In this document: piece after piece, positions 1-64,000 of the stretch
Layout of the letters: each line of letters begins with the position of its first letter
How positions within the stretch are numbered: the first letter of the stretch is position 1
NCBI GenBank assembly: GCA_038245295.1
Contig: JBBRSP010000012.1
Location: 96,001 to 160,000, forward strand
Source of the DNA: Candidatus Binatia bacterium
GTDB taxonomy: Bacteria; Desulfobacterota; Binatia; HRBIN30
Length of the DNA: 64,000 bases
Direction: 5' to 3'
Notes under the pieces: model-generated
What the model saw: the letters and a program-made list of their open reading frames with translations, nothing else
Databases searched by the model: none
Told to the model about the DNA's origin: nothing
Program-made: the position numbers and the translations under genes

Positions 1-1
1 G

Positions 2-178
2 ATTGTCCGCGTCCTCGGCCGCGAAGGCCGGGCTCTGCGTGTGGCCGAGCTCGACGCCATCGACAACACGCCGATCCTCGACATCAAGCCGGTTATGCGG
101 GAGTTTTTGCCGAGTCAGGCGGTTCGCCAGCCAGCATGGTCGACCGAGCTGATGCGGCAGTATTGGACGACAACCTGA
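2..178 (+). CDS. TsaA/TrmO-like (UPF0066) SAM-binding protein, 3' end only
   Basis: Frame 2 reads ...LRVAELDAIDNTPILDIKPVMREFLP...QPAWSTELMRQYWTTT*; LDAIDxTPILDIKP is the UPF0066 signature; truncated by window edge. Confidence 0.8.
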   Translation: MVRVLGREGRALRVAELDAIDNTPILDIKPVMREFLPSQAVRQPAWSTELMRQYWTTT

Positions 179-230
179 ACATCCCCCCGGACCGGTGCAG
201 CGAATGCGTCGAAAGTGAGCAACATATTTC

Positions 231-260
231 TTGACAATGTCCCTCTAGCTCTCTTAGTGT
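231..260 (+). promoter_or_regulatory. putative sigma70 promoter
   Basis: TTGACA-N18-TAGTGT about 100 nt upstream of ATG 363. Confidence 0.4.
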
Positions 261-362
261 CGCCCACACTGACGACGGGTGCGCGAGCAGCGGTTTAGCG
301 AGCGGCAGTTGCGCGTCGTGACGCTCTATTTTCATGGTAGAGGGGGTCGGAAAGTGAGAGTT

Positions 363-3230
363 ATGAACGGACGAATTGCCCTAAGAATGCTTGCGGTAGT
401 TGGGATATTAGGCCTTGGCACCTCGCCCCAAACCGCCGCCGCCCAGTGTACTACAAATGTTCCGTTCAACACCTGCATTCCAGGTGGCGGCTCGAAGAAG
501 ACCGACTGCAACTTCGAGTGGATCATGTCTCCAGCCCCGCCGTTGACCGGCAAGGGCATGCCAAAAAACAAGTACGTCTGTTACGAAGGCGACCTGCGTT
601 GCGACATCGACGGGACGCCCGATAACAACAGCTGCACCGTTGCCGCCAACTTCTGTATCAATAACGAAGACTCGCGCTTCCCCGACTGCCTGGTGACGGC
701 CATCGACGCCTTCCAGGTCAAGAAGCCGAGCTCCACCAGCCTTGATCCGGTTGATAACACCAACCTCCTTGCGCTTGAGTCTGCCGCCGGTGGCGGCGGA
801 ATGGGCGTGTCGATCTTGCGGCAGAATCTGCCGTTCGCGTCTGGTGCGCGCAACTTGAATCACAACATGTGCACCGGCACGGTGCCGATTTTGGTGCCCC
901 TCAAGGTTACCCCAACGGGCAAGCGTCTGACTGGACGACGGTCGCTGAAGATCCAGGTGACGGCCGGCACCGGTTTTATTGATACCGACTCCGTGAAGAT
1001 TCAATGTAAGCCCAGCACCTGCGGCAACGGGATCACGGAAGTGGATCACGAAGCCTGCGACGACGGCAACCGTATCAATGGAGACGGCTGCGATCAGGGT
1101 TGTCAAATCGAGGTCGGCCCGCCGACACCTACAGCGACGCGCACCTCGACCAACGTGGCGACGCCGACGCGAACGCCGACGGCGACACAGAGCGGTAGCC
1201 CGACCAACACGTTGCCGCCGACGGCAACGTTCACGAAGACCAACACCGCGACAATCACGCCGACGCCGACGCGCACGCAGACCGCGACGCGCACCGAAAC
1301 GCCGACCCGCACCGAAACCAACACACGCACTCCAACCATCACCGCAACTCCGTCGCGCACCAACACGCCAACGCAGACGCCGACGATCACGATCACGCCA
1401 ACACCGACATCCACACGTACCAATACTCCGTCGGTGACGCCGACGTTCACACCGACGCTGGCGCCGGACGTGTTCATCGATTCGCCGACTCACGGATCAT
1501 TCTCGACCCTGGCAATTCAAACCGTAGATGGACACGTCACCAACCCGGTGCCGGGCAACATCCTGCTGGTGAATGGAACCCAGGTAAACATCGAGCCGGA
1601 CAACACCTTCTCCTTCAACCTGCCGTTGAGCGCCTCGGCGATCTTCAACCCAGTTGTCGCCGAATTGCAGGTACCGGCGACGGGCTTCAAGGTCCGCGAG
1701 CGCCGCGTCGTCATCCGCGGTCAGTCGGTCGCCGACGGCGCCGTCTCAACCAGCGCGATCGCCTTGCGCATCAACGATACGGGCTTCGACAAACTCGAAC
1801 CGGTGGTGGCAGCCTTGGCGGGCGGCTCGCTGAATCCGCAATCCTTGCTGCCCGCCGGATCGTTCCTGGGAGACTTCTCGGTGCCAATCCTGGGTACCGC
1901 CCACGCGTACGTCGACACGTACCCGCCGGATGGTTCGAGCCAAGGCGGCGTCAGCCTTCAATCCTTCAGCGTGAACGTTGACGCGCAAGCCGGCTTTACC
2001 CAGGTCGACGTCACCTTGAACGGCCTCGAAGCCAACCTTGATTTAACCGGCTCGATAACTTGCGGTCTGCGGGTCAACGCGAGCACCGTTACCATTCGTG
2101 GCAACTACGACATGATTCCGCTGGCCAGCGATCCGGAGAAGCTGGACGTGAACCAGATCAGCGATGTCACGTTGCTCTGGGGCGCGGGACAACCGACCCA
2201 CAGCTGGACCTACGGTATCTGCAACACCTTGTCGTTCCTCGTGGATGCCCTTGTCGATGTCGACGGGCAAGTGAAGAGCCAGCTCGCAAGTGCCCTCAAG
2301 GATCCGGACGGTGCCGGCCCGCAGGACGCGCCAATCGCCGGCGCTCTCCAGGGCGCACTCGGAGGCTTGGCCCTGGGTAGCTCCATCAGTGCAGGCCTCG
2401 GTGTCAACCTGTACATGCCGTTTACCCAGGTCGACGCGGACGTCAACGGCGACTCGTTCGAAATCGGCGTCAGCGCGACCTCGCCAATACATCCGGTTGG
2501 TGCACCCGATTTTACCAGGTCGCTGGTGATCGCCCCTGAACCGTTCCCCGCCTACGGGGCGAATACACCCGGCGGCCGACCGGGGACCGATGTAACCAGC
2601 ACCCCGTACCACCTTGCCCTCGGGTTGTCGGCGACGTCGTTCAATCAGCTCCTGAAATCGTTGACCGAGAAGGGGATTCTGAACATCACCCTGACGGAGA
2701 TCGCCCTGGGCGGCGGATCGCCGATCACAGTCACCTCCGACGTTTTGGGAGTGTTCATTCCGGAGTTCTTCGATCTGCCGGCGGCAACACCACTGAAGAT
2801 CGATATCATCCCAACCGTTTCACCAATCGTAACCGGCTTGCCTGGCCCGGCTGGCGAGCTGGAAGAACTGAAGTTGTCGCAGCTGTTGATCAACATCAGC
2901 GCGGCGGATGGATCGGTCCTGTACTTGAGCGTCGCGGTCGATGTCCGCACCGGCATCAACTTCTCTTACTCCCAGGCCACCAACGCGTTGGCGATCTTGC
3001 TGGGTGCCGTCAACTCCAATGACATCACCACGGTCATTCTCGAGAACGGTATCCACACAGACGAATCGAACCTGCAAGGCGTTGTGCCACTGCTGGTGCA
3101 GCAGTTCCTGCCGAGTCTCACGGGCGGGTTGGGGAGCATCCCGCTGCCTGCGCTCTTTGGGTTGAGCCCGGGCAACGCCCGCGTCAACAAGCAGGGGACG
3201 TTTATGTCGATCTATCTGGACTTCGTTTGA
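363..3230 (+). CDS. large secreted multidomain protein: signal peptide, Cys-rich domain, myxobacterial Cys-rich repeat (DUF4215-like), Thr/Pro stalk, Ig-like domain, C-terminal BPI/LBP-like (TULIP) region
   Basis: ATG 363 gives signal peptide [19 protein letters not shown]...AAA; CGNG..E..E.CDDGN.INGDGC...CQIE repeat at ~1020-1112; TPT stalk; C-terminal motifs [39 protein letters not shown]. Confidence 0.8.
1119..1460 (+). repeat. Thr/Pro-rich low-complexity coding stalk (TPTxT repeats)
   Basis: About 110 aa of [12 protein letters not shown] repeats; explains the Val-rich and Arg-rich shadow ORFs here. Confidence 0.9.
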
Positions 3231-3255
3231 CCTGAAAGCGAAGTCGGACGGTCCC

Positions 3256-3293
3256 AAAAGAACGGCGGGCGCTGCGAAGCGCCCGCCGTTTTC
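3256..3293. terminator. bidirectional intrinsic terminator
   Basis: 13-bp perfect stem AACGGCGGGCGCT-GCGA-AGCGCCCGCCGTT flanked by AAAAG and TTC, between convergent genes. Confidence 0.85.
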
Positions 3294-3318
3294 ATTTCTG
3301 GATAGCGTTGGAACCCGC

Positions 3319-4197
3319 TCAGCTAGCTTCAGAGCTAGAGGCGACAACGGCACTGGGCTCGGTCTCCAAGTCAATCTGGACTTCCAGTGCGGAGGTGACA
3401 CCGCTGGTGCGATAGCTGCCGTCGATCGGTGTCGCGGCGCTGGGTATTGCCGCGGCTGCCACGGCAATATGGTCGTCCGCAATGGCCAAGCCGGTCACCG
3501 GATCGAAGCCGCGCCAACCGGCGCCGGGTAAGAAGATCTCACTCCACGCATGCAGATATCGTGCGTCCGTCTCGGCGCGCGGTCGCTGGTAGCCGCTGAC
3601 GAAACGTGCCGCGAGGCCGACGAAGCGACAAGCCTCGTTGAACAAGACGGCAACATCGCGGCAGGCACCGCTTCGCTTAAGGAGCGTCGTCTCGGGTGAT
3701 TGCGGGGCTCCTTCGATGCGCAGCGTAGGATCGATGGTTTCCGCCAGTCGTCGCGCCAGCATGGTGAGAAACGTTACCGTGCGACCACCCGCCTCGGTAA
3801 AGACCGAGCGCGCCAGCTGATCGACGACTTCCGACTCTTGTTGACGGAATCGATATGGGGCCAGGGCGCGCGCCAAAGGCTCGATGGGATAGAGCGGCAG
3901 CATTGTGGCCCACGGCGCCAGCACGAAATCGAACGGATTCTGGCGTGTCGTCTCGGCGCTGAACTGGGCAATCACGGTCAAGGAATCGGTCCATCCATCG
4001 AAGCCGGCTTCGACAACGGTGTTCCCCTCGAGATCGAGACATTCCGACCAAGAATAAGGTCGAGGGTGAACCCGCAGGCGAAAGTCCCTGACCCGGATGG
4101 TCCCGTCGCTACGCGGTCGAAAGCGCAGGGTGTGCCGGTCGAGCTGAACCGGGGAGGAGTAGCGGTAACGGCTGGTGTGCTGGACTTGGAATAGCAT
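3319..4197 (-). CDS. transglutaminase family protein (Bact_transglu_N + Transglut_core)
   Basis: N-terminal H.SRY.YSSPV..LRFRP; catalytic triad GACRD / HAWSE / GFDP; ARFVSGY. Confidence 0.92.
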   Translation of the reverse strand: MLFQVQHTSRYRYSSPVQLDRHTLRFRPRSDGTIRVRDFRLRVHPRPYSWSECLDLEGNTVVEAGFDGWTDSLTVIAQFSAETTRQNPFDFVLAPWATMLPLYPIEPLARALAPYRFRQQESEVVDQLARSVFTEAGGRTVTFLTMLARRLAETIDPTLRIEGAPQSPETTLLKRSGACRDVAVLFNEACRFVGLAARFVSGYQRPRAETDARYLHAWSEIFLPGAGWRGFDPVTGLAIADDHIAVAAAAIPSAATPIDGSYRTSGVTSALEVQIDLETEPSAVVASSSEAS

Positions 4198-4198
4198 C

Positions 4199-4951
4199 TC
4201 AAGAACTAGCCGGGATCCGTGGCTTGACCTTCAGGCGGCTGAGCAGGGGGGCGGTCCAGTCCGACGAAAGCTCGCCGACCGAGCGTCTCAATCGTTCCTG
4301 CCACCACGCCGAGATCTCGGCGAGGTCCGACTTCTGGTAGCTGTGCCGCACGAGCTCGAAAGAGTCACGCGCGCACAGGACGACTTCGAGGGGGAAGTCG
4401 ACGTCAGCGGCACTGATGCGCGTCGAATCAAACGCCAAGCAGCCCACTTTCAGCGCAAAGGCCATCGGATCTTCGTATTTCAACGTTCGATCCAGCACCG
4501 GCTTGCCGTAGCCGGGAGCGCCGATGATCTGATACGGCGTGCCGGCACCGACCTCAACCCAATTGGCCTGCGGATACACCATGTACAACTTGTGTTCGCG
4601 GTCGCGGTCAAACTGCCCACCGACAAGGGCATGAAAAGAAAATGACAGGCCGCTTTCTTCGAGCGCGGCTCGATCCTCCTCCGCGACACGCCTGACCTGA
4701 GCAGCCAACGCGTTCACGCCTTTGAACAGCCGATCGAACGATCCACCGCTCTCGTCGATGACTTCCTCGAAGTACGTCAGAGCCTTGTCTCGCACCGAGC
4801 GCAGGCCCGACGTCATGATGAACATCGCTTGCCTATCCGCCACGTGCGTGTAGATCTTGCTCGCCGTAATGCACTCACTGCCGCTGGTGATCAGGCTGTC
4901 CGCCATCGCCACCAATCCGTCTTCCACCTTGATGCCCAGACAAAACGTCAT
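4199..4951 (-). CDS. anbu: proteasome-type Ntn protease Anbu
   Basis: MTFCLGIKVEDGLVAMADS (N-terminal Thr nucleophile), YQIIG..YGKPVLDR, FDSTRIS..DV.FP; canonical operon context. Confidence 0.9.
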   Translation of the reverse strand: MTFCLGIKVEDGLVAMADSLITSGSECITASKIYTHVADRQAMFIMTSGLRSVRDKALTYFEEVIDESGGSFDRLFKGVNALAAQVRRVAEEDRAALEESGLSFSFHALVGGQFDRDREHKLYMVYPQANWVEVGAGTPYQIIGAPGYGKPVLDRTLKYEDPMAFALKVGCLAFDSTRISAADVDFPLEVVLCARDSFELVRHSYQKSDLAEISAWWQERLRRSVGELSSDWTAPLLSRLKVKPRIPASS

Positions 4952-5943
4952 TGTTGAGATCCCGCCTCGAATGCTTGGCCGCTCATGGAGGTTACGCCCG
5001 GCACAATCGAGAAGAATGTCTCTTGAATGGCGCCGCCCAGGAGATTGAGTCGCGTCTGAAGGTCGTCGAGATACCCGTGTACGCCGCGCTGCAGAATGCC
5101 CCCGGCGTCGGTAAACGCCAACTCGGCCCGCAGTTGACCGAGTCGCTGCTCGGCCAGGTTGCAGAACGTTCCGCTCGAAGTCCCGGAAATCGCGTGCAGC
5201 GATTCATCCGCCGCAATCAGACAGAACTGCACCGACCGCGGAAACTCACGGTCGAGCAGAAGGAAGCGGACGATGCGGTCTGGCTCGACCCGACCATAAC
5301 GCTGCCGATACATCTGCAATCCACTGGCGGAATTTAGAACCGCCGCCCACTGGATGTCGTCGAGGGGTGTGCCCACGTAGGTGCCTTCGGGCAAGAGGGC
5401 GAGAAATTTGACGTCGAGGATCCGCGTCGTCTTGTCGGCGCGCTCCAGCTTCCGCCCCACCCGGCAGAAGTGCCAGGCCTCGCCGTGCGACATTGTCGAG
5501 TCGGCAATGCCGACGAACAGGTGACTGGCACGGCGCACCCGTTCGAAGAATTCGTGTGAGGCGGCCGGGCGACCGGCCCGCGCCGCATCCTGCACCAGGA
5601 GATAGAAGGTATTCAGTTGCTCCCACATCTCCGTGCTGATGACATCGCGCACCATGCGCGCGTTTTCGCGAGCAGCGCTGATACACGACAGGATGGCGTT
5701 GGGATATCGCGTGTCGAAGGCGAGGAATTCGATGACGTTCTTGGCGGTGGCGGATGGATACCGTTCGTAGAAATATTCCCGGTCGCCGGTCGTATTGACC
5801 AACGCCTCCCACTGCACACGAATCGCATCGGGCGGCAAATCGGGAATCAACTGACGATTCACTTCCACGAAGCGAGCTACGTTCTCGGCCCGCTCGATGT
5901 AGCGACTCATCCAATGAATGGAATCAGCAACGCGACTCAGCAT
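4948..5943 (-). CDS. alpha-E domain protein (DUF403)
   Basis: MLSRVADSIHWMSRYIERAEN, ARENAR..RD.IS.EMWE, LERADKT.RILDVK, FPRS. Confidence 0.93.
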   Translation of the reverse strand: MLSRVADSIHWMSRYIERAENVARFVEVNRQLIPDLPPDAIRVQWEALVNTTGDREYFYERYPSATAKNVIEFLAFDTRYPNAILSCISAARENARMVRDVISTEMWEQLNTFYLLVQDAARAGRPAASHEFFERVRRASHLFVGIADSTMSHGEAWHFCRVGRKLERADKTTRILDVKFLALLPEGTYVGTPLDDIQWAAVLNSASGLQMYRQRYGRVEPDRIVRFLLLDREFPRSVQFCLIAADESLHAISGTSSGTFCNLAEQRLGQLRAELAFTDAGGILQRGVHGYLDDLQTRLNLLGGAIQETFFSIVPGVTSMSGQAFEAGSQQ

Positions 5944-5949
5944 AAACGA

Positions 5950-7455
5950 TCACAGCTCTCCGGCTGCCCCCACTTCCTCCGGTTCGGTGGCCGTGGTGGC
6001 CGTCTCAACCCGCGGTCCGACAACCCAGGTATCCTTGCTGCCACCACCCTGCGACGAGTTCACGACCAGCGACCCTTTACGCAGCGCCACACGAGTCAAT
6101 CCTCCGGGCAAGACGTAGATATCGCGTCCATACAGCACGAAGGGCCGCAGATCGATGTGACGCCCTTCAAAGTGGTCGTCCACCAACACCGGTGCGCGCG
6201 ACAGACTCAGCGTTGGCTGCGCGATGTAGTTGCGCGGATCGGCGGTGACTCGCGCCGCAAATTCCTCGCGCTCCTTGGCCGTCGAGTGCGGGCCAACCAA
6301 CATGCCATAACCGCCGGATTCATTGGCGGCTTTGACGACAAGGTCCTCGAGGTGCTCCAGCACGTACGAACGATCCATCTCATCAGCGCAGACGTAGGTC
6401 GGAACATTGGGAAGGATGATGTCTTCATCCAGATAGTATTTCACCAGCTTCGGCACGTACGCGTAGACAACCTTGTCGTCGGCAACACCGGTGCCCGGTG
6501 CGTTGACGATGGCGATGCGACCGGCGCGATACACGCTCATCAAGCCAGGGACACCCAGCATCGAATCGGGACGGAATGTCTCCGGATCGATGAAATCGTC
6601 GTCGATGCGGCGGTAGAGCACGTCGACCCGACGCAAGCCCTTGGTGGTGCGCATGCAGACGTACCCGTCGGCAACCACGAGATCGCGACCTTCGACGAGC
6701 TCGACACCCATGTTTTGCGCCAGGAAGGAGTGTTCGAAGTACGCCGAGTTGTACATACCAGGCGTCAGCACGGCGACCGTTGGCACGGAGGCGGTGGGCG
6801 GCGCAACGTACTGCAGCATTTCCAGAAGGCGACTCGGGTAGTCGTCGACGGGGCGGACCTGGTACGCTTCGAATGCCTCCGGGAATGTGCGCTTCATGAT
6901 GTGCCGATTCTCCAGCACATAGGAAACGCCAGACGGACAACGCAGATTGTCTTCCAGCACGTAGATCGTTCCATCGCGATCACGCACCAGATCCGTGCCG
7001 GTAATGTGGCACCACACACCGCGCGGCGGATGCAATCCGACACACGCGGCACGAAAGGATTTCGCAGAGTTCAGAATCTCGGCGGGGATAATCCCGTCCT
7101 TTAGAACGTGTTGATCATGGTACAGATCGTCGATGAACATGTTCAGCGCGCGGACGCGTTGCTTCAACCCGCGCTCGATTCGATCCCAGTCCGCCGAGCT
7201 GACGATGCGCGGAACGATATCAAAGGGAAAAATCCGCTCCTGGCCACCCTCGTCGCCATACACCTTAAACGTAATACCCATCTGCAGCAGGAGCCGCTCG
7301 GCGGCTCGTTGCCGTGAGCGGAGCTCCTCCTCAGAGAACGACTCGAGGCGTTGGAAGAGAAGATCCGCATCAGCGCGCGGGCTGCCCGCCGGCGCTAGAA
7401 GCTCGTCGAAAAACTTGTCTTCATCGTAGGTGTAACGCCAACCGTGCTGCTCCAT
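5950..7455 (-). CDS. circularly permuted type 2 ATP-grasp protein (DUF404/DUF407)
   Basis: [72 protein letters not shown]. Confidence 0.95.
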
Positions 7456-7480
7456 GCGTAAAACCTCGAGGCGTTTCTAC

Positions 7481-7496
7481 TGCACCGATCGTGCCC
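7481..7496 (-). promoter_or_regulatory. putative sigma54 (-24/-12) promoter of the Anbu operon
   Basis: Minus strand GGGCAC-GATCG-GTGCA with correct GG...GC spacing, 25 nt upstream of ATG 7455. Confidence 0.55.
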
Positions 7497-7608
7497 ACAC
7501 GTCGAAGACACGAGCACGAACAGCAGAACGACCGCGCACCGATCGTTCACTGCCTAGTGCTTAATCAGGGGCTGCCTGCAAAGGCAGCAACGGTCATAAG
7601 GTCGGACG

Positions 7609-8766
7609 TTAGCCGGCGCGCATCAGGTCGGCGAAGTTACCGCGATAGAATGCGTCGAGCTCGGCCTCGCTGCGTCCCTGCAACGTGTCGCCAAAACGTT
7701 TTAACGGGTTACGTCCGCCCTCGACGTGCGGGTAGTCCGATGAGAACATGAAAATCTCAGGGCCGCAGGTGTCGATCAGCCGGCCGACGTTTTCGGTTGG
7801 ATAGGGCGTGATGCGCACCTGACGACGCACGTATTCGGTGGGCCTCAAACTCAGGCCGCGCATCCGACTTTCGGTACGTCCGAAGGTGTCGACGACGATC
7901 TCCAGACGCTCGAGCCAAGCCGGAACCCAAACCGCGCCGAGCTCGATGACACCCACCATCAAACGCGGGAACTTCTCCAGAACCTGATCGAAGATGAGCG
8001 CCGCGACGGCGATCTCGACCCACTGACTGACGGCCATGTACAACAAGCCGGTAAAATTCTCGCCGCCGCCGTGGAAATCCGTCTGCCCTTCGAAGCCGTT
8101 TTCCTCGAAGCCTTTGGCGATCTTACGCCGCGCCTCGTTCTCGACATGGAACAAGATCGGCACACCCGCTTCTTCAGCGAGAGCGTACATTGGGTGAAGC
8201 GATGGATGGGTGATCGAGTGCGAATCGACGGGCAACGGCGGAATCGTCAGCCCCTTGATACCGTTGTTGACGGCGAAACGCGCTTCCTCAATTGCCCGAT
8301 TGGCATCATCGAGCGGCACAAAGGTGACCGGCAAGAGACGCTTGTCGGCAGCGCAGAACTCCAGCATACCGCGGGTCAGAGCGCGTGTGGCGGCATACTT
8401 CGCCTCGATGTCCGAAGCTCGCTCGCACTGCCCTGGGGCGAACGTCGAGAACACCAGTTGCTGATGATAGCCGAGGAGGTCGAGCGCGCGGCGGCGATCC
8501 TCGGCATGAAACGCGCCGTACGCATCCCAGCTCTTGCGCGTCAGCAGCTCCGCTTCATGAGCCTGTCGTTGTTCCGTGTCGATGCCGGCGCGCGCGCGAC
8601 CGCGCTCAATCATCGCCTCGACGTGCCAACGTGTGCCCGTGCTGCCAAGAGAGAACGGCTTCACTCGATCGCGAAACTGAGGATCACAATACGAGGGAAG
8701 CCAGTCCGGCAGCTCCATGATGTGGGAGTCGGCGTCGAGATACGTGCGGCCTTCGGCGTATGGCAT
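7609..8766 (-). CDS. amidohydrolase family protein (Amidohydro_2)
   Basis: DADSH metal motif, ILFH, IELG..W, FSSDYPHVEG; start ATG 8766 preferred over 8796. Confidence 0.9.
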   Translation of the reverse strand: MPYAEGRTYLDADSHIMELPDWLPSYCDPQFRDRVKPFSLGSTGTRWHVEAMIERGRARAGIDTEQRQAHEAELLTRKSWDAYGAFHAEDRRRALDLLGYHQQLVFSTFAPGQCERASDIEAKYAATRALTRGMLEFCAADKRLLPVTFVPLDDANRAIEEARFAVNNGIKGLTIPPLPVDSHSITHPSLHPMYALAEEAGVPILFHVENEARRKIAKGFEENGFEGQTDFHGGGENFTGLLYMAVSQWVEIAVAALIFDQVLEKFPRLMVGVIELGAVWVPAWLERLEIVVDTFGRTESRMRGLSLRPTEYVRRQVRITPYPTENVGRLIDTCGPEIFMFSSDYPHVEGGRNPLKRFGDTLQGRSEAELDAFYRGNFADLMRAG

Positions 8767-8814
8767 ACCCCCAGGGTTACAGGGTTCCAGGGGCAAGTTG
8801 CAACAATCAACCGC

Positions 8815-9582
8815 TCAGAAGGTGTCGGGACGCAACATCGCGTCGCTGCCACCGTCGACGTAGAGAACGGTTCCGCAGCAGAAGGCTCCCTCTGGGCCGA
8901 GCAAAAACCCGATCGCCGCCGCGATCTGCTCGGGCTTGCCGAAGCTGCCAAGCGGGATGGGGAAACCGCGAATCGCGTCGCCATAACGCGGATCATCGAG
9001 ACCACGTTGGAGAAGCGGGGTTTGCACCGCCCCTGGCGCTACGGCGTTCAATCGAATCGCCGAGCCGGCCCATGCTTGCTGCGTCGCCTGCCGCCGCACC
9101 CAACGCGCCAGGGCAAGCTTGGACCCGGCGTAGACTTGCTGCCCGAACAGGGTCGACGCGAGGGCGCGAGCCTTGTCTTCGTCGTTCTCGAGACAAGCAT
9201 CGACCAGGGGTCCGTCCATTCCAGGAATCGTTGCAGAGTTCGAAGAGACGGCAACGGCCGCCGCGACGGCACCATGCGCCAAGGCCGGTTGCAGCCCACC
9301 GAGCAGCGCGACGGCACCGAAGTAGTTCACCGAAACAATCGCCGCGGCATCGTCGATGTGTGGGCCCAGGCCGGCACACGCCACCAACCCATCGAGCTTA
9401 CCGTCACACAGCGCCGACACGCCACGTACCGCCGCGGCGCGCCCCTCCACGGTGGAGAGATCGGCGTTCACCTCCGCACCGGCAACGTCAACGCCAACGA
9501 CGCGGCACCCGTCCGACTCCAGGTGAGCTCGCGTCGCCGCTCCGATTCCCGATGCACTGCCAGAAATCGCGATCGTACGCAT
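8815..9582 (-). CDS. SDR oxidoreductase, 3-alpha-hydroxysteroid dehydrogenase-like
   Basis: ISGSASGIG, NYFG, YAGSKLAL, RLNAVAPG.VQTPLL, VDGGSDA..RPD.F. Confidence 0.88.
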   Translation of the reverse strand: MRTIAISGSASGIGAATRAHLESDGCRVVGVDVAGAEVNADLSTVEGRAAAVRGVSALCDGKLDGLVACAGLGPHIDDAAAIVSVNYFGAVALLGGLQPALAHGAVAAAVAVSSNSATIPGMDGPLVDACLENDEDKARALASTLFGQQVYAGSKLALARWVRRQATQQAWAGSAIRLNAVAPGAVQTPLLQRGLDDPRYGDAIRGFPIPLGSFGKPEQIAAAIGFLLGPEGAFCCGTVLYVDGGSDAMLRPDTF

Positions 9583-9594
9583 GGTGTCCTCGAG

Positions 9595-11466
9595 TCAGTT
9601 GGCGTCCGTCCAGGGATACTTATCGAACGGGAAGTTGGCGCAGCCAGCCTTGGTATACTGATCGCCGGTAAATCCGCGGTTCCATTGCGCCAAGTCATGA
9701 TAGATCCGACACTTCTCCAGTTGCGAAGCTAGCCGCGAATCCTTGGCGATAGCGTCAATCAGGCCCGCACGGGTCACCGAATCGGCCGACATTCGCACAC
9801 CACCCCCGGCCGCCGTGTCCAAGACGACGAACTTCGGGGCTGTCGGCGCCGTCGGATCCCAGGCTTGCCACTCGGGTAGCTGGCCATCCTGTCCCTTGCC
9901 TGGCGAGCCGGTGCGCGCAAATTGCGCCCAGTACGACATCATCTGCTTCGACAGGGCGAGGCGTCCGGGCTCACTAGCGCTCGAAAACAAGATGTCGCCG
10001 GCACGTCCGAGATCGAAGTGTCCGAAGACGAACGGGATCTCAAGTCCGTGGCCGGCACCAACGAGGACCGATAGGTCTGCGCCCAGCAACGTAGGCTCTT
10101 CGTCCCAGTCGAAGCGATAGGCATAGACGCCCGGCCCCGCCGACGCGGCCATGGTTGTCGCCGGCTCATCGACGCCAGCGGCTTTCCACCACTTGGCCAT
10201 GTACTCGGCAGTAAGGTTGTACATGCGTTCGTCGCGGATGCGCGGCAGGATGCGCAACCCGATCAGGTGGCGCACCCACATCGGATCGGCCTGCATGAAC
10301 AACTTGTTCTCGTCGCGATTGGTGCCGAGAATCACTGGCACGCGGTTGTAACCGTCCGGGGCGGCAAACCGCGACAAGGCTTCCGCCTGCGGCAAGACCG
10401 TACCCTCACGGGTCAGCAGCGGCATGCGGATCATGCCGCTTTGATTCATCGGCGAATACGCCGACAGGACATCGAAGGCACTCTTGCCACGCAAGAGCTT
10501 TTCAATGTCGGCCGGGCGCATGGCTGCCAAGCGCGCCTTCGCCGCCGCTCGGTCGGCAGCGCCATCCTTCATCAAGAAGCGGAGCAGAGCTTCGTTCGAG
10601 CTGTTGGCCTCGCCAGGCGACGAATCATCGACGAGATTCTCGGCGGCAATTGCGTCGTTGAAAAAGAAGCCACCGCTTTCGACGATAGCGCGATGGAACA
10701 AACCTTTCGCTTGCGGCGCGAGGAGCAGAGAATAAACGTTGGTCCCGCCGGCCGATTCGCCGAAGATCGTCACATTGCCCGGATCGCCGCCAAACTCGGC
10801 GATATTGTCACGCACCCATTCCAAGCTCCGGACGAGGTCGAGGGTACCGAAGTTGCCGGATTGGTCGAGCTCCGTGCTGTCAGCATCGCGCAGGGACGCG
10901 TGACGAAACCAGCCGAAGGGTCCGAGTCGATAGTTGGCGCTGACGACGATGACGCGCTGGCTCGCGGCGAGGTTGCCGCCATTGTAGAAACCAGACTCGC
11001 CAATCGTATTGCCCCCACCGTGGATCCACAGCATCACAGGCAAGTGCTGTTGTTTCGGCGGCGCGCCGACGGCGAAGCGCGGCGACCAGATGTTGAGGAA
11101 AAGACAGTCTTCACTGCCAACCGGCGTTCCAGGCTTGGCGGTCGTGACACCGCCGAACTCACTGGCATACTGCACACACGGAGAGCCGAACGACAGCGAT
11201 TCGCGCACGCCAGTCCATGCTGTCGGTGACTGGGGGGCGCGCCAACGCAGCGCGCCGACGGGCGCTTTGGCATAGGGAATCCCAAGCCAGGCATCACTCT
11301 CATAGTCGGCGCGATAGCCTACAACGTCGCCGCTGGTCGTCGTGCGTTTGGTTGACGCTTCGGCTTGCGGCACTGCTTTGCGCTCGGGGCCACAGCCGCT
11401 CATCGCGGCAACCAACATGAGTGCGCTGGCGGCAGTTCGGATTGTTCCGGCTCTTGCCATCGGCAT
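9595..11466 (-). CDS. type-B carboxylesterase, lipoprotein
   Basis: Lipobox-like AAMSGC; LGIPYA.AP.G.LRW.AP, SEDCLFLNIW, HGGG, GESAGG, H.LEIPFVFG; start 11466 or 11460 after a GGAAGGAG RBS (ORF-track start 11670 overlaps the upstream gene). Confidence 0.92.
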   Translation of the reverse strand: MPMARAGTIRTAASALMLVAAMSGCGPERKAVPQAEASTKRTTTSGDVVGYRADYESDAWLGIPYAKAPVGALRWRAPQSPTAWTGVRESLSFGSPCVQYASEFGGVTTAKPGTPVGSEDCLFLNIWSPRFAVGAPPKQQHLPVMLWIHGGGNTIGESGFYNGGNLAASQRVIVVSANYRLGPFGWFRHASLRDADSTELDQSGNFGTLDLVRSLEWVRDNIAEFGGDPGNVTIFGESAGGTNVYSLLLAPQAKGLFHRAIVESGGFFFNDAIAAENLVDDSSPGEANSSNEALLRFLMKDGAADRAAAKARLAAMRPADIEKLLRGKSAFDVLSAYSPMNQSGMIRMPLLTREGTVLPQAEALSRFAAPDGYNRVPVILGTNRDENKLFMQADPMWVRHLIGLRILPRIRDERMYNLTAEYMAKWWKAAGVDEPATTMAASAGPGVYAYRFDWDEEPTLLGADLSVLVGAGHGLEIPFVFGHFDLGRAGDILFSSASEPGRLALSKQMMSYWAQFARTGSPGKGQDGQLPEWQAWDPTAPTAPKFVVLDTAAGGGVRMSADSVTRAGLIDAIAKDSRLASQLEKCRIYHDLAQWNRGFTGDQYTKAGCANFPFDKYPWTDAN

Positions 11467-11555
11467 TCTCCTTCCGATCAAGTGGACCCGGGCGAAAGAC
11501 CATATCCCCGACCGATGCACAACCAAGGCGGTTTCCACCCACGTGGGTTCGCCTT

Positions 11556-11951
11556 CTATGGCGTGATCTGCAATCCGAAGAAAACCTGTGCCACCGCCAG
11601 CAAGAGCCCCACACTCCCAAGCGCCACATGAATGTTGCGACGGTTCAGCGAACTCATCGATCGCGAGCACGCATATGCCGCCCCAAGCACCAGGACGAGG
11701 GCGCTACCAATACGCAGATGCATGCTCGCGGCGAGTTCCAGGTCTGGTCGGAGGGTCCAGACGGAAAGCAGTCCGAAGATCCACGATACAAGGTTGAACC
11801 CGAAGGCAACCGGGGCGATGCGCCTGTGGCGTTGCAGGAGTTCGGCCTTACCGCGCCGCACATTGCGTGAGCGCAGCCCCAGGGAGCCCGCATAAAACAA
11901 CAGGGCGACCGTCGCGGCACCGACGATGGGATGGAGATAACTGAGCGGCAT
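11556..11951 (-). CDS. DUF4079-like small membrane protein (4 TM, conserved His)
   Basis: LHP, RHRR, HLRIG, IHVALG pattern with four hydrophobic segments; abuts the ADH stop. Confidence 0.7.
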   Translation of the reverse strand: MPLSYLHPIVGAATVALLFYAGSLGLRSRNVRRGKAELLQRHRRIAPVAFGFNLVSWIFGLLSVWTLRPDLELAASMHLRIGSALVLVLGAAYACSRSMSSLNRRNIHVALGSVGLLLAVAQVFFGLQITP

Positions 11952-13187
11952 TCAGCGACGCTCGGGATACTCGAAGAGGACTTTCACCGCCGCACTCTTG
12001 CCTTGATCGAAGCAGGTGAGGAAGGCGGCACGATAGTCGTCAAGTGCGAAGCGATGCGTGAGGATTGGGGTCACGTCGATACGATGCGTGCGGATGAATT
12101 CGAAATACCACTCCATCGCGTGCTGTCGCCGGCCTTGCCACTCTTCTACGCCAAAGGCATTCGAGCCGATCAAGGAAATCTCTTTGAAGTAGAGAGGCGT
12201 CCACTCGAAGCGTTTGGGCTTCTCGACACCGGTGACGACAATCTTGCCGCGGCTGCGCGTGACCCGCACGCCCACCTCGATAGACTCCGGCGACCCGACC
12301 GAATCGTAGACGACGTCAACGCCACCGTTCAGCATGGGGCGACCGTACCAGGGTTTGAGAAGCGGCGACTTGGTGAGCTCGCTAACGCGTTGCAGGATCT
12401 GTTCGACGGGCCGCCAGGAAAATACTTCCGCCGCGCCGAACTGTCGTGCCAGCTTTTCCTGATGCGCAAAGCGCGCCACCGCAAACACCCGCACCTGCGG
12501 GAATAACGCGCGCAGGATGGCGATGTTGAGGAGCCCGAGTGTACCGCAGCCATAGACGATGACCGTGCCGGTCGGCGGCGGCGGACTCAGCAATGTTGCG
12601 TGCAGCGAAACGGAAAATGGATCGGCGAGCACCGCTTGTTCGAAGGTGACCTCGTCAGGAATCGGAATACATTGCGCCGCATGAGCCGGCACCATATTGG
12701 CAAAGCCGCCGGTCGCGTCGCTGCTGTTGCCGTGATGAATGCCGGGTGCGATTGCGCCGGCGGTGAAGTTCTCGCATTGGGCGAGATCGCCGCGCTTGCA
12801 CCATTCACACACGGGGTCGATGCCGCGTGGCACGCAGGACAACCAAGGATTCAACACGACCCTTTGGCCACGCCGCGCGCCGGGCACGCCGTCGCCGACC
12901 GCGTCGATGTAGCCGACAACCTCGTGGCCGAGCACCTGGGGGAAGGAAATCAGTGCCGTCATCGGGTTGTCGAAACTGCCGTTGAGGAAGACCTGCTTGT
13001 AATCGCTGCCGCAGAGACCGCACAGCGAGGTCCGGATCGTCACCCAGCCGGGTCGCGGGAAAGGATCGGGTATTTCACGCAAGGAGATTGGCGCCAGGGC
13101 GCTTACGTAGGCACCGGGCCACACGGTCGCGAGCATCTTGGTCGCCACGGTACGGGCCATGTCGTTTTCGAAGACGAGAGCCTTCAT
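11952..13187 (-). CDS. zinc-binding alcohol dehydrogenase (MDR)
   Basis: GLCGSD, GHEVVG, structural Zn Cys cluster C..(C..C).......C, GCGTLG. Confidence 0.92.
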   Translation of the reverse strand: MKALVFENDMARTVATKMLATVWPGAYVSALAPISLREIPDPFPRPGWVTIRTSLCGLCGSDYKQVFLNGSFDNPMTALISFPQVLGHEVVGYIDAVGDGVPGARRGQRVVLNPWLSCVPRGIDPVCEWCKRGDLAQCENFTAGAIAPGIHHGNSSDATGGFANMVPAHAAQCIPIPDEVTFEQAVLADPFSVSLHATLLSPPPPTGTVIVYGCGTLGLLNIAILRALFPQVRVFAVARFAHQEKLARQFGAAEVFSWRPVEQILQRVSELTKSPLLKPWYGRPMLNGGVDVVYDSVGSPESIEVGVRVTRSRGKIVVTGVEKPKRFEWTPLYFKEISLIGSNAFGVEEWQGRRQHAMEWYFEFIRTHRIDVTPILTHRFALDDYRAAFLTCFDQGKSAAVKVLFEYPERR

Positions 13188-13256
13188 TGGTTTCTCGGGC
13201 CCATATCACGAGGCTAGCGCAAAAGGTAAGCCTCCGTCTCCCTTAGGCTCAGAGTT

Positions 13257-14450
13257 TCAACCGAGAGCGGCAACCGCGCGGCGCAGGATGACCGTGGCAC
13301 GATCGATCTCGGCCTCGCTGATCACCAGGGGCGGCGCAAGGCGCACGACCGTGTCGCGATGCAGCGTCCAGTTGAGGATCAGCCCTTCCTCATAGCAGCG
13401 CGCGGAAAAGCGTCGCGTTTGTTCTGGTGTTTCAAATTCGATCGCCATGAGCAGCCCACGGCCGCGGACCTCGCGTACGGGTTTGCCGAGCTCGCGACGC
13501 AGACGATCGAGCCAGGCTGCACCAACTTGCGCCGCGCGCGCCGGAAGGTCTTCCGCAAGCAACACATTGAGCCCGGCGAGACCAGCGGCACAACACACCG
13601 GATGACCGCCGAAGGTCGTAACATGCGCCAGGGGTGGATCATGAGACAGCGTCGCCATCACCGAGGAAGTTCCGATGAACGCGCCGAGCGGCATCCCTCC
13701 ACCAAGAGCTTTCGCCAGCACCAGGAGATCAGGAACAACTCCCCAATGCTGGCTTGCAAAGATCTTCCCTGTGCGCCCAAATCCGGTGATCACTTCATCA
13801 TGGATCAGCAGAGCACCGACGGCCGAGCAGCGCCGCCGCAGCGCCGCGTGAAACGTCGGCGACGGAGTACGCACTCCGCCCTCTCCCTGAATGGGCTCGA
13901 TGATGACGGCGGCCACCCCCTCGTCAATCCGCGCCAGGGCTGTCTCGTCATCGAACGGCAAGAACTCCACGCCCGGCAACAGCGGTTCGAACGGTTCGCG
14001 GTAGATTGGGTTTCCGCCTACAGAGAGTGCGCCAAAGGTGTCCCCGTGAAACGAACCCTCGAAGGCGACCAGGCGCGTTCGTCCTGTCGACTTGCGCGCG
14101 GTTTTCAGCGCTCCCTCGACGGCCTCGGCGCCACTATTGGTGAAGTACACCACCGACAGGTCGCCCGGCGCGATCTCGGCAAGGCGGCCGGCGAGAGAAA
14201 CCTGCGGCGCTTGGATCATCTCTCCGTAGACGGAGACGTGCAGATATCTGCTTGCCTGGTCCTGAATCGCGGCCACGACGCGGGGATGTGCATGACCGAG
14301 GTTGGCAACGCCCATCCCTGCCAGCAAATCGATATACTCCCGCCCACTCGCATCGCGAATGATGCATCCACTCGCTTCGGCAACAATGAGACCGAGTGGC
14401 CCGTCAGATGTCTGGCAAACATGGCGTAAAAAGGTCGACCGCAAATCCAT
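13257..14450 (-). CDS. class III PLP-dependent aminotransferase (ArgD-like)
   Basis: NSGAEAVEGALK, SFHG.T.G, EPIQGEGG, DEVITGFGRTG, AKALGGG.P.G, TTFGGHP. Confidence 0.92.
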   Translation of the reverse strand: MDLRSTFLRHVCQTSDGPLGLIVAEASGCIIRDASGREYIDLLAGMGVANLGHAHPRVVAAIQDQASRYLHVSVYGEMIQAPQVSLAGRLAEIAPGDLSVVYFTNSGAEAVEGALKTARKSTGRTRLVAFEGSFHGDTFGALSVGGNPIYREPFEPLLPGVEFLPFDDETALARIDEGVAAVIIEPIQGEGGVRTPSPTFHAALRRRCSAVGALLIHDEVITGFGRTGKIFASQHWGVVPDLLVLAKALGGGMPLGAFIGTSSVMATLSHDPPLAHVTTFGGHPVCCAAGLAGLNVLLAEDLPARAAQVGAAWLDRLRRELGKPVREVRGRGLLMAIEFETPEQTRRFSARCYEEGLILNWTLHRDTVVRLAPPLVISEAEIDRATVILRRAVAALG

Positions 14451-14483
14451 ATTCTCCCCTTAGCAGTCCGCTGAAACGGACTG

Positions 14484-15752
14484 TTAGCGCGACGGACGAT
14501 CAACGAGCCAGTCGGATACCCTACGGCGCCCGCCCTGATGCCATTCGAGGCCGGGCAATTGCATCGTACCCAAGGGGCAGATGCGCGGAACGCCGCTGTG
14601 GCGGAGGAGTCGCGTCATGGCTTCCGTTTGCCACTCATCCACGGCAAGACCGGCTGCCTCGAGCAAGCTGCGATGTGGTTGCAACACCTCGGGGAGAACC
14701 CGAAAGTCCGGCACCACTTTCAGGCGCACGGCGCGATACAGGCAAGTGGGCAGAAATGTCGCGTTGGGCTCAACGGTAATCGTCCAATCGGTTGTTCCCA
14801 GACTCTGCACCAACGAGGGCAGCCCGGGCGAGTGTTCGGCCCATTCCGCGTCTTGCCGAAACCGCTGAATCGCCGCGTGATCGGCAAATTCGCGATGGCG
14901 CGGCGGCAACTCACGCGCCCAATACGTTAGGCACTTCGCCAGTTCCTCGAGGAATATCTCGAGTGCCGAACGGTCACCGCCTTCCACGTAGCACAGCTGC
15001 GGTGAGAGGCAGCCGAGTTGATCCCAGAGCGACATATCGTATGCCAACGCATCGGCCGCGCGCAGACGCATCGACGCATCCCGGAGGGTGGGTGCATCGA
15101 TCACCGCAAAGCTGATCTTGTGCCCATGGCCGATGAATTTGCCGCGCACACGCGCCGCGATCTGAGCCAGCGCTGTGTCGGAGCCGAAGGCCGTAACCAC
15201 ATCGGGGCGCGAGAAGGCGACGGCTTCGATATCCTGCTCACCGCCACGCCAATCGGCGACCAGATGGGCCGCCGCCACTTCCGCGTCCACTCGCGCCAAG
15301 GACTCCGCAAATAGATGCGGGAACAATGGATCTCCGGCAGCCGGTTTGATGGCGATGGGGACACCGAGTGCGAGCGCCAGCACCGTGTTGCGCACGCCGA
15401 GCGCCGGCAGATTGCCAGACAAGACGTGCAGCAACATGTTCGGCAGACGATCAGCCGGCGGGCGCTCGCAGCGACCCAGCTCGGCATCGATGACGCCGGC
15501 GATCGCCTCGGCTCGCAGAGGGGCCAGCAGTAGAGGCAGCGCATGCCGCAGCATCGGTTGAGAGAAGCCCGTCGTGTGCGGCAGCTGCCGCAAGGCCTCG
15601 GTCATTTCCACCGAGTGGGCCTCCAGCCACGGCGTTACGGCGCGATCAAGGACGGCGAGTACGTCGGGCAATGAACGTCGGCGCAAGCGTTCGCCGGCGG
15701 TAGCCAGGACGGCAAGACGTTGATCCAAGATCTCCGGGGTCAGCGGTGACAC
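14484..15752 (-). CDS. LuxC-like acyl-CoA/acyl-protein reductase
   Basis: HVLSGNLP, AFGSD, GHGHKISF, DQLGCLSPQ (catalytic Cys), G..RICPLG.MQ.P...WH.GG; GTG 15752 start inferred because the longer ORF overlaps the divergent gene. Confidence 0.85.
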   Translation of the reverse strand: MSPLTPEILDQRLAVLATAGERLRRRSLPDVLAVLDRAVTPWLEAHSVEMTEALRQLPHTTGFSQPMLRHALPLLLAPLRAEAIAGVIDAELGRCERPPADRLPNMLLHVLSGNLPALGVRNTVLALALGVPIAIKPAAGDPLFPHLFAESLARVDAEVAAAHLVADWRGGEQDIEAVAFSRPDVVTAFGSDTALAQIAARVRGKFIGHGHKISFAVIDAPTLRDASMRLRAADALAYDMSLWDQLGCLSPQLCYVEGGDRSALEIFLEELAKCLTYWARELPPRHREFADHAAIQRFRQDAEWAEHSPGLPSLVQSLGTTDWTITVEPNATFLPTCLYRAVRLKVVPDFRVLPEVLQPHRSLLEAAGLAVDEWQTEAMTRLLRHSGVPRICPLGTMQLPGLEWHQGGRRRVSDWLVDRPSR

Positions 15753-15834
15753 GAAGAGAGAGTATCCGCGGCCGCGGCCGGCCGCCAGTTCCACGGCTTC
15801 CCCCTGCACGGGTCTTTCACTAGAGTACCGGGTC

Positions 15835-16278
15835 ATGAGCTGGAACAATCGCGGACGTTTCGTCTCGCCGTCTGATGCCGAAGAACGACGGCAGCGCCAA
15901 CCCACCAATCTGGCCGAGAAGTACGACATCAGCGATTTCGATCTCTTCTGCGCCTACCATCTCGGCATCACCAAAGAAGGCACGTACCAGTTTCAGAACG
16001 TCCATCAGGTGGCCAAGCAGTTCGGCGTCAATGCCGCCATCATCAAGCAGCTCCTCGCCGATTTCGGCATCGATTCCGACACGATCATCCACAGCGACTT
16101 CGACCTCGCCGGGGCGCAAGTCGACATCATGCTGGCGCCACCGGGAGTCGATTTGTTCGACATTGGGCGTCAATACTATATGGCGTTTCGCAGCGCGCCG
16201 AAGCGCAACCGCAATTGGTTCAAAGAGCTCGAGGAAGCAGCACGCGACAACGAACGGATCTTTGGTCGTAAAGACTGA
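15835..16278 (+). CDS. conserved hypothetical protein, possible HTH
   Basis: 147 aa, protein-like composition; NVHQVAKQFGVNAAIIKQLLADFGI resembles an HTH; fits cleanly between luxC-like and luxE-like genes. Confidence 0.75.
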   Translation: MSWNNRGRFVSPSDAEERRQRQPTNLAEKYDISDFDLFCAYHLGITKEGTYQFQNVHQVAKQFGVNAAIIKQLLADFGIDSDTIIHSDFDLAGAQVDIMLAPPGVDLFDIGRQYYMAFRSAPKRNRNWFKELEEAARDNERIFGRKD

Positions 16279-16290
16279 TCAATCCAAGCC

Positions 16291-17361
16291 TCAGGCGACG
16301 AAGTGGCTTAGTGCCAGCGAGCAGCCGCGCAACTCGGAACCGGTGGCGCGGCCAATGACGTCGAAGCCATACGCGGTTCGACGCCCAATGTCCTCGGTGA
16401 GAACGGCGAGTGCGCTCCCGACGTTGGCCAGATCGATGTGACACAGCAGACCGGACTCGCCTTCCGCAACGTCCTTGAGAGTCTGCGGATCAAGAAACCG
16501 GGTCCGCAGCCAGGCTGGGCCAACTTTGGCGCGATGCGAGAAGCGACCGGCGCAGCGATCAATGAGCACGTTGTCGTAGTACTGCGAGGAGAGCTCGCTC
16601 ATGCCGTATTCGTTGACCACGTAGTAGCCGGGGATGGCGAAGGTCGACCAGATCGCCTGCAGCAAACCATTGCGCGACAGCACTCGTGGTGCACCCTTAG
16701 CGCCGCCCGTGTCCATCAGCCGGCTACTGTGCGGCAGCCGGAACAACAGATCGCGCTCGCGGCAGTAGTCGAAAAACGAGACAAGCCCCGCGGTCGTGGT
16801 GAGGATACACAGAGGCGCGCCATCGCCTTCGCTTTGCCGAAGTCCCTCGACAAATGGTTCGAACTGAAACACCCCTGGCGTTGCACAACACCGCGAAGAC
16901 TCATCGCCGAAGACCTCGATCGCCCAACTCACCATCTGCGCCAAGGAGGACTCGGGCCAGTCGATGCTTCGCGGTACAAGCGACAGGATCCGCATCTGGG
17001 CGACGTCGGGGAACAGGAAGCGGCGCAAACCCGCAACCGACGCGGCACGATACAAGCGCAGATCCGGCATGGCATGTCTGCTGCGCTGATCCGTTCCCTG
17101 TGTCGTACCGCTGCTCAAGAAGATGCGTTCGGGCACGTCGCACGACAACTGTCGTTGCTTGAACGCAGAGACCGGCACGAGTGGAATATCGCGCCAGCCG
17201 CGCACTGTTGCCGGCGTCGAGCCGCGCTGTTCGCAAACCCGCCGATAGAGCTCGATGTATTCAAATTGATGTTGGAAAATCCTCAGAGCGAGCGGTTCGA
17301 AATGCTCCGCCTCCGGGGCCGCTATGAACTCGAGAACGGTGTCGTGGAGAACGTGCGGCAC
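16291..17361 (-). CDS. LuxE-like acyl-protein synthetase
   Basis: F.HQFE....YR, P.SAFK, FLSSGTT, TGG.KG, NEYGMSELSSQYY, LTED.G, GR...SELRGCS (acylated Cys). Confidence 0.9.
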   Translation of the reverse strand: MPHVLHDTVLEFIAAPEAEHFEPLALRIFQHQFEYIELYRRVCEQRGSTPATVRGWRDIPLVPVSAFKQRQLSCDVPERIFLSSGTTQGTDQRSRHAMPDLRLYRAASVAGLRRFLFPDVAQMRILSLVPRSIDWPESSLAQMVSWAIEVFGDESSRCCATPGVFQFEPFVEGLRQSEGDGAPLCILTTTAGLVSFFDYCRERDLLFRLPHSSRLMDTGGAKGAPRVLSRNGLLQAIWSTFAIPGYYVVNEYGMSELSSQYYDNVLIDRCAGRFSHRAKVGPAWLRTRFLDPQTLKDVAEGESGLLCHIDLANVGSALAVLTEDIGRRTAYGFDVIGRATGSELRGCSLALSHFVA

Positions 17362-17363
17362 GT

Positions 17364-17864
17364 TCAGTCCGCTGCCAGGAACGGTCCACCAAGCTGGCGA
17401 AACGCCTCGTACGCCACGATCGAAACGGCATTAGATAGATTCAGACTACGCACGTGCGGGCTCACGATTGGGATGACGTACGTCGCGTCGCCATGGTCGT
17501 CCAACAGGTGGCGGGGCAATCCTTTGGTCTCGCAACCAAACACCAGATAGTCGTTGCATGCGTGACGTGCCTCCGTATAAGGGCGCGTTGTGCGCGCGGA
17601 GTAAAAGAAGCAGCGCGGCTCTGTCTCTTGAGCGCGTAGAAAAGACGACCAATCGTCATGCACCACGACGTCCACCCATGGCCAGTAATCGAGTCCGGCA
17701 CGTTTGAGATAACGATCATCAAGCGAGAAGCCGAGCGGCCGGATGAGGTGCAAGCGACTACGAGTAGCGGCGCAGAGCCGTGCGATACTGCCGGTGTTCT
17801 GTGGGATCTCAGGCGTCACCAGGACGACGTGCAGCGCCGGCGCGGCTTCAATGAACGGCGGCAA
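17364..17864 (-). CDS. trmL: tRNA (cytidine/uridine-34-2'-O)-methyltransferase
   Basis: PEIPQNTG.IARLC, LGFSLDD..LKRAGLDYW, FG.ETKGLP, RSLNLSNAV. Confidence 0.95.
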   Translation of the reverse strand: MPPFIEAAPALHVVLVTPEIPQNTGSIARLCAATRSRLHLIRPLGFSLDDRYLKRAGLDYWPWVDVVVHDDWSSFLRAQETEPRCFFYSARTTRPYTEARHACNDYLVFGCETKGLPRHLLDDHGDATYVIPIVSPHVRSLNLSNAVSIVAYEAFRQLGGPFLAAD

Positions 17865-18345
17865 GCGAGACCGTTTCGGCGCCGCAGCGCAATTGGAAGC
17901 CGCCGTCGTGCGATTCCTCGATACGCTCGGCGAGTTGGTTGTGTGCGGCGCGCAAAAAGCGAGCGCGCTCCGTGCCTTGCTTGACGGCGGCGGACAACGA
18001 GCCGTCGGCGGACACGGCTAGACTGTGCGGGTCCAGAGGCTCACGCGAGTCGTCGTTCAGCCGCAGAGTAAAGCTTCCGTCCTGATTCACGTCTACTGCC
18101 GTAACCACGAAGGGAGTGTCCTCGACGTCGACATCCGCATGATAACGTTCGTCGATCCAGATCTCGTACGATGTTTCGCCAGGCTTACGGCGCATATGGC
18201 GGCTAAACAGGAGAGCCAACTTGGTGTGCACTACGGGTTCTTCGTCCGCGTACCAACGGCCATCACACCGGAACGTGATCTTCGAAGTATGAATCGCGTA
18301 GAAGCCGGCACCGGGCATGGGAACCTCAGCGGTCGTTCGTATCAA
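17848..18345 (-). CDS. DUF1285-like protein
   Basis: DGRWY....V.H, VDVEDTPFVV, RLND...E.LDP, ARF.RAA..QL. Confidence 0.75.
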   Translation of the reverse strand: MIRTTAEVPMPGAGFYAIHTSKITFRCDGRWYADEEPVVHTKLALLFSRHMRRKPGETSYEIWIDERYHADVDVEDTPFVVTAVDVNQDGSFTLRLNDDSREPLDPHSLAVSADGSLSAAVKQGTERARFLRAAHNQLAERIEESHDGGFQLRCGAETVSLAAVH

Positions 18346-18772
18346 GGATGATGGTTACCGGCCCATCATTGATCAGTTCCACGGCCATGTCTGCTCCGAA
18401 CACCCCGGTTTGAGTCGGCACACCGAGATCTTGCGATCGCGTTGCGAAGTAGTCGTATAGTTCTTCCGCGGTATCCGGTCGAGCGGCATGAGAAAACGAC
18501 GGACGCCGCCCGCGGCGCGTGTCCGCGAACAAGGTGAACTGGGACACGATCAACAAGCTGCCGTTCACGTCGCGCACCGACATATCAAACTTCCCGCTCG
18601 CGTTGGAAAAGATCCGCAGAGCCAGGATTTTTTCGAGCAGTTGGTCGGCCTGCGCGGAGGTATCTCCGTTCTCTACGCCGAGAAGGACGAGTAGGCCGGT
18701 GCCAATGTCACCGGCCACCCTTTTACCGACGCGGACCGAGGCACTCGAAACACGTTGCAACACCGCCCGCAT
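18326..18772 (-). CDS. dtd: D-aminoacyl-tRNA deacylase
   Basis: MRAVLQRVS.A.V, LRIF, SQFTL, G.RPSF, G.FGADM.V.L.NDGPVT. Confidence 0.96.
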   Translation of the reverse strand: MRAVLQRVSSASVRVGKRVAGDIGTGLLVLLGVENGDTSAQADQLLEKILALRIFSNASGKFDMSVRDVNGSLLIVSQFTLFADTRRGRRPSFSHAARPDTAEELYDYFATRSQDLGVPTQTGVFGADMAVELINDGPVTIILDTNDR

Positions 18773-18787
18773 CAGCGTCGGACGGAC

Positions 18788-18961
18788 CTACTCCTCGTCA
18801 TCGTCCTCATCATCGTCATCATCCCAATCGTCATCATCGTCATCGTCATCGCCGTCGAGATCGTCATCGCCGTCGAGATCGTCATCGTCGCCGAAATCGT
18901 CGTCATCTTCGTCCTCGCCATCGTCTTCTTCGCGCTTCTTCAACCACCACGGATGCAGCAT
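18788..18961 (-). CDS. 57-aa extremely acidic microprotein
   Basis: Strong RBS GGAAAGGAGG before ATG 18961; MLHPWWLKKR then 39 D/E in the last 47 residues; co-oriented within a gene run. Confidence 0.75.
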   Translation of the reverse strand: MLHPWWLKKREEDDGEDEDDDDFGDDDDLDGDDDLDGDDDDDDDDWDDDDDEDDDEE

Positions 18962-19033
18962 GGGGACACCCCTCCTTTCCGACTTGAGCGCCAAAGCGAC
19001 TACCGGCAGCATTTCTCAAAGTCAACCGACACA

Positions 19034-19600
19034 TCAGTGATCGATGACCACCCGAGTGCCGACGTCAACAGCGTCGTAGAGTTTGATGATGTCGAGAGTT
19101 TCAAGCGAGATGCAGCCCTCGGTCCAATCCTTGCCGCGGCGGTTGACGTTGTCGTCATACGTGCCGTGGATGCCGACGGCCCCACCGATCCCAGGGGCCT
19201 TGCCTTGGTTGAGGGGCAGCACTCCGTGGCGTTTCGCCCAGCGATAGATCTCCCAATTCTGCTCCGTTGGGTAACTGAGAAGCATGAAGCGCGACCAGCC
19301 GGGGTGAACATACTTCTTGCTGATGTGGTACTCCCCTTCCGGCGTCCGATGGTCCCCCTGATACAATTTGGCGCCGCGCGGCTCTTTGCCGAGGACAATT
19401 GAGTAGACCTGCACAGGTTCGCTTCCCTCGTAGAGGGTCAGCCGTCGTTGCGATTTGCTCACGTGAATCCAGCGTTCGGGTGTGGGCGTCGGAACTGGCG
19501 TTGGTTCGAGACGCGGAGGTGGTGGCGGGGTTTCGAACCAGGCGCAACCGGGCAGAGCCACCAGAGTCACGAACCACAATCGAATCAACCACCACCGCAT
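19034..19600 (-). CDS. L,D-transpeptidase (YkuD family) lipoprotein
   Basis: Lipobox LPGC; K..QGD.RTPEG.Y, GGAVGIHG, WTEGCISL; start ATG 19600. Confidence 0.9.
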   Translation of the reverse strand: MRWWLIRLWFVTLVALPGCAWFETPPPPPRLEPTPVPTPTPERWIHVSKSQRRLTLYEGSEPVQVYSIVLGKEPRGAKLYQGDHRTPEGEYHISKKYVHPGWSRFMLLSYPTEQNWEIYRWAKRHGVLPLNQGKAPGIGGAVGIHGTYDDNVNRRGKDWTEGCISLETLDIIKLYDAVDVGTRVVIDH

Positions 19601-19693
19601 TGCCAGCCTCCGTCGACGTAATGCGCCGCCGTTCTCATTCCGCAGATTGCGTTCCTTGACAACCCGAGCGAAGCCCAATAGCTAGGCCGCGTC

Positions 19694-19709
19694 TTAATCA
19701 GTTGATTGA
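19694..19709. promoter_or_regulatory. candidate TetR operator
   Basis: Near-palindrome TTAATCAGTTGATTGA just upstream of the tetR ATG; TTGACA at 19656-19661. Confidence 0.45.
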
Positions 19710-19725
19710 ATCGTCAGCTTGATTC

Positions 19726-20370
19726 ATGCGCTCCGCACTCAAGAAAGCCCGCGCGGCACCGACTTCGACCAAGGCCAGAATTCTGGCCACCGCGGAGGAA
19801 GTGTTTGCATCGAAGGGGTTCGACGGTGCGTCGACGCGCGAAATCGCGGCAGCCGCGGCTGTCAACATCTCGAGCCTGCACTATCACTGGGAATCCAAAG
19901 AGACCTTGTACTTTGCCGTCTTCCAGAATGTCTACGACCGCATCGTCGAGGCGTTGCGTGGCACACTCCCGCAGCCGAGCGAGAGTCGTAGCCGGCACGA
20001 AGTAATCGAGCAGGCGATGGGGACTTTATTCGACTACTTCGCCGCCAACCCAACCGTACCCAAACTGCTGCTGCGCCGGCTCATCGAAAACGAATCTGGA
20101 CACGCCGACGTCGAGCAGCAGGTTCTAGCCCCGGCATGGCGAGTTTTCGCCGACTGGATGCGCAGCGCCAGCGATCCGCCTCTCGCCGGCATCGACGCCC
20201 ACCTGTTCATGCTGACGGTCGAGGGGGTCGTGCTTCTGTATCTCGTCGACAGCCATCATTTCCGCACCGTCCTCGGCGGCAGCGTGCACGACACCGCGCT
20301 GCGCCGCCGCGTTCGCAAATACCTCATCGAATTGGTTCCGAAGATCCTGCAACGGAGTCGCACTGCATGA
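19726..20370 (+). CDS. TetR/AcrR family transcriptional regulator
   Basis: RILATAEEVFASKGFDGASTREIA..A.VN...L.YHW.SKE.LY. Confidence 0.93.
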   Translation: MRSALKKARAAPTSTKARILATAEEVFASKGFDGASTREIAAAAAVNISSLHYHWESKETLYFAVFQNVYDRIVEALRGTLPQPSESRSRHEVIEQAMGTLFDYFAANPTVPKLLLRRLIENESGHADVEQQVLAPAWRVFADWMRSASDPPLAGIDAHLFMLTVEGVVLLYLVDSHHFRTVLGGSVHDTALRRRVRKYLIELVPKILQRSRTA

Positions 20371-21377
20371 AAGCTCTGATCACGGCATCGTTTCACCCGG
20401 ATGGCATTGAACGGCTCAAGCGCCACATGGACGTGGAGTACGATGACTGGCGTGCGCAACGACGCATCTATTTTGACGGCCAGCAGTTCGCCGCTCGCAT
20501 CAACGCGTCTGGTGCCGATGTGGTCATCGTCGAAGCGGACCTGGTGCACGACGAAGTCTTGGATAGCTGCCGGCTCAAGATCATTGGCTGCTGTCGTGGA
20601 GATCCGATCAACATCGGTGTGGAGAAAGCTACGGCCCAGGGCATTCCCGTCTTGTTCGCGCCAGCGCGCAATGCCGATGCGGTTGCCGATTTGACGCTCG
20701 GCTTCATGCTGGCTCTGGCACGTCACATCTTCACCGTAAATGACCTGCTGCGACGAGGCGAAATGCGCTTTCAGAGCACCAAAGACTACCTTTCCGCGTA
20801 CGAAACATATGGAGGGTTCGAGCTCGGCGGTGTAACGGTCGGCATCGTCGGATTCGGCGCCATTGGCCGCGGCGTTGCCAAGCGCCTACGCGGTTTCGGA
20901 GCGCGAGTGGTGGCGTACGATCCGCACGTTGCGGCGAACGTCTTTGCTGCATACGAGACGCAGGCGGTCTCCCTGGAGGCGCTGCTCGATGAGGCCAACA
21001 TCCTCACGGTGCATTGCCCCGATATTCCACAGACCCAAGGCCTGATCGGCGCCGCGCAACTGCGCCGACTCCGCCCCGGCGCGCTGGTCCTCAACCTGGC
21101 GAGAGCCGCCATCCTCGATGAGGATGCTCTGTACAACAGTCTTGTCGAAGGACACATCGCCGGCGCGGCACTCGATGTTTTTCGCGAGGAGCCAATTCAA
21201 CCGGAGAACCGGTTTCTCAAGTTGCCGAACGTTCTGGTCGCGCCGCACCTTGGCGGCGCCACACGCGATGTCGTTCGACATCAAACGAATCTGGTGGTCG
21301 ACGGGATCGAGGCATACCTCAGCGGGCGAACACCCCAGCACATCGTCAACCCAGAAGTCCTCGGGCGCCGCGCCTGA
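20367..21377 (+). CDS. D-isomer 2-hydroxyacid dehydrogenase (SerA-like)
   Basis: ATGA overlap with tetR; NADAVAD, G.ELGG.TVGIVGFGAIG, N.ARA, ALDVF..EP, PHLGGAT. Confidence 0.9.
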   Translation: MKALITASFHPDGIERLKRHMDVEYDDWRAQRRIYFDGQQFAARINASGADVVIVEADLVHDEVLDSCRLKIIGCCRGDPINIGVEKATAQGIPVLFAPARNADAVADLTLGFMLALARHIFTVNDLLRRGEMRFQSTKDYLSAYETYGGFELGGVTVGIVGFGAIGRGVAKRLRGFGARVVAYDPHVAANVFAAYETQAVSLEALLDEANILTVHCPDIPQTQGLIGAAQLRRLRPGALVLNLARAAILDEDALYNSLVEGHIAGAALDVFREEPIQPENRFLKLPNVLVAPHLGGATRDVVRHQTNLVVDGIEAYLSGRTPQHIVNPEVLGRRA

Positions 21378-21386
21378 GACCTAGAT

Positions 21387-22886
21387 ATGGAAGCGTTCGT
21401 CACACTCGATGCCGGCACCGGCGGCGGCAAGTGCCTCATTTTCAACCGTGAAGGGAATGTTCTCGGATCTCATAGCGAGCGATGGTCCTACGAGGTCACG
21501 TCGCCTGACGACATGCCGATGGTCAAGGAGTTCTCCTTCAACGCCGACGAGTTCTGGGGCGTTCTGAGCCGCTGCGTCCGCACCGCCCTCGCGCAGGCAA
21601 GGGTTGCACCGGCGGACGTCGTCGGGGTGAGCGGCACTAGTCAACGTGAGGGTTGTGTATTTCTCAACAGCAACGGCAAGGAGATCTACGCTGGGCCCAA
21701 CATCGATGCGCGCGGATTTCGCGAGGGGCTCGAGATCCTCGGCACCCTCGGGCCACAACGACTCTACGAGATCACCGGCCACTCTGCGCCGTTCATCTTC
21801 CCCATCGCGCGTTATCTATGGTTTCGCGCGCGACAGCCATCAGCCGTCGCACATCTCTTGATGATCAACGATTGGATCACCTGGCGGCTGAGTGGCGAGG
21901 TCGGAGCGGAGCCGTCCAACGCAACCGAGTCGATGTTGTTCGACCTACGTGCGAGAAACTGGTCGGACGAGATTCTCGAAACCTTCGAGATCCCACGGTC
22001 GATTCTGCCACCGGTTCGCAACCCGGGCGAAATGCTCGGCCGTGTCACGGAGGCAGCGGCACGCGACACTGGGTTGCTCGCTGGAACCCCGGTTTTCGTG
22101 GGCGGAGCTGACACACAGTGCGCCATGCTTGGAGCAGGCGCGGTTGACCCGGGGACGACCGCCGCCACGTTGGGCACCACGACGCCGGTGCAGACAGTGG
22201 CTGATCATGCTCATTTTGACCCACAGTCAGTTCTTTGGGCGGGATGCCACGTGATCCCGGACCGGTGGGTCTTGGAGAGTAACGCCGGAGACACGGGCGA
22301 CGCCTACCTCTGGCTGCTTGACGTCGTGAGTGGGGGAGCCGCACGCGGGGAGGCGCTTCTGCTTGGGGAACAGCTGGGTAGTCAGGGGACCGGGGCTCCG
22401 ACCATGGCATTTCTCGGACCATCCGTATTTAACCTCAATCGCATGGCTCTGAACCGCCCCGGCGGAATTCTCTTTCCTTTTCCGACAATGCACATGCGCC
22501 CGAGTCGCGCCGACTTGATCCGCTCGTTCATGGAGAGCGTCGGATTTGCGATTCGTGCCAATGTCGAGCAGATCGGTCGCGTCCTCGCCGCCGGCCCATC
22601 GAATCTTCGGCTGTCGGGAGGCATGACCCGCAGCGCGGTTCTGGTACAAGCGATTTGCGACATCGTCGGCTACCCGGTGCTTGTCTCGCAGCAGCCCGAT
22701 ACCGCGGCCCTCGGTTGCGCTATTCTGATCATGGCGAATGTTGGAGGCGGCGGCCTGGCTGGAGCGATGCGAGCGATGAGCAAAGGAATGGAGCGTGTCC
22801 CCGATATCGAACGACACGCCGCTTATGCAGCGCCCTATGTAAAGTGGTGCGAGTTGTATGAGAAGGCATTCGACCTGGAAATATAG
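21387..22886 (+). CDS. FGGY-family carbohydrate kinase (LsrK/xylulokinase-like)
   Basis: LDAGTG, TSQREG, NIDARG, GGADTQ, GTT, SGG..RS, A.LG.A. Confidence 0.9.
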   Translation: MEAFVTLDAGTGGGKCLIFNREGNVLGSHSERWSYEVTSPDDMPMVKEFSFNADEFWGVLSRCVRTALAQARVAPADVVGVSGTSQREGCVFLNSNGKEIYAGPNIDARGFREGLEILGTLGPQRLYEITGHSAPFIFPIARYLWFRARQPSAVAHLLMINDWITWRLSGEVGAEPSNATESMLFDLRARNWSDEILETFEIPRSILPPVRNPGEMLGRVTEAAARDTGLLAGTPVFVGGADTQCAMLGAGAVDPGTTAATLGTTTPVQTVADHAHFDPQSVLWAGCHVIPDRWVLESNAGDTGDAYLWLLDVVSGGAARGEALLLGEQLGSQGTGAPTMAFLGPSVFNLNRMALNRPGGILFPFPTMHMRPSRADLIRSFMESVGFAIRANVEQIGRVLAAGPSNLRLSGGMTRSAVLVQAICDIVGYPVLVSQQPDTAALGCAILIMANVGGGGLAGAMRAMSKGMERVPDIERHAAYAAPYVKWCELYEKAFDLEI

Positions 22887-22901
22887 AAGGAGCGCGATCT
22901 G

Positions 22902-23564
22902 GTGGAACTTCTGCACACTGTTTACGAACCTGCCGGCGAAGGCCCGCATCCGACGGTCATCGCTTTTCACGGTTGGGGCGCCAACGCGATGGACCTTCTG
23001 GGCCTCGCTCCCTATCTCGCAGGCGGTCGTGTCTTGGTGTTGTGTCCGCAGGGACCGGTCACCGTACCGCTTGGTCCCATGGACGGGTACGGTTGGTTCC
23101 CACTAACCATGGGAGGACCACCTGATGCCGGCGCGTTTGCGGACGGTGTCGGCGCGGCGCGGCGATTCATTCGCGAAGCGGTACTACGATATCCGGTTGA
23201 CCAGAAGCATCTGGCGCTTCTCGGATTCAGCCAAGGAGGCGCGATTGCCTACGCCCTCGGTCTGGCCGAACCGGAACACTTTGCCACGATGGTTGCTTTG
23301 AGCACCTGGCTACCGGCAACTCTGGCGGAGGCCTTGCCCGCAGTGCCGCGGCAACACTTGCCGACCCTTGTTCACCATGGAGCGCAGGATGAGGTGATCG
23401 ACGTTGCCCGCGGTCGCGAATCGGTAGAGCTGCTGAGGACGTTGAACGTCCCTGTGACGTATCGAGAGTTCGGGATGGGACACGAGATCAATGCCGACAG
23501 TCTCGCCGACTTCTCGACGTGGCTGCAAAAACACCTATTCTCGTCGCTCATTCTTCCGGCCTGA
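22902..23564 (+). CDS. phospholipase/carboxylesterase (Abhydrolase_2)
   Basis: HGWGAN, GFSQGG, HG.QD.VI, MGHEI. Confidence 0.9.
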   Translation: MELLHTVYEPAGEGPHPTVIAFHGWGANAMDLLGLAPYLAGGRVLVLCPQGPVTVPLGPMDGYGWFPLTMGGPPDAGAFADGVGAARRFIREAVLRYPVDQKHLALLGFSQGGAIAYALGLAEPEHFATMVALSTWLPATLAEALPAVPRQHLPTLVHHGAQDEVIDVARGRESVELLRTLNVPVTYREFGMGHEINADSLADFSTWLQKHLFSSLILPA

Positions 23565-23588
23565 CGGCAGCAACACCGGCCCACAAGA

Positions 23589-24350
23589 CTACTCCTCTTC
23601 GGGCGGGACCAAGAGTGCTTCGCCGAGCGTCTGGATCAACCAGCGATGAGCATCGCCGAAGCGCTTCTCCCAGCCGGGCGACGAGAGCATCGCGTGTGAA
23701 GCTTCCACGGAGACGAAGTCGGCGCCGATGCCCTGGGCGAGTTGACGTGCAGCGTCGAATGGTGTGAGGCGATCGAGAATTCCAGCAACCACCAGCGCTG
23801 GGGTGTCCTGTCGCACCGGTGCTGGCCAGTTACCTTGGAGCAGGAACTCTACCACTCGTCTTGGCTCTGCAGTCGTCAAACCCGATATGCCGCCATCGAA
23901 AAAGGACGATCCCGCATTGGACGGGGGCACCGAAGGTGCGGCGGTACGGAGGCCAAGCCAAGAGCGCGGGATACGGATCGGCAGCGTTTGCCCGGAAAGC
24001 GACGGAGGTAGGATGGGCGCGATCGCTATCGAAGCGCGCGCCAGTTTGCGGCAACGTAGCGCCAGCCAGCCACCCAGGTCGTGACCGATGAGGATCGGTG
24101 GTGACGGAAATTTCAGGATTAGATGCGTAAGGGCGGACTCGTACGCGTCGAAACCATTCGCCGCGGAGATCGCGGCTGCGCGCGGCAACGTTACGGCATG
24201 ACAGGTCCAACCACGATGAGCGAGGAACCCCATCGCCCGACGCCAAATCGCCGCTGTCGACCACAATCCATGCACCAGGACGAGAGATGCCGTGAACTTG
24301 GCGCTCTGGGCGGCAATTGTGTCAATCTCTAATTCGTCCCCGAATTCCAT
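23589..24350 (-). CDS. alpha/beta hydrolase fold protein
   Basis: LVHGLW, GHDLGG elbow (Asp in place of Ser), G..D.LTP, H.ML...GW; start ATG 24350. Confidence 0.8.
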   Translation of the reverse strand: MEFGDELEIDTIAAQSAKFTASLVLVHGLWSTAAIWRRAMGFLAHRGWTCHAVTLPRAAAISAANGFDAYESALTHLILKFPSPPILIGHDLGGWLALRCRKLARASIAIAPILPPSLSGQTLPIRIPRSWLGLRTAAPSVPPSNAGSSFFDGGISGLTTAEPRRVVEFLLQGNWPAPVRQDTPALVVAGILDRLTPFDAARQLAQGIGADFVSVEASHAMLSSPGWEKRFGDAHRWLIQTLGEALLVPPEEE

Positions 24351-24366
24351 CTGAGTCGCGCGCCCC

Positions 24367-24402
24367 AAAACAAAGAGGCCATCCAATTGGATGGCCTCTT
24401 TG
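24367..24402 (-). terminator. intrinsic terminator (perfect 32-bp palindrome)
   Basis: CAAAGAGGCCATCCAATTGGATGGCCTCTTTG (24371-24402) followed on the minus strand by TTTT. Confidence 0.85.
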
Positions 24403-24475
24403 CAGAGCCCGGAGGCCCAAGTCTGAGGGGAGGGAAAAATCTCTGGCCTGTGAATGGCCTCAGTTCGGAACCGGA

Positions 24476-24550
24476 CTACTTCTTCTTCTTCGGAGCGGCC
24501 TTTTTCTTCGCAGGAGCCTTCTTCTTCGCTTTAACCTTTGCAGCTGCCAT
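24476..24550 (-). CDS. 24-aa Lys/Ala/Pro-rich histone-H1-like microprotein
   Basis: AGGGAGG RBS 5 nt before ATG; MAAAKVKAKKKAPAKKKAAPKKKK*; own promoter and terminator; below ORF-track cutoff. Confidence 0.8.
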   Translation of the reverse strand: MAAAKVKAKKKAPAKKKAAPKKKK

Positions 24551-24656
24551 AGGAACCTCCCTTTAGAATTCGATCAGAGTCTGACTTCAATTCAAACTCC
24601 CTCTCCCTCAGACCGTCTCCACCTCACTCAACCATCCACCACCAGTTTCAGGAGCG

Positions 24657-24686
24657 ACTATAAATGCCCAAGGGCTTCGTTGTCAA
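24657..24686 (-). promoter_or_regulatory. strong sigma70-type promoter for the Lys-rich microprotein
   Basis: TTGACA-N18-TATAGT on the minus strand, with an A/T-rich UP-like tract (24687-24725). Confidence 0.7.
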
Positions 24687-25271
24687 CAGAATAATACCGT
24701 TTCTGAGAACTTTTTTTAAAACGGAAAGAGCCTGCACCCGTTACCTTTTTCGGCACCCTAAAATGTCGTTTCGCGATATGATAGCCGCCGAACAACAGAA
24801 GTGTTCTATGCAACCCTCCACAGGTCGGCGAGATAGTTTTCCACAACCGCACGGTATATCGCAACGCGAGCAAAGGATGGATGAATCATTCAGGGTGAAG
24901 CAGCAAAGTAGCCACGCTTATTGCAGGGCCGGGCTGGGGCGCGCCGTGGAAGGGACCCCATACCCCTGCATACCAGGCGCACGAGCACACGGGGCGCCAT
25001 CCAAATGCCGCCGGCCCAAAAAATCCGGGGATTGTCACAGATGAAAACTATTCATCCCCCTGAGGATGTGATGTGACTTCAAGATCGCGCACGACAAGCG
25101 GCTTCGGAGACGACAGCAGGCGCGCCCTATTGCCCAACGGTGGGCGTTTGATTCGCCCAAGTCGGAAGCGACTCAGCCGGCCCCTCACACGTGACGCAGC
25201 GCATTATGCGAGTGCGTGGCACCAACGCCGCCGAGATTGAGCGGCAACGGCACGCTCATGGGCGGCCTTCT

Positions 25272-26561
<1,290 letters not shown>

Positions 26562-26625
26562 TCACGTTTGCCAACTCTTCGCGCGAATGGCATAAGATCG
26601 CGCTCGGTCAGACTAGGAAATTTGG

Positions 26626-26934
26626 ATGGCGCTTATACAGCCCTTGCCGCGCAAATACAAAGGTCATCGGGTCGCGTTTCTCGCGCTCATGGTGGCGTTC
26701 GGTGCTGTCGCCGTATACGGCGAACACGGCGCCAAGCACCTGGGCAAACTTTGGGACGAGCAAACGTCCCTCGAGCAGCAAGCCTTTCAATTGCAGCAAC
26801 ACAACGAGCTGCTGCGCCAACACATCAGCCGCCTCGAACACGACGACGCATATCTCGAGCGCACGGCACGCGAGCGATATGGCTTGGTACGACCAGATGA
26901 ATTGGTGTACCGCGACACCCCGCCGCATCACTGA
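26626..26934 (+). CDS. ftsB: septum formation initiator FtsB/DivIC
   Basis: Single TM, GEHG, coiled coil, YLERTARERYGLVRPDELVY. Confidence 0.88.
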   Translation: MALIQPLPRKYKGHRVAFLALMVAFGAVAVYGEHGAKHLGKLWDEQTSLEQQAFQLQQHNELLRQHISRLEHDDAYLERTARERYGLVRPDELVYRDTPPHH

Positions 26935-26984
26935 AGCAACTACGCTTGCAACTCAGCGCGTCGGCTGACTATCGTTAGCTCAGC

Positions 26985-28103
26985 ATGAGCCCAGAGGATC
27001 GTCTTCGCCAACTACGTAGTGAACTGACGCAAATCTTCCTTGAACGCACCGCCGTCATCGATGGCGCACTCGCGGCGCTGCTGGCGGGACACCACGTGCT
27101 GCTCATCGGTCCACCGGGCAGCGCCAAGTCGATGCTGGCAGACGAGATTTGTAGCCGCATTGAAGGCGCGCAATACTTCCAATGGCTGCTGACAAAGTTC
27201 AGCACGCCCGAGGAGCTTTTCGGGGCAATTTCGCTCCGCTCGCTTGAACAGGACGACTACCGCCGAGTTACGACAAATAAGCTGCCGGAAGCGCACATCG
27301 CCTTTCTGGACGAAATCTTCAAAGCCAACTCGTCCATCCTCAACGCCATTCTGACGCTGATCAATGAGCGTCGCTTCCACAACGGCAGGACCGTCGAGAC
27401 GGTTCCGCTGATTTCGCTTTTTGCCGCAAGCAATGAACTCCCCGATGACGACGAGTTGCAAGCGCTCTTCGATCGCTTCCTCCTGCGCTTCGTCGTCGAA
27501 TACATCCAAGACGATTTTCGATTCCTGAGGATGCTGCAAAAGCGCCCGGCTCAGGAGCGCACGACTCTACGGCTCGAAGACTTGCGACATCTCCAGGCAG
27601 CGGTCGCTGCCGTTTCGATGCCCGACACCTTGCTGCGGTCCATCGCCGATCTGCGCCGCGAGCTGAACCGAAAGAACCTGATCGCCTCGGACCGCCGCTA
27701 CCAACAAGCCATTCCCCTGCTCCAGGCTTATGCGCTATTGAACGGCAGCTCGCAGGTCCGGGAACAAGATCTCGCACTTCTCGAACACGTGCTCTGGCAG
27801 CAGCCAACCGAGCGACCCGACATTCGAACGACCATCCATCAACTGCTGCGCGGCTACGAAGACGAAGCCAAAGCGCTCCTCTACCAATCGCAAGAATTGC
27901 GCGACTATGCTCATCGCCAGTGGGATACTCACGAGCTGCGCAGCCGCGCCGTCGTCGAGGCGCACACGAAAATCCGGCACATCCTGGAGAAGCTGGAGAG
28001 CATCCTCGACTCGGCCCGCGCCCTCGGGCGGCCGACCGACTCGGTCGAAACCGTGAAGGGTGAAATCGAGTCAATCCAACAGCGCATGCTGGAGGAATTG
28101 TGA
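26985..28103 (+). CDS. MoxR/RavA-like AAA+ ATPase
   Basis: GPPGSAKS, LLTKFSTPEELFG, FLDEIFKANSSILN, ASNELP, ALFDRF, SDRR. Confidence 0.92.
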   Translation: MSPEDRLRQLRSELTQIFLERTAVIDGALAALLAGHHVLLIGPPGSAKSMLADEICSRIEGAQYFQWLLTKFSTPEELFGAISLRSLEQDDYRRVTTNKLPEAHIAFLDEIFKANSSILNAILTLINERRFHNGRTVETVPLISLFAASNELPDDDELQALFDRFLLRFVVEYIQDDFRFLRMLQKRPAQERTTLRLEDLRHLQAAVAAVSMPDTLLRSIADLRRELNRKNLIASDRRYQQAIPLLQAYALLNGSSQVREQDLALLEHVLWQQPTERPDIRTTIHQLLRGYEDEAKALLYQSQELRDYAHRQWDTHELRSRAVVEAHTKIRHILEKLESILDSARALGRPTDSVETVKGEIESIQQRMLEEL

Positions 28104-29680
28104 GGCGTAGCCGCCTCAGCGCGCACGAAACGGTCAAGCCGGAGGTAGCCCCCGCGGTACCGAAATGGGGGCACACTTCGATCGAAACCGACTCGTACGA
28201 CAGGCGGATCTTCGAGCGCCTTCGTCAAGAATCGCCATCGCTGCTGGAACTACTCGAGCGCGGCAGCAAGCTGCTGCCGCATTTCGACGAGTTCTTGCTG
28301 GATCTGTTTGCAATCCTGTTCAAACTAAACGTTGTCTTCAACCCGCCAGAAACCGTCGCACCGAGCGCCGCCGTGTATCGACTGTTGCTGGATCATCTTT
28401 GGCGCGCCCCGGCAATCGCATCCTTGCGGCGGCAAACCACACTCGAAGAGGCGCGCGCCGCCCTCGCTCTCCTGCTGTTGGGCGATAGACTACTCGAATT
28501 GTTGCGCAGTGAACGCCTGTTGAGCCGTGGCGAGATGCTCGACTTCTGGGCCTTGAGTCAGCAAGAGACCGACACGCAGGATCGGGCTGACGAGTCGGAG
28601 TCGGCCGACACATTGGCTCAGAACGCTTCGCCCGCCGCCAAGCGGCAGCTGGAGGAATTGCGCAACCGACTACGTCGCGAGGCCGCTACTTCGGCGCAGC
28701 GACTGCAACAACGCGCGATCGACCTCCGTCGCAACGCCGCCGAGAGCGTCGCCCGGCAGACGAATCGACTGGAGCTATTGGCGCATCAGACGCATCAAGC
28801 CATGGAGGAACGACAGTCCGACAGCGAGGCGTGGAACAAGCAGATCGGTCGCAGCGGCACTGACAACGCTGCCCTGCAGCTCGAGCTTGCAAAGAGACTT
28901 GCCGACAACGCCAAACTCCGGAAACTCGCGAGCCTGGTCGGTCATATGCACACCCAGGCGCTTTCCCTGCGGCGGCGCTTGTACGAGCGACAGAATCAAG
29001 AGACCTACGACGTCGGCTGCGGCGCTGAAATCGCCCGCCTCCTGCCGCAAGAGCTCCTGTCGCTCCGACATCCAATTCTCAAACTCGACTTCGCGCGCCG
29101 GTTCGTCGAGTCGACCTTGACGCAGTACAGCCTGCGTGGGATCGACTCGAAAGGCCGCGGCCCACTTGTCGTTTGCCTCGACGCAAGTTCGTCGATGGCC
29201 GGTGACAAAGAGGTCTGGGCCAAGGCAGTGACGCTGACGTTGCTGGACATCGCGCAACGGCAGCGCCGACGCTTTCGCGCCATCTGTTTCGCCGGGACGG
29301 AGACGCCTCTCTACATTCTCGAATCGGATGGTCGCGATCGCTTTGCCATTCCGCAGCACAAGGTGCTGGCACTGGCCGAACATTTCCCTGGCGGCGGCAC
29401 CGACTTCCAGAAGCCGCTAACGGCAGCGGTTGCCTGCCTGCGACAAGTTCCATTCCGCAAAGGTGACATCGTCTTCATCACGGACGGCGAATGCGGTGTG
29501 GATCCAAAATGGCTCGATGCGTTCAGCGCGGCGAAGAAAGAGCTGCAATTCGCCGTATTATCCGTGGTGATCAACGTGGGGGCAAATCAAGTCAACACAC
29601 TACGCCAACTGAGCGACCACATCGTACCGGTAACGGAGCTCACCGGGGAATCGACGCGCGATATCTTCACGCGCACCTGA
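28100..29680 (+). CDS. ViaA-like VWA domain protein
   Basis: RLLPQEL, KGRGP.VVCLDASSSM (MIDAS), GGGTDF..PL, DIVFITDG; GTGA overlap with the ATPase. Confidence 0.9.
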   Translation: MRRSRLSAHETVKPEVAPAVPKWGHTSIETDSYDRRIFERLRQESPSLLELLERGSKLLPHFDEFLLDLFAILFKLNVVFNPPETVAPSAAVYRLLLDHLWRAPAIASLRRQTTLEEARAALALLLLGDRLLELLRSERLLSRGEMLDFWALSQQETDTQDRADESESADTLAQNASPAAKRQLEELRNRLRREAATSAQRLQQRAIDLRRNAAESVARQTNRLELLAHQTHQAMEERQSDSEAWNKQIGRSGTDNAALQLELAKRLADNAKLRKLASLVGHMHTQALSLRRRLYERQNQETYDVGCGAEIARLLPQELLSLRHPILKLDFARRFVESTLTQYSLRGIDSKGRGPLVVCLDASSSMAGDKEVWAKAVTLTLLDIAQRQRRRFRAICFAGTETPLYILESDGRDRFAIPQHKVLALAEHFPGGGTDFQKPLTAAVACLRQVPFRKGDIVFITDGECGVDPKWLDAFSAAKKELQFAVLSVVINVGANQVNTLRQLSDHIVPVTELTGESTRDIFTRT

Positions 29681-29684
29681 GTGC

Positions 29685-30362
29685 ATGCAAATCTCGGTCA
29701 TCATTCCATGCTTGCATGAAGCGCCGGTGCTCGCGGCGACGCTGGAGTCCATCCGCGTTGGGAATGTCGCGGAGATCATCGTCGTCGACGGAGGCAGCAA
29801 CGACGACAGCATCGCCGTCGCCACGCCACTCGCCGATCGTGTCGTGCAAGCACCGCGTGGTCGGGCGCGACAAATGAATCACGGCGCCGCGCTTGCCAGC
29901 GGGGACATCCTGCTCTTCGTACACGCCGACACGCTGCTACCCTCCGACTTCGCGACCAAGATCGCCTCGGCCATGACCACAGACGACGTCGTCGGAGGTC
30001 GGTTCGATGTGCGACTCGAACCTCCGAGCATACTTCTCTCGCTGACAGCTCTACTGCTCAATTGGCGCTCCCGGTGGTCAAAGATCTCGACGGGTGATCA
30101 GTGTATCTTCGTGCGCCGCAGCGCCTTCGAGCGCCTACAGGGCTTCTCCGAGATCCCGCTCATGGAAGATGTCGACTTCACCAAGCGCCTCAAGCGGATA
30201 GGCCGCATCGCGTGCTTGCGCGACAAGGTCGTAACCTCGTCGCGGCGCTGGCGCGCCAAGGGGACGGTGCGCACCATTCTGCTGATGTGGAGTCTACGCT
30301 TTCTCTATTTCGTCGGAGTTCCGGCCGACCGGCTGGCGCGCGTCTACGCAAACGTGCGTTGA
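29685..30362 (+). CDS. GT2 glycosyltransferase, TIGR04283-like
   Basis: SVIIP, VDGGS.D, GRARQMN.GA, FVHADT, GDQ.IFVRR, PLMED, TSSRRW. Confidence 0.9.
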   Translation: MQISVIIPCLHEAPVLAATLESIRVGNVAEIIVVDGGSNDDSIAVATPLADRVVQAPRGRARQMNHGAALASGDILLFVHADTLLPSDFATKIASAMTTDDVVGGRFDVRLEPPSILLSLTALLLNWRSRWSKISTGDQCIFVRRSAFERLQGFSEIPLMEDVDFTKRLKRIGRIACLRDKVVTSSRRWRAKGTVRTILLMWSLRFLYFVGVPADRLARVYANVR

Positions 30363-30414
30363 ACCGGTGCGCACAGCAACGACGAGGCCTGAGGCGAAGG
30401 CCATCGGGAAATGA

Positions 30415-31449
30415 CTAAGCGTAAGTGACCGTCTCCGCAGCACGACGCCCGGCACGCGTGACTTCGCCGATCAGGTACGCCGCTTCACGACGGCGCTTCA
30501 TGGTCGCAAGGACCGTGTCGAGATCACGTTCCGCCACCACCATCGCGAGCCCAATGCCCATGTTGAACGTGCGATACATCTCCGCCGTGGCCACCGGCCC
30601 ACTACGCTGCAGCACGTCAAAAATCGCCGGCACCGGCCAACTGCCGCGGCGCACCACGGCGCTGCACCCTTTCGGAAAGGCGCGCGTGAGATTCCCCGTG
30701 ATGCCACCGCCAGTGATGTGAGCCATGCCCTTCACGATGCCGCGAGGTAGGCCTCGTAGCGCTTTGACATAGATGCGGGTTGGACGCAGCAACTCCTCCC
30801 CAAGCGCCACGTCGAAACCGGGGAGTCGCTTACCGAGCGACAGCTTCTGCTTTTCCAGAAGCAGATGGCGCACCAGGGAGAATCCGTTGCTGTGGAGCCC
30901 GGAAGACGGCAGGCCGAGAATTAAGTCGCCCGGTACGATGCGTTTTCCATCGATCACCTGTTGGCGTTCGACAACTCCGACCGTGAAGCCGGCCAGATCA
31001 TACTCCCCGGGCGTAAAGGCTCCCGGATGCTCGGCAGTCTCGCCGCCGATCAACGCACAACCGGCTTGCCGACAGCCTTCGGCAATCCCGTCGAGCACGG
31101 AGGCGAGGACCTTGGGCTGGACGCGATCCGTAACGATATAGTCGAGGAACGCCACGGGCTCGGCGCCGAGCGTCAGGATGTCATTGACGTTCATCGCCAC
31201 GAGGTCGATGCCGACCGTGTCGTGGCGCCGCAGCGCGAAGGCGATTTTAAGCTTGGTGCCAACGCCATCGGTCGCCGTGACGATCAGAGGATTCTTGTAG
31301 CCCTTCGGCACACTGAACAGCGCCCCGAAGCCACCTACCCCTGCCACCACTTCCGGCCGTCGCGTCGTCTTCGCAGCGCGCTTGGCAGCCTCGGTTACTC
31401 GATCTCCGGCGGCGATGCTGACACCGGCCTTTGCGTACGTCACTGTCAT
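30415..31449 (-). CDS. purM: phosphoribosylformylglycinamidine cyclo-ligase
   Basis: TY..AGV, TDGVGTKL, GIDLVAM.VND, GGETAE.PG, SSGLHSNGFSLVR, HITGGG, RTFNMGIG. Confidence 0.97.
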   Translation of the reverse strand: MTVTYAKAGVSIAAGDRVTEAAKRAAKTTRRPEVVAGVGGFGALFSVPKGYKNPLIVTATDGVGTKLKIAFALRRHDTVGIDLVAMNVNDILTLGAEPVAFLDYIVTDRVQPKVLASVLDGIAEGCRQAGCALIGGETAEHPGAFTPGEYDLAGFTVGVVERQQVIDGKRIVPGDLILGLPSSGLHSNGFSLVRHLLLEKQKLSLGKRLPGFDVALGEELLRPTRIYVKALRGLPRGIVKGMAHITGGGITGNLTRAFPKGCSAVVRRGSWPVPAIFDVLQRSGPVATAEMYRTFNMGIGLAMVVAERDLDTVLATMKRRREAAYLIGEVTRAGRRAAETVTYA

Positions 31450-31533
31450 CGGTTCTCACTCCAACTTTGAAGCCATGTCGATGCTGCGAACAGCCCCGCC
31501 GACGCCGTACAAGCCCATCGATTCACACACGTA

Positions 31534-33177
31534 CTAATTGGGAACGTGGTTGTCCTCGTCGGCGTATGCCGCACATTTCTCGGGATCGGGCGGCAGCGAA
31601 TAACCCAGCCGACGCGCCGCTTTGAACGTCGTGCACATGACATGATCGCCGATGGTCGGGCTGACGTTGAACAGCGCATTGTCGTTGTCCGGTGCGGCCG
31701 CCGCAACTTGTTCGTAGCCTTCCTGTGGGGCGATCAAGTAACCCAGTTGATCGTTCGCCAAGCCGAACACGAAGTGCTTTTGCGCCTGCACACGGTCGCG
31801 TAGCTCGAAAAAGATCGCCGGATAACCCTCGCCCGGGATTGCCAGGAAGAACAGATCGCCAATTCGCAGCGTCGAGGTGAGGGTGCCGACGTGGAAGGTA
31901 TCACCCTGTGTCTCTACCCATGGGGGCGAACCGTTGCGTCCGACCAGGCCGAGCAGGATGCTCGCATCGAGGAATCGGTTGTTGTAGGTGTCGCGTAGGA
32001 AGAGCTGGGCGGCGTCGAGTTTGGTTCCTGTCACCGGCTCCAACGATTGCATCGCCGTTTGAACCTTGGCGGCGATCTTCGTCCCATAGTCTTCGAGCTT
32101 CCCCAGATTGCCTTCCCCTTCGGCGCGACTCGGCTGGATACGGCCGATGTCCGCAACCATGATCAATGCCGAGCCGATCCCCAATCGGTCTTCCATCTTC
32201 GCCGATACCACCGCCGGCCAGTCACCAGAGATCAGCAAGTTGTCCGCCCCCATCACCGTCGAATGGGCCGCGTAGTTGATCATCATCGTCTGCACCTTGG
32301 ACGCGTCGTCCGGATCCGACGCTACCAAGACGCGCAACTCGCCGTCCACCGCGTCGTTCGGTGCGTCAAATTGGCTGTGCAGATATTCGCTCGCATCAAC
32401 GGCACCGATGCGCAGCTGAGCCGGCTTCAGATCATTCCATGCGTCGAGGATCGCGCCGACCGTTTGATCCTTGATGCGCGTCATATTGGGCACCGTGAGG
32501 CCGCCCCAGACGCCGCTCGTGTCGATACCGGCATGGCTATGGTCCGAGCCGATGACGATATGATCCGCCTGGATGAATCCGCCGGTGGCGCGCTCGACCT
32601 CGCGTCGCACGTCAGACAGCCCGAATGGCCCGCGCTTGTAAGCCGCAAAGGTGCCTTGGGTTTCGTTCTCGGCAAACACGACAGCGTGGGTGCCATCGGA
32701 GATGACCATGGCGCGCACAAAGATTGGGGCCAGAACACCGGTCGACTTGCGCCCGGGGCCCAGTCCGTAGCCGCCCAGGAAGACGTTACCTGGCGGCGTG
32801 ATGTCGCGCTTACCTGAACCCACATAGAGGCCGGTCGAAGACGGCGGCAGCGTTGGACGCGGTGATGGAATGGCCGTCGCTGTTGCACTCAGCGTCGAGG
32901 CGGCTCTGGGTGTTTCGGTCGCCGGGATCGCGGTTGCGGTAACGCTCACTGTGGCCGTCGCCTTCGGTGTTTGGGTGGGAGGAATTACCGTCTGCGTCGA
33001 GCTTGGTAGCGCCGTGTGGGCGAGCGTCGGAAGCGCAGAGCGGGTCGCGGTAGGACGCGGCGCCGGTGTCGATGTCTTGGCCAGGGGCGTATCGTCTTGG
33101 GGACCACAACCAGCCAACGCGTTGACCAGTAGGGTGGCCGCGAGGGACGTCGCCAATTTGATAAACCCAGAACGCAT
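31534..33177 (-). CDS. neutral/alkaline ceramidase-like lipoprotein with Thr/Pro stalk
   Basis: Lipobox LAGC; DITPP..V.LGGYG, P..VRA.V, SDHSHAG, NYAAH.T, S.DWP, PGE, GLAND.LGY. Confidence 0.8.
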   Translation of the reverse strand: MRSGFIKLATSLAATLLVNALAGCGPQDDTPLAKTSTPAPRPTATRSALPTLAHTALPSSTQTVIPPTQTPKATATVSVTATAIPATETPRAASTLSATATAIPSPRPTLPPSSTGLYVGSGKRDITPPGNVFLGGYGLGPGRKSTGVLAPIFVRAMVISDGTHAVVFAENETQGTFAAYKRGPFGLSDVRREVERATGGFIQADHIVIGSDHSHAGIDTSGVWGGLTVPNMTRIKDQTVGAILDAWNDLKPAQLRIGAVDASEYLHSQFDAPNDAVDGELRVLVASDPDDASKVQTMMINYAAHSTVMGADNLLISGDWPAVVSAKMEDRLGIGSALIMVADIGRIQPSRAEGEGNLGKLEDYGTKIAAKVQTAMQSLEPVTGTKLDAAQLFLRDTYNNRFLDASILLGLVGRNGSPPWVETQGDTFHVGTLTSTLRIGDLFFLAIPGEGYPAIFFELRDRVQAQKHFVFGLANDQLGYLIAPQEGYEQVAAAAPDNDNALFNVSPTIGDHVMCTTFKAARRLGYSLPPDPEKCAAYADEDNHVPN

Positions 33178-33327
33178 ATGTTGCCTCCGACTAAGAATTA
33201 CGACTCGATACCAAGCACCGGGCCGGAAGCCAAACCCCGGCGGCAGCGCGAGCCGGACACCTAGACGGGAACACGGCCGCGCGGAAGGCCGCTTGTGTGG
33301 CTCGCGTCGCCCTCCTATCGTCGCGGC

Positions 33328-33750
33328 GTGGAGCCAACCCCATCAACCGCTCTGATCCTCTACGACGGCGTCTGCGGTTTTTGTGACCGCTTCGTCCAAT
33401 GGCTCATGCAAATCGATCGTCGACAGCAATTCCGCTACGCCCCACTCCAAGGCGTGACCGCCGCTACGGTCCGCCAGCGTCATCCCGAAATGCCCACCGA
33501 CCTGGACAGTGTCGTGCTGGTTGAATCCGACGGCGAGGCAGAGCGAGTGCTCTGGCATGCGAGCGCCGCGCTACGCATTCTCGAGCTGGCCGGAATCGAG
33601 TCGGCCGCGGTGCGGTGGGCGAAACGATTGCCACGCCCCGTTCTCGACCTAGCCTACCGCAGCTTCGCAGCGCTGCGTTACCGCATGTTCGGAAAATTAA
33701 AAGAGTGTCGCGTGCCTAGCCCGGCCGAACGCACCCTGTTCCTGCCTTGA
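33328..33750 (+). CDS. DCC1-like thiol-disulfide oxidoreductase (DUF393)
   Basis: LYDGVCGFC, F.YAPLQG, DSVVL, Y..FA..RYR.FGK...C..P; GTG 33328 start inferred. Confidence 0.88.
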   Translation: MEPTPSTALILYDGVCGFCDRFVQWLMQIDRRQQFRYAPLQGVTAATVRQRHPEMPTDLDSVVLVESDGEAERVLWHASAALRILELAGIESAAVRWAKRLPRPVLDLAYRSFAALRYRMFGKLKECRVPSPAERTLFLP

Positions 33751-33772
33751 TCCGAATCAGCGAGCGCGTTGT

Positions 33773-34627
33773 TCAACGTGCCAGCGACAACACGGCGGAT
33801 TGGCGAGTCATTGCCTCATCCGCCTCGCGTCCGCGGCGCCAGGGCACCAAGACGACGCGATGCACCCCCCCCTCTTCATAACGAGCGACATCGTCTGGAC
33901 TCAGGCTCGGCACGCCGCAGCTCACGGTGATCTCGAAACCGGCGACACGGCGACCCTGAGCAGCGAGATGCTCGTGCAACTTGCGCACTTGCACCGTGGC
34001 GCTTTCGGGAGAATGGCCGACACCGTACCAACCATCGCCGAGAGCGGCGGCCCGTTTGAGCGCCGCGTCGGATTCACCGCCAAAGATGAACGGCGGATGC
34101 GGCTTCTGCACCGGCTTGGGTTCGAACTTGACCGGACCGAAGTTGAAAAACTTACCGTGAAACTCCGTATCATCCTGCGTCCACAACGCCTTCATGGCGC
34201 GCACACACTCGCGCGTGCGCGCCGCCCGCGTATCGAACGCAATGCCAACCGCCTCAAACTCTTCGGCCAACCAACCGGCACCGATGCCGAAGGCGAGACG
34301 TCCCTGCGACAAGACATCCAATGTCATCGCCAGACGCGCCGACTCGATCGGATGGCGCAGCGGCAAAATATAGATATTCGTGCCCAGACGAATCCGTGAA
34401 GTCCGTGCCGCGATGTGCGCCAGCAGGAGGAGTGGATCGAGTAAGGGAGTCGCCGGATTGATCGGCGGCACACCATCCTTGGCATACGGGTAAGTACTGC
34501 GGATCGTGCTGGGAAAAACCAGATGCTCCGGCACCCAAACCGATTCGTAGCCCAGTTCCTCAGCGCGCTGAGCCGCACCGGACATGCGTTCCGGGCGCAA
34601 CATGAAGAGCGCAATGCCAACCTTCAC
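33773..34627 (-). CDS. LLM-class (probably F420-dependent) oxidoreductase, TIGR03619-like
   Basis: AEELGYESVWVPEH..P....S.YPY, LDVLS.GR..FGIGAGW..EEF, PKPVQKP.PP..GG. Confidence 0.9.
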   Translation of the reverse strand: MKVGIALFMLRPERMSGAAQRAEELGYESVWVPEHLVFPSTIRSTYPYAKDGVPPINPATPLLDPLLLLAHIAARTSRIRLGTNIYILPLRHPIESARLAMTLDVLSQGRLAFGIGAGWLAEEFEAVGIAFDTRAARTRECVRAMKALWTQDDTEFHGKFFNFGPVKFEPKPVQKPHPPFIFGGESDAALKRAAALGDGWYGVGHSPESATVQVRKLHEHLAAQGRRVAGFEITVSCGVPSLSPDDVARYEEGGVHRVVLVPWRRGREADEAMTRQSAVLSLAR

Positions 34628-34855
34628 GAGAGCGCTCCAACAAGGACTACTCTACGGCCCAACGGCGATACGCACGTCATCCTGCAACCCCTTTGCCGAG
34701 AAACGTCATCCCGCTTTGTAGACTGGCCCACAACGCATGGTCAAATTTCAGGCGCTTTTCTTCCTCACCCGCCGCAGTGGTCCAATGAGCAGCTGAGCCA
34801 GCCGCGGCTCAGGCGACGCGGCGGCGGCGTGGCGTAGGGCGGTGGCCAGTGTGTC

Positions 34856-35439
34856 TCAACTGACTGGATGCCGTGCGAGTTTCTTCAAACGTTCAACGCC
34901 AATCGGTTCTTCAGCCTGCAACGGCACGACAGCCCACCGCTTGGCATGCAGTGTCGTGACCGCTTCAATCTGGCCAAGTTCATTTGATGCACGTTGGCGC
35001 ATTAGTGCCGACGTTGGATTTGCCATCGCCAAGCTGTTGTTAATGATCCAGGCCCACGGCTCAATATTGGCACGGCGGAGGTCGCTTTGCAGACTGGCAG
35101 CCTCAAGCACCGGTGTGTTTTCAGCCAAGGTAACGATCAGGACTTTGGTTTGCTTGGCATCCTGCAACTGCATCATTGGCGTGATGAAATGTATGCCGCT
35201 TGGAGCCAATTGGCGCGCTGTTTCGCGGTGATACGCGCCAGTCGCATCGAGCAACAGAAGGGTATGACCGGTTGGTGCGGTATCCATCACAACAAATTTC
35301 TTTCCTGCCTCGCGGATGATCCGTGAAAAGGCTTGGAATACTGCAATTTCGTCGGTGCAGGGTGAGCGTAAATCTTCTTCCAGGAGAGCTTTACCCTGTG
35401 CATCCAAATCCTTGCCTTTGGTTTCCATGACATGCTGCG
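34856..35439 (-). pseudogene. arsA: arsA 3' fragment (downstream of IS21 insertion)
   Basis: QHVMETKG..LLEEDLRSPCTDEIAVF, VVMDTAPTGHTLLLLDATG, TPVLEAA.LQ.DLRRA.IEPWAWIINNS. Confidence 0.93.
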
Positions 35440-35632
35440 TGTTGGTTCTCACGAGCATGGGACCTCCGTTTCTCACGAGGATGCCCCCCTCGAGTTCGCG
35501 TGACGTGGGGTAGTGACTTCCAGCTGATCTCCTCCTCGGTCGCGTCGCTTGCGTAGTACGGTTGGTGACAGATGAAAAGCGGTGGGGCTCGTGATGGGTA
35601 GCGCTGTGGACGCGCGTGGTAGGGCGCTGCAT

Positions 35633-35731
35633 GGGTTATCCACAGCGGGGCATTCCGTTCTCGGCGCGCCCACCGACCGGGGCCTTTCAAACGGCCCCTG
35701 GGGCGCGCCGAGGCCCCGCTGTGGGTAACCC
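35633..35731. repeat. nested inverted repeats (long hairpin) in IS21 3' non-coding region
   Basis: 35633-35650/35714-35731 (18 bp, 1 G-T), 35660-35671/35701-35712 (12 bp perfect), 35679-35684/35693-35698 (6 bp). Confidence 0.85.
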
Positions 35732-35764
35732 GGACGCGAGGTTGGCGCGTAGGTTTGCGGCGCT

Positions 35765-36541
35765 TCATGTCGCGGATCGACCGTTGGGTTGGAAAGCTGG
35801 CTTCTGACGTTGGCGATAGGACTCGCCGTCGATTACCAAATCGTAGGAGTTGCCGGTGAAGCGGTCGATTGCCGATTGAGCCCGCACGGGATCGGCGAAG
35901 GTCGCCATCCATTCGTCAGGGCCGCGATTGGAAGTGACAATCATCGAGCCGCGGCGGTGGCGCTCGGTCATGATCTCGTAGATGTCGCGACTCTCCTCGG
36001 CGTTCATGGCGTCGATGCCGAAGTCGTCGAGGATAAACAGATCCACGCTGATGCGTTTGCGCAGCTCGGCTTCGTGCGAGCGATCGAGCCTGGCGTGACG
36101 TAGTGTCTTGAGCAGGTGGTCGGCGCGCTCGGTCAGCACACTGAAGCGGCGACGGCAGGCGATGTGGCCGAGCGCGTGAGCCACAAAGGTTTTGCCGACA
36201 CCGACGGGGCCGACGATGGTGACATGGGCGTGCGCTTCGAGGAAGCGCAGGGACACGAGCTCGTTGAGCAGCTGCTGATCGTACTCGACCTTGGCGCTGG
36301 CATCCCAGTTCTCCAATCGCATGCCGGGATCGAGGTGCGCCTTGGCCACCCTCAGATTGACCGAGACGCTGTCGCGGCGTGCGACTTCATCGGCCAGCAC
36401 CAGCAGAAAGAAGTCCTGGTGAGCCGTCTTTTGCTGACGCGCCAGAGCCAATCGTTCGGGTAGCGTCGTCAGCATCGGACTGAGCCTGAGTCGGCGCAGC
36501 ACATCCTTGAGATCGGGATGAATCGAATCGGTGGTGCTCAT
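35765..36541 (-). CDS. istB: IS21 helper ATPase IstB
   Basis: GPVGVGKT, FILDDFG, ERH..GS.IVTSNR...EW...F.D...A.SAIDR; ATGA coupling with istA. Confidence 0.95.
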   Translation of the reverse strand: MSTTDSIHPDLKDVLRRLRLSPMLTTLPERLALARQQKTAHQDFFLLVLADEVARRDSVSVNLRVAKAHLDPGMRLENWDASAKVEYDQQLLNELVSLRFLEAHAHVTIVGPVGVGKTFVAHALGHIACRRRFSVLTERADHLLKTLRHARLDRSHEAELRKRISVDLFILDDFGIDAMNAEESRDIYEIMTERHRRGSMIVTSNRGPDEWMATFADPVRAQSAIDRFTGNSYDLVIDGESYRQRQKPAFQPNGRSAT

Positions 36542-38112
36542 TCCACCCCTCCTTTGGCGCAGGGTTGGCTCCCGGTATGCGGTTCGCGAAACAGGCAATA
36601 CTGCCGGGGATCGCGCAGGTAACGAGCTGGCGGTAGATCCCGCTCGGCACTCGGCGGCGTAGCCGGTGGTGGGTCGTTGAGCATTTTCTGCAAGCGGTGG
36701 AGATTGAGCATCTGGTGCTCAAGCGCCACCACGCAGGTCGCCTCGACGCGCGCTTCTCCGTAACGGCGGACCAGGCTGAGCAGCTGGTAGACCCGTCGCA
36801 TGCGGGCCCAGGGTAACGGTCCTTCGAGTACGGCGGCAGCGAAGCGGCCAACGGCAGGGCCGCACAGCGCCGCTTGTTGCTGCAAGAAGGCGATGTCACG
36901 CATCGCGTACGGGCGCTTGTGCTCGGGGTAGTCGCTCGGATCGGTGCTGCGCTCTCCGGGCTGTTTGCGTGGATGGGTCTTGATCAGCTCGGCGCGGTAA
37001 TAGAAGCGCACGAGCGAACGGTCGGCGCGAGCCTGGACATAGGAACCGATCCAGCGCGTTGGCAGCGAGTAGAGTGCCTTGGCGACCTGGGCGTAGTGAT
37101 CACGGGCGACCTTCGGATCGCACCAGATCGGAATGTCGTACGGCTCACTTGGCGCCGGCTTGAGAAGAGGTGCTTCGGCGTTATCGAAGTGCTCGCGTGG
37201 CAGGCGGTGGGTGGTTGAGTGGCGGCGCATCCCGTATTCCATCTTCGACCAGTACACCGCCCGCGCCGCCGCCTGCCCGAGATCGATGAGTTTCTCGCCT
37301 CCGAAGCAATCGTCACGAACGTCACGCACGCTGCGTTCGACGCGCGGCTTGTCGGTTGGGGTCCGGGCGCGCGTCGCGTCGATGAAGAAGCCACCTGCCT
37401 GCGAGTATTCGAGAAACGTGCGGTTGATCGTTGGCTCCAACGGATCGGCCCGCTGCACGATCGCCTTGGTGTTATCCACCACCAGCACGTTGAAGATCCC
37501 GCCGTAAAACTCCCAGGCGGCTTCGCAGGCTCGGATCGCATCCTCGGTTTGTTCGCGCAGGCTGACAAACACGAAGCGGTAGCGCGACACGTTCGGGGTG
37601 AAAATGAAGGCCCGGAAACGGCGCCGCTTCCCGCCTGGCTCCAGGTAGGCCATCCATCCGGTGTCCATCTCCAGCTCCTGCCCAGGCTCACCGTCGACGA
37701 CTCGCACGGTGGCTGCCTGTTGGCCAAACCCAAGCTCTTGGACCGCAAAGCGGTGCAGAGTCGGGTACGGCACCACCACGCCCTGGCGCTGCAGCAACCG
37801 CCGGCACTTGGTGAGCCGTACGTGGTCCTTGAGCCACTGCTCGATTGTTGCACGGTGGCTCTGGCACCGAGCCCAGGCTTCTCCTTGCTCGCGCGCCGGC
37901 GGCGCCTTGAGCGCCACCAGCATCGCCGCCAGACGCTCGTCGTCGAGCACCTCGCCCGGCTTGAAGCCCACCTGCTCGGCCTGCCTGACGTACCGACGTA
38001 CGGTCTTCACGTCGAGCCCGAGCTGGGCCGCGATACGCTTCTTGCCAGCCCTGGCCAGCCAAAGTCGTAGGACCTCTTTCACTTCGATCATCGTGACCTC
38101 CCGATACGACAT
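36538..38112 (-). CDS. istA: IS21 DDE transposase IstA
   Basis: N-terminal HTH (IA..LGLD.KTVRRY), PGQELEMD, VVDNTKA, P.DKPRVER; GGAGG RBS before ATG 38112. Confidence 0.95.
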   Translation of the reverse strand: MSYREVTMIEVKEVLRLWLARAGKKRIAAQLGLDVKTVRRYVRQAEQVGFKPGEVLDDERLAAMLVALKAPPAREQGEAWARCQSHRATIEQWLKDHVRLTKCRRLLQRQGVVVPYPTLHRFAVQELGFGQQAATVRVVDGEPGQELEMDTGWMAYLEPGGKRRRFRAFIFTPNVSRYRFVFVSLREQTEDAIRACEAAWEFYGGIFNVLVVDNTKAIVQRADPLEPTINRTFLEYSQAGGFFIDATRARTPTDKPRVERSVRDVRDDCFGGEKLIDLGQAAARAVYWSKMEYGMRRHSTTHRLPREHFDNAEAPLLKPAPSEPYDIPIWCDPKVARDHYAQVAKALYSLPTRWIGSYVQARADRSLVRFYYRAELIKTHPRKQPGERSTDPSDYPEHKRPYAMRDIAFLQQQAALCGPAVGRFAAAVLEGPLPWARMRRVYQLLSLVRRYGEARVEATCVVALEHQMLNLHRLQKMLNDPPPATPPSAERDLPPARYLRDPRQYCLFREPHTGSQPCAKGGVE

Positions 38113-38174
38113 CCAGCCTCCTCCATCCGGCATCTTGCCGGCGTCGGAGGGCTTTACCGTTCGGTCACGCGAGA

Positions 38175-38294
38175 GGGGGGAATGCTTCTGAGAAACTCCG
38201 CCCAACCGGGGGGAATGCTCGTGAGAAACTTACCCCTCAGAGGGGGGAATGCTCGTGAGAATAAATCGCTTCAGGGGTCCCATGCTCATGAGAA
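38175..38294. repeat. four subterminal 20-bp transposase-binding repeats of IS21 left end
   Basis: GGGGGGAATGCT..TGAGAA-type units at 38175, 38208, 38242, 38275 (period 33-34); two inverted copies at the other end (~35446-35489). Confidence 0.9.
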
Positions 38295-38300
38295 TCTATA

Positions 38301-39490
38301 TGCTGGCGGTAACGTTCGGTTTCGACGTGTGGCTCAATGCGACTCACTGTCAGGTTATCAAGGGAGCCTTCCAGCGTTTCGGCGAGATGCGCAGCGGGAT
38401 CGGAGGTAGTGAGGTGGACCGGATATCCACGGCTGGCCAACTCGACAGCTACGGCGGCGGCAATCGTTGTTTTGCCGACACCGCCTTTGCCCATCAACAT
38501 GAACAGGCCGTGCCCTTCGCCCACGAGGCTATCAACCAGCGTGGCGAGATCGGGAGCTTGCAGTTTTGGCAACGTCACGACGGCTCCCTGCGGCACAACT
38601 CCTCCCTCAGCCAGAAGTTGGCGTAGGGCAGGCAGACCCACCAAATTGAATGATTTTAGCGAGACATGATCGATAGGCAGAGTGCGCAGCGCATCAGGCA
38701 TAGCGGCCAGCGCGGCCTGTTCCCTTCGCCATACGGCCAATGCCAATGCATCACCTTTGGTATTGGCTTCGCCCAGTACCCCGTTAACCACCAGATACTG
38801 CTGTTTGAGTCCAATCGCGGACAATTCTTCGTGGGTGCGATTGGCTTCGCGCAGAGACGAGGCTTGGGCCCGGGTAACGAGGATCAACCGCGTGCGGTTA
38901 GGATCGGACAAGGCATCCACCGCAGATTCGTACTGTTCTCGTTGTTTTTCCAATCCAGCAAGCGGGCCGAGGCAGGACGCATCGCCCTTGCCTTCATCCA
39001 GAAAACCGCTCCACGCCCCAGGTAATTGCAACAGCCGAATAGTATGCCCCGTCGGTGCCGTGTCGAAGATGACGTGGTCGTAATCTCTGAGTATTGCCGC
39101 ATCGGCCAGCAGTGCGGTGAATTCATCGAAGGCGGCAATCTCCGTCGTGCAAGCGCCCGACAGTTGTTCTTCGATGCCCTTGACCACGTTTTCGGGCAGA
39201 ACTCCGCGAACTGGCCCGACAATCTTGTCGCGGTAGATCTGCGCGGCAGCTTGTGGGTCGATTTCTAAGCCGGACAATCTCGGAACCGACTCGAACGGCG
39301 TGATCTTGTTGCCGATGGCAATCCCGAATACTTGTCCAACATTCGAGGCGGGATCAGTGCTGACGAGAAGCACATGTTTCCCTGCATCAGCAAGTTGAAC
39401 GGATGCGGCGCATGCCAATGAAGTTTTGCCAACTCCACCCTTCCCGGTAAAGAAGAGAAAGTTCGGGAGTTGGTCGAGAAACTTCATCAT
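38301..39490 (-). pseudogene. arsA: arsA 5' fragment (arsenite-stimulated ATPase, interrupted)
   Basis: FFTGKGGVGKTS, STDPASN, EQLSGACT.EI, FDTAPTGHT, CLGP, second MGKGGVGKTT; homology stops at ...ERYRQH. Confidence 0.95.
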
Positions 39491-39514
39491 GTTCGATTCC
39501 TTCGTGAGAATGGA

Positions 39515-39877
39515 TCAGCAGCTACGATTGCCGCTGCAACAACCACTGCCTTGTTTGGTGTCCGTCGCAGGCGGGCTGATCTTAGCCCACTTCGCCAATT
39601 CAGTGCGATGCGGATAACGGCCAGCCAAGGCCATTTCGCCGTCGACCAAAATCAACGGCAGTGCCTCCGCTCCCGACCGTCCCAGAGAACTTTTGACGAC
39701 AGGGTTTTCTGCAAAAGCCATCGGTTGTTGTGCAAGATTGAAACGCTCAATCTGCCCCCCTTGGCTTTTCAGCCAGTCAACATCGGCGGCGAAAGTGACC
39801 TTCTCCTGGTCAACATCGACATGACAAATGCCGGTGCTGCAACAGAGGGCAGGATCGTAAACCTGAATCTTGGTCAT
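39515..39877 (-). CDS. arsD: arsenite metallochaperone ArsD
   Basis: IQVYDPALCCSTGIC...VD, ERFNLAQQP.AF, LPL.LVDGE...GRYP, C-terminal CC...C; AAGGAG RBS. Confidence 0.95.
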   Translation of the reverse strand: MTKIQVYDPALCCSTGICHVDVDQEKVTFAADVDWLKSQGGQIERFNLAQQPMAFAENPVVKSSLGRSGAEALPLILVDGEMALAGRYPHRTELAKWAKISPPATDTKQGSGCCSGNRSC

Positions 39878-39900
39878 GTCGGTCTCCTTTGAGTTGTGGG

Positions 39901-40120
39901 TCACAGTTGATCTTTGCCGATGGCAGACAATGCGGCCGCCAACTCATCCTGTGGCATCGTCTCGACCGGCAGGGCTAGAAGCGCTTTGACCCGCCGTTCA
40001 AGTTGGGCATAGACGCTGTCGAATACGGCCGCCACTTCGTCGGCCGTGCCTTCGGCATGGGCCGGATCGGGCACACCACAATGAGCTTTGATCGGTCCGC
40101 CCGGAAAAAGCGGGCGACTC
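39901..40120 (-). pseudogene. arsC: arsC (LMW-PTP-type arsenate reductase) C-terminal remnant
   Basis: ESRPLFPGGPIKAHCGVPDPA.AEG..DE....F..VY..L..RV..LL.LP matches the ArsC tail (typically CP.WPG...HWG.PDP); no N-terminal CxxNSxRS loop. Confidence 0.75.
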
Positions 40121-40427
40121 TCGGGACCGACTCTCGGGACACCCACCGTCCTCTCATGCCCCCCACCGATTCGCGGATGGGCCCCTCTGCCGCCGACCCA
40201 AGTCAACCTGGATGCGCAGTGGTGGTCGGGCAGATCTTTCGCACACCACGGTTCGTTGATGTGATCGGAGTGTGTACGGGGACCGATTTATACTGACTGC
40301 ACCTAACTTGCTTTGAGGGGCCAAACCCCGTTGACGGCGAGCCATGTGGCATTGGCATTCGCGTTGATGAGTCTGGGTCTCGAGGGCCGATAGCCGCAAC
40401 TCATTGCCGCACGGAACAGGTGCCTAG

Positions 40428-40766
40428 ATGCCCAAACCACGTCACCAACTCGTCGATGTCGCCGCCACCCCCTTCTATCATTGCATGAGCCGCCTGGTGA
40501 GGCTCGCCTTCCTGTGCGGCAACGATCCGCTCACCGGCGCCAACTTCGATCACCGCAAGGGCTGGATCGCCGAACGCATGAAGCAGCTCGTCGACATCTG
40601 TTCCTACGGCCTGATGAGCAACCACTTCCACGTGGTTCTGCGCGTCCGCACGCGTCGGCACCTGGAGCGCGCAGGAGGTGGCGTAGCGCTACGAACGGCT
40701 GTTCCGGCCCACCGTCCAAAATGCGCGCAAGTGGCCGGCCGGACCATACCTCGAGGGACGTTGTAA
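40428..40766 (+). pseudogene. REP-associated-type tyrosine (Y1/HUH) transposase remnant
   Basis: MPKPR..LVD...TPFYHCMSR.VR.AFLCG.D..TG..FDHRK.WI..R...DICSY.LMSNHFHVVL; homology lost after the HUH motif. Confidence 0.8.
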
Positions 40767-40874
40767 CTCTCTCAAGTCTCAGCAGGTAGACGCCGAGAGC
40801 CATCGCGCGCTGCACCGCATCCTGCTCATGGTCGAAAGGGCACGGACGACGGTCCAAGCTAAGGCGAAGGAGGA

Positions 40875-40946
<72 letters not shown>

Positions 40947-41011
40947 ATACTCGCTGTGCCACGAGAACTTTGGTTCCTAGGTCAATCGGTTTGGGGTGTC
41001 AACGAAGCCGC

Positions 41012-41629
41012 TCAGAGAACAGCGCTGCTGGCGGGCGGCGGCTTGAATCCTTGAGCCACGGCGTACAACTCGGCAGAGCCTTTGCGCGTCGCGTCCGGCT
41101 TGGTGGAACGCACTTCGCGAAACTGGAGGCGTAGTTGATCGAGATAGGGCTTGGTGGCTTCGCGCATAAAAAGCTTCACGACGAGTGTGCCGCCGGGCTT
41201 GAGGATTCGATGGGTGACATCCAACGCGATTTGCCACAACACAATCGAGTTGGCTTCGTCGCGATCGCGGATGCCGCTCAGTTTCGGCGAGAGGTCGGAC
41301 AGGACGACGTCCACCTTGCCACCAGCACACTCGATAACTCGATCGAGAACCTTATGATCGGTGATATCACCCTGCAGACCCTTGGCATGCAGAGCCCCGG
41401 AGATGGCGGCAATCGGTTGGAGATCGACGCCGATCACACACCCGGCAGGCCCAACCGCCTCGGCCACGACTTGCATCCAACCGCCGGGCCACGCACCCAG
41501 GTCAACAACGCGCGCCCCAGGACGGAACAACTTGTACTGCTTGGCTAGCTCCTCGAGCTTGTAGGCGGCACGCGAGCGATATCCTTCGCGCTTGGCGCGC
41601 GTGTAGAAGGCATCCTTGCGCTCGTACAC
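41012..41629 (-). CDS. rlmE: 23S rRNA Um2552 methyltransferase RlmE/FtsJ
   Basis: AKREGYRSRAAYKL, VVDLGAWPGGW, VVLSD.SP, KP.ATRK.S.E.Y. Confidence 0.95.
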   Translation of the reverse strand: MYERKDAFYTRAKREGYRSRAAYKLEELAKQYKLFRPGARVVDLGAWPGGWMQVVAEAVGPAGCVIGVDLQPIAAISGALHAKGLQGDITDHKVLDRVIECAGGKVDVVLSDLSPKLSGIRDRDEANSIVLWQIALDVTHRILKPGGTLVVKLFMREATKPYLDQLRLQFREVRSTKPDATRKGSAELYAVAQGFKPPPASSAVL

Positions 41630-41644
41630 GAACGCAACGCTACC

Positions 41645-41893
41645 TTAGTAGGCCCGTGTTTCGCCGTGCGCGTGATGCCCGAAAAAGTTTTCCAAATAGG
41701 GACGCGACACAACGTAGTGCAACGGGCGAAACACCAACCATTCGAACGTGAAACCGATCGGGTACACGACGTAGGCAGCGATGCGCAGCGGATGAGTCTG
41801 CGTATCATCGTAGTCTTCGGTGCTCGCGAAGACTCGGCTCGAAGTCACACCCAACGTACACACCAAGGCAAATACAGTGATAAAGCGCTTCAT
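41645..41893 (-). CDS. small exported/membrane hypothetical protein
   Basis: GAGGAG RBS; signal-like N-terminus; HPLRIAAY..YP.G...EW..FRP.H motif-like core. Confidence 0.75.
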   Translation of the reverse strand: MKRFITVFALVCTLGVTSSRVFASTEDYDDTQTHPLRIAAYVVYPIGFTFEWLVFRPLHYVVSRPYLENFFGHHAHGETRAY

Positions 41894-41947
41894 GGGTTTA
41901 TCTCCTCGACACGCAGACCGTACCAGAAGAACCTGGTACAGCCAATC

Positions 41948-42706
41948 TCAATTTGGAATTCCGACGAAGCTGAGCTGACGCCCCGTGCACCCGCCGCTGG
42001 CGCGGTGTGAGAAGTAGGCGTCTGCTTCGCAACGTGTGCACCCACCAAGCAGGAGGACGGCCTCACTCCTGACGCCGGCCAGCTCCAGTTGCCGCGCGTT
42101 GAGTCGCCGCAGGTCGACCCTAACCTTGGTGTTTTCACTGACTACCCCCAATGCCTCCGCAACGTCTGCCTCTACTTCGTAGCAGCACCCGCCAATCGAC
42201 GGCCCGAGCAGCGCCTCGACCTGTTCGACGGGTAGGCTGAATCGTTGCGTCAGGACCTCGAGCACGCGTCCCACAATCCCGGCGGCGGTACCGCGCCAAC
42301 CGGCGTGGATGGCCGCAACGCAGCGCCCCGAACGCGCCCGCAACAAAATCGGAACGCAATCCGCCGTCAGAACGCCAACGGCAATTCCGGGACGATCGCA
42401 GACGATCGCATCGGCCTCACCAAGCCGCACAGGGGGCGGAGCACTCGGATCCGACCCAGGCGCATCACCCTCGACGACAAGTATGTTGGTGCCATGAACC
42501 TGGCGTGGAATGACCAATGGTACATCGTGGAGGTGGAGCTGAAGGCGACGCCAGTTCTCGGCAACTCGTTCGGGATCGTCGTTCACACTGAAGGAAAGGT
42601 TGAGCTCCGAATAGGCGTCGGCGCTAACGCCGCCGGCGCGGCCGGTGAACCCGTGAATCGATGGACCCCACTCCGCCGCCTGCAGAATCGGGATCGCGGG
42701 AATCAC
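41948..42706 (-). CDS. pgeF: PgeF/YfiH family (peptidoglycan editing factor / nucleoside phosphorylase)
   Basis: HGFT.R.GGVS, QVHG, TADCVPILL, HAGWRG, GPSIG.CCYEV, CT.C....YFSHR...TGRQ. Confidence 0.92.
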   Translation of the reverse strand: MIPAIPILQAAEWGPSIHGFTGRAGGVSADAYSELNLSFSVNDDPERVAENWRRLQLHLHDVPLVIPRQVHGTNILVVEGDAPGSDPSAPPPVRLGEADAIVCDRPGIAVGVLTADCVPILLRARSGRCVAAIHAGWRGTAAGIVGRVLEVLTQRFSLPVEQVEALLGPSIGGCCYEVEADVAEALGVVSENTKVRVDLRRLNARQLELAGVRSEAVLLLGGCTRCEADAYFSHRASGGCTGRQLSFVGIPN

Positions 42707-44178
42707 GCGCGTTCAGAGCAGCAGTTGCGAATCAGTTCGCGAAGCTGTGCCGGATTGGTTGTCTCGAGATGCAAGATGGTATCGATTGCGCGTTCCATCT
42801 TCTCCTTGCGCAGGGAGTAACGCGTTTCGCGGCGAAACTTGTCTTCGACACTCTTACGACGATCATCAAACGTGCGGCCCACGGCGCCGAACGGGATCTC
42901 TTGTTCCGCTTCGAAGTGGCGCCCATCCTCCATCTCGATGCGCACGCGCGACCCGAACGACATCTTGAAATTCGCCAATTCCGCCGATCGTAGACTCAGC
43001 TCGAAGCGTTGCCCGCCACTGTCGTGAGCCACCTTCACGGGCGACGCCGAGCGCATACGCTGGCCCATTTCTTCGTCCAGCGAGAGGGTAACTTTCTCAG
43101 CCAAAGCCCATGTGGCCGCATCTTTGATCCGCTCGCGCGTGAACTGACGCGCCGTCAGCTCCTTATCGAGCAAGGCCGCGGCGACGTTGTATCCAACCGT
43201 AAAATTGAGGGTCACCGGCAGACTGTCGGGACCGCAGAGAAAGGGAGCCGCCATTGCCTGCATCCCGAGGGCGAGGGGGCTGGCCGCGACGCTGACGCTC
43301 TTCACCTTCTTACCATCGATACTGTGCTGTCGCTGTAAGCTGAGAACACAATCGATGATCGTGTCGATGTAGGCGCAGCCCGGATACAGCTTGTAGGACA
43401 AGGTCTCACTGAGCCAAACCTCGCCCAACCCGTCGAAGGCCACCAACAGGGGTTGGGCAGCAAAGACCGACGCAAAACCACCCTCGTCTTCGACAATGCC
43501 CGCATGGCCACGCAGCCCGTTCGCCGCCAACTGCGCCGCCTGCACACCCGCCGTGGTTGTCGAGGCGGCAAGCAGGATCTTGGCGTCCGAGCCGAAGAAG
43601 CCGGGGCGCAGCGGGTACGTCGGTTGAACCAAGGCAATTCCCAAAGCGGATTGCGCTTGAGTCTCGTCCAACCCAAGCATCTTCGAGCCAACGGTCGCAC
43701 CGGCGGCGAGATGGATGAAGCTCCACATCTGACCGTTGAGCGGCCCGGACATACACGCCGCGCCGAAACGCCCACCGACTTCGTTCGCGGCGATCTGCGC
43801 CAACAGAACATCCTTGCCCGAAAGCCCAAGCTGCTCGCCGAGCGCCAAGGAGGCCAAGACCGCGGAATGCCCCGTATGGCCGGCGAAGAGATAGTCGTCG
43901 TAGTCGAGGGCCATGCTCAGGGCAGCGTTGGCATAGAGAGCGTTATGCAGCGACGTACGCTCACCCGACGGGATCATCGTCGCGTCTTTCGAAGCGCCCC
44001 ATTCGCGCACAGTGCGCGAAACGACCTTTCCAGCGTCGGAGAAATGGCCGGCGTGGACGGCGGCAACAACCGAAAGCAACTGATTCTTGGCTTCCTCGAC
44101 GACACGGCGTGGCAGGTCGTCAAACTTGACGCGGTTTACCCACCCCGCAATGCGCCCGGTAATGCTTCCGCTACTCAT
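42703..44178 (-). CDS. MmgE/PrpD family protein
   Basis: DLP..VVEEAK, ALDYDD...GH, AA.LA..G..G, K.YP.C; start ATG 44178. Confidence 0.88.
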   Translation of the reverse strand: MSSGSITGRIAGWVNRVKFDDLPRRVVEEAKNQLLSVVAAVHAGHFSDAGKVVSRTVREWGASKDATMIPSGERTSLHNALYANAALSMALDYDDYLFAGHTGHSAVLASLALGEQLGLSGKDVLLAQIAANEVGGRFGAACMSGPLNGQMWSFIHLAAGATVGSKMLGLDETQAQSALGIALVQPTYPLRPGFFGSDAKILLAASTTTAGVQAAQLAANGLRGHAGIVEDEGGFASVFAAQPLLVAFDGLGEVWLSETLSYKLYPGCAYIDTIIDCVLSLQRQHSIDGKKVKSVSVAASPLALGMQAMAAPFLCGPDSLPVTLNFTVGYNVAAALLDKELTARQFTRERIKDAATWALAEKVTLSLDEEMGQRMRSASPVKVAHDSGGQRFELSLRSAELANFKMSFGSRVRIEMEDGRHFEAEQEIPFGAVGRTFDDRRKSVEDKFRRETRYSLRKEKMERAIDTILHLETTNPAQLRELIRNCCSERA

Positions 44179-44340
44179 CCTGGTTCGCCTTTCAAAGACT
44201 CGTGACGCCGCCGCTTGTAACCGAAAGTGGACGCAATACGCCAGTGCTGATCGCTCACACCAGGCCAACTGCACCAGGCCAGAGACTGGCCGCAATATGG
44301 AATCTTTCGCCCAGACACGTCGATCGGAGGAGTTCTCCGA

Positions 44341-44775
44341 TCAAAACAGGCGGCGGTACTCAATCGCCGGGCATCGATCCATGACGACGGTTAACCCAGC
44401 CGCATTGGCCCGTTCTGCGGCCGCTTCGTCGATGACACCAAGCTGCAGCCAGACAATCCGCGCGCCCAATTCAATCGCCTCATCCACGACCGCTCCGGCT
44501 TGTTCCGATCGACGAAAGACATCGACCATTTCCGCACCAGGGACGATGTCGGCCAGTCGCGCATAACACGGGCGATCGAGCACGGAGGTGACCGCGGGGT
44601 TCACCGGAACCACATCATGGCCGCGCTGGATCAGCAGTTGGGCAATGCGAAAGCTATCGCGCCTCGGATCAGCCGAACAGCCAACGACGGCGATACGGCG
44701 CGGAGTCGCCAAGATGTCACGGATGACTGAGTCAGAGGGGTTCTGGAACACAGGCAACCACGCGGTCAAACGCAA
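44341..44775 (-). CDS. CoA-binding protein (YccU-like)
   Basis: IAVVG.S..P.R.S, PVNP, VDVFRRSE, WLQLGV, VVMDRCP.IE. Confidence 0.92.
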   Translation of the reverse strand: MRLTAWLPVFQNPSDSVIRDILATPRRIAVVGCSADPRRDSFRIAQLLIQRGHDVVPVNPAVTSVLDRPCYARLADIVPGAEMVDVFRRSEQAGAVVDEAIELGARIVWLQLGVIDEAAAERANAAGLTVVMDRCPAIEYRRLF

Positions 44776-45269
44776 CGTGCGTCGGTCGGGGAAGGAGCAA
44801 GGCGATCAATGATGCGCGCCAGACAGACTTTGATCTCGTCACGGCAAGCCGCATAAACTTCCTCGCCTTTGCCGACGGGGTCTTCGATGTCGCCGATGAC
44901 GCCGGCGAACTCCTTCAGCGTCTGGACCGGCTTTCCGACAGCTTCAGGGAACCCGTCCTCCAACATTCTAATCTGCGGTGCGGTCATGGCGAGGATCAGA
45001 TCGGCGGCAGAAACGAGATGACGATTCCGCTTGAGGTCGGTCGAAACCGCTTCGGGCGAAATGACGATGCCTTCGTCCCGCAACACGAGACGGGCATCCA
45101 TCGAGACGAGTGCGCCGTCCCTAGCGTATGCGGCCACTCCGCCACTGCGAAGGTCGATGAGGTGGCCGACGCCGCGAGCGTCGATCATTCGGCGCAGCAG
45201 TGCCTCGGCGATGATGCTGCGACAAGTGTTGGCGTGACAGATGATGAGAATGTTGCGGAAGGGAACCAC
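44766..45269 (-). CDS. low-molecular-weight protein phosphatase (PtpA/YwlE-like)
   Basis: CHANTCRS P-loop, ADLILAM, DIEDPVG...Y..C.DEI; GTG 45269 start inferred. Confidence 0.85.
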   Translation of the reverse strand: MVPFRNILIICHANTCRSIIAEALLRRMIDARGVGHLIDLRSGGVAAYARDGALVSMDARLVLRDEGIVISPEAVSTDLKRNRHLVSAADLILAMTAPQIRMLEDGFPEAVGKPVQTLKEFAGVIGDIEDPVGKGEEVYAACRDEIKVCLARIIDRLAPSPTDARCV

Positions 45270-45328
45270 GGGGGAGCACTCCCGTGCGGGGCGGCAAGGG
45301 GCCACCCCGCACGTGTGAGCCGACAGGC

Positions 45329-46276
45329 TTACCCAGCCATCGCTGCCATCAGGATCTTGGTCATATCTTCTTTTTCCGTGGCGCCCTTAGCGAGCTCCGT
45401 CTTGAGCGCGCCACCGAGCTTGTCGGCATCCCAGGTGGACTGCTGCGAGACCTTACCAACGGTGTGCCACCCTTGCATCAGCCAAACCGTGCCACCACCG
45501 ACCCGGAAGACTTCACCATGAACGCCGCTGGCATCGTCGCTCGCCAGCCAGGCAACCAACGGCGCAATGTTCTGCGGTCCGAAGATATCAAATTCACCGG
45601 CGCCCACTTCACGTCCCATGATGGCCGCCGTCGAGGGCGTCGCGTCGACAGTGAGACGCGTGCGAGCGATCGGGGCAATCGCATTCGCGGTAACGCCGTA
45701 CTTTGCCATCTCCTTGTCGATGATGATCGCCATACAGGCCAACGCCGCCTTGGCGGAGCCATAATTGCCCTGGCCGAGGTTGCCGAGCAGACCGGCATCC
45801 GAAGACGTATTGATGATGCGACCGTTCAAGATGCTGCCCTTCTTATGCTCTTCACGCCAGTACTCGCAGGCGTGTCGAGCCATATTGAAGGACCCCTTGA
45901 GGTGGACGGCAATCACGGCGTCCCAGTCCTCTTCGGCCATATTGAAAATCATACGATCGCGCAGGATGCCGGCGTTGTTGACGACGATATTGAGCTTTCC
46001 GAACGTATCGATGGCGCATTCGATGATGCGCTTGGCACCCTTGAAATCGGAAACACTTTCGCCGTTGGCGATGGCGTCGCCGCCCATCTTCTTGATCTCG
46101 ACAACAACCTCTTGCGCCGGCGTACCGGTTGATCCGCCACTGCCGTCGAAGTGAGCCCCGAGGTCGTTCACCACGACCTTGGCGCCCAGGTGCGCCATCA
46201 AGAGCGCTTCCTCGCGGCCAATGCCGCGCCCCGAACCGGTTACAACCGCAACTTTACCCTCGAGTAGACGTGCCAT
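45329..46276 (-). CDS. SDR oxidoreductase (hydroxyacyl-CoA dehydrogenase-like)
   Basis: VTGSGRGIG, VVVNDLG, NNAGILRDR, GQ.NYGSAKA, NAIAP.ARTRLT. Confidence 0.92.
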   Translation of the reverse strand: MARLLEGKVAVVTGSGRGIGREEALLMAHLGAKVVVNDLGAHFDGSGGSTGTPAQEVVVEIKKMGGDAIANGESVSDFKGAKRIIECAIDTFGKLNIVVNNAGILRDRMIFNMAEEDWDAVIAVHLKGSFNMARHACEYWREEHKKGSILNGRIINTSSDAGLLGNLGQGNYGSAKAALACMAIIIDKEMAKYGVTANAIAPIARTRLTVDATPSTAAIMGREVGAGEFDIFGPQNIAPLVAWLASDDASGVHGEVFRVGGGTVWLMQGWHTVGKVSQQSTWDADKLGGALKTELAKGATEKEDMTKILMAAMAG

Positions 46277-46476
46277 GCACTCCTCCTTAACGAAATCGAA
46301 CGTTGGCTTGTTCGTGCTTTGACGCGCGCGGCTCCACGTGAGCCGACGTCAGGACAAACTCCAAATAACTGCCCCCAAATCCAAAGCCTTGTCAAGGCGA
46401 CCCGCTCATGCAGTTGCCGCGACAACCCTCGTCGCCGGGGCGGAATGCTCAAGACGTCGATAGGTCGACTTCTCCT

Positions 46477-46505
46477 TTGAGTGAACCGTCAAAAAACGCT
46501 ATCAT
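46477..46505 (+). promoter_or_regulatory. putative sigma70 promoter
   Basis: TTGAGT-N17-TATCAT 21 nt upstream of the small ORF at 46527. Confidence 0.6.
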
Positions 46506-46526
46506 CACCCGCCGTGGAGGTAGCCG

Positions 46527-46667
46527 ATGCGTCAGTTCATCTACGGAGTGCTTTGCGGCGTAGGATTCTGGTTGGCCTGGGAGAAATCGGATCCCGTCGC
46601 CATGTTCCGCCACCTCAACAATCTGACCGCCGACGCCGCTAAATCAACAGTCGGCTACAGACACTAG
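46527..46667 (+). CDS. 46-aa single-TM microprotein
   Basis: GGAGGT RBS; MRQFIYGVLCGVGFWLAWEKSDPVAMFRHLNNLTADAAKSTVGYRH*; shares CTAG stop overlap with the convergent gene. Confidence 0.72.
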   Translation: MRQFIYGVLCGVGFWLAWEKSDPVAMFRHLNNLTADAAKSTVGYRH

Positions 46668-47497
46668 CGCATCGCCAAAACGGTTCGGCCGCAACCCGAT
46701 GCCGCCGCATCGCGAATCGCCTGCATAGCCTCGTGCCGTGACAGCTTCCCAGAGCGTCGCATCGATCGCATCTCACGACCGATACACATCAAATATTCGC
46801 CGCGCGACTTCCATAACCCGCCCACTCGCGGCCCGTTGCAGGGGCACGCTTGGGCGGCCGTACAGCCGTGCGCCGAAACCGCCTCACGCCGATCGCTGTC
46901 AGAACACTCATCGCAGGCGTCCCCCACCTGGTCGTGGTCCTGGTCTCGTTGATCGACGTTCGCCACGTGCGGACAGTTGTCATTTGTGTCGGCAACCCCA
47001 TCGCCATCCGTATCCGAGTCCGCCTTATCGCTGGCAACCGCGAAGAGGACCACGAGATATGATTTCGCCGCATCGCGAGGAGATGCCAAGACTAGCTCTA
47101 TGCGTTGTTCAGCTGCGACTTGGCGACGCCCGCTATTGAGCATCACCTGCACACCGTCGATTTGCGCCTCGAGCACCATCAACTGCCGCATCAGGCCGAT
47201 TCGCTCCAAGAACCCCCTGCCGCCGATTTTGTGCGAACTGCTCGCAAGGTGCAGATTCGTAACCGCGGCCACTGCGGGGCGATCCGCCAGGGGTAGCAAC
47301 GTGACATCAAAGTCGCCGCTCAACGTTTCCGCGCGACTGACCGGCGAGGCGCCGTCACGACCGGTCTCGGTGATCGAACTTTGAGGCTGAAGGACATAGT
47401 GCCGACTGGTCGCCGCGGCGCATGGTCGCCCTCGACTGGCGAGAAGGAGGAGCACCGCAAAAGCCGGCGTGACTAGCCGTGAGTACGTCCGGGGCAT
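46664..47497 (-). CDS. secreted protein with thrombospondin type-3 Ca-binding repeats
   Basis: Signal peptide; DTDGDGVADTNDNCP..AN.DQ.D.D.D.VGDACD; Cys-rich tail. Confidence 0.8.
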   Translation of the reverse strand: MPRTYSRLVTPAFAVLLLLASRGRPCAAATSRHYVLQPQSSITETGRDGASPVSRAETLSGDFDVTLLPLADRPAVAAVTNLHLASSSHKIGGRGFLERIGLMRQLMVLEAQIDGVQVMLNSGRRQVAAEQRIELVLASPRDAAKSYLVVLFAVASDKADSDTDGDGVADTNDNCPHVANVDQRDQDHDQVGDACDECSDSDRREAVSAHGCTAAQACPCNGPRVGGLWKSRGEYLMCIGREMRSMRRSGKLSRHEAMQAIRDAAASGCGRTVLAMR

Positions 47498-47565
47498 TCG
47501 AGAAATTAAGATGTCGGTGAATGGGGCGGGAAGCAAGCGCTGAAGCTCAGCTTCGCACCGAATTG

Positions 47566-47985
47566 TCAGAAGGGAATGTCATCGTCTCCGCTGGGCTGCC
47601 CTGGGTCTTCGCCCGGCGGAACACTCATGGCACCGCCCTCGGCGCCCGCGCCGCGGCCTCCCGCTCCGCCAAGAAAGCGGACGTTAAGCGCAACGATTTC
47701 GGTAATATACTTCTTATTTCCATCTTTATCGTCGTAGTTGCGGGTTTGGATCCGCCCCTCGACGAACACTTGTCGACCCTTGGCGAGATACTGGCCGCAG
47801 CTCTCCGCTTGCTTGCCCCACACGACGACGTTGTGCCACTCTGTACGTTCCTGCATTTGCCCTTGCTGATCGCGCCACTTCTCACTTGTGGCTACCGGGA
47901 ACTTGGCAACGGCCTGACCGCCAGGGGTGAAGCGAACCTCGGGATCTTTGCCGAGGTTGCCGATGAGCATCACTTTGTTCAGCAC
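47566..47985 (-). CDS. ssb: single-stranded DNA-binding protein
   Basis: [39 protein letters not shown] tail. Confidence 0.97.
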
Positions 47986-48033
47986 AGTGTGAAGACGCCT
48001 AACAAATGGCGATCAATCGTGTCAACCGATGAA

Positions 48034-48219
48034 TCAGACCTCGTCCCATTCCGGCGGGTCAACCGGCAACGCGGCCGACGTGGTGACTAGTCGGTGAACG
48101 ACGCTGCTTCGCCGTGGAAGCGCCTTGGTACGCCGGACCCTCGACGCCGGCGCCGGAATGATGAACGGAAGAACTTTCCCCCGGGTACCCGGAAGCGCCT
48201 CATCACCAATCTTCTTCAT
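48034..48219 (-). CDS. small hypothetical protein
   Basis: 61 aa, GAGGG RBS-like sequence, fills the gap upstream of ssb; no recognisable motif. Confidence 0.4.
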   Translation of the reverse strand: MKKIGDEALPGTRGKVLPFIIPAPASRVRRTKALPRRSSVVHRLVTTSAALPVDPPEWDEV

Positions 48220-48383
48220 CGTGTACTTTCCCTCTATCCTGTTGCGAGCAAGTAGGGTGCCGATCGCCCAGGTGGCGTAGCTTCAGCTAGACAGCCCGAT
48301 AGCTGTCTGGAGAAGCGGACACATTGCTGCAAATTCAGGAATTCCAGTGCCCCCTGAAGAGTACACTTTACACCACTCCCTTC

Positions 48384-48440
48384 AAACCAAAAGGGAGCGG
48401 GCTCGCACCGACGAATCGGCATCCGAGCCCGCTTCCCTTT
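48384..48440 (-). terminator. intrinsic terminator after porin gene
   Basis: AAAGGG(A)AGCGGGCTCG...CGAGCCCGCTCCCTTT stem followed by TGGTTT on the minus strand. Confidence 0.75.
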
Positions 48441-48487
48441 AACCACCGCCGCTCCACCCTACGTCGAGAACGGCAAAAGGACTGAGA

Positions 48488-49807
48488 CTAGAAAGAGTAG
48501 ACCGCTTGCGTTGCGATGGTGTCCTGCCCGCGGACGAATTCACCGTTGTGCTGGAACAACTTCTGATTGGCTTCGTCATGGCGGTATTCAGCCCGCACCA
48601 GCAAGCCGTCGGTGACCTGATACGCCAACGTCGGAGTGATCTCCCACGCCGTCGAACCATTTGGCGCCTGCGTGTTGGCGAAACGCGTTCCGTCGGTGTC
48701 GTCGAACACTTCACCGCGCAATGCGATCGAGAGTGCGTCCGTCGCCTTCACGACTCCATACAACGCACCGCCGTACCATTCGGCCGATTTGTCCCCGGCC
48801 GCACCCACCAGATCGCTCTCGTTACCATAGGTACCTTCGGCGGCGATCGTGAGGATGTCGGTTGGCTTCACCGTGACAACACCGGTCAAGGCAGCTCGCT
48901 TCGAGTGGCCATTGTCCGTCTGCTCCGGACCATACGCCGCGGAGAAGTACATCGAGACGATGTCAGTCGGATTCAGAGACAACCCGGCAATGCCTGTCTT
49001 GCCGCTGTTGTTGTCGACGACATTGTCCCAGCCGTTGACGACACCGAGATCGAGAGCCGCGATGCTCCCCATGGGGATGTTGGCCAACAGACCGGTGTGG
49101 GTGAACGGAATTCCGTACCCAAAACTGATCGACCTCGACACGTTGAAGTTATGGTTGTCGAAATTGTCGATGATCTCCGCACCCAACAAGGTCACGAACC
49201 GGCCGGCCTTGAATGTAACGCCGTCCAGGGACTCGGAAAGCTTGTAGGTGAGGTAGGCCTCACGGAGCTCGAACGAGTTGGTCTGCTCGGTCGTGTTACT
49301 GTTGCTCCAGTGCGACACGCTACCCACCACCTCAGCCGCCTTACCGAAGTCGAGGTTCGTCACGAACCCAAGCCCTTCATCGGTCTTACGAGAGATGTTC
49401 AGGTTCGCGTAATCCAGAGAGAACGTGTTCGCGTCGGTGTCGAAGGTGCGCAGGGTATTGCCGCGCGAATTGGGAGTGTTGAAATTGTACAGGTAGCTTC
49501 CGGCGACAAACCCATGAATCGACACACCCAGCTTCTCGGTAATCGTGGCCTGCGTTTCCTTGAGACTGGTTTCCAGCCCGAGTACACGATCCTTGACCGT
49601 CGCCGTCTCCGCCGCTGCACCCTTCTGTTGCGTGTCGACCTTTTGCTCGAGTGCTCGCACGCGAGCTTCCAATGCGGCGTCGTCGCTATCCGCAGCCGCT
49701 TCCGCTTTGCTCTTGGCGATTGCCTGACTGGCCCCCATGGATACTGCCAGTAGGCAAAGCGCCATCACCACGGCCCTTTTGTGATTCCCCGTCCCGCTCA
49801 TGTGCAT
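48488..49807 (-). CDS. outer-membrane beta-barrel porin (BBP2/OmpL-like) with N-terminal coiled coil
   Basis: AAGGAGGAG RBS; signal peptide; Y.YNFN.P, GRF.TL.G.E.I...N.N.SRS..F...PFTHTG, NGWD, RAEYR.D, C-terminal YSF. Confidence 0.85.
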   Translation of the reverse strand: MHMSGTGNHKRAVVMALCLLAVSMGASQAIAKSKAEAAADSDDAALEARVRALEQKVDTQQKGAAAETATVKDRVLGLETSLKETQATITEKLGVSIHGFVAGSYLYNFNTPNSRGNTLRTFDTDANTFSLDYANLNISRKTDEGLGFVTNLDFGKAAEVVGSVSHWSNSNTTEQTNSFELREAYLTYKLSESLDGVTFKAGRFVTLLGAEIIDNFDNHNFNVSRSISFGYGIPFTHTGLLANIPMGSIAALDLGVVNGWDNVVDNNSGKTGIAGLSLNPTDIVSMYFSAAYGPEQTDNGHSKRAALTGVVTVKPTDILTIAAEGTYGNESDLVGAAGDKSAEWYGGALYGVVKATDALSIALRGEVFDDTDGTRFANTQAPNGSTAWEITPTLAYQVTDGLLVRAEYRHDEANQKLFQHNGEFVRGQDTIATQAVYSF

Positions 49808-49863
49808 TCGCTCCTCCTTTGGACCCGCGGGGCTTGACCCCGGTTCGTCGAGACAACCGAGGG

Positions 49864-49879
49864 AGCAACGCGAGTGCCA
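49864..49879 (-). promoter_or_regulatory. sigma54 (-24/-12) promoter of porin gene
   Basis: Minus strand TGGCAC-TCGCG-TTGCT, matching the TGGCAC-N5-TTGCW consensus. Confidence 0.75.
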
Positions 49880-50027
49880 CATGAGGGCGACGCACTCTGC
49901 CGAAGCAGCGGCAGGTTAAACTGCCGATTTTGGCTTCATAGGCAGCAGAAGGCTGCCGCCTTCTTGGGCTCTGCTGTTTTCCGCGGCACGGATTCAAGCG
50001 CTGTTCGGGGCAACTGCCTCTCGAGCT

Positions 50028-50492
50028 TCAGCGCTTCGGGATCAGCACTTTGCGACGCAAGGTCAACACGACCTCCTCGCGCTGATTGCGAGCTCGGGTC
50101 TCGACGTACACCACACCGCGGTCCGGCTTCGTCGACGATTCCGTCTTGTCGAGAACTTCGCTCTCCGCGTAGATCGTATCGCCATGGAATGTCGGCGCTA
50201 CGTGACGTACCGATTCGTATTCCAGGTTTGCGATGGCTGTTTGGCTGATGTCCCGCACACTCATACCGACTGTCAGGGCGAAGACAAGAGTTCCGTTCAC
50301 CAAACATCGACCGTGCTGCGATTGGCTGGCGAAATGTTCATCGAAGTGCAGCGGGTTGGTGTTCATCGTCATCAACGTGAACCACGTATCATCGAAGTCA
50401 CGAATTGTTCGCCCGGGCCAGTGCTTGATGAGCTCACCCACCGTAAAGTCCTCGTAGTATCGCCCCGCTTGTTGGATTGGATTCATCGTCAA
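50028..50492 (-). CDS. MaoC-family dehydratase
   Basis: GRYYEDF.VG, H.PGRT, N.NPLHFD, P.FHGDT.YAES.V, NQR...V. Confidence 0.9.
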   Translation of the reverse strand: MTMNPIQQAGRYYEDFTVGELIKHWPGRTIRDFDDTWFTLMTMNTNPLHFDEHFASQSQHGRCLVNGTLVFALTVGMSVRDISQTAIANLEYESVRHVAPTFHGDTIYAESEVLDKTESSTKPDRGVVYVETRARNQREEVVLTLRRKVLIPKR

Positions 50493-50501
50493 ACGTCCTC
50501 G

Positions 50502-51605
50502 CTAAAAGGTAAACCGTCGCATGCTGATGTTCATCAGTAGGCCGATGGCCGTCATGCAGACCAACAACGAAGAGCCGCCTTTACTGAAAAAGGGTAACGT
50601 CACGCCGACTACCGGCAACGCGCCGGCAGCCATGGCGATGTTGACGAGCACCTGCCCGAAAATCATCGCCGTCAAACCAAACGCCAGGAGCACACCGAAC
50701 GAATCACGCGCCCGGGAAACTGCCACGAAACAGCGCAGAAGCAAGGCAACGTAGAGCGCCAGGAGCATACAGGCGCCGATAAACCCCCACTCCTCCGCGA
50801 AGACGGAAAAGATGAAATCAGTATGCTGCTCGGGCAGAAAGTTCAGGCGGTTCTGCGTGCCGTTCAGATACCCTTTGCCGTGCAACATGCCCGAGCCGAT
50901 GGCAATCTTGGATTGAATGATGTGGTAGCCGGCACCAAGGGGATCGGCGCTGGGGTTCACGAACATGAGAACGCGCTTCTGTTGATACGGTTTGAGGTGC
51001 TGCCAGCCGTACGGCAATACGGGAAGCACGATGAGCGCCGCATAGGCAACCCAGCGCAAGCGCAGGCCGGCGACAAGCAAGACGGCGCCGGTGGTCATCG
51101 CCACCACCAGCGCCGTTCCCAAATCCGGTTGCCGTAAGATCAAGGCCGCCGGCGGCAGCGCCAACAGTGCCGCCAGTAAAACCGCCCGTAACGACAAGGA
51201 ACCTTCGCCGGCGTAACGCTGCAAGAGACTCGACAACGAAACAACCAGGGCCAGTTTGGCAAATTCAGAGGGCTGAATCGAAATCGGCCCGAACCGCAGC
51301 CACCGACGCGCCCCGCCGCCCCATGCTCCGAATACGAATACGGCGATCAGCAGGACGAGGGTGGCAGCGTAGATCCAATACGCATAACGATCCAGCCAAT
51401 GGTAATCGAAGCTGCACGCCGCCAGCAAGGCGATCAGACCGAGCCCAGCCCAGACCGTTTGCTGAATCAGCGCTCGACCCACAAGCGCCTCGGTAGAATG
51501 GCTGGCGCTAAGAATCGTCGCGAGGCCGCACATGATCACGGCGATCGCCAGCAGCAACAGCGGCCAATCGAAGTGCGCCAGCAATCGCCGATCAATTCTG
51601 AGCAT
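50502..51605 (-). CDS. rodA: rod shape-determining SEDS protein RodA
   Basis: GARRW, QPSEFAK, QPDLGT, GYHIIQSKIAIGSG, FLPEQHTDFIF, G.LPVVGV.LPF.S.GGSS. Confidence 0.96.
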   Translation of the reverse strand: MLRIDRRLLAHFDWPLLLLAIAVIMCGLATILSASHSTEALVGRALIQQTVWAGLGLIALLAACSFDYHWLDRYAYWIYAATLVLLIAVFVFGAWGGGARRWLRFGPISIQPSEFAKLALVVSLSSLLQRYAGEGSLSLRAVLLAALLALPPAALILRQPDLGTALVVAMTTGAVLLVAGLRLRWVAYAALIVLPVLPYGWQHLKPYQQKRVLMFVNPSADPLGAGYHIIQSKIAIGSGMLHGKGYLNGTQNRLNFLPEQHTDFIFSVFAEEWGFIGACMLLALYVALLLRCFVAVSRARDSFGVLLAFGLTAMIFGQVLVNIAMAAGALPVVGVTLPFFSKGGSSLLVCMTAIGLLMNISMRRFTF

Positions 51606-53433
51606 AACTCTTGTTCTCCCGTTCGTGCTTGAGCGCGAAGTACCTATCGAGGATCTCCTTCGTCAACGGCGCGGCCACGGCTCCACCGCCGCCGTCGGCA
51701 TGTTCGACAATCACGGCGACAGCAATCTCCGGAGCCTCGAAGGGTGCATACCCGACAAACCAGGCATGATCACGATGTTGCCAAGGGAGCTTGTTGGCCT
51801 TGAGACGTTCTTTGCCGATCTTCACGACCTGCGAGGTACCGGTTTTCCCCGCTACTTCGACGCCCCGCACGCGGGCCTTCTTGCCGGTCCCGCGCTCGGT
51901 GGCAACGACGTCGTGCATGCCGTCGCGAACCTGCATCAGCGTCGTCGGCCGCAAGTGTTCGAGCGATTCCATCTCCTCCGGCTTCTCTTCGTGGATGATA
52001 TCGCCGTCTGGACTTTCCACGCGCAGCACGAAATGCGGCCGAAAGCGTTTCCCCACCGACATCATCGCCACCGCATTGGCCATCTGCAGCGGCGTCGCCG
52101 TGACATATCCTTGCCCGATGGACGCCGAGAGCGTCTCGCCCGTAACCCAGGATTGTTTGAAGCGCTTCCGCTTCCAGGCGGTATCGGGAATCAACCCACC
52201 CTTCTCATGCTCGAGATCGATACCGGTCGGATCCCCCAGCCCAAACTTGCGCGCATACTTGGCGATGGTGTCGATGCCGATGCGCGTCGCCAACTGATAG
52301 AAGAACGTGTCGCACGACTGCACGAGCGCTTCATGCACGTTCATCGAACCGTGGCCGCCTTTCTTCCAACACCGAAAGTAGTGGTTCCCGAAGTTGAGAC
52401 CACCCGAACAGTTGATGTGCGTAAACGGATTGATGATCCCCTCTTCCAAGGCGGCCGTGGCAACGATGAATTTGAACGTCGACCCGGGCGGATATTGGCC
52501 TTGGATGGCGCGGTTGTTCAACGGCTTGTGGTGATCCGCCAGGAGAGCTTTCCATTCGTTGGTGCGAACGCCGCGCGCAAAGATGTTTGGATCGTAGGAC
52601 GGTGAATTGACGAACGCGAGGATTTCGCCGGTGTTGGGATCCAGGGCGACGACGCTACCGTCACGGTCTCCGAGCGCCTCCGCCGCGGCGTCTTGTAAGT
52701 CGAGGTCGATGGTCAGCTTGACCGTGTTCCCCGGCACTTCCTCGACTTCGCGCAGGATGCTCAGCTTACGACCGACTGAATCCACCTCGACCTGCTGGCC
52801 ACCGTCAATGCCGCGCAAGTAATGCTCGAAGCGGCGCTCCAACCCCGTTTTGCCCACCAGATCGCCGCGATGATAGGTCTCATCCCCGTCCAAATCGGCT
52901 TGGCTCGCCTCCCCAACGTACCCCAGTAAATGCGCCAACTGCGAACCACGCGGATAACTACGGCGTGGTGTTATCTGCAGGTTGACGCCCGGTAAGTCGA
53001 TCTGATGCGTCTCAATGGCCACGACGTCGTCGTAACTGAGGTCACGCTTGATACTCACGCCTTGATACGGCGTCCGGCTCGCCGCCTTGAGCTGCGCCTG
53101 CAATTCCGCGGCACTGCCGTTCAAGTAGTGCGCCAGGTTCTCAACCAAGCCATCGAGACTAGGGCTATCTTCAGGCACAACCACGGCATCGAACGACGGC
53201 CGGCTATCGATGAGCACCCTTCCGTATCGATCCACGACCGTGCCGCGCGTCGCCTGTACCCGATGCAGCCGGATACGGTTTTTCTCCGACGACAGGCGCA
53301 TCTCTTCGCCTTGAATCACCTGCAGATTCCACAGGCGCGCGATCAAGCCGATGAAGCCGAGTAACCCCAGACCGAGGGCGACACCAACACGGCGCCGGAG
53401 AACGAGCGGAACTTCACGCTGATTGAGGGCCAT
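51592..53433 (-). CDS. mrdA: penicillin-binding protein 2
   Basis: RG...DR.G, GKTGLE, YPPGSTFK (SxxK), SCD.FFY, IGQG, AGKTGT, DHAWF. Confidence 0.96.
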   Translation of the reverse strand: MALNQREVPLVLRRRVGVALGLGLLGFIGLIARLWNLQVIQGEEMRLSSEKNRIRLHRVQATRGTVVDRYGRVLIDSRPSFDAVVVPEDSPSLDGLVENLAHYLNGSAAELQAQLKAASRTPYQGVSIKRDLSYDDVVAIETHQIDLPGVNLQITPRRSYPRGSQLAHLLGYVGEASQADLDGDETYHRGDLVGKTGLERRFEHYLRGIDGGQQVEVDSVGRKLSILREVEEVPGNTVKLTIDLDLQDAAAEALGDRDGSVVALDPNTGEILAFVNSPSYDPNIFARGVRTNEWKALLADHHKPLNNRAIQGQYPPGSTFKFIVATAALEEGIINPFTHINCSGGLNFGNHYFRCWKKGGHGSMNVHEALVQSCDTFFYQLATRIGIDTIAKYARKFGLGDPTGIDLEHEKGGLIPDTAWKRKRFKQSWVTGETLSASIGQGYVTATPLQMANAVAMMSVGKRFRPHFVLRVESPDGDIIHEEKPEEMESLEHLRPTTLMQVRDGMHDVVATERGTGKKARVRGVEVAGKTGTSQVVKIGKERLKANKLPWQHRDHAWFVGYAPFEAPEIAVAVIVEHADGGGGAVAAPLTKEILDRYFALKHERENKSYAQN

Positions 53434-53442
53434 GGTGGGAGC

Positions 53443-53943
53443 TCACTCGCCCTCGTCACTTGCGAGAAGATGCGTTCGCGACAGAATGGCGAACATCGGC
53501 GGGCTCATCAGCGCCGCAAACACTGCATCGACCGCAAGATAACGCACCAAGGTCGCCCACACTCCCTCACTCGAGATGAACACAGCAACCAAGGCCAGCA
53601 CCGCTGTAGTCTTCAAGACCGCAGCAAAAAAGACCAGGACAATCTTCGACAAGGCGTTATCGACCCACAAACGACGCGAGGTCAAGTAGACTACCGTGAA
53701 CACCAGGCACATCGCGAACGCATTCAGCCCGGCGATGCGATACGAGAAGGCGTCCTGCAGATATCCTAACGCAAAGGCGCCGATTGCACCGCCGACCGAG
53801 TGCTGCCGGAGGCCGAGATAGACACACATGATCAACAACAAATCGGGCGTCGCGTGCCCGGGGGTCAGCTGCGGAATCACCGCCGTTTGAAGCAGCAGGA
53901 CAACCAACGCCAGGGCGCCGAACAACAGCGGGCCACGCAGCAC
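53443..53943 (-). CDS. mreD: rod shape-determining protein MreD
   Basis: Hydrophobic, PDLLLI..VY, G...F..G.LQD; position between mreC and mrdA. Confidence 0.9.
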   Translation of the reverse strand: MLRGPLLFGALALVVLLLQTAVIPQLTPGHATPDLLLIMCVYLGLRQHSVGGAIGAFALGYLQDAFSYRIAGLNAFAMCLVFTVVYLTSRRLWVDNALSKIVLVFFAAVLKTTAVLALVAVFISSEGVWATLVRYLAVDAVFAALMSPPMFAILSRTHLLASDEGE

Positions 53944-53946
53944 CGC

Positions 53947-54801
53947 TTACCTCGCCTCGGCTTTTGGAAGATCGGCCGTTGGCGGCGCATTACTGCTGAC
54001 GACGACAACATCTTCGATGCTTTCGAGTGGCGCCGCGGGACGAATCTCGGCGGCTTGCAAAAGTCCACGCTGGCCGCGCGTTACGTGGACCACCTCACCG
54101 ACCAACACTCCTTTTGGAAAGATACCGTCCAACCCGGACGTCACGACGCGATCGCCGACGTCGATGTCTTCCTCACGCTTGACGTATTTCATGACACAGT
54201 GCCCATCGAGGGAGCCTTCGACAATGCCGCGCGCCCGCGTGCGCTGCACCAGAGCATCAACGCCGCTGCTGTGATCCGTCAGCAACAACACCCGAGCCGC
54301 ATGAGCACTGGTCGCAATTACCCTCCCAACCACACCGAAAGGCGACAGAACAGCCATCCCCTTATTGACTCCGTCGGCCTCACCTTTGCCGATCGTCACC
54401 GTTCCAAACCACGGCAAGGCGTCGCGACCAATGATCTGTGCCGCAAAGGCTGGGGAATCGAATTGGGACCGGAAACCCAAGAGTTCATTCAGACGACGGT
54501 TGGTTTGCTCCGTTTCCGTCAGACGGACCGCCTGGCGCTCGAGCTCCTCGAGCCGACGTCGCAGTCGGTCGTTCTCCTCACGCACGCCCACGAGGGCAAC
54601 GTAGCGACGCCAGGCATCATTCACGGTCTCGATGCCGGCGGCAGCGGCACCCTGGAAGGGACGCATGACTTCGAACGCCACCCGGCCCAGCACGTCGCTG
54701 CGATCACCGGAGCGTGCGCCGCGCGACACCATCAGAAGGGCGACGAAGAGAAGAAACCCAGAAGTGAGGATGACCCGGTTTCGCCGGACAAACTCCAGCA
54801 T
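53947..54801 (-). CDS. mreC: rod shape-determining protein MreC
   Basis: TM, coiled coil (EN..L), KG..DGV..GM.V, G.VG.V, GD.VVTSGL.G.FPKG. Confidence 0.95.
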   Translation of the reverse strand: MLEFVRRNRVILTSGFLLFVALLMVSRGARSGDRSDVLGRVAFEVMRPFQGAAAAGIETVNDAWRRYVALVGVREENDRLRRRLEELERQAVRLTETEQTNRRLNELLGFRSQFDSPAFAAQIIGRDALPWFGTVTIGKGEADGVNKGMAVLSPFGVVGRVIATSAHAARVLLLTDHSSGVDALVQRTRARGIVEGSLDGHCVMKYVKREEDIDVGDRVVTSGLDGIFPKGVLVGEVVHVTRGQRGLLQAAEIRPAAPLESIEDVVVVSSNAPPTADLPKAEAR

Positions 54802-54855
54802 GCTGCGCGCTCGATCCTGTCAACCGCCCGGCTGACGGCAGCAGGGCGGTGCGGT

Positions 54856-55902
<1,047 letters not shown>

Positions 55903-55993
55903 CTAACCAAATTACCAAATGAGGGCAAGGTAATTTCCCGGCGCAGCATATCCAGGCGAATCTAATTGTGCATATGATGCAAACGTTTAGCCA

Positions 55994-56857
55994 ATGTCAC
56001 GAGCTCTGATCAGCGTGCTTTGCGGAATCGTCGGCATCCTTGCCGGGGATGTCGTGTTCCGAACGAGCCTGCTGTACCAGGTGCGACCGGTGGTCTTGCT
56101 CCCCGCCGAACAGACGGTGGTCAGCCCCCCCGTCACCGTGGATTGGGACGGCCCCACGACCATGAACGTACAATTGCGTGTCACCGGCGGCCCGAGCACC
56201 GACTTTGGCCAACAACGTGCCCCCTTCACACTCACTCAGGCAGATTTCCCGCGCGACGGGGGCTACGAGCTGATCCTCGAACACCCCCGCTTCGGCGCTC
56301 TGGTTTCTGCTCGGCGCCAGTTCCGCATTCTGACCGCCATTGAAGAAGCCCAGGCGGCGCCGGACCCAACAACGGCCGCGCCAAAGGCTACTACCGCCAA
56401 ACCGAAGAACCTGCCCAGCGATCGGGCCACGCCCCGCGCCGCGCGAGCTCGACTCTACAAGCGACTGCGGGTCCTCGCCGACGAGAACCAGCGGCTGCAC
56501 GACGAAAACAAGCGCCTCGCTGAGGAGATGGAGTCGATCACTAGCGAGGAAAGCGAATCGACCGAACGCTCGTCCGAGTCCGAGGACCAACTGGCAACCC
56601 TGGCCGCCGAACAGCAGCGACTGCTGCAAGACAATGCCCTACTCCAGTTGCGCCTCAGCGGTGTCGTTCCCTGCTCCGTTTGGGGCTACTTCAGCTACCC
56701 CCAGGCGCAGTTCACGTCGATTCCACGGCGTGTCCTTCTAGTCACCGATCCTGGCGGCAATGTCTTCAGCACGCCGGCGCAATGCGAGTGGATACGACGC
56801 AGCGACACAACCGCCGCCACCAGTTGCTTCTGCGTTGGGAATTCGTTCGGCGGCTGA
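55994..56857 (+). CDS. membrane-anchored hypothetical protein (Ig-like region, coiled coil, Cys-containing tail)
   Basis: N-terminal TM; LL.P......P.V..DW; heptad coiled coil; four C-terminal Cys; divergent from mreB. Confidence 0.75.
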   Translation: MSRALISVLCGIVGILAGDVVFRTSLLYQVRPVVLLPAEQTVVSPPVTVDWDGPTTMNVQLRVTGGPSTDFGQQRAPFTLTQADFPRDGGYELILEHPRFGALVSARRQFRILTAIEEAQAAPDPTTAAPKATTAKPKNLPSDRATPRAARARLYKRLRVLADENQRLHDENKRLAEEMESITSEESESTERSSESEDQLATLAAEQQRLLQDNALLQLRLSGVVPCSVWGYFSYPQAQFTSIPRRVLLVTDPGGNVFSTPAQCEWIRRSDTTAATSCFCVGNSFGG

Positions 56858-56875
56858 GGCAACCGCGAACACGGC

Positions 56876-57934
56876 TCAGTTGGCGCCGGTCTCTTCGTCT
56901 TCGAGCCCACCAGCGGCGGGGCGCTTGCCACGTGGCGCCTGGTGGAAGACTTCTTCTTGGACCTGCCCCACTTCACGCGTCACCTCGATGGCGACACCGG
57001 ACTGCTCTAGGACGGCTCGCTTGACCCGCTCGGCATCGACGCGGTCGTGCAAGCCGAACTTGTCAATCAATCGCCAGGCTTCGCGATGCAGAGCCGGGAT
57101 CATGTCGTAGATGTCCTGATGGACTTCAATGTAGATGCGGTTGTCGCGCACGCCGATCTTCACAGGCTGGTACACGAACTCTCCGACCGCGCCCTTTTCG
57201 ACGGTCGGGTATAGCCGCTCGATGTCCTCCGGGTACAAACGCACACACCCATGGCTCACCTGCATGCCAACTCCCCACGGAATATCGGTGCCATGGATGC
57301 CGTAATCACCGAGACTGGTGCGCAAGCGATACTTGCCGAGCGGATTCTCCGGATCACCACCTTCGATGAAGTCGGGCGCCGGCTTGCCTTCGGCGATATG
57401 CTCTTTTTTGATCGACTCGGGTAACACCCAGCGCGGGTTTACCGTGCGATCTGTGATCTTGAACTTGCCGATCGGTGTCCGCCACTCGTCGCGACCCAGG
57501 CCAACCGGATAGGTCGTTACCGTGACCGCCCCGCCCTTGCCGGGATGGAAATAATAGAGTCGCATCTCTGGGACGTTGACGACCAGGCCCTCGAAGTCGG
57601 CATCGGGAAGAATCCACTCGGTCGGCAACAGGATCACTTGCCCAGCCGGCGGGAGCCATGAATCGACTCCCGGATTGGCCTCCGAAAGCTCGTTGAACCC
57701 AAGACTGTAGTAGCGCGCGATGTCGAGCAGCGTGTCGCCCTTCTGCACCTGGTAGAAGCGCGCTGAGCCAATCACCGTCACCGAACGCGCCGGGTCAGTG
57801 CCGCGTGAACCGAAGTACACGGTCCCCGCTGTTTGTTTCTTTTCGAACATCTCCTCGGTCCACTGACGCGCATGAACGGGCAACGCGAGAACCAAGAAAA
57901 AGAGGATGAGGGGCCGAATCGATGAAGGTTTCAT
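56876..57934 (-). CDS. L,D-transpeptidase, ErfK/YbiS type (LysM-like + YkuD + C-terminal domain)
   Basis: GDTLLDIARYY..G..E...ANPG.D.W.P, N.PEMRLYY, YPVG.G, NPLG, IHGT...G.GM.VSHGCVRL; start ATG 57934. Confidence 0.93.
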   Translation of the reverse strand: MKPSSIRPLILFFLVLALPVHARQWTEEMFEKKQTAGTVYFGSRGTDPARSVTVIGSARFYQVQKGDTLLDIARYYSLGFNELSEANPGVDSWLPPAGQVILLPTEWILPDADFEGLVVNVPEMRLYYFHPGKGGAVTVTTYPVGLGRDEWRTPIGKFKITDRTVNPRWVLPESIKKEHIAEGKPAPDFIEGGDPENPLGKYRLRTSLGDYGIHGTDIPWGVGMQVSHGCVRLYPEDIERLYPTVEKGAVGEFVYQPVKIGVRDNRIYIEVHQDIYDMIPALHREAWRLIDKFGLHDRVDAERVKRAVLEQSGVAIEVTREVGQVQEEVFHQAPRGKRPAAGGLEDEETGAN

Positions 57935-58059
57935 GTCGTGGTGTGGCGCCGATGAAAGCATACGCTTTGCCTCAAACCAAGGGCGATCCGAACGCCGCGC
58001 CGTGCAAAATGCGGTCGCGTGGTTGGAACTATCCCTGATACTGCGGCACAATCGCGCTC

Positions 58060-58926
58060 ATGAAATCACTCCGGACCGAAACCGACGCGGGCGTCCGCTC
58101 GATCATCCTGTGCCGCCCCAAGCAATACAACACCATCACCCCTGAGCTGCGTCAGGAGCTTGCCGAGGCAATCGACGAGGCCGACGACGACCGCAACGTG
58201 CGAGTCATTCTGCTGCGCGCCGAAGGCCCGGCGTTCTGCGCCGGCTATGGCCTCGACTGGTCGACGGCCGCCCAGGCCGAAGAGCATACCGTACCCGATC
58301 AGCCCAAAGGCGAACGCCATCGCGTCTGGGACTCGGTAGCCGACATGCGAATGATCGGCCGCTTCGTCGACGTTTACATGAAGCTCTGGTACGCGAAGAA
58401 GCCAACCATCGCCGCGGTGCAGGGATGGTGCATCGGCGGCGGCACCGACATGGTGCTGTGCGCCGACATGATCATCGCCGCCGACAATGCCAAGTTCGGC
58501 TACCCGCCGTCTCGTGTCTGGGGCACCCCAACGACAGCCATGTGGGTCTTCCGCATGGGCCTCGAGCGGGCCAAACGTTACCTGCTCACCGGCGACGAAA
58601 TCTCCGCCAAGACCGCCGCCGAGATCGGTCTCATCCTCGAGGTCGTGCCGACCGACAAACTCGAAGACCACGCCATCGCCTTCGCCAAACGCATGGCCCA
58701 GGTCCCCGTCAATCAACTCATCATGCTCAAACTGCTATGCAATCAAACTGTCGAGAACATGGGCCTCACGTCGAGTCGCACCCTCGGCACGCTGTTCGAC
58801 GGCATCGCCCGCCATACCCAGGAAGGAATCGACTTCGTCCAACGAGCCCAGAAGGCAGGTTTTCGCGAAGCCGTGCGGGACCGCGATGACCCATTCGGCG
58901 ACTACGGTAGCCGCAAGAAAAGTTGA
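58060..58926 (+). CDS. enoyl-CoA hydratase/crotonase family protein
   Basis: G.AFCAGY, KPTIAAVQGWC.GGG, FGYPP.RVWG, AKR.LLTGD. Confidence 0.92.
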   Translation: MKSLRTETDAGVRSIILCRPKQYNTITPELRQELAEAIDEADDDRNVRVILLRAEGPAFCAGYGLDWSTAAQAEEHTVPDQPKGERHRVWDSVADMRMIGRFVDVYMKLWYAKKPTIAAVQGWCIGGGTDMVLCADMIIAADNAKFGYPPSRVWGTPTTAMWVFRMGLERAKRYLLTGDEISAKTAAEIGLILEVVPTDKLEDHAIAFAKRMAQVPVNQLIMLKLLCNQTVENMGLTSSRTLGTLFDGIARHTQEGIDFVQRAQKAGFREAVRDRDDPFGDYGSRKKS

Positions 58927-59107
58927 CCCGGCAACAGCCGCCGAGATTATCAGGCATCGCGGCCGGTCCGCCGCTGCGACCGCCGTCCGACGACGCGCTA
59001 GGAAGCCCCAGGACGGGCGATCGCGGCCGGAGCGAGGGGGTACCTAGCCACAGGAACTCAACGTTTTTGGGCATTTTTGATGTCGCCCGCTTGAAATCAT
59101 TGGGTTT

Positions 59108-61678
59108 TTACGACGCTCGGACCTCCAGTGGGCTGGGGGCCGGGTCGCTCCCGCGCATGTTTTCGAGGTGCCGCAGCATAAGCCTGGCGAGGGCATCTAC
59201 ATTAGGGGGTTCCAGAACCGTCTGATGATGCCCCGGAACGAAATGAACCTCCACGTCCGGGTTGACGGATTGCCAGCCAAGGCCGCGTTCCGCGACATAA
59301 CCTTCCGGGTCCTCCATCGCCTGGAACAACACAATGGGCCCATCGTACGGTGCGGGGGAATGGCTATGGCGGAGCACACGTCGCAGGTAGGCTTCGCGCT
59401 GAAGGTGTCGCGAGAGTGTGTCGTCTCGCTCCATAGGGCGCTGCCGTCCGACGCGCTGACGTCGCATCCGCCAAGCCTGGCGCAGATACCGGCGACCGCC
59501 TCCCACGATCCGTCTTCCATGTATCCAAAGCCACCCCAGCCATTGATGACGCAGACTGCCGGCCAGCACGACATCGATCACCGCCAAGATTGGCACCAGT
59601 TCCCCTGCCGCCCGCAGTTGGCGTGCGGCTTCCAGGGCGACTCGACCTCCAAACGAGAAACCCATCAAACAGTATGGCCCGAGCGGTTGGATGGCGCGGA
59701 TCGCGGCGACATGCTCGCGCGCCAGGTCCTCGACGCATCGCGGCAGCGCGTCGCTACGCTCAGCGACGTAATCAACGACGCCCGGCGTCGTCACGGCGTA
59801 CAAGACGGCGGCGGTGTCGAGGCTCTGCGCCAGCGGCCGACAACGCTGCCCCGAATACAAACAGAACACATTTGGCGACGCGCCCGCCCCGGGTCCGCTG
59901 CTCAGCCGCACCACATTCGGCGGCAGCTTGGATCGGAGCGCGACGTCACTGCCGCCACCCATGAGATAGCGATGGAAGTCGGTCAGGGTGGGATGGTCGT
60001 ACACGCTGCTGAGCGGTGCCTCGATACCTGTCGCCACGCGCAGCTCGGACAGCATTTCGATGGCCCGCAAGGAATGGCCGCCGGCGTCGAAGAAGTGTGT
60101 TTCAGGGCCGACCGCCGACCGAAGAGCGACACGCCAGATGTCGCTCAGAGTGGCCAGTTCCACATTCGCCACCTGAACGCCGACGCTCGATTGCTCCCCC
60201 CACTGCGAGCGCAGCTCCTGGCGCAGCACCTTTCCGAGCGTGTTGCGCGGCAACTGCGCCACCACGAGGATCTGCCGCGGAGCACGCAACCCACCCAACT
60301 GCTCGACGCAATGGCGATGCAGCTCGGCCATATCGACCGGCGACACAAGCTCGACGAAGGCAACGGCGTCTTCTCCGAGGATCAAATCCACGATACCAAC
60401 CGCAGCCGCCGCAGCGACAGCCGGATGCGAAGTCAGTACCGCCTCAATCTCCTGCGGCGCGATCTTCGTGCCGCCCTTGTTGATGACGTCCACCTCGCGC
60501 GCCACCAGGCGCACGAAGCCGTTGGCATCGATGATCGCGCGGTCACCCGTCTTCAGCCAGCCATTACTTGCCAGCGTTTGCTGCGTCAGCGCGGCATCCT
60601 TCCAAAATCCCCGCATCACACTCGATCCACGAATGCTCAGAACCCCCGCCTCACCTACGTCCAGCACCGTTCCATCGGAGGCGCTGACTCGGACTTCGAA
60701 GGCCTTCGCCCGTCCGACGGAGCCAAGGCGTCGCTCGTGCCGAGACAGCGGATTCAAGAACACAAACCCCGCTTCCGTAACCCCCATCCCCTGCACCAAC
60801 AGCAGGACAAAGCGGCGTTCGAAGGTTTCGTGGTCGATGTCCGACAGGTACGCCGACGAGGATTTCACGAAGCGCACGTGCCGACGTACGTCCTTGGGTG
60901 GCTGCACCTCCGATCGCAGGAGCTGGGTGACCATTGCCGGCACCAAAGGCAGCCAGGTGCATCGATAACGAACCACCCACTCCCACCACTCGCGTGGCTC
61001 GAAGCGGCGGGGCAGGACGATCGAGCTACGACTCTGGATGACTCCAAACAAGGAGCCAAGGGCATTCGAGTGATAGAGCGGCATCACGCACAAGAGGCGA
61101 TCCTCGGCCGTCAGTTCATGGTAAGCGGCCGCATTCTTGGCGAACGCCAACAGCTGCCGGTGAGTGAACGTCGCCCCCTTGCGCGCGCCTGTGGTCCCGG
61201 AAGTGTAGACCACGAGCCCATCCATCTCCGGATCGAAGAGAGCCTGCACCGGGGCCTCCCAAGCGGGAGGTGACGGCGCGTCGACATCCCACCCAGCGAT
61301 GTCGGATAGCGGCCCGAGGCGAGCCAAGGTGTTGGACTCCGCCAGAACCCACTTGACCTCTGAATGCCGCACCAGCTTGGCCAAAGAGTCCACCGCATCG
61401 TGGGGCGACAGTGGCACCAAGCGCCATCCTCCCAACGCCGCCGCCAAGATGATTAATACCGTCACCGGTCGGTTCGGAAGAATGAGGGCAACCCCGTCGC
61501 CGACCCCAACGCCGCGCGACGCCGCCAACGCAACCCAGCCCCTGGCTCTCGCCAAGGCTTCCGCATAGGTTAACGATATGCCGGTCTCAGCTTCGATCAG
61601 CAGCGGTGCGTTCGCGTTCTCCTGTACCGCAGCGAGGAACACGTCGGCCAGGCAGGATGGCGGAGTCGATGCACACAT
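59108..61678 (-). CDS. stand-alone NRPS-like protein: acyl-adenylation domain - PCP - thioesterase
   Basis: YTSGTTGARKG, GVTEAG, LKTGD, LPRNTLGK; FFDAGGHSL (Ppant Ser); GPY.L.GFSFGG, PG.H. Confidence 0.9.
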   Translation of the reverse strand: MCASTPPSCLADVFLAAVQENANAPLLIEAETGISLTYAEALARARGWVALAASRGVGVGDGVALILPNRPVTVLIILAAALGGWRLVPLSPHDAVDSLAKLVRHSEVKWVLAESNTLARLGPLSDIAGWDVDAPSPPAWEAPVQALFDPEMDGLVVYTSGTTGARKGATFTHRQLLAFAKNAAAYHELTAEDRLLCVMPLYHSNALGSLFGVIQSRSSIVLPRRFEPREWWEWVVRYRCTWLPLVPAMVTQLLRSEVQPPKDVRRHVRFVKSSSAYLSDIDHETFERRFVLLLVQGMGVTEAGFVFLNPLSRHERRLGSVGRAKAFEVRVSASDGTVLDVGEAGVLSIRGSSVMRGFWKDAALTQQTLASNGWLKTGDRAIIDANGFVRLVAREVDVINKGGTKIAPQEIEAVLTSHPAVAAAAAVGIVDLILGEDAVAFVELVSPVDMAELHRHCVEQLGGLRAPRQILVVAQLPRNTLGKVLRQELRSQWGEQSSVGVQVANVELATLSDIWRVALRSAVGPETHFFDAGGHSLRAIEMLSELRVATGIEAPLSSVYDHPTLTDFHRYLMGGGSDVALRSKLPPNVVRLSSGPGAGASPNVFCLYSGQRCRPLAQSLDTAAVLYAVTTPGVVDYVAERSDALPRCVEDLAREHVAAIRAIQPLGPYCLMGFSFGGRVALEAARQLRAAGELVPILAVIDVVLAGSLRHQWLGWLWIHGRRIVGGGRRYLRQAWRMRRQRVGRQRPMERDDTLSRHLQREAYLRRVLRHSHSPAPYDGPIVLFQAMEDPEGYVAERGLGWQSVNPDVEVHFVPGHHQTVLEPPNVDALARLMLRHLENMRGSDPAPSPLEVRAS

Positions 61679-61732
61679 CAGCCTCGCAGATCTATCGAGT
61701 CTGCAACGCCGTTGAAAGCGCCGGGTTTACCT

Positions 61733-62368
61733 ATGGACTACCTCGTCGCCCTTGAGGCCCTGAGTGGAAACTGGAACAGCCTCCCCGCCGCGGAACGAGC
61801 CGTCGTCCAGTCGGCCGGCGAGATCCGTCGACGTGAGTTCGCCACCGGTCGAATCGTCGCCCGTCGACTGCTCACCGCCCTCGGTGCTCGGCCGGGCCCC
61901 TTGTTGCCGGCGGAATCGGGCGCACCCTCATGGCCTGCCGGCTACACAGGATCAATCGCGCATTCTCGATCGGCATGCCTCGTCGTCGTGGCCCGCCGCG
62001 GCCTGGTGGAAGCGCTTGGTGTCGACATCGAAGATGTCCACCCAATCGCCCCGGCAACCTGGCCGCTGATTCTGACAGACACAGAGCACCGAGGCCTCGA
62101 GGCGAACAACCAGGCTGCCGGCCTCTCTGTCTTGCGCTCTTTTTGCGCCAAGGAAGCGGCGTTCAAAAGCGGAATCTGGCCGGACGAGCGCCGATTCGAA
62201 CCGCGCCACTTCGAGATCAGCTGGGAGGCCAACGAAATGTTCTCGGCGCGCAACGGCCATCGAAGCTGTCGCGGCCAGCTTTTGCGCACGGCGCAGTGGC
62301 TGTGCGCCGTCGTCTTGAGCCCAGCATGCGCCGCAAGCCGGCGGGAAGGAGCGTTCGACGTTGCCTGA
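61733..62368 (+). CDS. EntD-type 4'-phosphopantetheinyl transferase
   Basis: RRREF..GR..AR, GAP.WP.G..GSI.HS, LGVDIE, FCAKEA.FK; start 61733 (ATG) or 61712 (TTG). Confidence 0.88.
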   Translation: MDYLVALEALSGNWNSLPAAERAVVQSAGEIRRREFATGRIVARRLLTALGARPGPLLPAESGAPSWPAGYTGSIAHSRSACLVVVARRGLVEALGVDIEDVHPIAPATWPLILTDTEHRGLEANNQAAGLSVLRSFCAKEAAFKSGIWPDERRFEPRHFEISWEANEMFSARNGHRSCRGQLLRTAQWLCAVVLSPACAASRREGAFDVA

Positions 62369-63980
62369 TCGCCGGCCTGCCGAAGATGGTGAGTCGCTCG
62401 ACCGGCTTATCGCCGGCCTCTCTGATCCACGCTGTTACGCGTCGCGGCCGCAACGGGTCGAGGTTATGCAGACGCATATCTCCTGCGTCTTCCTGGCCGG
62501 AGACGACGTTTACAAGGTCAAGAAGCCGGTCCACTTCTCCTTCCTCGACTTCTCTACCCTCGAACGGCGGCGCCATTTCTGCCACGAGGAGGTCCATCTC
62601 AACCGCCGTCTCGCCGCATCGATCTACCACGGTGTCGTGGCGATTGTTCGCGACGGCGGCGGCTATCGCATTGCGGAAGCGTCACATCCACAGGCGGTGG
62701 AATACGCCGTCCATATGCAGCGCTTACCGCGCGGACGCCGGCTCGACGAGCTGATCACCAGCAATCAAGTCGAACCAGGCATGATTGATCAGCTGGTGCG
62801 ACGACTGATCCGCTTTCACGCCGAAGCTCCAAGTAATCCCACCATCACCGCCAACGGCACACCCGCGGCGATCTGGGCCATCCTCAACGACAACTTCACC
62901 AACGGCCGCCGCTTCCGCGGCAGGACCCTGGAGGAACACGAGAACACGTTGATCGAGTCGGTGACGCGACGCTTCCTCGACTGCAACACCGCGCTCCTCG
63001 AGCAACGTCAACAGCAAGGGCGTATCCGCGATTGCCATGGCGATCTGCACGCCGATCACATTTGTTTTGGCGACGAGTTGTTGATCGTCGACTGCATCGA
63101 GTTCAACACGCAGTTCCGTTACATCGACGTTGCTTCCGAGGTCGCCTTCCTGGCGATGGACCTCGACTACCTCGGACGCCACGACCTAAGCCGCCACTTC
63201 GTCGAGCGGTATGCCGAGATGGCCGCCGATCCGGGCGTTCTGGCATTGTTGCCGTTCTATGGCTGCTACCGCGCCTATGTGCGCGGCAAGGTCGACAGCC
63301 TGAAGACCGAAGAAACGGAGCTCAGCGACGACGATCGACAGAAGACAGTCGACAGCGCGCGCCGCCGCTTCGCGCTGTCGTATCGCTACGCCTGGAGCCT
63401 GGAGCCGTTGCTGATCGTTGTGATGGGGCCGAGCGGCAGCGGCAAATCAACCCTGGCCGAACAGCTCAGCCAACGTCTCGGCTTCGCCCATCTGAATTCG
63501 GATCTGATCCGCAAACAACTCGCCGGTGTGCCGGCGACACAACGCCTCACCGATGCCAAGGGTGAGAGTCTGTACCAACCAGAATACTCGCGCCGCACCT
63601 ATGGCGAGCTGCACACGCGCGCCGCCGCCGCACTCGACCAAGGCAACGGTGTCATCGTCGACGCTACCTTCCTGCATCGTCGGGAGCGGGACGCCATTAC
63701 TACCATTGCCACCACAGGCGGCCACCGCATCGTCTTCGTGGTCTGCCGCGGCAGCGAAGAAACCTTGCGGCAACGCCTCGCCGAGCGCGCCAAGCGTGAC
63801 GATTCACCCTCCGATGCCACTTGGGAAATCTACCAACAGCAGATGTCCGGCTACGAACCTCTGCAGGGCGAAGAGCTGGAACACGCCATCAACGCCGGCA
63901 CCAACGCCGACATGGAGTCCGTGCGCCAAGAAGTTGAGCGTGCCCTGGTGGCATTCGCCATCTCCCCAAAAGACGTCTGA
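62361..63980 (+). CDS. bifunctional aminoglycoside-phosphotransferase-like kinase / P-loop kinase (Rv2004c-like)
   Basis: THIS, YKVKKPV.F.FLDFSTL.RR..FC.EE..LNRRLA, DCHGDLH, DCIEFN; GPSGSGKST, SD..RK.L, DATF, SDA. Confidence 0.92.
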   Translation: MPDRRPAEDGESLDRLIAGLSDPRCYASRPQRVEVMQTHISCVFLAGDDVYKVKKPVHFSFLDFSTLERRRHFCHEEVHLNRRLAASIYHGVVAIVRDGGGYRIAEASHPQAVEYAVHMQRLPRGRRLDELITSNQVEPGMIDQLVRRLIRFHAEAPSNPTITANGTPAAIWAILNDNFTNGRRFRGRTLEEHENTLIESVTRRFLDCNTALLEQRQQQGRIRDCHGDLHADHICFGDELLIVDCIEFNTQFRYIDVASEVAFLAMDLDYLGRHDLSRHFVERYAEMAADPGVLALLPFYGCYRAYVRGKVDSLKTEETELSDDDRQKTVDSARRRFALSYRYAWSLEPLLIVVMGPSGSGKSTLAEQLSQRLGFAHLNSDLIRKQLAGVPATQRLTDAKGESLYQPEYSRRTYGELHTRAAAALDQGNGVIVDATFLHRRERDAITTIATTGGHRIVFVVCRGSEETLRQRLAERAKRDDSPSDATWEIYQQQMSGYEPLQGEELEHAINAGTNADMESVRQEVERALVAFAISPKDV

Positions 63981-64000
63981 ACGAGTGAGCCCTTCAACCA

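Follow-up and report, generated by a model that had tools for sequence, protein, structure and literature searches.

A gene near the start of the DNA analyzed here (the window, 64,000 nucleotides of a Candidatus Binatia genome) encodes a 955-residue protein whose carboxyl-terminal region, residues 462-955 (1746..3227, plus strand), is almost certainly a complete two-barrel module of the BPI/CETP type, judging from its predicted structure together with structural and profile comparison. The best explanation for its function is that of an exported, surface-tethered lipid-capture protein, CETP/PLTP-like rather than bactericidal-BPI-like; we hold it tentatively, at a little below an even chance. 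Two traits of its family can direct experimental work: the lipid tube has an Ig domain fixed in front of it, and the acidic body carries a nonpolar tip.

In the predicted model, a single chain forms two TULIP barrels, the N-barrel (about 1776-2369, plus strand) and the C-barrel (about 2613-3227, plus strand), separated and joined by a central β-sheet. BPI is the best match to this region by both structure and profile, and every one of the leading structural matches binds or transfers lipid. The predicted structure thus upholds an earlier sequence-only reading, which had proposed an apparently complete two-barrel fold of the BPI/LBP/CETP type. Profile comparison, suggested in that reading as a check, points the same way: the family profile matches a single human protein, BPI, weakly (E 0.0047) and in the C-barrel only. 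Homology to eukaryotic BPI/LBP/CETP at the sequence level therefore appears to be present, weak, and confined to the C-barrel. On the query itself PF02886 scores 14 bits, below its cut-off of 23, and PF01273 is not listed at E≤10. PF02886 gives E≤0.05 for at least 14 of 106 homologues, and its cut-off is exceeded by one of them, P0168, with 33.6 bits.

The gene (363..3230, plus strand) stands alone, downstream of a small gene in the same orientation, and its double-TULIP region is single copy in the source genome (6.63 Mb, 62.7% GC, 96.6% complete). Codon-position GC of the reading frame is 0.55/0.51/0.77. An in-frame GTG at 354 (plus strand) provides an alternative start, preceded by the purine-rich AGAGGGGG at 339-346 with a spacing of 7 nt. 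In the public database the gene is called as P0003, 901 aa, with its start at residue 55 of the 955-residue frame; window positions 363-524 are omitted, so that both the signal peptide and the initial Cys residues of the next domain are lost. A 14-bp hairpin with a T-rich tail (3260..3291, plus strand; fold z = -6.0, with none of 200 shuffles equally stable) lies beyond the stop codon. It is probably an intrinsic terminator at the boundary between the TULIP gene and a convergent transglutaminase operon, and is absent from the output of a consensus terminator scan. That operon (3319-7455, minus strand) is ordinary, and comprises four genes: circularly permuted ATP-grasp; alpha-E; a 250-aa gene without a Pfam match at E≤1e-4, which we take to encode a proteasome-type peptidase; and transglutaminase.

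Five elements precede the barrels. Residues 1-27 (363..443, plus strand) read by eye as a Sec-type signal peptide, with a basic N-region, a hydrophobic core, and Ala-Ala-Ala before the cut; no lipobox is visible by eye, and close orthologues carry similar leaders. The N-module (444..1013, plus strand) is a 190-aa Ig-like β-sandwich, rich in Cys and in Lys/Arg, which has no family name and recurs in multiple copies in Binatia secreted proteins. One Myxococcus-type cysteine-rich acidic repeat (1014..1118, plus strand) matches TIGR02232 at 41.8 bits against a cut-off of 20.8; it also matches PF13948 (DUF4215) with E 6.6e-6, slightly below that family's cut-off. Next come a Thr/Pro-rich stalk (residues 253-365; 1119..1457, plus strand), in which Thr accounts for 44% and Thr, Pro, and Ser together for 67% of residues, and an Ig-like domain (1458..1727, plus strand) that belongs to the family core. 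The by-eye leader, the Cys-rich modules, and the lipobox-bearing relatives agree in predicting an exported, extracytoplasmic protein. Secretion and stalk mounting had likewise been called from sequence; the description of the unit as a two-barrel module stands as well, but missed the Ig-like domain that is part of it.

The family comprises at least 308 sequence clusters that lack annotation and are missed almost entirely by Pfam. Members occur in three of the four other sampled genomes from the window's class or order and in none of 146 genomes across the remaining phylum, and a single-protein scan retrieved one named locus, at 45% identity, labelled Candidatus Binatia. Where the database supplies a name, it is Myxococcota/Myxococcales, Candidatus Limnocylindrales (once), or a generic one. 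Of 206 full-length matches, 198 have the Ig domain ahead of the tube. The remaining eight match from their first residue on, and so look N-terminally cut. Beyond the Ig domain the amino termini diversify. Among 194 classified, 57 show a lipobox pattern, 59 are otherwise short, 36 are otherwise long, 36 carry at least two Cys-repeat motifs, and 6 carry the N-module; a Cys lies within positions 13-48 in 103 of the 116 short-N members. In a quick FastTree phylogeny of 82 rows, which came with long-branch warnings, the seven N-module rows share a 12-row clade, at 99% local support, with dockerin-like and other N-termini. This indicates that the N-terminus is exchangeable, and the family can be read as combining a constant lipid-binding core with interchangeable tethers.

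Two further kinds of variation were seen. At three loci (L014:7210-11339, L026:6465-10807, and L027:6207-12587) the TULIP gene adjoins a co-oriented gene for a secreted stalk protein whose N-terminus is similar to that of the TULIP protein itself; the shared segment has the look of another exchangeable N-terminal module, distinct from the first. (An FG-GAP/UnbV gene is next in two of these loci, and the L014 copy of the stalk protein has no Pfam match.) At the other end, several homologues (P0037, P0045, P0069, and P0135) bear C-terminal extensions of roughly 230-360 aa with no clear Pfam family. The shorter type of extension ends in a motif that, by eye, seemingly also occurs in the N-terminal part of one N-module protein of the source genome (G000:C35:25127-28516).

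Bacterial double TULIPs resembling BPI, fused ones included, are already published. DUF4403 (PF14356) was described as a full-length BPI homologue (Levine 2019, PMC6791001); like the present family, it is a bacterial TULIP, full-length and pseudo-dimeric, and its members are mostly predicted lipoproteins, as are many here. The bacterial AFDB entry A0A2D5ZNG0 clusters with human BPI at TM 0.81 (Barrio-Hernandez 2023, PMC10584675). TipA of Bdellovibrio bacteriovorus (Bd2538) has been crystallized as a lipid-loaded double TULIP, and fused-domain homologues of it are noted (10.1101/2025.09.09.675085). These three reports contradict the earlier premise that bacterial TULIPs are single-domain. PF14356 is absent from the query, from the families shown for 106 homologues, and from the source genome; by this profile evidence, the query family is a different sequence family from DUF4403. 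TipA, as described, is about 570 aa long, forms dimers by way of an extra hairpin, and has a co-encoded adaptor, TipB, whereas the query gene stands by itself and includes an Ig domain, stalk, and N-module. (This distinction is drawn from the description: TipA is not among the structural matches listed, and may be absent from those libraries.) No adjacent gene for a small β-sandwich adaptor of the TipA/TipB type was found, the TULIP gene being followed by the terminator-like hairpin and convergent operon. The fused Ig domain may fill such a role in cis.

The nearest known proteins remain human BPI (PDB 1BP1/1EWF), CETP (2OBD), and LBP (4M4D), represented by Pfam PF01273 plus PF02886, and the query lies under the cut-offs of both families. 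It differs from all three in having an Ig domain directly before the tube and in being mounted on a stalk and N-module, whereas they are free. It differs from BPI further in being strongly acidic, in lacking a cationic N-half, and in having its own tip Cys pairs. The protein is thus neither BPI proper, nor DUF4403, nor, as judged by the adaptor gene, half of a TipA/TipB pair, nor a Pfam member by score, and is probably still a lipid carrier of the BPI/CETP fold. A literature search found nothing naming this family; a member may already appear in Fig. EV2 of the TipA report or as A0A2D5ZNG0.

Charge bears most directly on function. The TULIP region has a pI of 4.13 (16 K/R, 44 D/E) and the N-barrel a pI of 4.05 (6 K/R versus 21 D/E). 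Across 109 aligned family rows the TULIP pI has a median of 4.05 and a maximum of 4.71, and no member is net-positive in either barrel. The presumed distal tip of the N-barrel, located from the order of strands, is nonpolar. It includes the turn of the first hairpin (1863..1913, plus strand; model strands E137-143/E147-153), which forms a Cys-loop-Cys in 94 of 108 rows; the query lacks this Cys pair and keeps the nonpolar turn. The Cys-closed loop is 81% nonpolar (counting Gly, Pro, and Ala) and 1.6% K/R. A second pair, Cys567 and Cys620 (2061-2063 and 2220-2222, plus strand), is intact in 108 of 109 rows, and presumably forms a disulfide at the same tip. Together the query's tip segments (39 aa) contain no K/R, 4 D/E, and 15 large hydrophobes; four or more K/R occur in the tip segments of 11 of the 109 members. 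BPI proper has a conserved N-barrel disulfide; in a non-significant N-barrel alignment, the second Cys of the Cys567/Cys620 pair falls on no BPI Cys.

Could the protein nevertheless bind LPS, or damage membranes, of other Gram-negative cells in the manner of BPI? BPI is its best structural and profile match, Myxococcota are among the named homologues, and TipA, from a predator, binds lipids and bilayers and destabilizes the latter (10.1101/2025.09.09.675085). However, LPS binding and killing by BPI depend on its highly cationic N-terminal half (PMC6293271), and acidity is common to all 109 aligned members, whose tip is hydrophobic and in most cases closed by Cys. This makes LPS binding of the BPI kind unlikely, although LPS contact through divalent-cation bridging is possible. 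The string "predat" occurs nowhere in the main text of the Binatota paper (PMC8262859). An LPS-binding or membrane-damaging protein of this type is a very improbable reading. The same charge pattern argues against LPS scavenging of the BPI kind, part of what had been suggested from sequence, and neither the companion suggestion, a possible harvesting of lipids from other cells, nor predation drew support from this analysis. An acidic body with a nonpolar tip instead suggests lipid capture like that of CETP/PLTP. CETP is reported to enter HDL by its hydrophobic N-barrel end (PMC10027838), a mode of action that is disputed (PMC5507252). Neutral or zwitterionic lipids are more likely candidate ligands than LPS.

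Genomic context offers a different possibility: that the protein carries the cell's own lipids (phospholipids, hopanoids, or carotenoids) in the periplasm or outer membrane, its stalk crossing the periplasm rather than reaching outside. Across families, 21 loci revealed no conserved neighbour, partner gene, or transporter. In five of them (L019-L023) a few kb, including a Kup transporter gene, separate the orthologue from a hopanoid cluster. One flank has squalene synthase-like, amine-oxidase-like, nucleosidase-like, radical SAM/DUF3463, and squalene-hopene cyclase genes; the other has a P450 and an efflux-like operon. These are the orthologues closest in architecture, but they come from two genera, with four of the five loci from one, so the proximity amounts to synteny among kin. 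The source genome contains lpxC, two secretins, and a squalene-hopene cyclase domain, the last on a different contig from the TULIP gene. Also consistent with carriage of own lipids are the proposal that DUF4403 and YceB handle envelope lipids (PMC6791001) and the lipoproteins among many relatives; indeed, short-linker lipoproteins could equally well face the periplasm, which counts against a surface location. On the other side are the Pfam modules found on homologues (dockerin/EF-hand, TSP3, EGF, DUF4215, malectin, L-lectin, LamG, and CBM96), which are typical of exposed proteins. (One homologue is a nuclease/phosphatase fusion.) Moreover, the gene has a patchy distribution: at E≤1e-3 it occurs in 25 of 41 related genomes, in one of these through the Ig part only, and it was not found in the other 16, unlike what is expected of a core envelope transporter. 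Carriage of own lipids is therefore unlikely on balance, if the strongest competitor to surface capture.

The N-module may be the anchor. It occurs on at least 21 proteins of the source genome (paralogues in G000 C1, C2, C3, C4, C5, C8, C10, C12, C15, C28, C35, C47, and C49) and, among the genomes sampled, in Binatia only. Disulfide-rich, it is found at the N- or C-terminus or internally in proteins with Thr/Pro stalks, and module plus stalk bear many unrelated payloads. This distribution makes it a candidate lineage-specific anchoring or sorting domain. The same arrangement, a stalk with a terminal binding domain, is that of adhesins, and the lectin and EGF-type fusions of homologues would suit an adhesin or matrix protein that held on to hydrophobic surfaces or membranes by its nonpolar tip and lumen and brought about no net transfer of lipid. 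Both barrels are full length in 206 homologues, however, which is more than adhesion needs, and the leading structural matches are lipid carriers and binders throughout. Adhesion alone is thus quite unlikely.

Surface lipid capture, the preferred explanation, would proceed in steps. After Sec export, the N-module would hold the protein on the envelope, in place of the lipid anchor of many relatives, and the stalk would extend the reach of the tube by some tens of nm. The nonpolar, Cys-stapled tip would dip into membranes, vesicles, droplets, or organic films, loading lipid into the lumen. On this reading, lipids would be acquired at the surface of the cell. The tube would then pass its lipid back to the membrane of its own cell and so supply an extensive β-oxidation repertoire (53 acyl-CoA dehydrogenase matches in the source genome). 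This hand-over step is without a candidate, given the lack of a conserved partner or transporter in the 21 loci and of a FadL-type channel (PF03349) in the 96.6% complete genome. For this diderm as a whole, a route for long-chain lipid uptake is not evident.

For a large family without annotation, these results supply a firmly predicted fold and a function open to test. The multi-copy N-module may be a more original lead than the lipid tube. A bolder proposal, somewhat unlikely as it stands, is that the N-module is an undescribed, Binatia-specific dockerin- or SLH-like tag that mounts at least 20 enzymes and adhesins, along with the lipid tube, on Thr/Pro stalks; the result would be a foraging array on the cell surface, whose BPI-type tube would draw lipid from the environment for a lineage of uncultured lipid degraders. 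A further possibility, highly doubtful, is that this Binatia/Myxococcota family, with its sequence-level resemblance to human BPI, is close to the bacterial origin of eukaryotic BPI/LBP/CETP. The Binatota are described as aerobic methylotrophs and degraders of alkanes and fatty acids (PMC8262859). If the protein does draw lipid from the environment, it would help to explain how Binatia gain access to hydrophobic substrates.
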